Shown here piece by piece: positions 1 through 18,483 of a stretch of 18,483 nucleotides of DNA. The position numbers were made by a program, and so were the translations under genes. The stretch covers positions 1 through 18,483 of the forward strand of contig JBDRLP010000026.1 of the NCBI GenBank assembly GCA_043812975.1, given 5' to 3'. This stretch comes from Candidatus Iainarchaeum sp. (GTDB taxonomy: Archaea; Iainarchaeota; Iainarchaeia; Iainarchaeales; Iainarchaeaceae). Numbering within the stretch: position 1 is the stretch's first letter; each line of letters starts with the position of its first letter. The notes below the pieces were generated by a model. The model was given only the letters and a program-made list of their open reading frames with translations. It was not told the DNA's origin and did not search any database.

Positions 1-561
1 ATTAACCTGCATGTTCACAGCCTGTTTGGAATCTATTGCGATTTTCCCGCCTTGCGAATAACCATAAAGGCTGTTTATTCCAAGATCTTTGAATTTGACT
101 TCTATTTTTTGTTCTTTGCAATAATCCAAGAGTTTGTTTAAGAGGAATTTGAAGTCATCACCTTTTATTTCAATATCAATTTTGGGCAATTCTTTTCCAG
201 CAGTTTGGGAAACATCAAACACGTTCACTGGAAAAAAGTAGGTTCGGGAAACTTCTTTTTCCTTGCCGCTAGAATCTTTTTCAACAACTTTTTTGGTTGA
301 AGGAGCAAGGATTTTAATAGCTTTAGAACCAGCTTTCACATGGCGTTCGAGTTCGTTCCATTTCCTGAAACCGGCAACACGAGAAGCACTACTATTCTGA
401 ACATGAATAAGTAATTGATTGCGGTAAGAGTACCTCCAAAACTTTGCCATGGAATCCAAGTACTCTTTGAAAAAACTTGATTTGCGGACAGCATCAGTTT
501 CATCAGTCAACTGCGAAACAGATTGTTCCACCATTTTATCAAGATTAGAAAGAGGATTCAT
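1..561 (-). CDS. ArdC-like ssDNA-binding (ArdcN/DUF1738-type) protein, 3'-truncated by the window edge; not in ORF track
   Basis: Manual translation from ATG at 561 gives MNPLSNLDKMVEQ...FWRYSYRNQLLIHVQ...SRVAGFRKWNELERHVKAGSKAIKILAP...FFPVNVFDVSQT, open to base 1. YS..N.LLI..Q, AGF..W....R.V.KG.K.I.I.AP and VFDVSQT are hallmark ArdC N-terminal motifs. ATGA overlap with the upstream gene. Confidence 0.88.
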   Translation of the reverse strand, partial: MNPLSNLDKMVEQSVSQLTDETDAVRKSSFFKEYLDSMAKFWRYSYRNQLLIHVQNSSASRVAGFRKWNELERHVKAGSKAIKILAPSTKKVVEKDSSGKEKEVSRTYFFPVNVFDVSQTAGKELPKIDIEIKGDDFKFLLNKLLDYCKEQKIEVKFKDLGINSLYGYSQGGKIAIDSKQAVNMQVN

Positions 562-758
562 TTAGAACCCTCCACTTTAATCTTTTGTATTTCAAAATCA
601 AGCATCTTATTCAACGAATTAGTTAACGATTGCTTGACTTGAAGCAAGTCTTCTCCCTCATTCAGCTCGGCAGTAGCGGAAAGACCAAAGCCTTTGGATT
701 CGTAATTCCCCATATTCAATTTCTGGGAAACACTAACATTGATTTCTTTGATTTTCAT
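558..758 (-). CDS. Small hypothetical protein (66 aa) with NxGNYES motif, typical of viral/mobile-element proteins
   Basis: ORF track. GAGGTGA SD upstream. ATGA overlaps with both neighbours. Confidence 0.8.
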   Translation of the reverse strand: MKIKEINVSVSQKLNMGNYESKGFGLSATAELNEGEDLLQVKQSLTNSLNKMLDFEIQKIKVEGSK

Positions 759-1009
759 GCTTTCACCTCGTTTAAAATATACTTGTTTTGCGTGTTGAGC
801 TCTTTCTGTTCAATAGGATCTAGCTCTTTTTGCGTTAACTCGTATTTACCGCACGAAGAACACTCATAAGTCGTGCTAATTGCAGGAGTCTCAGAACACA
901 ACCTGATACTGCTCCCTCTTTTCTCCAGCATAACCAGAGTCTCAGTAGCCCTGAAAAAATGATCACCACTACAATGAGGACAAACAACTTTACGATTACG
1001 AAAAATCAT
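755..1009 (-). CDS. Zinc-ribbon protein (84 aa)
   Basis: CPHC...CSSCG motif. GAGGGA upstream. ATGA overlaps at both ends. Confidence 0.8.
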   Translation of the reverse strand: MIFRNRKVVCPHCSGDHFFRATETLVMLEKRGSSIRLCSETPAISTTYECSSCGKYELTQKELDPIEQKELNTQNKYILNEVKA

Positions 1010-1110
1010 TGTGAATCCCTCTTTTTGAAAAAAGCCATATCACGAAAGGTACGACTTTCTCCGAAAGGATTACCCCTTTGCGAAACTTTAGTTTGATAAT
1101 GAAAACTCAT
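1006..1110 (-). CDS. 34-aa micro-ORF, first gene of the ArdC operon
   Basis: MSFHYQTKVSQRGNPFGESRTFRDMAFFKKRDSQ*. Strong SD GGAGGTGG 7 nt upstream. The stop overlaps the next ATG (ATGA). Confidence 0.65.
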   Translation of the reverse strand: MSFHYQTKVSQRGNPFGESRTFRDMAFFKKRDSQ

Positions 1111-1117
1111 TTTTGAA

Positions 1118-1274
1118 CCACCTCCAAGCGATAAAAGAGTTTTTTTCATGAAGACGACTCGCAGGGTTTGGAGATATTATAGCTTTAGGCGACAGCCGAC
1201 CCCGAAGGGGGAAAGCTATAAATCGAGAAACACTGAGGCGTAATGAAAAAAACGAAAAAAGCTTGGGGGTACGG
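1118..1274 (+). promoter_or_regulatory. Long imperfect inverted repeat (hairpin) built from two BRE/TATA+SD units
   Basis: Paired blocks are ACCTCCAAGC(1120-1129)/GCTTGGGGGT(1261-1270), GTTTTTTTCAT(1139-1149)/ATGAAAAAAAC(1243-1253), ACGACTC/GAGGCGT, CAGGGTTT/AAACACTG, GAT/ATC and TTATAGCTTT/AAAGCTATAA. The apical loop contains CCCCGAAGGGG. The structure is seen directly; function is inferred. Confidence 0.75.
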
Positions 1275-1351
1275 AAAGGAGTTTAAAACTTTTCTAACTC
1301 AAATCAATGTATAAAATATGCTTTTCAAAAAAACAAAAAAGGAGTGATTGA

Positions 1352-1798
1352 ATGAATAAAAAACAAGTAGGACTAGGCCTAATTTTCGCCTCGCTTCTCA
1401 TAATAGGGGCTTCAACCTATGGCGGAACAAACGGCAAACCATTCGAAGAAATATGGAATGCGATAGATAATCTCCAAAACCAAATTAACAATATTGAACT
1501 GACTACAGGACCTATCGGACCTCCGGGAGAACAAGGATCTCAAGGTGAACAAGGACCAACTGGCTCTGAAGGACCACAGGGACCTCCCGGAATAACTGAA
1601 ACAAGAATAGCCCAATCAATGGCAAACGGACCAGCAACCCTGAGTTGCAACCCCGATGAAATCGCTATCAGCGGTTCATTCGACAATACCTTCGCATATG
1701 AGAGAGGAGCATTCTACCCGATTAATGAACGAACTTGGAACTGGAATGGTCAATATCAAGCAAGGTTATATCTTATCTGTGCCAAAATAACAGAATAG
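1352..1798 (+). CDS. Secreted/membrane collagen-like protein
   Basis: N-terminal hydrophobic signal, short coiled coil, 9 Gly-X-Y triplets (GPIGPPGEQGSQGEQGPTGSEGPQGPPG) and a C-terminal domain with two Cys. GGAGTGA SD. Confidence 0.85.
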   Translation: MNKKQVGLGLIFASLLIIGASTYGGTNGKPFEEIWNAIDNLQNQINNIELTTGPIGPPGEQGSQGEQGPTGSEGPQGPPGITETRIAQSMANGPATLSCNPDEIAISGSFDNTFAYERGAFYPINERTWNWNGQYQARLYLICAKITE

Positions 1799-1894
1799 TA
1801 AAACCAAGCTAGGGAGCCAATAAGTTTGTCCGATTATGCGATTCACTAGATATAAAAAATGCGTGACCCCCGATAAGCTACCTGCAAACAAGAG

Positions 1895-1960
1895 GAAGGG
1901 TTTAAGCCGAAAAAGACCCAAGACGAAATGAAAAAAAACGAGGAAGCTTGGAGGTGGAAA
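1895..1960 (+). repeat. Diverged direct copy of the hairpin right arm (1211-1277)
   Basis: GAAGGGTTTAAGCCGAAAAAGAC...AATGAAAAAAAACGAGGAAGCTTGGAGGTGGAAA versus GAAAGCTATAAATCGAGAAACAC...AATGAAAAAAACGAAAAAAGCTTGGGGGTACGGAAA. Confidence 0.75.
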
Positions 1961-1997
1961 TAATTTTAATTGTTTTATGGGTAATCTTAGTGATTAA

Positions 1998-2519
1998 ATG
2001 ATTAATTTACTTGAGAAAAATAATAAAAAACATGCAAAACGCAAATTTAAACAAGAATTAAAACGTTTGATAAAACTTAGAAATAATAGCAAAGATGACA
2101 AAGAATTTCAAAAATACCAAATTAACATAAACGAACTTTCACAACAACAGTATGGAGGAATACAAACAGTTCAAAAGAATTTTACTAAATGCCCAATTTG
2201 TGGAAAACCCCTATTTACGACCCCTGATTCTAAGTTTCAATGTAAAAACAGAAATTGTAGATTATATCTTGAAGAAATAAGTAGATGGAAGGCTCAATTT
2301 GGGTATGAGGCCAATCAAAAAACAACCAATCAATATAGAAAAAACTGTATAGATACAATCATTACTGCCAAAGAAGGACATAAGTTTTTACATTGGCTAA
2401 CAAAAGAAAGAAAACCTTATTATGATCAAAGACCAGAATTTTTCACTTGGGCAACCAAGAATACAGATTATGATATTCAATATACTGCTAAAAAATTAGA
2501 AACATTAATACACAAATAA
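1998..2519 (+). CDS. Basic hypothetical protein with a central zinc ribbon
   Basis: ORF track, 173 aa. CPICG...CKNRNC motif. Lys-rich N-terminus and visibly AT-rich DNA. Confidence 0.75.
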   Translation: MINLLEKNNKKHAKRKFKQELKRLIKLRNNSKDDKEFQKYQININELSQQQYGGIQTVQKNFTKCPICGKPLFTTPDSKFQCKNRNCRLYLEEISRWKAQFGYEANQKTTNQYRKNCIDTIITAKEGHKFLHWLTKERKPYYDQRPEFFTWATKNTDYDIQYTAKKLETLIHK

Positions 2520-2601
2520 ACTTAACTAAAAAAACTATGAAAGCGGGGAATTAAAAATAATACTGCAAATAATTTTGTTTTTATTGGAAAAACAAGTTGA
2601 A

Positions 2602-3429
2602 TTAGTTTTCTAAACAACAAAGTTGTCCGCTAGGGCAGTCTTTTTGTCCTACATCAAGATATTCCGAGCAACTACTACTGCATGCAAATGGAGCATTACA
2701 TTGATTCATTAGTTCTTCAGTTTGTTTTTTACTTTCATCCATTAGTTCATCCATCTGTTCATCTTGTTGGTCTTTAAGGGTTGTGTCTTTACCAATATCT
2801 GTGACTCTGTCAAGAGACACTATTATTTTTGTTATACTTAACCAATCACCTTTAATCTCTAATTTTAACCCTGATGCGTCTTCAGGCAATTCAAAAACCT
2901 CTGCCCCCTCAACCCCAAGACCAGGCTGTAGTTGTTCACCAAAAGATAACCCATCAGCAATATACATTGAAGCGACTGAATATTTATCAAACTCTCTGCC
3001 TTCAGAATCAATTAGTGTAAGTCTAGTGCTAAAAATATTCTTGCTCTTGTTCGATTCATTTGTTATTACAAGATACACTTTAACGAATTTTCCAGTAGTT
3101 TCTTTTTTCAAAAAGCTAGTTCCCATTTCAGTAAAACTCTCAGCTTTAACAACCTTATATGACAAATCATCAACCATAACAATTTCACTTAACCCTGCAG
3201 TTTTATCAACAGGCTCAGGTTCTACTTCAACTTCTGGCTCAGGCTGACTTGGTGTTTCAGTAGAACTTTCATTTTGAGGTTGTACCTGATTTATCGGACA
3301 ACTTTCAACATTCCCAGCATAACTACCATCAGAACATTTCACTGATTGCTGAGATTGACTAGAAGTACACCCACTCAAAACAACAAACGCCAACAATATT
3401 ACAATTAACAAACTTTTCAATAAAACCAC
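2602..3429 (-). CDS. Lipoprotein with DUF4352-like Ig-fold domain and Cys-rich C-terminus
   Basis: VLSGC lipobox and P/E linker. GKFVKVYLVITNES...LIDSEGREF...LQPG...VFELP matches the DUF4352 pattern. C-terminus CNAPFAC...C...CPSGQLCC. Confidence 0.8.
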   Translation of the reverse strand: MVLLKSLLIVILLAFVVLSGCTSSQSQQSVKCSDGSYAGNVESCPINQVQPQNESSTETPSQPEPEVEVEPEPVDKTAGLSEIVMVDDLSYKVVKAESFTEMGTSFLKKETTGKFVKVYLVITNESNKSKNIFSTRLTLIDSEGREFDKYSVASMYIADGLSFGEQLQPGLGVEGAEVFELPEDASGLKLEIKGDWLSITKIIVSLDRVTDIGKDTTLKDQQDEQMDELMDESKKQTEELMNQCNAPFACSSSCSEYLDVGQKDCPSGQLCCLEN

Positions 3430-3455
3430 TAAACTAAAGGTACTAGGATAATCAT

Positions 3456-3620
3456 TTAAAACCTTTTCAAACCATCAACAAGTTCTTTGGAACCTTCAAG
3501 TCCTACGCCTTCATAACCGCACTTGCAAGCAATGTTCCATTTTTTGGATTTACCAATAGCGAAAGTTGCCTGAACATCAAACGTAAAACATTTAGGGCAA
3601 AACAGTTTCCAATCACTCAT
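3456..3620 (-). CDS. 54-aa zinc-ribbon micro-protein; not in ORF track
   Basis: MSDWKLFCPKCFTFDVQATFAIGKSKKWNIACKCGYEGVGLEGSKELVDGLKRF*. CPxC...CxCG motif and purine-rich SD GAGGAAGTG. Confidence 0.75.
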   Translation of the reverse strand: MSDWKLFCPKCFTFDVQATFAIGKSKKWNIACKCGYEGVGLEGSKELVDGLKRF

Positions 3621-3711
3621 TAAACAACACTTCCTCTGAAAAAATTGAAACTAAAAAAGCTCTTATATTCTATGCATTTTCTTCCTGTTTTCTGAGCTTG
3701 TTTTATCGAAT

Positions 3712-3869
3712 GGGACATTTTTGGTTTCTCCTTTGCCTAATATTTAGCCTGTGGTTACTTTGTTATTCTCAAAAAGCTTGTTTTGGGTTTCTTTTTTCTT
3801 TTGTGTCTTTTTTCACCTTGTTTTTTACGGGACATTTGCGGGACATTTCCAACAGGTTCGGGACAGTTT
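3712..3869. repeat. Cluster of (C)GGGACA(T/G)TT direct repeats
   Basis: Copies at 3712-3720, 3828-3837, 3839-3848 and 3859-3868. Confidence 0.7.
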
Positions 3870-4849
3870 TATTTGGTGAGTTCGTATCGTACGTTTTTTG
3901 CTTTGCCTTCTTTTTTCACCAAACCTTTGTCGATTAGTTGGTTGAGGTCTCTTGTAGTAGTTTTTTTTGTTATTCCAAAATGATCTTCTAATTGTTTCCT
4001 TAAAACACTCCCTTGCTTTTGAAGAAAATTAAGGATTTTTATTTGCCTTTCATTCAAACCGATTTCTTGAAGATTTATTTCTCCAGTGGGTTTGACTAAA
4101 TCTAAAATCCTGTTCCGGGGACCGAAAAAAGTTACTTTGAAGTAAGCATGAGTAATGGTGAAAACTGGTTTTTTGAGACCATGAATCAGCATTAGTTCTT
4201 CCATTCTTTTCAACCCCGAACCTACTTTTTCAATATACTCGATTTTTCTGAACAACTCTACTATGCGATGGTTACGTGGATGACTTGTTCCATAAACTTC
4301 ATTAAGACTTAATCCTTCAGGAATAGTTCCCGGAGAAATGACTTCAATCTTATCATCAAAAATATTGACAAAAATATTGTTTTGTAAAAAATAATCACGA
4401 TGACAAACCGCGTTAATTATTGCTTCCCTTATCGCATTGTAAGGGTATTCTTCAATGTTGACTCTTTTAAAATCCTGAAACTTATACGCTAATTTCGTGT
4501 GCCTTCTTACAAAAGCCTCGGCTTCATTAGCCAGTTCAATTAAACTTCCTTTCAAATCTTTCCTATCAACTATTGAAACCATTGAATTGCCCTGATAGCG
4601 AACACAAGTAATGTAATTTTGTTTTACAAACCTTTGAGGTTCCCGTGCAAAAAACATTACCCCCGTATTATTAATTGAAAATTCTTTTCCATCAAACTCT
4701 CCACAACCAAGCAAAGAAAGAGCCTGTTCCTTTCCCACAGAACCGTTTTCGCCAATCATCTCCAAATAATAATGGAATTCACTTTCGTCAAAATCAACCC
4801 CAAGGTTAAAACTTTCGTTTAATTGCTCATCAAATTTTTCAGCATCCAT
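3869..4849 (-). CDS. COG2865-like protein (HATPase_c_4/RecG-C-like domain + C-terminal winged HTH) lacking the usual N-terminal AlbA_2/Schlafen domain
   Basis: EYPYNAIREAIINAVCHRDY, IFDDKIEVISPG, S.PRN..I...F, IEKVGSG and C-terminal LNERQ..IL...TTTRDL..L..KGL...G.....Y. TATA-like TTTTAATA ~25 bp upstream of the ATG. Confidence 0.85.
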   Translation of the reverse strand: MDAEKFDEQLNESFNLGVDFDESEFHYYLEMIGENGSVGKEQALSLLGCGEFDGKEFSINNTGVMFFAREPQRFVKQNYITCVRYQGNSMVSIVDRKDLKGSLIELANEAEAFVRRHTKLAYKFQDFKRVNIEEYPYNAIREAIINAVCHRDYFLQNNIFVNIFDDKIEVISPGTIPEGLSLNEVYGTSHPRNHRIVELFRKIEYIEKVGSGLKRMEELMLIHGLKKPVFTITHAYFKVTFFGPRNRILDLVKPTGEINLQEIGLNERQIKILNFLQKQGSVLRKQLEDHFGITKKTTTRDLNQLIDKGLVKKEGKAKNVRYELTK

Positions 4850-4909
4850 TAGAATAATGCCTCTTGCGTTTATTAAAAACTTTTTTTGACCCGAACCCCG
4901 TACAACAAG

Positions 4910-4955
4910 TCAAACAAGATTTATATAAGTCGAGAACACGTGTTGTTTGAGGTGG
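4910..4955 (+). promoter_or_regulatory. Archaeal promoter (TTTATATA) bracketed by an 8-bp inverted repeat, plus SD
   Basis: TCAAACAA(4910-4917)...TTTATATAA...TTGTTTGA(4943-4950). GAGGTGG precedes ATG 4964. Confidence 0.6.
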
Positions 4956-4963
4956 AACCAAAA

Positions 4964-5233
4964 ATGGATATTACAAAAGAATGCAGTATTTCTGCAAAGC
5001 ACGGTTTTGATTCACAGGGAGAAAACCTTTTTGTTGTTCTTGATGTTGTTGCAAAAAACGGTGACATGATTAAAATAAACAAGATTGATGGAATAAGGTA
5101 CAACGAACTCTTGAGTGCTTTTGAAAGCCCTAAACATGAAGAACACCCGATTATTGATGATGAAAGCAAGATAATTGTAATTGGTGGCGATGAAAAGAAA
5201 AGTGCGAGAAGCATCTGTGTTATTGGCAAGTAA
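4964..5233 (+). CDS. Hypothetical protein (89 aa; start revised from 4886)
   Basis: ATG at 4964 follows a GAGGTGG SD and a TATA box. Confidence 0.7.
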   Translation: MDITKECSISAKHGFDSQGENLFVVLDVVAKNGDMIKINKIDGIRYNELLSAFESPKHEEHPIIDDESKIIVIGGDEKKSARSICVIGK

Positions 5234-5363
5234 CTATTTTTTTATGTAAAAGTTCTTTTATTTCTTTGAGGACTTCTAGTTGCTTTTCTTGAATCGCATT
5301 ATTTTTCTCTATTGCTTTTCTTATCTTTCTTGCAATTATTGCATTCATTAATCCGTCTGACAA
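5220..5363 (-). CDS. 47-aa coiled-coil micro-ORF directly after integrase 1
   Basis: TTG abuts the integrase TGA (alternative ATG at 5348). (M)SDGLMNAIIARKIRKAIEKNNAIQEKQLEVLKEIKELLHKKIVTCQ*. Confidence 0.5.
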   Translation of the reverse strand: MSDGLMNAIIARKIRKAIEKNNAIQEKQLEVLKEIKELLHKKIVTCQ

Positions 5364-6623
5364 TCACATCGCCTTCTCAGGGTCTTGTCTTGTTCTTTCC
5401 AATTTGTCTACCATTTTTTTCATGAATTTGTTGAATGTTTTCATGTCCACTCCTTCTTTTTCCAAGTGTTCAGAGTTGTCTATTGCGGCTTGTGTGAAAT
5501 CAAGTGCCTTGAGTTTGGCATCCTGTTGAATCTCTAAAGCTGTTTTTGTTGTTATAGCACCACCGCATTGGTGGCATAATCTGTTGTGTGCGGGATTTAT
5601 TGTCGTGCATCTTGGGCATGCTATTTGTGTAAAACGTGTTTCTTTATGTTCTGGTGTTTTTATTCCATGCATTTCGAGAATTGTAGAGTCCATGCTTTCG
5701 CCTGAAAGATGAATATATCTTGAAGGCATTTTGCTCCCGTATACCCAACCCATGTATTGATCTAACTGTGATTCCTTGAGTTTTAATGAAAGTGCTGTGG
5801 CTCTACTGTGCCTGAATATATGTGGGTTCGTTCTTTTTTTGATGTCCGCTTTTTTGAAAAGCCCTCTAATCATTTTCTTTATGCGAGAATAACTCATTAC
5901 CTTTGGCTCGGACTTGCTTATGTCCCCCCAAAGTATTACCCATAGCGGTGCTTCCCTATTGTCTTTGAAAGGATGTTCTTCCAGCCACCTTGAAAGGCTG
6001 GTGGTTGAGGTCAGCAGTGGTATTCTTCTTTGCCCAGTCTTACCGTTAACTATTATCGAAGTCAAGTACTTTGAGAAAGTCACGTTTTTGATTTGTAATG
6101 TTAAAAGTTCTCCTATTCTACAACCACTTTCGTAGAGTGTTGAAATGAATGCTTTGTCCCTTGTTGTTCTGGCTGTTTCAATAAGTTTTATTACTTCTTC
6201 TTCCGTGAGAATATCTTCGGGCAATATTTTGTTTCTTGGTTCCTTAACCTTGAGCCATTTGATACAAGCTGGGTATTCATCCTCTGTATTATGCATCCAC
6301 TTATAGAATTTTTTTAGTACTACTTTCTGGTCATATTTTGTCCAAGCCGCATGACTCTTGTTTGCTTCTATTTTTCGGACTAGCTCTACTAAGTCAGTTT
6401 TATCACATTTCCTGAATGGCTTGTTTTTTAACCTTGCCAGACCTCTTAAAACATACACTTGTTTGTTGAGCCTTATTGTTTTTATGCCTAATGCGCCCAT
6501 TTCGTTTACAAAATTAGTTATGTCTTCAATGTCCTTCTTGTTAAACTCGGTGCTTTTATTGAGAATTCCAAGTGCTCTTTCAAAGCGCTCGGAAGAATTA
6601 TAGATGTCTATATCCAGTGTCAC
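5364..6623 (-). CDS. Tyrosine recombinase/integrase with C-terminal zinc ribbon
   Basis: Catalytic set ESGCRIGE (R), GKTG (K), HIFRHS (HxxR), MGW, RYIHL (Y). CPRC...CHQC tail. Adjacent to a tRNA. Confidence 0.95.
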   Translation of the reverse strand: MTLDIDIYNSSERFERALGILNKSTEFNKKDIEDITNFVNEMGALGIKTIRLNKQVYVLRGLARLKNKPFRKCDKTDLVELVRKIEANKSHAAWTKYDQKVVLKKFYKWMHNTEDEYPACIKWLKVKEPRNKILPEDILTEEEVIKLIETARTTRDKAFISTLYESGCRIGELLTLQIKNVTFSKYLTSIIVNGKTGQRRIPLLTSTTSLSRWLEEHPFKDNREAPLWVILWGDISKSEPKVMSYSRIKKMIRGLFKKADIKKRTNPHIFRHSRATALSLKLKESQLDQYMGWVYGSKMPSRYIHLSGESMDSTILEMHGIKTPEHKETRFTQIACPRCTTINPAHNRLCHQCGGAITTKTALEIQQDAKLKALDFTQAAIDNSEHLEKEGVDMKTFNKFMKKMVDKLERTRQDPEKAM

Positions 6624-6735
6624 TTTACATCATCTCCATAGTTTTAAACAAGCTACGGATACCTATGGAACCCATAGAATATATGGCTACCAAAGGTTTT
6701 TTAAAGATGTTGGGGGACTAACCCAAAAAATACCA

Positions 6736-6928
6736 TCCCCCCTCCCGGATTTGCACCGGGGATCTTCCGGTAACCGCACAAGCGATTATTTTTGCCTCCT
6801 ATTTTATGGAGGTAATTTCAACGCGAAGCCTGCTCTCTTTCTTTTTGGTCAAGCTTTTTCCTTTCTCCGCAGGAGAAAGAAAAAGGTTGTTCTACAGCCG
6901 GACGCTTTAGCTACTAAGCTAAGGGGGG
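6736..6928 (-). tRNA. tRNA-Tyr(GUA) with a 120-nt BHB intron at 37/38 (intron 6772-6891)
   Basis: 5' exon 6928-6892 CCCCCCT TA GCTT AGTAGCTA AAGC G TCCGG CT GTA G; 3' exon 6771-6736 A CCGGA AGATC CCCGG TGCAAAT CCGGG AGGGGGG A. C1:G72 and A73. BHB: CUGU/GCGG helix, bulges AG|A and UU|A, outer helix ACAA/UUGU. Confidence 0.93.
6836..6889 (-). repeat. Palindromic short element inside the tRNA-Tyr intron
   Basis: CAACCTTTTTCTTTCTCC-TGC-GGAGAAAGGAAAAAGCTTGACCAAAAAGAAAGA; homologous to 16055-16105. Confidence 0.7.
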
Positions 6929-6982
6929 ATTAACTCCCTTTTGGGTCCGAATAGAAATTAACTGAACTTACATTATTAAACC

Positions 6983-7843
6983 TTATTTTGAGGTTTTTTT
7001 AGGCAAGATTTTGCTGTAAACCAAAGGATAGATGATGGTAACCCAGGCACCTGCGATAAAGTAAATTTCCGGGGCTATTAGTAAGTCCTGTGAAAGCCAT
7101 GCAAGAACTGCTAGTCCGGCAAACCCGAATGCCTGTTTAATCCACAATTTTTTTCCAGTGAGCTTTTCGGAATCAAGATTAAGGAGCTTGAATGCAAAAA
7201 TTCCTCCAAAGTAACCAAGAAGAATATTTGCCAATGCCAGTGATCTTAAAGTGTGAGAAATTATTACTGCAAGAACTATTGCAAATAACAATCCAACTTC
7301 TTCCAGAACTACTTTTTTGTTTACTTTTATTTTCTCATAATTCAGGAGAAGATAATGTGAAATTCTTCCAATCAAAAAACCGAATAATCCTCCAACTACA
7401 AGGTCTCCTACAAAATGTGCTCCCAAATAAACCCGCGAAACCATTACTAAAAGCACGGTTAATAATCCAAAAACTCTTGCATTCTGCCTGAATTTTTCCC
7501 AGTAAAAACCAAGGACTCCTGAAGCAGTTGTGGCATGGCCTGAAGGCAGAGAATAAGGAGAATCAATTTCGTGTACAAGAACCCTGAACTCTTCTCCTGA
7601 AGGACGAAGCCTCATTGTCACTGCTTTTAGTATTCCTACTGTTGCAGAAACAAAAAGAATAGTCAGCATTAGGAAGAAAGATTTTTTCTCATCCCCTTTC
7701 CAGTAAAGAAATGCAGCTATTGCTATCCAAACTATCGGGTGCCCTAGCCAGGTGATTGTTAAAAAGAATGAGTCGAGCGATGCATTGGAAAAACTCTGTA
7801 CAAATGCACTAAACCATAATTCTGCTTCAAGAGGTTCGAACAT
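6983..7843 (-). CDS. PAP2-family membrane phosphatase
   Basis: K...RLRP, PSGH and SRVYLGAHF..D motifs. Multiple TM helices. Confidence 0.93.
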   Translation of the reverse strand: MFEPLEAELWFSAFVQSFSNASLDSFFLTITWLGHPIVWIAIAAFLYWKGDEKKSFFLMLTILFVSATVGILKAVTMRLRPSGEEFRVLVHEIDSPYSLPSGHATTASGVLGFYWEKFRQNARVFGLLTVLLVMVSRVYLGAHFVGDLVVGGLFGFLIGRISHYLLLNYEKIKVNKKVVLEEVGLLFAIVLAVIISHTLRSLALANILLGYFGGIFAFKLLNLDSEKLTGKKLWIKQAFGFAGLAVLAWLSQDLLIAPEIYFIAGAWVTIIYPLVYSKILPKKTSK

Positions 7844-7847
7844 TCAA

Positions 7848-8288
7848 TTACACTTTTTTCTTTTTTACTCTTTTCATTCCAGGGATTTCTATTTCAGAAT
7901 AATCAACCATTATGCCTGTCTGCTTTAATGCTTTTTTCATGGCATAAACTTTGCAAAATTGCCCCAATTCTTTTTTTTCTGGTTTTGATAATCCTTCTAA
8001 TCCTTCAGTTATTTCTTTTATTACAGAACCAACTTTTCTGGAGTTAACTTCTTCCAATGCTTTTGCAGTGTCCTTTTTCCCGATTTCAAGAGCAGCAATT
8101 GCTTCATCTATTTTTTCAAGTTTAACAATTTTTCTAAGATTTTCTTCAACCTTAGAATCAACACTTGTTCCAAGACTTCCTAAAAATTCCATTATGCTTC
8201 TTGGGTCTGTGGATTCATCTATTTTTAGTTTTCTGATTGAAACCCAATCCTCGTAATTTGCTACAAACTGAATATACTTATCACTCAT
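7848..8288 (-). CDS. DUF2666-like conserved archaeal protein (start revised to ATG 8288)
   Basis: IQFVANYEDWVSIRKLKIDE...I.EFLGSL resembles the DUF2666 N-terminus. GGAGG SD precedes ATG 8288. Confidence 0.7.
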   Translation of the reverse strand: MSDKYIQFVANYEDWVSIRKLKIDESTDPRSIMEFLGSLGTSVDSKVEENLRKIVKLEKIDEAIAALEIGKKDTAKALEEVNSRKVGSVIKEITEGLEGLSKPEKKELGQFCKVYAMKKALKQTGIMVDYSEIEIPGMKRVKKKKV

Positions 8289-8367
8289 TTTTTGTTCCTC
8301 CAATCAAATAATCATGCATTTTACTAATTAAAAATCTTATTGTTTAAAAAAAAGAATATTAGGGGGT

Positions 8368-9048
8368 TTAGATTAAACCCTCTAAAATCTGAGCTACATT
8401 TTTAACTAATGATTCCTCAATTTCAGTTCCTGGCAATGATCTGATTAGCAGGAATACTGGTTCTAAAGGATCGCTGTCAACGAAAACTATTCTGTGTTCT
8501 CCTGTTCTGCTAGAGTAAAAATAGTACCCCTGTTCTCCAACACTAAGAGTTTCTTTTGTTGAATCAAACAATTGTTCTTCTATCTGCCTTGCCTCATCTT
8601 CCATGCTGTCCAAAGCAGTTTCAAGAGTACTTGTCTCGTGGAACTCAAGCTGAACAATAACTGCACCGCCTTGAGTAATGTTACAGGTAACATAATTTAT
8701 TGTTTTTCCAAACGGAGCTGGTTTTTTTGTAATCGTAGTGTCCTGTCCAAACAAATTTTTGAATGTACTTACTATAATAGGATCATCACAAACATACGGT
8801 GATCTTAATTTTCCTATTGGTTGTGTTGGTTCTGGATCGGGTGTTGGGTCCGGATCTGTTACAGTTGGTTCTGAATCGGGTGTTGGTTCTGGTTGTGGTG
8901 TTGGTTCTGGATTTGTTATAGTTGGTTCTTGATCATCTTGATTATTTGTTTCTCCTGCGGGTGTTCCAACAACTGAATTTTGTTGATTAGTACATCCTGA
9001 AACAAGCACTAAAAGCACTAATATAACTACCGGTATAATTTTGTTCAT
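8368..9048 (-). CDS. Lipoprotein with Pro/Thr/Glu/Asp-rich linker
   Basis: LVSGC lipobox and PEPTPQPEPTPDSEPT repeats. GGAGGT SD spacing favours ATG 9048. Confidence 0.85.
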   Translation of the reverse strand: MNKIIPVVILVLLVLVSGCTNQQNSVVGTPAGETNNQDDQEPTITNPEPTPQPEPTPDSEPTVTDPDPTPDPEPTQPIGKLRSPYVCDDPIIVSTFKNLFGQDTTITKKPAPFGKTINYVTCNITQGGAVIVQLEFHETSTLETALDSMEDEARQIEEQLFDSTKETLSVGEQGYYFYSSRTGEHRIVFVDSDPLEPVFLLIRSLPGTEIEESLVKNVAQILEGLI

Positions 9049-9101
9049 TTTCAAACCTCCCCTTAAATCACTAAGTTTAATTTAAAAATATTGTTTATGA
9101 G

Positions 9102-9115
9102 AGCCTCCGGTGGGA
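9102..9115 (-). repeat. att direct repeat (tRNA-Thr 3' end copy)
   Basis: AGCCTCCGGTGGGA is identical to 15357-15370 (tRNA positions 60-73). Confidence 0.92.
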
Positions 9116-9210
9116 TAAGCATCAATCGTTCGAAGCCCCTTCAAGCGTACGGTTTGTTTTCTTTACCTATAATGAACTAAGTTGTTAATAATTTTATCTT
9201 CTGAAAGCTG

Positions 9211-9384
9211 TTGTCCGAAAATACTGGGAAAGAAATGAAAAAAATCCGATTAGAATTAGGCATTACTCAAAAAGAATTCGCGAAACGATTAGGAATAACA
9301 CAATCAACGTTAAGTGATTATGAAGCAGGAAGAAGACCCAATCTTGGTGTGCAAATAGTGAAGAGGTTTGTTGAAAATATTTAG
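9211..9384 (+). CDS. XRE-family HTH protein (57 aa from TTG; 49 aa from ATG 9235); not in ORF track
   Basis: (M)SENTGKEMKKIRLELGITQKEFAKRLGITQSTLSDYEAGRRPNLGVQIVKRFVENI*, a classic HTH_3 pattern. Confidence 0.82.
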   Translation: MSENTGKEMKKIRLELGITQKEFAKRLGITQSTLSDYEAGRRPNLGVQIVKRFVENI

Positions 9385-9526
9385 GTTGAAGAATTCCAAA
9401 GTATAGGGAAACGAAATTTTGGTTAAATTTTTTGGTTTAGCCTATTCGTGTTTTGGCAAGTGTTGATATTTGAATTATAGCACTGGTTGAATGAAAATAG
9501 GCCTTAGTGATTAAAAAATTAAAGAA

Positions 9527-9548
9527 AGGAAAGGCAAAAACCTTTCCT
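9527..9548 (-). terminator. Hairpin with pyrimidine tail after gene 9564-10259
   Basis: AGGAAAGG-N6-CCTTTCCT, followed on the minus strand by TTCTTT. Confidence 0.5.
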
Positions 9549-9563
9549 AACTCACTTTTTGAA

Positions 9564-10259
9564 TTATTCAGGGAATATTGGCGGGTTAGATGAACTTGTA
9601 TCGTTGCTATTGATACTGCACTCTGAGTTGGTTCTTATTACAACTGTTTCGCCTGTTGGAAGGTCTGTTAGGACATCCCACTCAGAATTAAATGAGTCCC
9701 AAGACCAAGCCCCTGATATGTCACATCCAGGGAATGCTTCCTGGACGTTATTCTTTCCTTCTGTTATCCAAGAAGACAAAGCGACGAAATTATACCCATT
9801 TTTTAATGTAAATGTTAATGGGTATTGAACACTAGGATTTGAATCTTGTTGTGTTATTTCACACCTCTGATCTGAATAGAAGAAAAAAACTCCGTTATAC
9901 TTCCTTATGCTTTGGAAAAGATCTCCAAGTTTTTCTACATCTTCTTCAGTGATAGTGCCTTCTGCAATTCTTTGAGTAATACCATCGTCCAAAAGAACAT
10001 AGTCTTTGGAATCCCGATCAAAGTACCATCGGTCAACAGTCCACCCGGTTAATGTCCCTCCATTAGACAATGAAAAAGTTTCACTTAGGCCATTGCAGGT
10101 TATATTTTTAGGAGTCTTATCATTGACAATATTCCAACCTCTATCGATTTGCTGAGTGAAAGTGTTGTCACTATTATTATATGTTACTTGTGCTGCGAAT
10201 GCAGCCACGGAAAACAACAACACACCCAGAATAATAATTGTTTTTTTTATTTCTACCAT
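9564..10259 (-). CDS. Secreted hypothetical protein
   Basis: Signal peptide (...SVAAFA-AQ), internal duplication of a (L/I)xxG(W/Y)N(I/F)V motif, C-terminal NPPIFPE. GAGGTGA SD. Confidence 0.85.
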   Translation of the reverse strand: MVEIKKTIIILGVLLFSVAAFAAQVTYNNSDNTFTQQIDRGWNIVNDKTPKNITCNGLSETFSLSNGGTLTGWTVDRWYFDRDSKDYVLLDDGITQRIAEGTITEEDVEKLGDLFQSIRKYNGVFFFYSDQRCEITQQDSNPSVQYPLTFTLKNGYNFVALSSWITEGKNNVQEAFPGCDISGAWSWDSFNSEWDVLTDLPTGETVVIRTNSECSINSNDTSSSNPPIFPE

Positions 10260-10275
10260 TTTTAAATCACCTCTT

Positions 10276-10863
10276 TTAACTTGGTAAAGAAGGGGGTCTT
10301 AATCGGTCTCCTCCATCAACAATTTGTTGATCGTCATTTCCTTCTGGTAAGGCAGGAGGCTTAAGTGGAGATTGGTTTCCAACATCCCCCTCAGTTTCAT
10401 TGCCATTATAAATCAATGGACAGTTTTCTTGTTCTGCGGAAGAAATCTCTATTTCTATGCAAAAATTTTCTCCAATTGGATCAAAATCTTGTCTTGAAAC
10501 TATTTGACAACACAAAGTCAAGGGTTCAGTATAGGTTCTTTGAACAATAGGGCTTTTCAGAAAGTTTCTTATATGGGAATCGTTACTGCCTCTTCTTATT
10601 TCAAGGGCACTAAAATTGTTTGAACCAGCAGATTCTTCTATTTCACACCTAATTCTTTCAGATCCAAACGGCAGATAAACAGTCCCACTTACATTTGCAG
10701 TAAAAGTTTCGTCAGTACAAGCCCCAACAGATACCTCTTTAATAGAAAGATTATCCGTTGAAAAACTTTGTTTCAAGTCCTCAGGATAAAATTGTGTGTT
10801 AGTGCAGCCACTAATAAAAACCAAAATAGCAAATATAGCTAGTATAATCATTTTCTGACCCAT
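10276..10863 (-). CDS. Lipoprotein, Cys-containing, with two PPxLP motifs at the C-terminus
   Basis: FISGC lipobox; KPPALPE and RPPSLPS. Confidence 0.85.
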   Translation of the reverse strand: MGQKMIILAIFAILVFISGCTNTQFYPEDLKQSFSTDNLSIKEVSVGACTDETFTANVSGTVYLPFGSERIRCEIEESAGSNNFSALEIRRGSNDSHIRNFLKSPIVQRTYTEPLTLCCQIVSRQDFDPIGENFCIEIEISSAEQENCPLIYNGNETEGDVGNQSPLKPPALPEGNDDQQIVDGGDRLRPPSLPS

Positions 10864-10987
10864 ATGCTCATATATTATGAGCCATCCTATAAAAATATTA
10901 CTATCATATCTATTGACACTATCTTGTCATTTACATAACATTTTAATAGTATAAAATGTATGATACTAAAAAGGAAGATGTAGGTAA

Positions 10988-11389
10988 ATGAAAAACAAAA
11001 TGTTAGTGGTAATTTTTGGCTTGGTAATATTTCTAAGCGGATGTACTCAAAGCACTTCTACTATCTCATCATCAAATGTAGTATGTGCTAATATTGGAGG
11101 CATGGCCATAGAAAGCGCTTTGATTGATTCGTCAAGATTAATGCTACAAATATCGAACAATACTGGGGGGGATATTTCAGAACTGGACGTAAAAGCTAGT
11201 TTTGATGGCGGAACCCAAATACAGTCTAACGAACATAAAGGGGCTTCTTCAGTTGTCAGTGGGAAAACATTTAACATTAGTTTTAATGAACAAATAAGCT
11301 CCGGTTCGCACAATGCGGATATCGCAATAACTTATAATAACGGTGAGTTCACCAGAAGTGCTTCCACGACATGTACAATTAGAAACTAA
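10988..11389 (+). CDS. Small lipoprotein, likely Ig-like beta sandwich
   Basis: FLSGC lipobox; LQISNNTG..I pattern; two further Cys. Confidence 0.85.
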   Translation: MKNKMLVVIFGLVIFLSGCTQSTSTISSSNVVCANIGGMAIESALIDSSRLMLQISNNTGGDISELDVKASFDGGTQIQSNEHKGASSVVSGKTFNISFNEQISSGSHNADIAITYNNGEFTRSASTTCTIRN

Positions 11390-11542
11390 GTTTCTGAACA
11401 TAAATATTAACAACTTAGAGTCACTTTGGACTCAATACCAGTTTGAAGTGGTTATTAAAATAACATTATTTAAACAAGTCCTCAATTTTTTCCTTTACCT
11501 CTGTTCTCGTAAACGTAGTGCCTAATTTACTGTATTTTGTTT

Positions 11543-11680
11543 TCATTTACAACTGAACTTCAACATGGTCTGCTCAAGCTTCCTCATCCTTGTCTGCATT
11601 TCGTCAATTCTTTCATTCAGCGCGATGTAGTTTTTCATCGGACTGTTTGAGTTGTAGTTTTTTCCTGTTAAGTCGTGCAT
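11543..11680 (-). CDS. 45-aa coiled-coil micro-ORF
   Basis: MHDLTGKNYNSNSPMKNYIALNERIDEMQTRMRKLEQTMLKFSCK*. The ATG lies 1 nt after the previous stop. Confidence 0.5.
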   Translation of the reverse strand: MHDLTGKNYNSNSPMKNYIALNERIDEMQTRMRKLEQTMLKFSCK

Positions 11681-11681
11681 T

Positions 11682-11795
11682 TCAGAACGCCTTTCCTTCG
11701 AGCAGTTCTTCGAGTTCTTCAAACAAGAAGACTGTTGCTTTCTTGTGGTTTTTTTCAAAGTCTTTTATGGTTCTGCATTTTTGAGTCTTTTCCAT
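11682..11795 (-). CDS. 37-aa micro-ORF
   Basis: MEKTQKCRTIKDFEKNHKKATVFLFEELEELLEGKAF*. GGGGGA upstream. Confidence 0.45.
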   Translation of the reverse strand: MEKTQKCRTIKDFEKNHKKATVFLFEELEELLEGKAF

Positions 11796-11896
11796 TTCTT
11801 GTATTCCCCCAGCATGTATTTGGCACAGTCAAGTTCTTCATCACTCAAATCCAGTTCTTTTTCGAATCTCACTTGAAGTGTTGTCTGTGTATCCAT
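11765..11896 (-). CDS. 43-aa micro-ORF
   Basis: MDTQTTLQVRFEKELDLSDEELDCAKYMLGEYKKWKRLKNAEP*. Confidence 0.5.
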   Translation of the reverse strand: MDTQTTLQVRFEKELDLSDEELDCAKYMLGEYKKWKRLKNAEP

Positions 11897-12059
11897 AAAC
11901 CAAAAGCTGTTTTCAGAGTTTTTATTGTTTTTGTATAACGTAGTTTAACAAAGCTATACTGTGCTATACAAAGCACTTTCAAAGCTTAATGTCTACTGCT
12001 TCGGAGGGAACAAAACTAGATTATTGTAGTGCCTAATCAAAAAGGGCGAAAGTGCACAT

Positions 12060-12773
12060 CTAATTCTTATTGTAGTGCCTAAAATCACACACTTTAATTG
12101 TTTGTAGAGTTGCTTCTATGTGGTCTTTGTTTGACAGCATGTGTTCTGTGTCCAGGGTTATTAGGGATAGTTTTTGATTAATTTTCTTTGAGATAAAATA
12201 GGCATCCAAAATAACCTCTGTGTCCTTTGAGTAGTTAATTTTGTTTTCAAGTTCTTGGAACTCTTTTGAGTAATATTTTGAATGGTCTGAAGGGCACTTG
12301 TCATACATTGATATTTTTGCATTTGATCTTGGCTGACAAACAAGTATTAGTTCCATTAAACCGTTTTGGATTTCGCTTCTAATTTGGTTTAAATACTTTT
12401 CAAACGTTTCTGCATTTGAAGTAACAGCGGAAAAAATAGTTCCTGAACAAGCTTTTATGTAAGAAACAATTATTCTGTGTTCAAACGATTCTATGAATAA
12501 TTTTTTTGCCTGAAAAATAAGGGAACCTTCAACATCCATAGGATTTATTTTTGATGGATCCTCAAACATTTTCTGGAGAAACTGTGTATATACTCTTCTG
12601 CAATTGTTGATTACACTTCGTGCCTCTGAGAATACTCTTATACTTGTTACTCTTTTGAACTTTTTGTCATCAAAATACTCGTTTGCTTTTGGGTATAATT
12701 CTTCTTTTCTCCATTTAGTTAATCCGGTAAGTATAACGCTTGTGTCAAGAAAATGGTTTTTGTTTTCATTCAT
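12060..12773 (-). CDS. PIN-domain protein, putative toxin (start revised to ATG 12773)
   Basis: HFLDTSV (D1), VFSEAR (E2), KDTEVILDA (D3), LITLD (D4), with a long helical insert. Overlaps the upstream gene by 8 nt. Confidence 0.8.
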   Translation of the reverse strand: MNENKNHFLDTSVILTGLTKWRKEELYPKANEYFDDKKFKRVTSIRVFSEARSVINNCRRVYTQFLQKMFEDPSKINPMDVEGSLIFQAKKLFIESFEHRIIVSYIKACSGTIFSAVTSNAETFEKYLNQIRSEIQNGLMELILVCQPRSNAKISMYDKCPSDHSKYYSKEFQELENKINYSKDTEVILDAYFISKKINQKLSLITLDTEHMLSNKDHIEATLQTIKVCDFRHYNKN

Positions 12774-13707
12774 TCGTGTAACCCAAAACAATTGCCTTCA
12801 TAATAGTATTAGTATCGGTTTGTGGTTCTATTTCTTTCAAAGAAATTTCACTGTATTTCTCAAGTAGTTCTTCGTTCAGCAAGGCAACGGTTTTAGTAAA
12901 TCGTTTAACCGAATCGGAAAAATCCTTTTTCCAAAATGGAACTTTTTTATCATAAAATGAATCGTGGTGCTCAAGCCTTAATCCTTTGGCAAAACACTCC
13001 CAAGCTTCCTCACTAACTCTAAGAGATTCATCTAAAAGAAATAAGTCTTTTCCATTATTCATTGACATGAACGTTGTTATTTCACCAACCATATTTGCAA
13101 ACACTTGGTTAAACTCAGAGAAAGTTTTATCAAATGGCAATAAACTTTCGCAACCATACAAGGAGTCTGTTAACTTTTCTTTGTAATTTTCGAGGAATTT
13201 TTCATTTTCCTCTCCAGTTTCAATGAAATACTTGAATTCCCTAATCCTTTCTAAATAATCATGCTTATAATTTTTCATAAACTTATATGGGGCATTATCA
13301 TAAATTTCCTTGACCTTATTATTCAACTTGAACAAATCTGTTTCAATAATAATCTGATTGAGGACTTTCTTTGCTACAGAAAAATGTCCTTCATTTGGAA
13401 GTGAGATTCGTTTCTCCAATCTATAAAATACAAAACCATTTTCACTAACAGTCTGACTAAAAATATTTTCATTATACAAAGAAACAAGTTCCTGTTTAAC
13501 AGTTTCAGAAAAAGGGCCGTGCTTATACCAATAAAACTGCAAGGCATCCCTGATTTCTTTGTTATCAACTTTTTGCTTTAAATCAAATAACAATTTATGG
13601 AACCATGTTTCAGTCAGGGAAGCTTTTTCTTTTCTAATTTTCAAATCCTGTTCCCCAATGGCTAGCAACAGATTTCTAACAATCCTCTGATCAACAACCA
13701 CAGCCAT
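12766..13707 (-). CDS. Panacea/SocA (DUF4065)-like antitoxin-domain protein with a long C-terminal extension
   Basis: FHKLLF...FYWYKHGPFSETV resembles the KLLY...W.HGP signature. Directly upstream of the PIN gene. The start could be TTG 13719 or ATG 13707. Confidence 0.7.
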   Translation of the reverse strand: MAVVVDQRIVRNLLLAIGEQDLKIRKEKASLTETWFHKLLFDLKQKVDNKEIRDALQFYWYKHGPFSETVKQELVSLYNENIFSQTVSENGFVFYRLEKRISLPNEGHFSVAKKVLNQIIIETDLFKLNNKVKEIYDNAPYKFMKNYKHDYLERIREFKYFIETGEENEKFLENYKEKLTDSLYGCESLLPFDKTFSEFNQVFANMVGEITTFMSMNNGKDLFLLDESLRVSEEAWECFAKGLRLEHHDSFYDKKVPFWKKDFSDSVKRFTKTVALLNEELLEKYSEISLKEIEPQTDTNTIMKAIVLGYTNE

Positions 13708-13971
13708 ACACAAAACCAAACGAAAGATTCAACAATAATACAAAATCCAACTTTATTAAACTTTCTTAAAAATTATGCTGAAATAATCCTTAAAAAGCTA
13801 TTTTAATCAAACTGATTGAATTCCTCTTCATATAGAAAAACGAATAAAACCCATTTCAAACAAATGCTAATTCCCTGCAAAATTACTCTTTAGATTGAGT
13901 TCCGTTTCACCAATGAAGTAAGCTCTAGTACCTTCCATGAAATTTATTTCGTGCCCTCGCCTTCTTTTCAG

Positions 13972-14106
13972 CTATAAAGACAGGAGAAGGACTGCCGTGC
14001 CTACTAAAGTCGTTACGACTACAATTATTAGAACCAATATCAGCATTGGCAAACCATAGTCTGCTCCCATGTAGAAGTATGTCTGGTTTTTTGGTGCGTT
14101 GCTCAT
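13972..14106 (-). CDS. 44-aa single-TM micro-protein coupled to integrase 2
   Basis: MSNAPKNQTYFYMGADYGLPMLILVLIIVVVTTLVGTAVLLLSL*. GGGGTGA SD and ATGA overlap with the integrase stop. Confidence 0.65.
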   Translation of the reverse strand: MSNAPKNQTYFYMGADYGLPMLILVLIIVVVTTLVGTAVLLLSL

Positions 14107-15296
14107 TTTGTCACCCCCGCTTCAATTACGCTGAGTGTTTCCAATAGCCTGTCAGGATTGTCCTTGTATTTTTTGAGCAATTTCATTAAGGCTATTATTC
14201 CGGTGTCTTCTTTCCTTTGTTTTTCTTCTGCTTCGAATGCCGCTTCTTGTGTAAGGGGCAACCAGCACTTAGAACAATAAGAATTGTTCACGTCATTTTG
14301 TTCTTTGCATCTTGGACATTCATTTCTTTTCAGAATGTCTTCTTTCCTGTCTTCTTTTATTATTCCGTGCATCCTCAGGATTGCATTGTCAACCTGTTTG
14401 CCTGACAGGTGCACGTATTGGGCGGCCATGTCTGAGGATGGTGTCCAGCCAAAGTATTCTTTCAATTGTGCTTCGGTCAGGAACTGTGCCATGTATGTTG
14501 CCCGTGAATGCCTGAAGTTGTGAGGGTTTACCGGTTTTTTTATTCCTGCTCTTTTTGCTGTTGTTGAAATCAGTTTCATTATGTAACGGTGCCCCATTTG
14601 CTGTAGCCTGTTGAATTTAACATTAACCCAAACCGGGCATTCAAGGTCATTGTTTGTAGGGTGTTTGTTCAGCCATTCCATCAAGTCCGGTGCGGAGTTT
14701 ATCAGCCTCACTCTCCGCCTTCCTGTTTTTCCATTGACAAGAATTTTGCACCCATGCTTGTCAAAGCTAACGTGCTTTATTTTCAGTGTGCCTATTTCGC
14801 TTATTCTTGCTCCACTTTCCCATAGGACAGAGATTAATGCCTTGTCTCTTGGAGAGGAAGTGTTTTTCAATAATTTTTTGACTTCCTCTTGTGTAAGCAT
14901 TTGTTCTGGAAGTTTCTTGGATTTAGTTCTGGTGCTCTTAAACCATTTGACGCATTCAGGGTATTCGTCTTTTCCATCAAGCCACTTATGAAATACTTTT
15001 AACACTCGCTTGTAGGTGCAGATTGTTTCATGCGAAAGATCGGAACGCTTTAATCCTAATAACAGTTCCTCATAATCTTTTGTTTTAACCTTGTCGAAGT
15101 CTTTTTGTGTTTTCAAAGCAACTATTCTGAGTGTGCTTAAATGTTTTATCATTCTTGCATTGCTTAAATCCCTCATTAAATTGTAGCGGTGAAAATCCAT
15201 TATTATTTTTTTATTTCGTTTTGAAACAGCTGAGTTTTCAAGTTTGCTTATTTCTCTTTCAAGGATTCTTTCGAACCCATACAAATCGTTTTGCAT
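14103..15296 (-). CDS. Tyrosine recombinase/integrase with C-terminal zinc ribbon
   Basis: ESGARISE, GKTG, HNFRHS, FGW, QYVHL; CPRC...CSKC tail. GAGGAGG upstream. Adjacent to tRNA-Thr. Confidence 0.95.
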   Translation of the reverse strand: MQNDLYGFERILEREISKLENSAVSKRNKKIIMDFHRYNLMRDLSNARMIKHLSTLRIVALKTQKDFDKVKTKDYEELLLGLKRSDLSHETICTYKRVLKVFHKWLDGKDEYPECVKWFKSTRTKSKKLPEQMLTQEEVKKLLKNTSSPRDKALISVLWESGARISEIGTLKIKHVSFDKHGCKILVNGKTGRRRVRLINSAPDLMEWLNKHPTNNDLECPVWVNVKFNRLQQMGHRYIMKLISTTAKRAGIKKPVNPHNFRHSRATYMAQFLTEAQLKEYFGWTPSSDMAAQYVHLSGKQVDNAILRMHGIIKEDRKEDILKRNECPRCKEQNDVNNSYCSKCWLPLTQEAAFEAEEKQRKEDTGIIALMKLLKKYKDNPDRLLETLSVIEAGVTK

Positions 15297-15356
15297 AACC
15301 TTTCCCTCCTCAACCGAAACCGCTTTAAAGGAGGGGGCTTAGAACCAGGGATACAA

Positions 15357-15463
15357 AGCCTCCGGTGGGAGTCGAACCCACGACCCGCGGTTCATTTGCC
15401 ATTTATAGTATAAATACTATTAATAGTTACAAAACCGCTGCTCTACCACTGAGCCACGGAGGC
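15357..15463 (-). tRNA. tRNA-Thr(UGU) with a 35-nt BHB intron at 37/38 (intron 15393-15427)
   Basis: GCCTCCG TG GCTC AGTGGTA GAGC A GCGGT TT TGT A [intron] A ACCGC GGGTC GTGGG TTCGACT CCCAC CGGAGGC T. BHB: UUUG/CAAA helix, bulges UA|A and UG|A, outer helix CUAUU/AAUGG. Confidence 0.95.
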
Positions 15464-15508
15464 GTGAGATTATTGAGTCTAGTATCGTTTATAAATTCTT
15501 TCATTTGT

Positions 15509-15907
15509 TTAGAAATACCTAAATTCTTTGGCATAATGTATATTTTTTTGTTGATTGTTTTTTGTCTTTTCTAGCCTTATTGTGACTTCAGTCATTCCTT
15601 CAACTTTTTCAATAGGTAATAAATAGCCTTGTTTATTTTGTGCATCGTAAATTCCAAATGAGTCTATCTCTTTTTTTGAATACTTTTTAACTTGCCAGTT
15701 ATTTGAAGATTTTAATCTGCAGAACAGAACTCCTCTGCGTGGCTTTGTTGATTTAATTTGTATTCTTTTGAATTTTCCTTCTTTTTCAAGTAAGAGGTCT
15801 ATTGGGGTGTCTTCTCCGAAAGGTAGGAATATATTCCAGTCTTTTCTAATAAATTCTGCAGCAAATCTTAATTCTCCTTCCTTTGCAAGTTGTTTTTTCT
15901 CAGTCAT
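15509..15907 (-). CDS. PD-(D/E)XK endonuclease, group I intron-associated (PDDEXK_5 / I-Ssp6803I-like) family
   Basis: GE......F......I..P.G....IDLL.......RIQIKS...Y....ID.F..Y pattern; 132 aa. Confidence 0.85.
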   Translation of the reverse strand: MTEKKQLAKEGELRFAAEFIRKDWNIFLPFGEDTPIDLLLEKEGKFKRIQIKSTKPRRGVLFCRLKSSNNWQVKKYSKKEIDSFGIYDAQNKQGYLLPIEKVEGMTEVTIRLEKTKNNQQKNIHYAKEFRYF

Positions 15908-15979
15908 CTCATAAATATAATTGATTTGTAGTTATATTGATTTTGAGACTGGCCTCTTTGCCGGTGGGAAAAATTTAAG

Positions 15980-16054
15980 TGCTCCGAGGGGGATTCGAAC
16001 CCCCGTCGCTACCGTGAGAGGGTAGCATCCTTGACCGGGCTAGACGATCGGAGC
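15980..16054 (-). tRNA. tRNA-Glu(CUC), intronless
   Basis: GCTCCGA...CTACC CT CTC AC GGTAG CGAC GGGGG TTCGAAT CCCCC TCGGAGC A. Confidence 0.96.
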
Positions 16055-16105
16055 AAAGCCTTTTTCTTTCTTGGAAGAAAGAAAAACCCTTGGGAAAAAG
16101 AAAGA
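16055..16105 (+). repeat. Palindromic short element abutting the tRNA-Glu 5' end
   Basis: AAAGCCTTTTTCTTTCTT-GG-AAGAAAGAAAAACCCTTGGGAAAAAGAAAGA; homologous to the tRNA-Tyr intron element. Confidence 0.7.
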
Positions 16106-16222
16106 ACCCGATTAAGGGAAAATCCTTGGAATTCCTTAAAAAACTGCCGTTGACAATGGTTCTGTTGAGAATGGTCAACAGCAAATATTTTAAGTTCTGA
16201 GTGCTTAATTTTATTGTTTTAA

Positions 16223-17056
16223 ATGCCTCCAAGAAGAAGAAAACCAGATCCTTATGCTGCTTTAGAAAAAGAACGAAAACTTAATAGACGAGCATTTTTA
16301 GGTCTTGGAGCAATTACTGCTGCAGGAGGAATCCTGAGTTTTCTTAAACTATCCAAAAAACCAGAAGTTAAACCAAGCAAACCAATACAGATGAAAATGG
16401 TTGTTGAAAAGAAACCTGAAAGAGAACCAAAAAAACCAAAACCAAGGCCAAAACCAGCTCCAAAACCAGGGCAGAATTTTATGGTTTATCGTGAAGGCTT
16501 GAAAGGCGAAGCTTTTGCAAAAGCTTATGGAGTGCCTTTCACTAGAAATGTTTTTGATTTGAATAAAATTCCGGCAAATTTAGTTCATGATGTGAAGGTT
16601 CTTGTTACAAGAGAATGTGCAAAATACAATAAAGTTTGTGAAGTTAATCCGAAAGGCATTCAAATAGTTGATCCGCATGAAATCCTTGCAGTTATTGAAC
16701 ATGAATCACATTACAATCCGAATGCAAGAGGAAAAGCAGGGGATGCTGGTTTTGGACAGTTGATGCCAAGCCAGATAGAAACTCTAAAGAAATTTTCTAA
16801 AATGCCGATTATTGTGTCAGACCCTTATGACCCGGCTCAAAACATTACAGGGATTGTAAGAACTTTTGTATGGTTTGCGAATCATCCTGCAAATAAAGAA
16901 AAGTCAACCACTTGGAGACGTTTTGCATCATATAATGCAGGCAGAGGCGGTGCAAAAGATAAAATAATTCTCTGGAGCCGCAGATATGCCAATACACTTA
17001 CTGCAATCTGGAAAAGAATGCAAGATAATAAGGAATTGGCAAATTACATTAATTAA
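16223..17056 (+). CDS. SLT-domain lytic transglycosylase with twin-arginine-like signal and Pro/Lys linker
   Basis: NRRAFLG plus hydrophobic stretch. AVIEHES (catalytic E), GFGQLMP, DPYDPAQNI, ASYNAG. Confidence 0.88.
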   Translation: MPPRRRKPDPYAALEKERKLNRRAFLGLGAITAAGGILSFLKLSKKPEVKPSKPIQMKMVVEKKPEREPKKPKPRPKPAPKPGQNFMVYREGLKGEAFAKAYGVPFTRNVFDLNKIPANLVHDVKVLVTRECAKYNKVCEVNPKGIQIVDPHEILAVIEHESHYNPNARGKAGDAGFGQLMPSQIETLKKFSKMPIIVSDPYDPAQNITGIVRTFVWFANHPANKEKSTTWRRFASYNAGRGGAKDKIILWSRRYANTLTAIWKRMQDNKELANYIN

Positions 17057-17059
17057 TTT

Positions 17060-17803
17060 TTATTTAAAAAAGGTAGTAAAATCTTCTTCACTACTAGTAT
17101 GTGTAAATGTTCTTGTATTTCTATCATAATATTCTTCTACTGATTTTTTACCATCTTCTCCATACCAAATAAATGAACATCTTCCATCAGGCTGAACACC
17201 AGCTTCTACAGGTATTGAAAAAACATCACTTCCATCATTAGCAGGAGCATCTGCCTTTAATAGTGGACGACACCAGTCACGTATCATATTTTCTTCTGTG
17301 GCTGTAATACCTGCTAACTTAGCGCTAAGAAGATAAGAAACATACGACTCTAAATCCCAATTGAATTCATCATCATTTTCTAATGATTCAATCTCTTCTG
17401 AACTTACTAATATCTGGCCGTCCAAAGTTGCAATATTTACGATTATGTCATCTGAATTATAGCCTTCCTTTACCTCATAATAAGTGTAAACAATAGTGTC
17501 TGTAACCCCTTCAGTTAATTCAAGAACCCTATCAGATTTAACGGTTAGTTTGCATTTATTGCCTGCTATTTTTTCTTGTGTAATCTCAATATCCTCAGGC
17601 TCAAAATCTAAAACAGGATTATCTGAAGAATAATGGTAATCAGCTATTGAATCTCTTTCTATACAAAAATCATCTGAAGATGTAGGTGGTTCAAGATTTG
17701 AGGAAGGTCCTGAGGTTGAAGAAGGTCCTGCTGCTGGCGAATCACATCCGGATAATGCTATTAATAAGAAAATGATAGTGCCAAACAGTAAATATTTTCT
17801 CAT
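17060..17803 (-). CDS. Acidic lipoprotein
   Basis: ALSGC lipobox, S/P/T linker, four further Cys. Confidence 0.85.
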   Translation of the reverse strand: MRKYLLFGTIIFLLIALSGCDSPAAGPSSTSGPSSNLEPPTSSDDFCIERDSIADYHYSSDNPVLDFEPEDIEITQEKIAGNKCKLTVKSDRVLELTEGVTDTIVYTYYEVKEGYNSDDIIVNIATLDGQILVSSEEIESLENDDEFNWDLESYVSYLLSAKLAGITATEENMIRDWCRPLLKADAPANDGSDVFSIPVEAGVQPDGRCSFIWYGEDGKKSVEEYYDRNTRTFTHTSSEEDFTTFFK

Positions 17804-17962
17804 GATTAATAGTTTTGATTTCTATTATATAAATTTATCACAAAACACAAAAATCTTGGAAATGATGGCTAATAAGAATTAAACATAAATAACTAATTTC
17901 AGTGAAAAGGTTAGTATTATATACTTTTCAAGCCCCAATATGTACGTTTTCGGGGGAAATAA

Positions 17963-18325
17963 ATGGTATTTTTTGAAGCGATACAGGCTTTGCTCAGTTT
18001 AGACATTTCGTTTTTCATAGACATCGTCATGGGAAATATTCTTTGGAGTTTCATGTTTTTTGCTCTTATTTATTTTTTCTTCGACAAAAAGAACACAATT
18101 TATTATTTCCTTCTCTGGGCTGTTCTTTTGTGGGCTTTCTTTGACTTCGAGTCTTTAACTTCAATAACATTCAGGACAGGTCCATTTCTCATGATTTATT
18201 ATCTTACAAAACTCGCGGTCCTTGCTTGGGCTGAAAATAGTCCGCGTTTCAAGGATAAATTATTGTGGGTGAGTGAAACACAGTTTTTACTATTGTTATT
18301 CGTATTTACATTTTTTTTGAAGTGA
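17963..18325 (+). CDS. Multi-pass membrane protein
   Basis: ORF track, highly hydrophobic. GGGGGA SD and BRE/TATA (AAAAGGTTAGTATTATATA) upstream. Confidence 0.8.
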   Translation: MVFFEAIQALLSLDISFFIDIVMGNILWSFMFFALIYFFFDKKNTIYYFLLWAVLLWAFFDFESLTSITFRTGPFLMIYYLTKLAVLAWAENSPRFKDKLLWVSETQFLLLLFVFTFFLK

Positions 18326-18331
18326 TTGAAA

Positions 18332-18483
18332 ATGGGGGTTACAAAATATTTGATGAGGGCGTTGCTTTTCGCATCATTCATTTTTTTAGTCATAATAATG
18401 TCTGATTTTTTGATTCCAGGGAAAGTGAAAGACACTACATTATCTACTGTCGGAATAATCGCAATTTTCAGTACTTTTTTCAT
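18332..18483 (+). CDS. Membrane protein, partial (runs off the right edge)
   Basis: MGVTKYLMRALLFASFIFLVIIMSDFLIPGKVKDTTLSTVGIIAIFSTFF..., starting 6 nt after the previous stop. Confidence 0.65.
   Translation, partial: MGVTKYLMRALLFASFIFLVIIMSDFLIPGKVKDTTLSTVGIIAIFSTFF

Follow-up and report, generated by a model that had tools for sequence, protein, structure and literature searches.

What is a palindrome of about 160 nt doing at the head of an archaeal operon that ends in a putative anti-restriction gene? The question arises from an 18,483-nt contig of Candidatus Iainarchaeum sp. (GenBank assembly GCA_043812975.1, contig JBDRLP010000026.1), which was analysed over its full length and is called the window here; the window is the whole contig, and so holds no sequence to the left of the operon. 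An earlier note, made from the letters alone, proposed that the palindrome is a single-stranded DNA promoter, a hairpin that rebuilds a TATA duplex for early expression of anti-defence genes from incoming DNA. Our analysis supports this interpretation in part. The hairpin is real and conserved, and it belongs to a widespread family of archaeal DNA hairpins that carry a predicted promoter and lie before selfish genes.

The hairpin and its operon

The operon consists of four minus-strand open reading frames (1006-1110(1149), 755-1009, 558-758, and 1-561) joined by successive ATGA overlaps, and recounting confirmed the four-gene arrangement that had been described. The last gene matches ArdcN (E 1e-10, 42.3 bits, cut-off 22.6) and is ArdC-like by its domains, with a putative anti-restriction activity. 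Its full-length relatives are 270-288 aa long and share the domain architecture of ArdC anti-restriction proteins, ArdcN (PF08401) followed by Peptidase_M78 (PF06114). The window gene is incomplete because the contig ends inside it, and a search elsewhere in the genome did not find the remainder. The features discussed below are as follows.

1118..1274, no strand assigned: whole hairpin element; covariance model R1 matches 1112-1276 with 162.2 bits
1118..1186, minus strand: left arm, a complete predicted promoter and leader (TATA core, spacer with arm-specific extra bases, A-run start region, 5' UTR, SD)
1174..1181, minus strand: predicted TATA box of the leftward promoter, TATAATAT; called from sequence, promoter function putative
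1182-1186, read on the plus strand: BRE-like AAAG directly upstream of the predicted TATA box
1147..1149, minus strand: predicted transcription start of the operon at a Py/Pu step, about 31-35 nt from the first TATA base
1118..1125, minus strand: SD of the leader mini-ORF, GGAGGTGG, paired in the basal stem (from sequence and fold)
1187..1211, plus strand: apex, in the DNA fold a three-way junction with two mini-hairpins, GGC-GACA-GCC (1188-1197) and CCCC-GAA-GGGG (1200-1210)
1212..1272, plus strand: right arm, which mirrors the left arm in shortened form; TATA-like core at 1217-1224, A-run box at 1243-1253, SD-like GGGGG at 1265-1269, which no start codon follows
1006..1110, minus strand: leader mini-ORF of 34 aa from the ATG at 1110, 'NPFG.G.SF' type
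755..1009, minus strand: zinc-ribbon-like ORF of 84 aa, ATGA-coupled; missing in the closest relative, L003
558..758, minus strand: ORF of 66 aa with no assigned family, ATGA-coupled; found again in cassettes with ArdC, methylase, or NUMOD3
1..561, minus strand: ArdC-like gene, N-terminal 187 aa only
1893..1957, plus strand: solo, unpaired promoter-leader module preceding ORF 1998-2519, spaced as in the left arm

Both strands of the element were folded with DNA parameters. The plus strand of 1118-1274 reaches -34.8 kcal/mol against -13.9 +/- 2.5 for shuffled sequences (n = 200; z -8.2), with none of the 200 shuffles folding equally well, whereas the minus strand is weaker at -26.3 (z -5.4). 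The individual stems of the earlier note were likewise recovered. A perfect 10-bp stem over the TATA-like sequence pairs TTATAGCTTT (1177-1186) with AAAGCTATAA (1212-1221), and a basal stem that contains the SD of the first gene pairs CCACCTCCAAGC (1118-1129) with GCTTGGGGGT (1261-1270). A matching anti-SD is present in the 16S 3' end, on another contig. The loop that had been placed downstream of the TATA stem corresponds to a break in pairing before an A/T-run stem (1139-1150 with 1243-1253). The apex is similar to the hp2 core of a small hairpin repeat family in the same genome. A recent insertion of that repeat was considered as the origin of the apex and rejected: the apex is common to ArdC-linked copies of many genomes, so any repeat insertion there would be old.

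The two arms are not equivalent. In the window copy the distance from the TATA core to the A-run is 35 nt in the left arm versus 29 nt in the right; the family medians are 34 and 28 nt, and the left distance is the longer in 27 of 29 cases. The right arm is short by 5-6 nt at about -10 to -5, which leaves a conserved bulge in the template arm at the site where archaeal promoter melting is expected. Bulged bases total 435 in the left arm versus 56 in the right across the family, and the arm-specific differences (the 5-6 nt gap, a GGA/GAG purine loop, and a single A bulge) are kept family-wide; gene conversion as the source of arm similarity was set aside on this ground. A further claim, that the right arm carries an SD-like sequence without a start codon behind it, is borne out well beyond the window copy: the box is present in 44 of 45 right arms (as GGGGG in the window copy, L111, L115, and L131), and of the same 45 arms, 13 have an ATG after the box and 2 have an ORF of 30 aa or more. 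The right arm also persists beside a co-oriented neighbor, as in L057, L076, L083, L019, and the second copy of this genome. On our reading, the right arm is a shortened mirror retained for base pairing; it is not a gene start. On the operon side, 39 of 42 family members have a start codon at a distance of 10-14 nt from the anti-SD, and the palindrome extends through the SD and, in some subgroups, also covers the start codon.

Family distribution, covariation, and strand polarity

The covariance model finds the hairpin in 57 of the 151 genomes of the order, with up to eight copies per genome, and locates a second copy in this genome on contig C27; an earlier motif search had returned the copy on this contig only. 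Most copies are chromosomal and head LAGLIDADG genes amid housekeeping genes (rpiA, HisRS, fibrillarin/Nop56, GatB, and GatA). LAGLIDADG_3 proteins are the cargo of 11 of the 25 operons examined and ArdC of two, and further cargo includes orphan methylases and a PIN pair. ArdC-like genes themselves occur in 6 of 23 genomes of the archaeal family. Unlike the known ArdC systems, the archaeal copies sit in a defense-island-like setting (type I R-M, Mrr, Shedu, GmrSD, and methylases). Of 33 ArdC-linked metagenomic loci for which 230 nt or more of upstream sequence is available, seven have no hairpin and three a weak or partial match. A search of genome contigs added one new archaeal locus, L019, the other 27 matches being bacterial ArdC homologues with 28-35% identity. 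The cassette adjoins an apparently identical gene pair in three genomes and tRNA-like sequence in two.

This distribution does not sustain the ArdC and leading-region frame in which the hairpin was first placed: ArdC is a minority cargo, and the 'ArdC operon' is one cargo among several and not the hairpin's reason for existing. Nor did the search for relaxase, VirB4, and rolling-circle Rep genes recover any near the copies, which are set between housekeeping genes. None was found in about 15 kb around two ArdC copies, in the 2.5-kb flanks of 20 metagenomic loci (most loci being short contigs), or in the window.

Over 49 distinct copies, 96.9% of cells pair compared with 80.4% in shuffles, and 27 of 35 pairs vary on both sides (260 cells); none of 500 shuffles reaches this, and slid controls stay at or below 63.9%. 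The ArdC-linked set (n = 23) behaves similarly, with 92.0% pairing versus 73.0% and both-sided change in 33 of 35 pairs. L003 was excluded from alignment A5 because its reverse strand scored too, and alignment A6 omits subgroups B and C. Across all 49 copies the TATA core columns vary little or not at all, and they form the best-paired part of the stem; the variable spacer stems differ between loci and are complementary inside each locus. Pairing is under selection and is kept by compensatory change. Because covarying stems lie upstream of both predicted starts, they are not explained by transcripts of either arm's promoter.

The pairing is also polar. Under DNA parameters the plus strand folds better in all 45 representatives, by a mean of 3.9 kcal/mol; under RNA parameters it does so in 42 of them, by a mean of 7.4 kcal/mol. 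In every representative it is the template strand of the operon. The earlier note had read such a polarity from wobbles and mismatches in the window copy, where the basis is thin (exactly one T-G wobble in the 53 pairs of the plus-strand fold); across the family the argument holds. Isolated mismatches on the plus strand are A.G 47, G.T 28, and G.G 6 versus C.T 11, A.C 5, and C.C 2, and collapsing them to unique contexts leaves the same order (36, 24, and 5 versus 8, 4, and 2), counts that still include shared ancestry between copies. Hairpin loops (n = 40) begin with G and end with A in 18 cases on the plus strand and in one on the minus strand. Strand-biased deamination was set aside as a source of the G.T excess, since unpaired plus-strand positions are rich in A and G, not in T. 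G.U-type pairs occupy 21 of 1652 cells, and isolated G.A mismatches equal or outnumber G.T; scarce G.U pairs together with frequent G.A resemble the mismatch tolerance of DNA more than that of RNA. Selection favors folding of the plus strand, the operon's template strand, which is exactly the strand that a folded-template promoter requires. The polarity and covariation of this family are unusually clear.

A candidate promoter on single-stranded template DNA

The family can be described as a conserved, multi-copy promoter-in-a-palindrome found in one order of small-genome (DPANN-type) archaea. Starting from the directly observed fold, covariation, strand polarity, arm asymmetry, copy number, and cargo, we tentatively hypothesize, as the best of several readings, that the hairpin is a promoter active on single-stranded template DNA. 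The left arm would be a working promoter, with BRE/TATA elements, a distance of about 30 nt to a Py/Pu step in an A-rich start region, a 5' UTR of 35-40 nt, and an SD ahead of the start codon of a leader ORF (30-50 aa), the first gene of a short operon. Judged by its sequence, the TATA-like box is the predicted promoter element, and the start site would fall where the spacing predicts. Once single-stranded, the template (plus) strand would fold back and rebuild the BRE/TATA duplex and the duplex downstream of it, and the bulge of 5-6 nt at about -10 to -5 would provide a ready-made bubble in the template strand. Folded in this way, single-stranded DNA could direct transcription of the operon by TBP, TFB, and RNA polymerase, by the logic of bacterial Frpo. 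The folded species would on this hypothesis be single-stranded DNA rather than RNA, and the occasion of single-strandedness may be entry, replication, or repair. In duplex DNA, the left arm would act as an ordinary promoter; the unpaired promoter-leader modules, solo at 1893..1957 and in tandem in L102 and L107, imply that the module can serve as a plain duplex promoter.

Frpo and ssi of bacterial conjugative plasmids (Masai and Arai, 1997, cited in PMC11541004) are the precedents for promoters on single-stranded DNA. They resemble the archaeal element in three respects: a long imperfect hairpin puts promoter elements in duplex form, the strand that folds serves as template for the genes downstream, and the cargo overlaps in part (anti-restriction, orphan methylase, and toxin-antitoxin genes). 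Bacterial single-stranded DNA promoters drive ArdC, orphan methylases, and toxin-antitoxin genes (PMC11541004), and we count the corresponding overlap with ArdC, the orphan methylases, and the PIN pair in favor of the hypothesis. There are also differences. The bacterial hairpins carry -35/-10 boxes, whereas the archaeal ones carry BRE/TATA-like boxes whose promoter identity is read from sequence; neither a recognizable leading region nor oriT or transfer genes could be found around the archaeal copies, which are mostly chromosomal and precede LAGLIDADG genes; and the archaeal pairing extends through the SD, with activity on single-stranded DNA being putative.

Several observations weigh against a single-stranded promoter. 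First, there is no evident route by which single-stranded DNA of a defined strand would arise, and the chromosomal LAGLIDADG copies present no obvious transferred leading region; a search of this genome (94.5% complete) recovered no ComEC, DprA, or VirB4 family. Second, the pairing overshoots through the SD, which a promoter mimic has no need of and occlusion of the ribosome-binding site would require. Third, the module also occurs unpaired, as noted above, and can then serve as a plain duplex promoter. A full-text literature search returned no precedent for an archaeal single-stranded DNA promoter. The public sequencing runs listed for window 400-2000 included none of RNA, only DNA runs with a small share. 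A broader claim is more doubtful: these may be the first archaeal single-stranded DNA promoters, more than 130 TBP/TFB-type hairpins with a template bubble that head selfish cassettes (homing-endonuclease-like, ArdC, methylase, and toxin-antitoxin) and fire on a single-stranded template at DNA entry or behind the replication fork, a proposal that we regard as somewhat unlikely in this full form. If it were true, selfish-gene expression would be coupled to transfer or replication. A working promoter on the folded template strand would extend transcription from single-stranded DNA to the archaeal and eukaryote-like TBP/TFB machinery. It would also imply a single-stranded DNA stage (uptake, transfer, or replication-coupled firing) in DPANN archaea, a group in which little is understood of gene exchange. 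Should the element instead work as RNA, it is still a compact and portable control element of about 160 nt (promoter, leader, and mini-ORF), reused across the order before many selfish genes.

Alternative accounts of the palindrome

IS10 offers a model in which the palindrome would act through a structured cis-antisense RNA. In IS10, RNA-OUT controls RNA-IN by antisense pairing, and the 5' inverted repeat gives rise to a stem-loop RNA complementary to the translation start of the mRNA. An equivalent here would start from a rightward promoter in the first codons of the leader ORF; the plus-sense RNA would begin near the anti-SD, span the palindrome, and fold, and by pairing or interfering with the 5' UTR, SD, and start codon of the operon it would repress it. 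Several features suit this account. Plus-strand polarity fits a plus-sense RNA equally (the RNA-parameter result above), the G...A loops are GNRA-like, the unpaired positions are purine- and A-rich, and the SD and start codon are covered by the palindrome. An A/T-rich peak also lies 21-30 nt to the left of the anti-SD, where the TATA box of such a promoter would sit, but TATA-like 5-mers in plus orientation are not enriched there, and the A/T-rich region is protein-coding, in two or more unrelated families of leader ORF. No consistent T-run terminator follows the right arm (T5 within about 35 nt in 7 of 45), the rarity of G.U-type pairs, with G.A at least matching G.T, is unusual in a selected RNA helix, and a stem of about 60 bp is a poor antisense effector. 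Rfam at gathering scores gives nothing on the hairpin, its window matches being two tRNAs only, and at E up to 5 over 900-2100 it gives two weak matches, both outside the hairpin; a 107-nt intron-type tRNA match lies within the window and supports its archaeal origin. As in IS10, a selfish gene here has an inverted repeat at its 5' end that would yield a stable stem-loop RNA; the archaeal element differs in having no evident outward promoter or terminator, a far longer stem, and very few G.U pairs. We judge the antisense account unlikely.

A plain divergent promoter produced by inverted duplication would make folding irrelevant. The left arm would serve the selfish operon and the right arm a displaced neighbor, and the likeness of the arms would be maintained by shared factor binding or gene conversion. 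Both arms do carry BRE/TATA-like boxes, and the solo modules mentioned above stand before genes. At many loci a gene diverges from the right arm (Shedu, Mrr, PLD-SNF2, Mre11/Rad50-like, or HEPN), and at one a diverging Zn-ribbon gene is followed by an ORF that by eye resembles elongation factor 1-beta. T4 homing-endonuclease genes also carry promoters for displaced neighbors (PMC2988022). Shared factor binding, however, does not explain spacer stems that are locus-specific yet complementary, the family-wide differences between the arms argue against conversion, and the strand bias of mismatches and loops is unexpected in an element that acts only as duplex. Moreover, the spacing of the right arm is non-canonical, and that arm is present where no gene diverges. 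We consider a divergent promoter improbable.

The overshoot of pairing through the SD recalls the RBS-sequestering hairpins of T-even phage homing-endonuclease genes (I-TevI, segB, and mobE), which contain an internal late promoter (PMC2988022). These hairpins share with the archaeal element an internal promoter, a far arm that pairs the RBS of a selfish endonuclease-type gene, and a position between essential host genes. A comparable translational insulator would act on minus-sense read-through mRNA, which holds both arms and would fold to hide the SD and start codon, while transcripts from the internal left-arm promoter would lack the right arm and be translated. Several features suit it. 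The promoter lies inside the hairpin and the SD (in some subgroups also the start codon) inside the stem, as in the T-even genes; the predicted start is within the left arm, so that the operon's own transcripts would be free of the far arm; LAGLIDADG-type genes are the commonest cargo; the right arm is present with a co-oriented upstream gene; and the minus-sense RNA of the window copy folds very stably at -48.7 kcal/mol. The polarity, however, is reversed. Wobbles and G mismatches fall on the plus strand, leaving the mRNA-sense strand with A.C, C.T, and C.C, and the right-arm GGGGG of the four copies named above gives G.T on the plus strand but C.A on the mRNA strand. Under DNA parameters the minus strand folds less stably in all 45 representatives, and under RNA parameters it does so in 42 of them. 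The T-even hairpins fold the mRNA strand, whereas the archaeal hairpin favors the antisense (template) strand, and the archaeal element further differs in its stem of about 60 bp, the inclusion of the untranscribed promoter, and its conservation across a whole archaeal order. We rate an insulator as quite improbable.

A folded single-strand recombination or mobility site that moves the cassette, by integron attC or IS200/IS605-REP logic, is very unlikely: a strand-polar fold with conserved bulges, dispersed multiple copies with varying cargo on either side, recurrent adjacency to the same apparent gene pair or to tRNA-like sequence, two tyrosine recombinases in the window, and an apex that resembles the core of the genome's small hairpin repeat family would suit it, but no recombinase lies near the chromosomal LAGLIDADG copies examined, the window has no convincing att sites or direct repeats, and the TATA core and leader are conserved at promoter distance from a real gene start. 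Integron attC sites are sequence-variable imperfect palindromes at the 3' end of promoterless cassettes with an integron integrase nearby; the archaeal hairpin, with no adjacent recombinase in the chromosomal copies examined, is conserved in sequence and lies 5' of its operon.

Fold and surroundings of the window copy

The earlier note described a hairpin along the whole of 1118-1274, upstream of an ArdC operon, and refolding both strands with DNA parameters bears this out. The + strand, the operon's template, folds at −34.8 kcal/mol (shuffles −13.9 ± 2.5, z −8.2) and the − strand at −26.3 kcal/mol (z −5.4). The perfect 10-bp stem and the basal stem over the Shine-Dalgarno (SD) sequence were recovered, as was a leftward operon of four ORFs with an ATGA overlap between successive ORFs, the final one matching ArdC-N. 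The T-G wobble said to favor the + strand is present, but it amounts to one per 53 pairs in this copy.

Features of the window
558-758, conserved protein of about 66 aa
1118-1125, anti-SD, pairing with the SD-like box of the right arm
1177-1186 and 1212-1221, the two sides of the 10-bp stem
1188-1211, apical region that holds the second mini-hairpin
1352-1798, small secreted-looking protein
1893-1957, solo unpaired promoter-leader module
1998-2519, ORF downstream of the solo module
5364-6623 and 14103-15296, tyrosine recombinases with C-terminal zinc-ribbon-like tails
15357-15463, intron-type tRNA (107 nt, missed by ARAGORN)
15980-16054, tRNA

The window is one complete contig of 18,483 nt from a 1.24 Mb genome (35% G+C, 68 contigs), and the 107-nt intron-type tRNA supports its archaeal origin. 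This tRNA gene adjoins the second recombinase, and the recombinases and tRNAs together suggest one or two integrated elements, for which no att repeats were found in the window. The secreted-looking protein directly right of the hairpin has a short stretch of collagen-like G-x-y triplets (sub-threshold Pfam Collagen match, E 7.7e-5). The solo module has left-arm-type spacing, and its SD-like box lies about 40 nt from the start codon of the ORF. The second apical mini-hairpin and the GGGGGAAA that follows it closely resemble the core of a family of small GC-rich two-hairpin repeats in the same genome (contigs C57:13110, C52:412, C44:44765, and C1:6447).

A hairpin family with varied cargo

An ArdC-like protein turned up in 6 of the family's 23 genomes; 38 metagenomic loci of archaeal type (53-100% identity) and one more locus from an archaeal genome also encode it. 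Where 230 nt or more of upstream sequence was available (33 ArdC loci), the hairpin is clear in 22, weak or partial in three, and not shown in seven. The core order is hairpin, leader ORF of 30-40 aa, sometimes a 66-aa ORF, and a protein combining ArdC-N with an M78 peptidase. The gene across the hairpin varies (Shedu SduA_C, Mrr, PLD-SNF2, Mre11/Rad50-like, HEPN, or Schlafen/AlbA), and methylases, GmrSD, and type I restriction-modification (R-M) genes occur nearby; no relaxase, VirB4, or Rep genes were seen in the surroundings of ArdC-linked copies. Both ArdC cassettes of one genome (G013 loci L010 and L011) lie 1-3 kb from complete type I R-M systems (hsdR, hsdM, hsdS). Resident restriction systems may thus be targets of the ArdC-like protein or share its regulation.

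The hairpin's supposed tie to ArdC is not exclusive. A covariance model trained on 13 ArdC-linked copies matches 57 of 151 genomes in an order-level sample (up to eight copies per genome, mostly 80-140 bits), and ArdC accounts for only two of 25 larger cargo proteins scanned against Pfam. The others are LAGLIDADG_3 (11), DNA methylases (2), PIN (1), NUMOD3/HTH (1), Lcl_C (1), a weak DUF match (1), and proteins lacking a Pfam match (6). The model also matches 61 of 151 genomes in a phylum-level sample, including none of the 11 from five families missing from the order sample. In another 29 loci, the gene order after the left arm is a leader ORF, belonging to one of two recurring types, and then a larger gene. 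The source genome has a second copy (G000:C27:131292-131439; L131 6293-6440), which precedes a 40-aa leader ORF and the gene for a 530-aa protein; in that protein a LAGLIDADG-like motif is visible by eye, and Pfam gives only a weak DUF5104 match. The gene faced by the right arm of this copy is co-oriented, and the arm itself contains a mini-ORF of 11 codons.

In the left flanks of loci L102-L131, the leader ORFs carry either an 'NPFG.G.SF' or a 'P..EEI...L.DRE.WIL.EF' motif, and the two families occur in varied combinations with different cargo genes; the window's own leader mini-ORF has no Pfam family. The ~66-aa protein (KEI.V.VSQK...GN..SKGFGL.A..EL), also without a Pfam match, is found in the window and at L003, L102, L105, L107, L110, and L112, recurring across ArdC, methylase, and NUMOD3 cassettes.

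In five longer stretches, LAGLIDADG cassettes are flanked on both sides by housekeeping genes. At L111, L115, and L117, from three genomes of three families, a cassette of the LAGLIDADG type, hairpin included, adjoins a gene for a 51-55 aa zinc ribbon, followed by an ORF that by eye resembles elongation factor 1-beta, which suggests either insertion at a specific site or an arrangement that is old and conserved. At L125 and L128 a tRNA-like sequence lies less than about 40 nt from the right arm, and some cassettes therefore border on tRNA genes. L102 and L107 carry an extra solo right-arm-type module in tandem just right of the hairpin, indicating that the module duplicates on its own. Same-contig copies less than about 30 kb apart share orientation in six of six pairs (genome:contig G118:C14, G153:C72, G017:C2, G075:C1 at 713/727 kb, G012:C52, and G013:C21); three pairs 56-110 kb apart have opposite orientations.

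Pairing, polarity, and the two arms

Covariation among 49 distinct copies supports selection on pairing. Standard pairs fill 96.9% of cells, whereas shuffles give 80.4% and slid partners no more than 63.9%, in an alignment fitted to the covariance model and hence biased towards structure. Both sides have changed in 27 of 35 pairs (260 cells), which none of 500 shuffles reaches. The five pairs of the TATA core show little or no variation, and the flanking stems covary. Variation is greatest in the covarying stem that separates the TATA box from the predicted start, upstream of both arms' predicted transcripts; RNAs from the arm promoters therefore cannot be what this selection acts on.

Polarity was assessed in 45 representatives below 85% identity to each other, with counts that ignore shared ancestry. 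DNA parameters favor the + strand fold over the − strand fold in all 45 (mean 3.9 kcal/mol), as the earlier note had proposed from one copy, and RNA parameters do so in 42 (mean 7.4). With arms aligned so that every mismatch weighs equally, isolated + strand mismatches, uncorrected for ancestry, are A.G 47, G.T 28, G.G 6, and A.A 10, against counterparts C.T 11, A.C 5, C.C 2, and T.T 8; in unique contexts they number 36, 24, 5, and 8 against 8, 4, 2, and 6. Hairpin loops starting with G and ending with A make up 18 of 40 on the + strand and one of 40 on the − strand (19 ArdC-linked representatives). The right-arm SD-like box has become GGGGG in the window copy, L111, L115, and L131, with G.T pairing retained on the + strand only. 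These observations point to a species that is single-stranded and of + polarity.

The arms differ consistently. From TATA core to A-run, the left arm measures 33-35 nt in 23 of 29 copies and the right arm 28-29 nt in 22; the left distance is the longer in 27. Spacing to a pyrimidine/purine step is canonical on the left arm, and 5-6 nt at about −10 to −5 are missing from the right. There are 435 bulged bases on the left arm against 56 on the right, and a purine 3x3 loop (left GGA, right GAG) and a single A bulge beside the TATA stem occur family-wide. Such arm-specific differences argue against gene conversion as a simple homogenizer of the arms. In 39 of 42 copies the left anti-SD is 10-14 nt away from a start codon. 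On the right arm an SD-like box is retained in 44 of 45; behind it, 13 of 45 have an ATG at a workable distance and two of 45 an ORF of 30 aa or more.

The folded species

We tentatively consider single-stranded DNA, rather than a + sense RNA, as the folded species, while judging this DNA reading somewhat less probable than even. The best-paired stem holds the TATA/BRE-like core, and the template arm keeps promoter spacing where the other is shortened at the site a promoter would melt. G.U-type pairs fill just 21 of 1652 cells, and isolated G.A is no rarer than G.T; the relative stabilities of these mismatches fit DNA better than RNA. Counting against DNA, no machinery for ssDNA uptake or transfer was found, most copies are chromosomal, pairing continues across the SD (and, for some subgroups, across the start codon), and unpaired modules exist too. 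A + sense RNA fits as well, being equally compatible with the polarity, but neither a promoter nor a terminator could be shown for it, which favors DNA.

A full-text search of open-access literature revealed no apparent archaeal single-stranded DNA promoter and, for DPANN and LAGLIDADG, no apparent description of the hairpin element. Bacterial Frpo/ssi promoters (PMC11541004) share the logic of a single-stranded DNA promoter but differ in promoter type and setting. In architecture the strongest precedent is that of the T4-type design, which places a promoter within the RBS-hiding hairpin of a homing-endonuclease gene (PMC2988022); its polarity, however, is opposite to that of the hairpin family.

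Follow-up and report, generated by a model that had tools for sequence, protein, structure and literature searches.

The window analysed here, a stretch of 18,483 nucleotides from Candidatus Iainarchaeum sp., carries a free-standing gene for a 132-aa nuclease of the I-Ssp6803I type upstream of an intron-bearing tRNA-Thr(UGU) gene. With some reserve, we lean towards reading it as a free-standing homing endonuclease gene whose home is tRNA-Thr(UGU) and whose immunity would come from the intron. It has long been asked why archaeal tRNAs carry introns, often just past the anticodon. The leading answer so far, in the passages of the literature used here, is that they protect tRNA genes from integrating viruses (PMC4090602). 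That a nuclease from a family whose prototype cuts a tRNA gene is found next to one particular tRNA, and nearly always to copies of it with an intron, makes a protective role of the intron testable, and raises the questions of whether a bulge-helix-bulge (BHB) intron could serve as immunity to a homing endonuclease and whether endonucleases could drive the gain or spread of tRNA introns. No description of an association between PF11645 nucleases and tRNA introns was found in open-access papers and preprints.

The nuclease gene and its intron-bearing neighbour

The features of the window that bear on the argument are as follows.

9102..15370, integrated island of ~6.2 kb between 14-nt direct repeats (comparison of its junctions)
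14103..15296, in the island, tyrosine integrase, PF00589 (E 9.7e-21)
15357..15463, minus strand, intron-bearing tRNA-Thr(UGU) (Rfam tRNA, 59.1 bits, with a 37-position anticodon-loop insert)
15393..15427, minus strand, BHB intron of 35 nt at position 37/38 (ARAGORN i(37,35))
15464..15508, minus strand, spacer of 45 nt between the nuclease stop and tRNA-Thr (read from the sequence)
15509..15907, minus strand, free-standing nuclease gene, 132 aa, PF11645, I-Ssp6803I-type PD-(D/E)XK (Pfam and fold model)
15980..16054, minus strand, tRNA-Glu(CUC) (58 bits, ARAGORN and Rfam)

The 132-aa reading frame matches PF11645 (PDDEXK_5) with an E-value of 3.3e-24 and 85.9 bits, against a cut-off of 26.1, and the match spans profile positions 2-137 of 138. 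In the AF2 model (pLDDT 87.8, pTM 0.81), the window nuclease has a restriction-endonuclease-like fold like that of I-Ssp6803I: the top PDB match is 2OST, the structure of that enzyme (TM 0.71, E 7.9e-8), and the four best matches are its chains A-D (TM 0.67-0.71, E 7.9e-8 to 1.1e-4), with Hjc resolvases among the weaker ones. The family assignment of the original prediction is thus borne out both by the Pfam match and by the fold. Five residues of the nuclease are conserved, E10, E12, D37, Q50 and K52, which we take, from the presumed role of each, to be the catalytic ones. They make up a variant motif, E ... D ... Q-x-K; in the alignment with 2OST, D37 falls on its D and Q50-x-K52 on its QVK. 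In the subfamily alignment A1, D37, Q50 and K52 do not vary, E10 and E12 reach at least 90% conservation, and all five residues are intact in 49/49 distinct full-length proteins from the loci compared.

The nuclease may self-associate, and was modelled as a homotetramer like I-Ssp6803I. The four-copy model scored 0.87, compared with 0.00 for the best of three controls; of proteins solved as pairs of one chain, 20 of 30 come up to the mark used for this score, and of those solved as single chains 1 of 23, a calibration made with two copies where the model has four, and because the 2OST tetramer is already solved the pass may stem from resemblance to it. Contacts agreed by at least 96% between runs, with a partner pLDDT of at least 79.

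The nuclease, tRNA-Thr and tRNA-Glu genes all lie on the minus strand. From the 3' end of tRNA-Glu to the start of the nuclease there are 72 nt, and from its stop to the 5' end of tRNA-Thr 45 nt, in agreement with the earlier description of a free-standing gene, co-oriented between two tRNAs and 45 bp upstream of tRNA-Thr. The NCBI name of the PF11645 family, 'group I intron-associated', implies a location inside a group I intron. Here the gene is free-standing, flanked by a tRNA gene on either side, and not within such an intron; an Rfam scan of the window returned the two tRNAs only, and the sole intron near the nuclease is the 35-nt BHB intron.

This tRNA-Thr gene was called by ARAGORN with the intron option and missed without it. 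Run with -i over the genome, the program found one Thr tRNA each for CGU, GGU and UGU, so that the window holds the only UGU-anticodon Thr tRNA found there. As A flanks both ends of the intron, it could equally be placed at 15392-15426. Read by hand from the sequence, the intron forms a canonical hBHBh' motif, consisting of the anticodon stem, a UGA bulge, a 4-bp central helix (UUUG/CAAA), a UAA bulge and a 5-bp outer helix, and the fold has a z-score of -5.15 against shuffles. Among 47 distinct related introns, 44 pair 4/4 in the register of the central helix, where U32-A and C32-G covary across them. The spacer carries the box TTTATAAA at 15488-15495, 25-32 nt upstream of the tRNA-Thr 5' end, which is likely to be the promoter of tRNA-Thr itself. 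The 45-nt spacer is conserved in two nuclease-bearing relatives (G003, G011), and also stands before tRNA-Thr in G004, G014 and G010, which have no nuclease.

Linkage to tRNA-Thr(UGU) and the integrase island

We compared 65 loci of the nuclease subfamily (51 from metagenomes, 13 from genomes and the window), which is distributed over many DPANN archaea. A tRNA-Thr(UGU) gene lies at most 125 nt from the nuclease in 59 of them. Four of the six remaining loci are cut at a contig end on the downstream side; in a fifth, L099, the contig is cut on the side where the nearest relative has the tRNA. L097 is then the only informative locus truly lacking tRNA-Thr(UGU). Three arrangements occur: the tRNA downstream and co-oriented (42 loci), divergent (12) or upstream and co-oriented (5). 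In the first of these, the spacing between nuclease and tRNA is 40-51 nt in 40 of the 42 loci. The partnership spans hosts that are only ~50% identical in RpoA', with other neighbours varying. One locus (L116) came from a bin labelled 'Dojkabacteria' and was considered as a cross-domain transfer; ribosomal protein S3Ae and Gins51 show that its contig is archaeal, and the transfer was rejected.

The other flank behaves differently. Linkage of tRNA-Glu to tRNA-Thr runs through the genomes of this archaeal family with or without the nuclease, and outside the family the upstream neighbour of the nuclease differs. Because that neighbour varies between lineages, tRNA-Glu is an incidental neighbour and not a constant partner of the nuclease.

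Raw sequencing data touch on the same junction. Among the runs listed as holding this DNA, none is of RNA. The four DNA runs that hold it best yielded nothing beyond short contigs that match the window exactly, at a depth of 2-4.5; one of them, 352 nt long, spans the intron-bearing tRNA-Thr and the 3' part of the nuclease gene. The joints in these contigs are tRNA genes of other organisms, with 85% likeness.

The island next door was delimited by direct comparison of its two junctions, which gave the 14-nt repeat AGCCTCCGGTGGGA, with one copy at 9102-9115 and the other, which is the 3' end of tRNA-Thr, at 15357-15370. A search for a longer repeat of the 3' part of tRNA-Thr matched only the tRNA itself. 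Synteny with a genome of the same genus (G003) picks up again at ~9053. From the positions of the att repeats and the return of synteny it follows that the nuclease gene is outside the att-bounded island, on the 5' side of tRNA-Thr, as had been claimed. The island integrated into tRNA-Thr despite the nuclease and the intron; the intron did not block it because the att repeat is the 3' end of the tRNA gene.

These observations bear on the idea that the nuclease rides along as a passenger, in a mobile element or in a variable hot spot separating the tRNAs, and has no specific relation to tRNA-Thr. The integrase island lies close by, and in relatives the gap between tRNA-Glu and tRNA-Thr holds variable genes of a selfish type, such as a ParE/MazE-like pair (G014), a Bro-N protein (G002) and a DUF4258-like reading frame (G004). 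Against this, the nuclease sits 5' of tRNA-Thr and outside the repeats, and it keeps the same tRNA partner in 59/65 loci while its other neighbours change. The linkage data have already largely refuted passenger cargo, which we regard as very improbable.

Intron state, patchy distribution and conservation

Across the 59 tRNA-Thr(UGU) genes that adjoin a nuclease, 53 carry a 37/38 intron of 13-63 nt, including all 42 with the tRNA downstream and co-oriented and 10 of the 12 divergent ones. The background was taken from 366 genomes in two order-level samples. A pattern scan of the first (215 genomes) gave 101 intronless genomes, 17 with an intron of 10-40 nt and 97 with neither pattern; PF11645 occurs in 4 of the 215, all among the 17. 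In the second order (151 genomes), the scan gave 83 intronless and 33 intron-bearing genomes and 35 with neither pattern, and the four strong PF11645 matches all belong to the 33 and are followed immediately by the tRNA. Taken together, 8 of 50 intron-bearing genomes have the nuclease, compared with 0 of 184 intronless ones, a contrast that overstates the number of independent events since genomes within a sample are related. Weak partial matches in G059, G291, G309 and G261 cover the N-terminal half of the profile only and were left out of the counts as proteins of another kind; those of G309 and G261 are either distant from tRNA-Thr or not on its contig, and the G059 locus yielded no tRNA. 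The correlation between nuclease and intron that the original prediction had proposed as its check is therefore positive, both at the loci (53/59) and in the genomes (8/50 compared with 0/184).

The two patterns leave 97/215 and 35/151 genomes unassigned, and of 39 well-assembled genomes with a recognisable 5' half, 8 are intron-bearing, some with introns of 99-196 nt. Within the family of the window 8 of the 19 genomes in which tRNA-Thr was found are intronless. Most intron-bearing alleles of tRNA-Thr have no nuclease, and the subfamily profile found no nuclease remnants at intron-bearing loci that lack the gene. Intron sequences vary widely even inside a genus. As most intron alleles lack the nuclease and their sequences differ, a spread of the intron by the nuclease has less in its favour than a need of the nuclease for the intron.

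One nuclease clade departs from the pattern. It holds six distinct proteins (support 97/95) whose catalytic residues are all intact, and five of the six adjoin an intronless tRNA-Thr (L083, L084, L085, L116 and L091, the last with a copy in L117). The intron therefore cannot be the sole route to immunity, and this clade, judging from the sequences compared, must either owe its immunity to another cause or have its target at some other place. The proposal of the intron as self-immunity thus stands in part: nearly all nuclease loci are intron-bearing, but one intact clade is not explained by it.

This clade fits an account in which the homing gene is tied to tRNA-Thr but cuts at another site, within the tRNA gene or beside it, and in which the intron is not its immunity. 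Minor differences in sequence, or simply the insertion, would then shield the nuclease-bearing allele, and the association with the intron would reflect shared ancestry or another cause. The many intron-bearing alleles without a nuclease fit this account, as do phage enzymes: PMC2330249 describes free-standing enzymes of the SegB kind in the T4 tRNA cluster, which need no intron. Distant viral relatives of the window nuclease occupy a similar place. We found 40 of them, and 16 of the 16 tested belong to PF11645; 25 of the 40 loci have a tRNA no more than 300 nt away, and in five of five whole viral records the gene falls within or borders the one tRNA array, a region covering 4.2% of the DNA. 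This tie of the family to tRNA genes counts for the reading we lean towards. For homing without the intron counts that the tRNAs around the viral genes were found by ARAGORN without its intron option. On the other side, intron-bearing tRNAs at 42/42 co-oriented downstream loci and 10/12 divergent ones stand against a background of 17/118 and 33/116 pattern-matched genomes. Moreover, intron loss is frequent in relatives, yet loss of the intron together with presence of the nuclease never occurs in these two arrangements, except in L091/L117. Homing that is independent of the intron is in our judgement rather unlikely.

The nuclease gene is patchily distributed. It is present in 3 of the 23 genomes of its own family, and empty sites are seen in the same genus, where the gap from tRNA-Glu to tRNA-Thr measures 72 nt in G001 and 47 nt in G005. 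A copy in G011 has lost residues 1-43; it covers profile positions 44-132 with 86-87% identity. No other decayed copy was found when six-frame translations of 25 loci (G003, G011, G059 and 22 without a nuclease match) were searched with the subfamily profile. A weak tblastn match in G137 (E 0.002) was considered as a remnant, and the six-frame profile search did not confirm it.

Where the nuclease is present, it is well conserved. The window protein is 92, 86, 77, 68 and 63% identical to its counterparts in five genomes, for which RpoA' identities are 92, 80, 62, 49 and 50%, and between distant hosts the nuclease is more similar than both RpoA' and LeuRS. Identities among the 85 nuclease clusters are 60-92%, except for one partial sequence at 43%. 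In the comparison of identities, made in place of a host tree, the nuclease follows the ranking of RpoA' and LeuRS, and since it falls off in step with host relatedness much of its history may be vertical. Conservation above that of RpoA' could mean a selected cellular role.

It is conceivable, then, that the nuclease is a domesticated cellular enzyme acting at the tRNA-Thr locus and kept adjacent by co-expression, for example in resolving or repairing DNA, or in guarding the tRNA gene against integrating elements. Its identity among clusters, above RpoA' at distance, the intact catalytic residues in 49/49 full-length proteins, the agreement with host relatedness and the Hjc resolvases among the weaker fold matches would all suit such a role. 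A function that the cell needs, however, would not be absent in the majority of close relatives, and the gene occurs in only 4/215 and 4/151 of the sampled genomes and in 3/23 of its own family; one copy is truncated, and an integrase island lies inside the tRNA-Thr of the window despite the nuclease. We consider domestication less likely still than homing independent of the intron. The patchy occurrence, the truncated copy and a conservation greater than that of RpoA' agree with a homing way of life.

A proposed mechanism and comparison with known systems

How an intron could protect a homing endonuclease gene is suggested by the anticodon arm. In intronless relatives, the arm is a 7-bp inverted repeat around the anticodon, GCGGTTT-TGT-AAACCGC, and comparison of intronless with intron-bearing sequences shows that the intron splits this repeat. 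Guided by its symmetry and by the prototype enzyme, we take the repeat as a putative recognition site. An oligomer of the nuclease would recognise the DNA of the uninterrupted tRNA-Thr anticodon arm and cut it, and repair of the break from the nuclease-bearing allele would copy the nuclease gene beside the tRNA. In that allele, the BHB intron at 37/38 would part the right half-site from the left, and because the half-sites are separated the allele would stay uncut, while the splicing endonuclease would remove the intron from the RNA so that tRNA function is kept. Anticodon-stem sequences vary by lineage and co-vary with the nuclease clade, so a co-evolving specificity would be required.

The closest known system is I-Ssp6803I, the prototype of PF11645, which cuts a tRNA gene in its anticodon region. 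It is reportedly encoded in the group I intron of the Synechocystis tRNA-fMet gene. In the passages of PMC3384342 used here, the enzyme binds a pseudo-palindromic 23-bp target as a tetramer. The two nucleases share the Pfam family and the aligned D...QxK residues, 2OST is the best structural match of the window nuclease over its whole length, and both go with a tRNA gene whose anticodon loop is interrupted. They differ in that their sequences are ~19% identical (pairwise phmmer E 0.092), and in that the window nuclease belongs to an archaeal host and stands free 45 nt upstream of the tRNA, whereas I-Ssp6803I lies inside its intron. The introns and tRNAs differ as well, a 35-nt protein-spliced BHB intron in tRNA-Thr(UGU) compared with a self-splicing group I intron in tRNA-fMet. 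If our reading is true, the window would provide the first archaeal and the first free-standing cellular case for the I-Ssp6803I endonuclease family.

A wider reading would treat PF11645 as a homing family specialised in tRNA genes across domains, its settings being a cyanobacterial tRNA intron, phage tRNA arrays and the tRNA-Thr genes of DPANN archaea, with archaeal 37/38 BHB introns gained or retained as an uncuttable form of the anticodon arm. We offer this only tentatively and would not expect it to hold in full; if it does, at least some archaeal tRNA introns would be the outcome of an arms race, carried along by endonuclease gene conversion.

The arrangement also resembles collaborative homing, described in PMC6083498 and PMC2790892 for F-CphI with the psbA intron of cyanophage S-PM2 and for mobE with the I-TevIII intron of T4. 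As in those pairs, a free-standing endonuclease stands beside a gene whose intron interrupts its presumed target, which would render the allele with the intron immune. The phage cases, as given there, involve group I introns, Endo VII-like or HNH enzymes and protein-coding genes, whereas the window has an archaeal cell, a tRNA gene, a BHB intron and a PD-(D/E)XK enzyme; cleavage was shown for the phages and is inferred here. A BHB intron would, if the proposal is true, join a form of homing so far known from phage group I introns. SegB of T4, a GIY-YIG enzyme, is according to PMC2330249 a free-standing endonuclease among tRNA genes that promotes inheritance of the tRNA region. The viral PF11645 relatives hold a SegB-like place in their tRNA arrays, while SegB differs from the window nuclease in its fold, in its phage setting and in having no intron.

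Finally, Randau and Soll proposed, in the passages of PMC4090602 used here, that tRNA introns in archaea shield tRNA genes against viral integration. In their proposal as in ours, an intron in or near the anticodon loop disrupts the DNA site of a selfish element and splicing restores the tRNA. The threat differs: in their proposal it is an integrase with its att site, and here it would be a homing endonuclease.

The nuclease gene, its neighbours and its modelled fold

The genome studied here is 1.24 Mb long and 94% complete, and the window is its entire contig C26 (18,483 bases). Its close relatives are, by record label where one is given, MAGs of Woesearchaeota, Pacearchaeota or Nanoarchaeota. 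The locus contains the following features.

16054-15980, minus strand: tRNA-Glu(CUC), first in transcription order
72-nt gap between tRNA-Glu and the nuclease ORF
15907-15509, minus strand: nuclease ORF of 132 codons, full-length PF11645 match (E 3.3e-24)
45-nt gap between the nuclease ORF and tRNA-Thr
15463-15357, minus strand: tRNA-Thr(UGU) with a 35-nt insert after position 37
14103-15296: tyrosine integrase gene immediately past the tRNA-Thr 3' end, with a zinc-ribbon-like CxxC...CxxC stretch at its C-terminus

The 14-nt repeat AGCCTCCGGTGGGA of the tRNA-Thr 3' end recurs at 9102-9115, and in G003, a genome of the same genus in which the island is missing, synteny with the window restarts at about 9053. 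The integrated island therefore measures ~6.2 kb (9102-15370) and leaves the nuclease outside. Every observed element of the original prediction was confirmed: a free-standing nuclease, co-oriented between two tRNAs, outside the island and 45 nt 5' of an intron-bearing tRNA-Thr.

Read by hand from the sequence, the tRNA-Thr insert is a textbook bulge-helix-bulge (BHB) motif: the 5-bp anticodon stem leads through the bulge UGA to a central helix of 4 bp, formed by nt 32-35 (UUUG) and CAAA near the 3' end of the intron, and from there through the bulge UAA to an outer helix of 5 bp. The Rfam tRNA model detects 31 tRNA genes in the genome, and since several of them are long enough for introns, an intron as such is unremarkable; the question is whether it belongs together with the nuclease, the only PF11645 gene of this genome.

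The AF2 model of the nuclease is confident (pLDDT 87.8, pTM 0.81). In the PDB it best matches I-Ssp6803I, whose four chains take the first four places (E 7.9e-8 to 1.1e-4, TM 0.67-0.71); next come SPARDA nuclease domains, MepB and archaeal Hjc resolvases. By sequence alone the I-Ssp6803I structure (2OST) is barely reached (E 0.092). A four-copy model scored 0.87 versus 0.00 for the best of three controls, a result in which the 2OST tetramer was possibly remembered by the model. Between the four-copy runs at least 96% of contacts are shared, and partner pLDDT is at least 79. The oligomer mark, calibrated with two copies, was passed by 20 of 30 proteins with a solved one-chain pair and by 1 of 23 with a solved single chain.

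Three further features of this genome may be recorded. At 6735-6929 (minus), a few kb downstream of tRNA-Thr, ARAGORN predicts a tRNA-Tyr(GUA) whose intron is unusually long, a gene absent from the Rfam gathering search of the window; the same call in four relatives (L037 724-908, L042 83-324, L050 4266-4464, L124 336-523), with introns of 112-169 nt across the five, suggests that it is real. The gene at 16223-17056 (plus), conserved in the same position in G003 and G002, encodes a protein that looks secreted and contains a lytic transglycosylase SLT domain (PF01464, E 4.3e-15); in this archaeal host the protein may act on bacterial murein. Elsewhere, a 1240-aa ORF (G000:C1:29367-33086, minus) starts, judging from its first 40 residues, with an elongation-factor-like GTPase motif; far longer than usual elongation factors, it may hold an intein.

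Association of the nuclease with the tRNA-Thr intron

Linkage of tRNA-Glu to tRNA-Thr(UGU) is usual in the window's family (23 genomes), most members of which have a CxxCxxCC-domain gene (PF03692) between the two. The gap is variable: it holds a ParE/MazE-like pair in G014 and a Bro-N protein in G002, and is just 72 and 47 nt in G001 and G005, both of the window's genus. In G004 it holds a DUF4258-like ORF and a 249-aa ORF (L038 3724-4473, plus) that ends exactly at the window nuclease's end position, upstream of an intron-bearing tRNA-Thr and the same promoter-like spacer as in the window. This 249-aa ORF has no Pfam match and may be another occupant of the nuclease's niche. Immediately 5' of tRNA genes in the family there are, in place of the TTTATAAA-box spacer, T/C-rich inverted repeats, CTTTTCTTT...AAAGAAAAG (window 16055-16110; 5' of tRNA-Thr in G001, G006, G008, G015, G017, G020 and G021), which may act as a promoter or in processing.

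The nuclease is present in 3 of the 23 family genomes: the window's own, G003 (92% identity) and G011 of another genus, whose copy is N-terminally truncated (profile 44-132 only). Of the 19 family genomes in which tRNA-Thr(UGU) was detected, 11 have it with an intron (17-40 nt) and 8 without, and all three nuclease-bearing genomes belong to the 11. tRNA-Glu plays no visible part.

We then scored the intron background by an exact match from the anticodon region through the T arm, either uninterrupted or with 10-40 bases after A37. Among 215 genomes of the window's phylum as sampled, 101 gave the intronless and 17 the intron pattern, and PF11645 was found in four (G000, G003, G011, G147), each within the 17. 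Of the 58 genomes with a completeness of 90% or more, 39 showed a recognisable tRNA 5' half; 31 of these were intronless and 8 had an intron. In a second order, centred on G215 (151 genomes), 83 were intronless and 33 had a 10-40-nt intron; all four strong PF11645 matches fell within the 33, and each is followed on its own strand, after 40-70 nt, by the tRNA pattern. The association recurs in two orders and in hosts that share as little as about 50% identity in RpoA'. The predicted correlation with an intron in the adjacent tRNA is positive, one clade excepted: pooled, 8 of 50 intron-bearing versus 0 of 184 intronless genomes carry the nuclease, counts in which related genomes are not independent. 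The association is one-sided, as most intron alleles have no nuclease and, outside that clade, the nuclease is never without an intron.

The eight introns of the well-assembled genomes include long, G+C-rich ones at 37/38 of tRNA-Thr(UGU) in one genus, measuring 99, 134 and 196 nt (G069, G070, G072; loci L129, L130, L132); no PF11645 gene was found in these three genomes.

A protein search returned 85 clusters, all PF11645 and nearly all of 131-136 aa, with 60-92% identity to the query except for one partial sequence at 43%. The alignment shows no variation at D37, Q50 and K52 and very little at E10 and E12. We collected 51 loci from metagenome contigs and 13 from a one-genome-per-species scan (65 with the window), and called tRNA-Thr and introns with a custom parser scoring the acceptor, anticodon and T stems. 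ARAGORN labels the neighbouring tRNA Thr, Tyr, Phe or Ser; on inspection it is the same gene throughout, with the loop YUUGUA.

Position of tRNA-Thr relative to the nuclease gene at the 65 loci
Downstream, co-oriented: 42 loci; 28-98 nt (40-51 nt in 40 of 42); intron in all, 15-63 nt
Divergent: 12 loci; 87-125 nt; intron in 10
Upstream, co-oriented: 5 loci; 44-65 nt; intron in 1
tRNA-Thr not found: 6 loci

At four of the last six the contig ends right after the nuclease gene, and L099 is cut on the 5' side, where an 87%-identical relative has the tRNA; L097 is the sole locus with room on both sides and no tRNA-Thr. The distinct tRNA-Thr sequences comprise 47 with an intron and 5 intronless ones. 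The central BHB helix is complete, with four pairs, in 44 of the 47 introns, and loop position 32 covaries with its partner (C32 with G, U32 with A).

In a tree of 49 distinct nucleases, one clade (support 97/95) unites the loci with an upstream co-oriented tRNA and the intronless divergent protein L091, of which L117 is an identical copy; the remaining nucleases in divergent arrangement fall in two neighbouring clades. Catalytic residues are intact in all tree proteins, including the clade beside intronless tRNAs, and this clade shows that the intron is not universally needed.

One locus, L116, comes from a record named Candidatus Dojkabacteria bacterium. It carries genes for Gins51 and ribosomal protein S3Ae and shares its gene order with L083, an archaeal locus, and a bacterial host was rejected in favour of an archaeal contig in a bacterial bin.

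Signs of mobility, and viral relatives

The nuclease bears the signs of a selfish gene: a patchy distribution, empty sites in congeners and one truncated copy, and it occupies three different positions around the same tRNA. A domesticated cellular function is a less probable reading.

Percent identity to the window's protein (nuclease; RpoA'; LeuRS)
G003: 92; 92; 70-86
G011: 86; 80; 68
G147: 77; 62; 48-58
G215: 68; 49; 54
G216: 63; 50; no orthologue-level match

The nuclease is absent from some 98% of sampled genomes yet, among the hosts that have it, lies above RpoA' in conservation, which is most simply explained if its copies share an ancestor more recent than that of their hosts. Since nuclease identity ranks as host relatedness, transfers, if any, would have been mainly between related hosts.

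A viral collection yielded 40 distant relatives (L158-L197; 25-41% identity) on large phage contigs, and PF11645 was above cut-off in all 16 tested. At 32 of these 40 loci a tRNA is found no more than 4 kb away, at 25 no more than 300 nt away, and its orientation always agrees with that of the PF11645 gene. The five whole viral records examined (G217-G221) each have a single tRNA array, and in all five the gene lies within it or at a distance of 195 nt; together the arrays make up 22.5 of 532 kb (4.2% of the DNA). At viral locus L161, tRNA-Thr(UGU) is 53 nt upstream of the PF11645 gene. Stand-alone PDDEXK_5 genes of jumbo gut phages have been counted as homing endonucleases (PMC12880540), and the T4 tRNA cluster has SegB, a free-standing GIY-YIG enzyme (PMC2330249). 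Our open-access literature search found no paper on the position of PF11645 in tRNA arrays or on its partnership with archaeal tRNA-Thr.

A proposed role of the intron and comparison with known systems

The anticodon arm of a tRNA gene is an inverted repeat by nature. In the intronless tRNA-Thr(UGU) of the family it reads GCGGTTT-TGT-AAACCGC and is symmetric over seven base pairs to either side of the anticodon; the 37/38 intron is inserted after the first base of the right arm and separates the halves by 13-63 bp. As the prototype I-Ssp6803I is a tetramer that binds a 23-bp pseudo-palindrome (PMC3384342), we propose that the enzyme would cut the uninterrupted anticodon arm of the tRNA-Thr gene. 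Repair would then copy the nuclease gene, and possibly the intron too, from the nuclease-bearing allele, and thanks to the intron the nuclease could persist beside a tRNA that is essential and present in one copy. The whole chain is inferred from anatomy, distribution and the prototype, and is the most likely course of events. We would like to point out that anticodon stems vary among lineages and would demand a co-evolving nuclease specificity, which counts against the proposal.

The original prediction had held both that the intron protects its bearer from the nuclease and that the nuclease may spread the intron. This interpretation is supported in part, and the comparative data strengthen it considerably. 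Spread of the intron by the nuclease is less well supported than dependence of the nuclease on the intron, because intron sequences differ greatly even inside the window's genus and no decayed nuclease copies were found at intron-bearing, nuclease-less loci.

The nuclease belongs to the I-Ssp6803I family, and its relation to the intron is likened to collaborative homing. Both are known kinds; what is new is the setting, namely an archaeal host, a BHB intron and tRNA-Thr.
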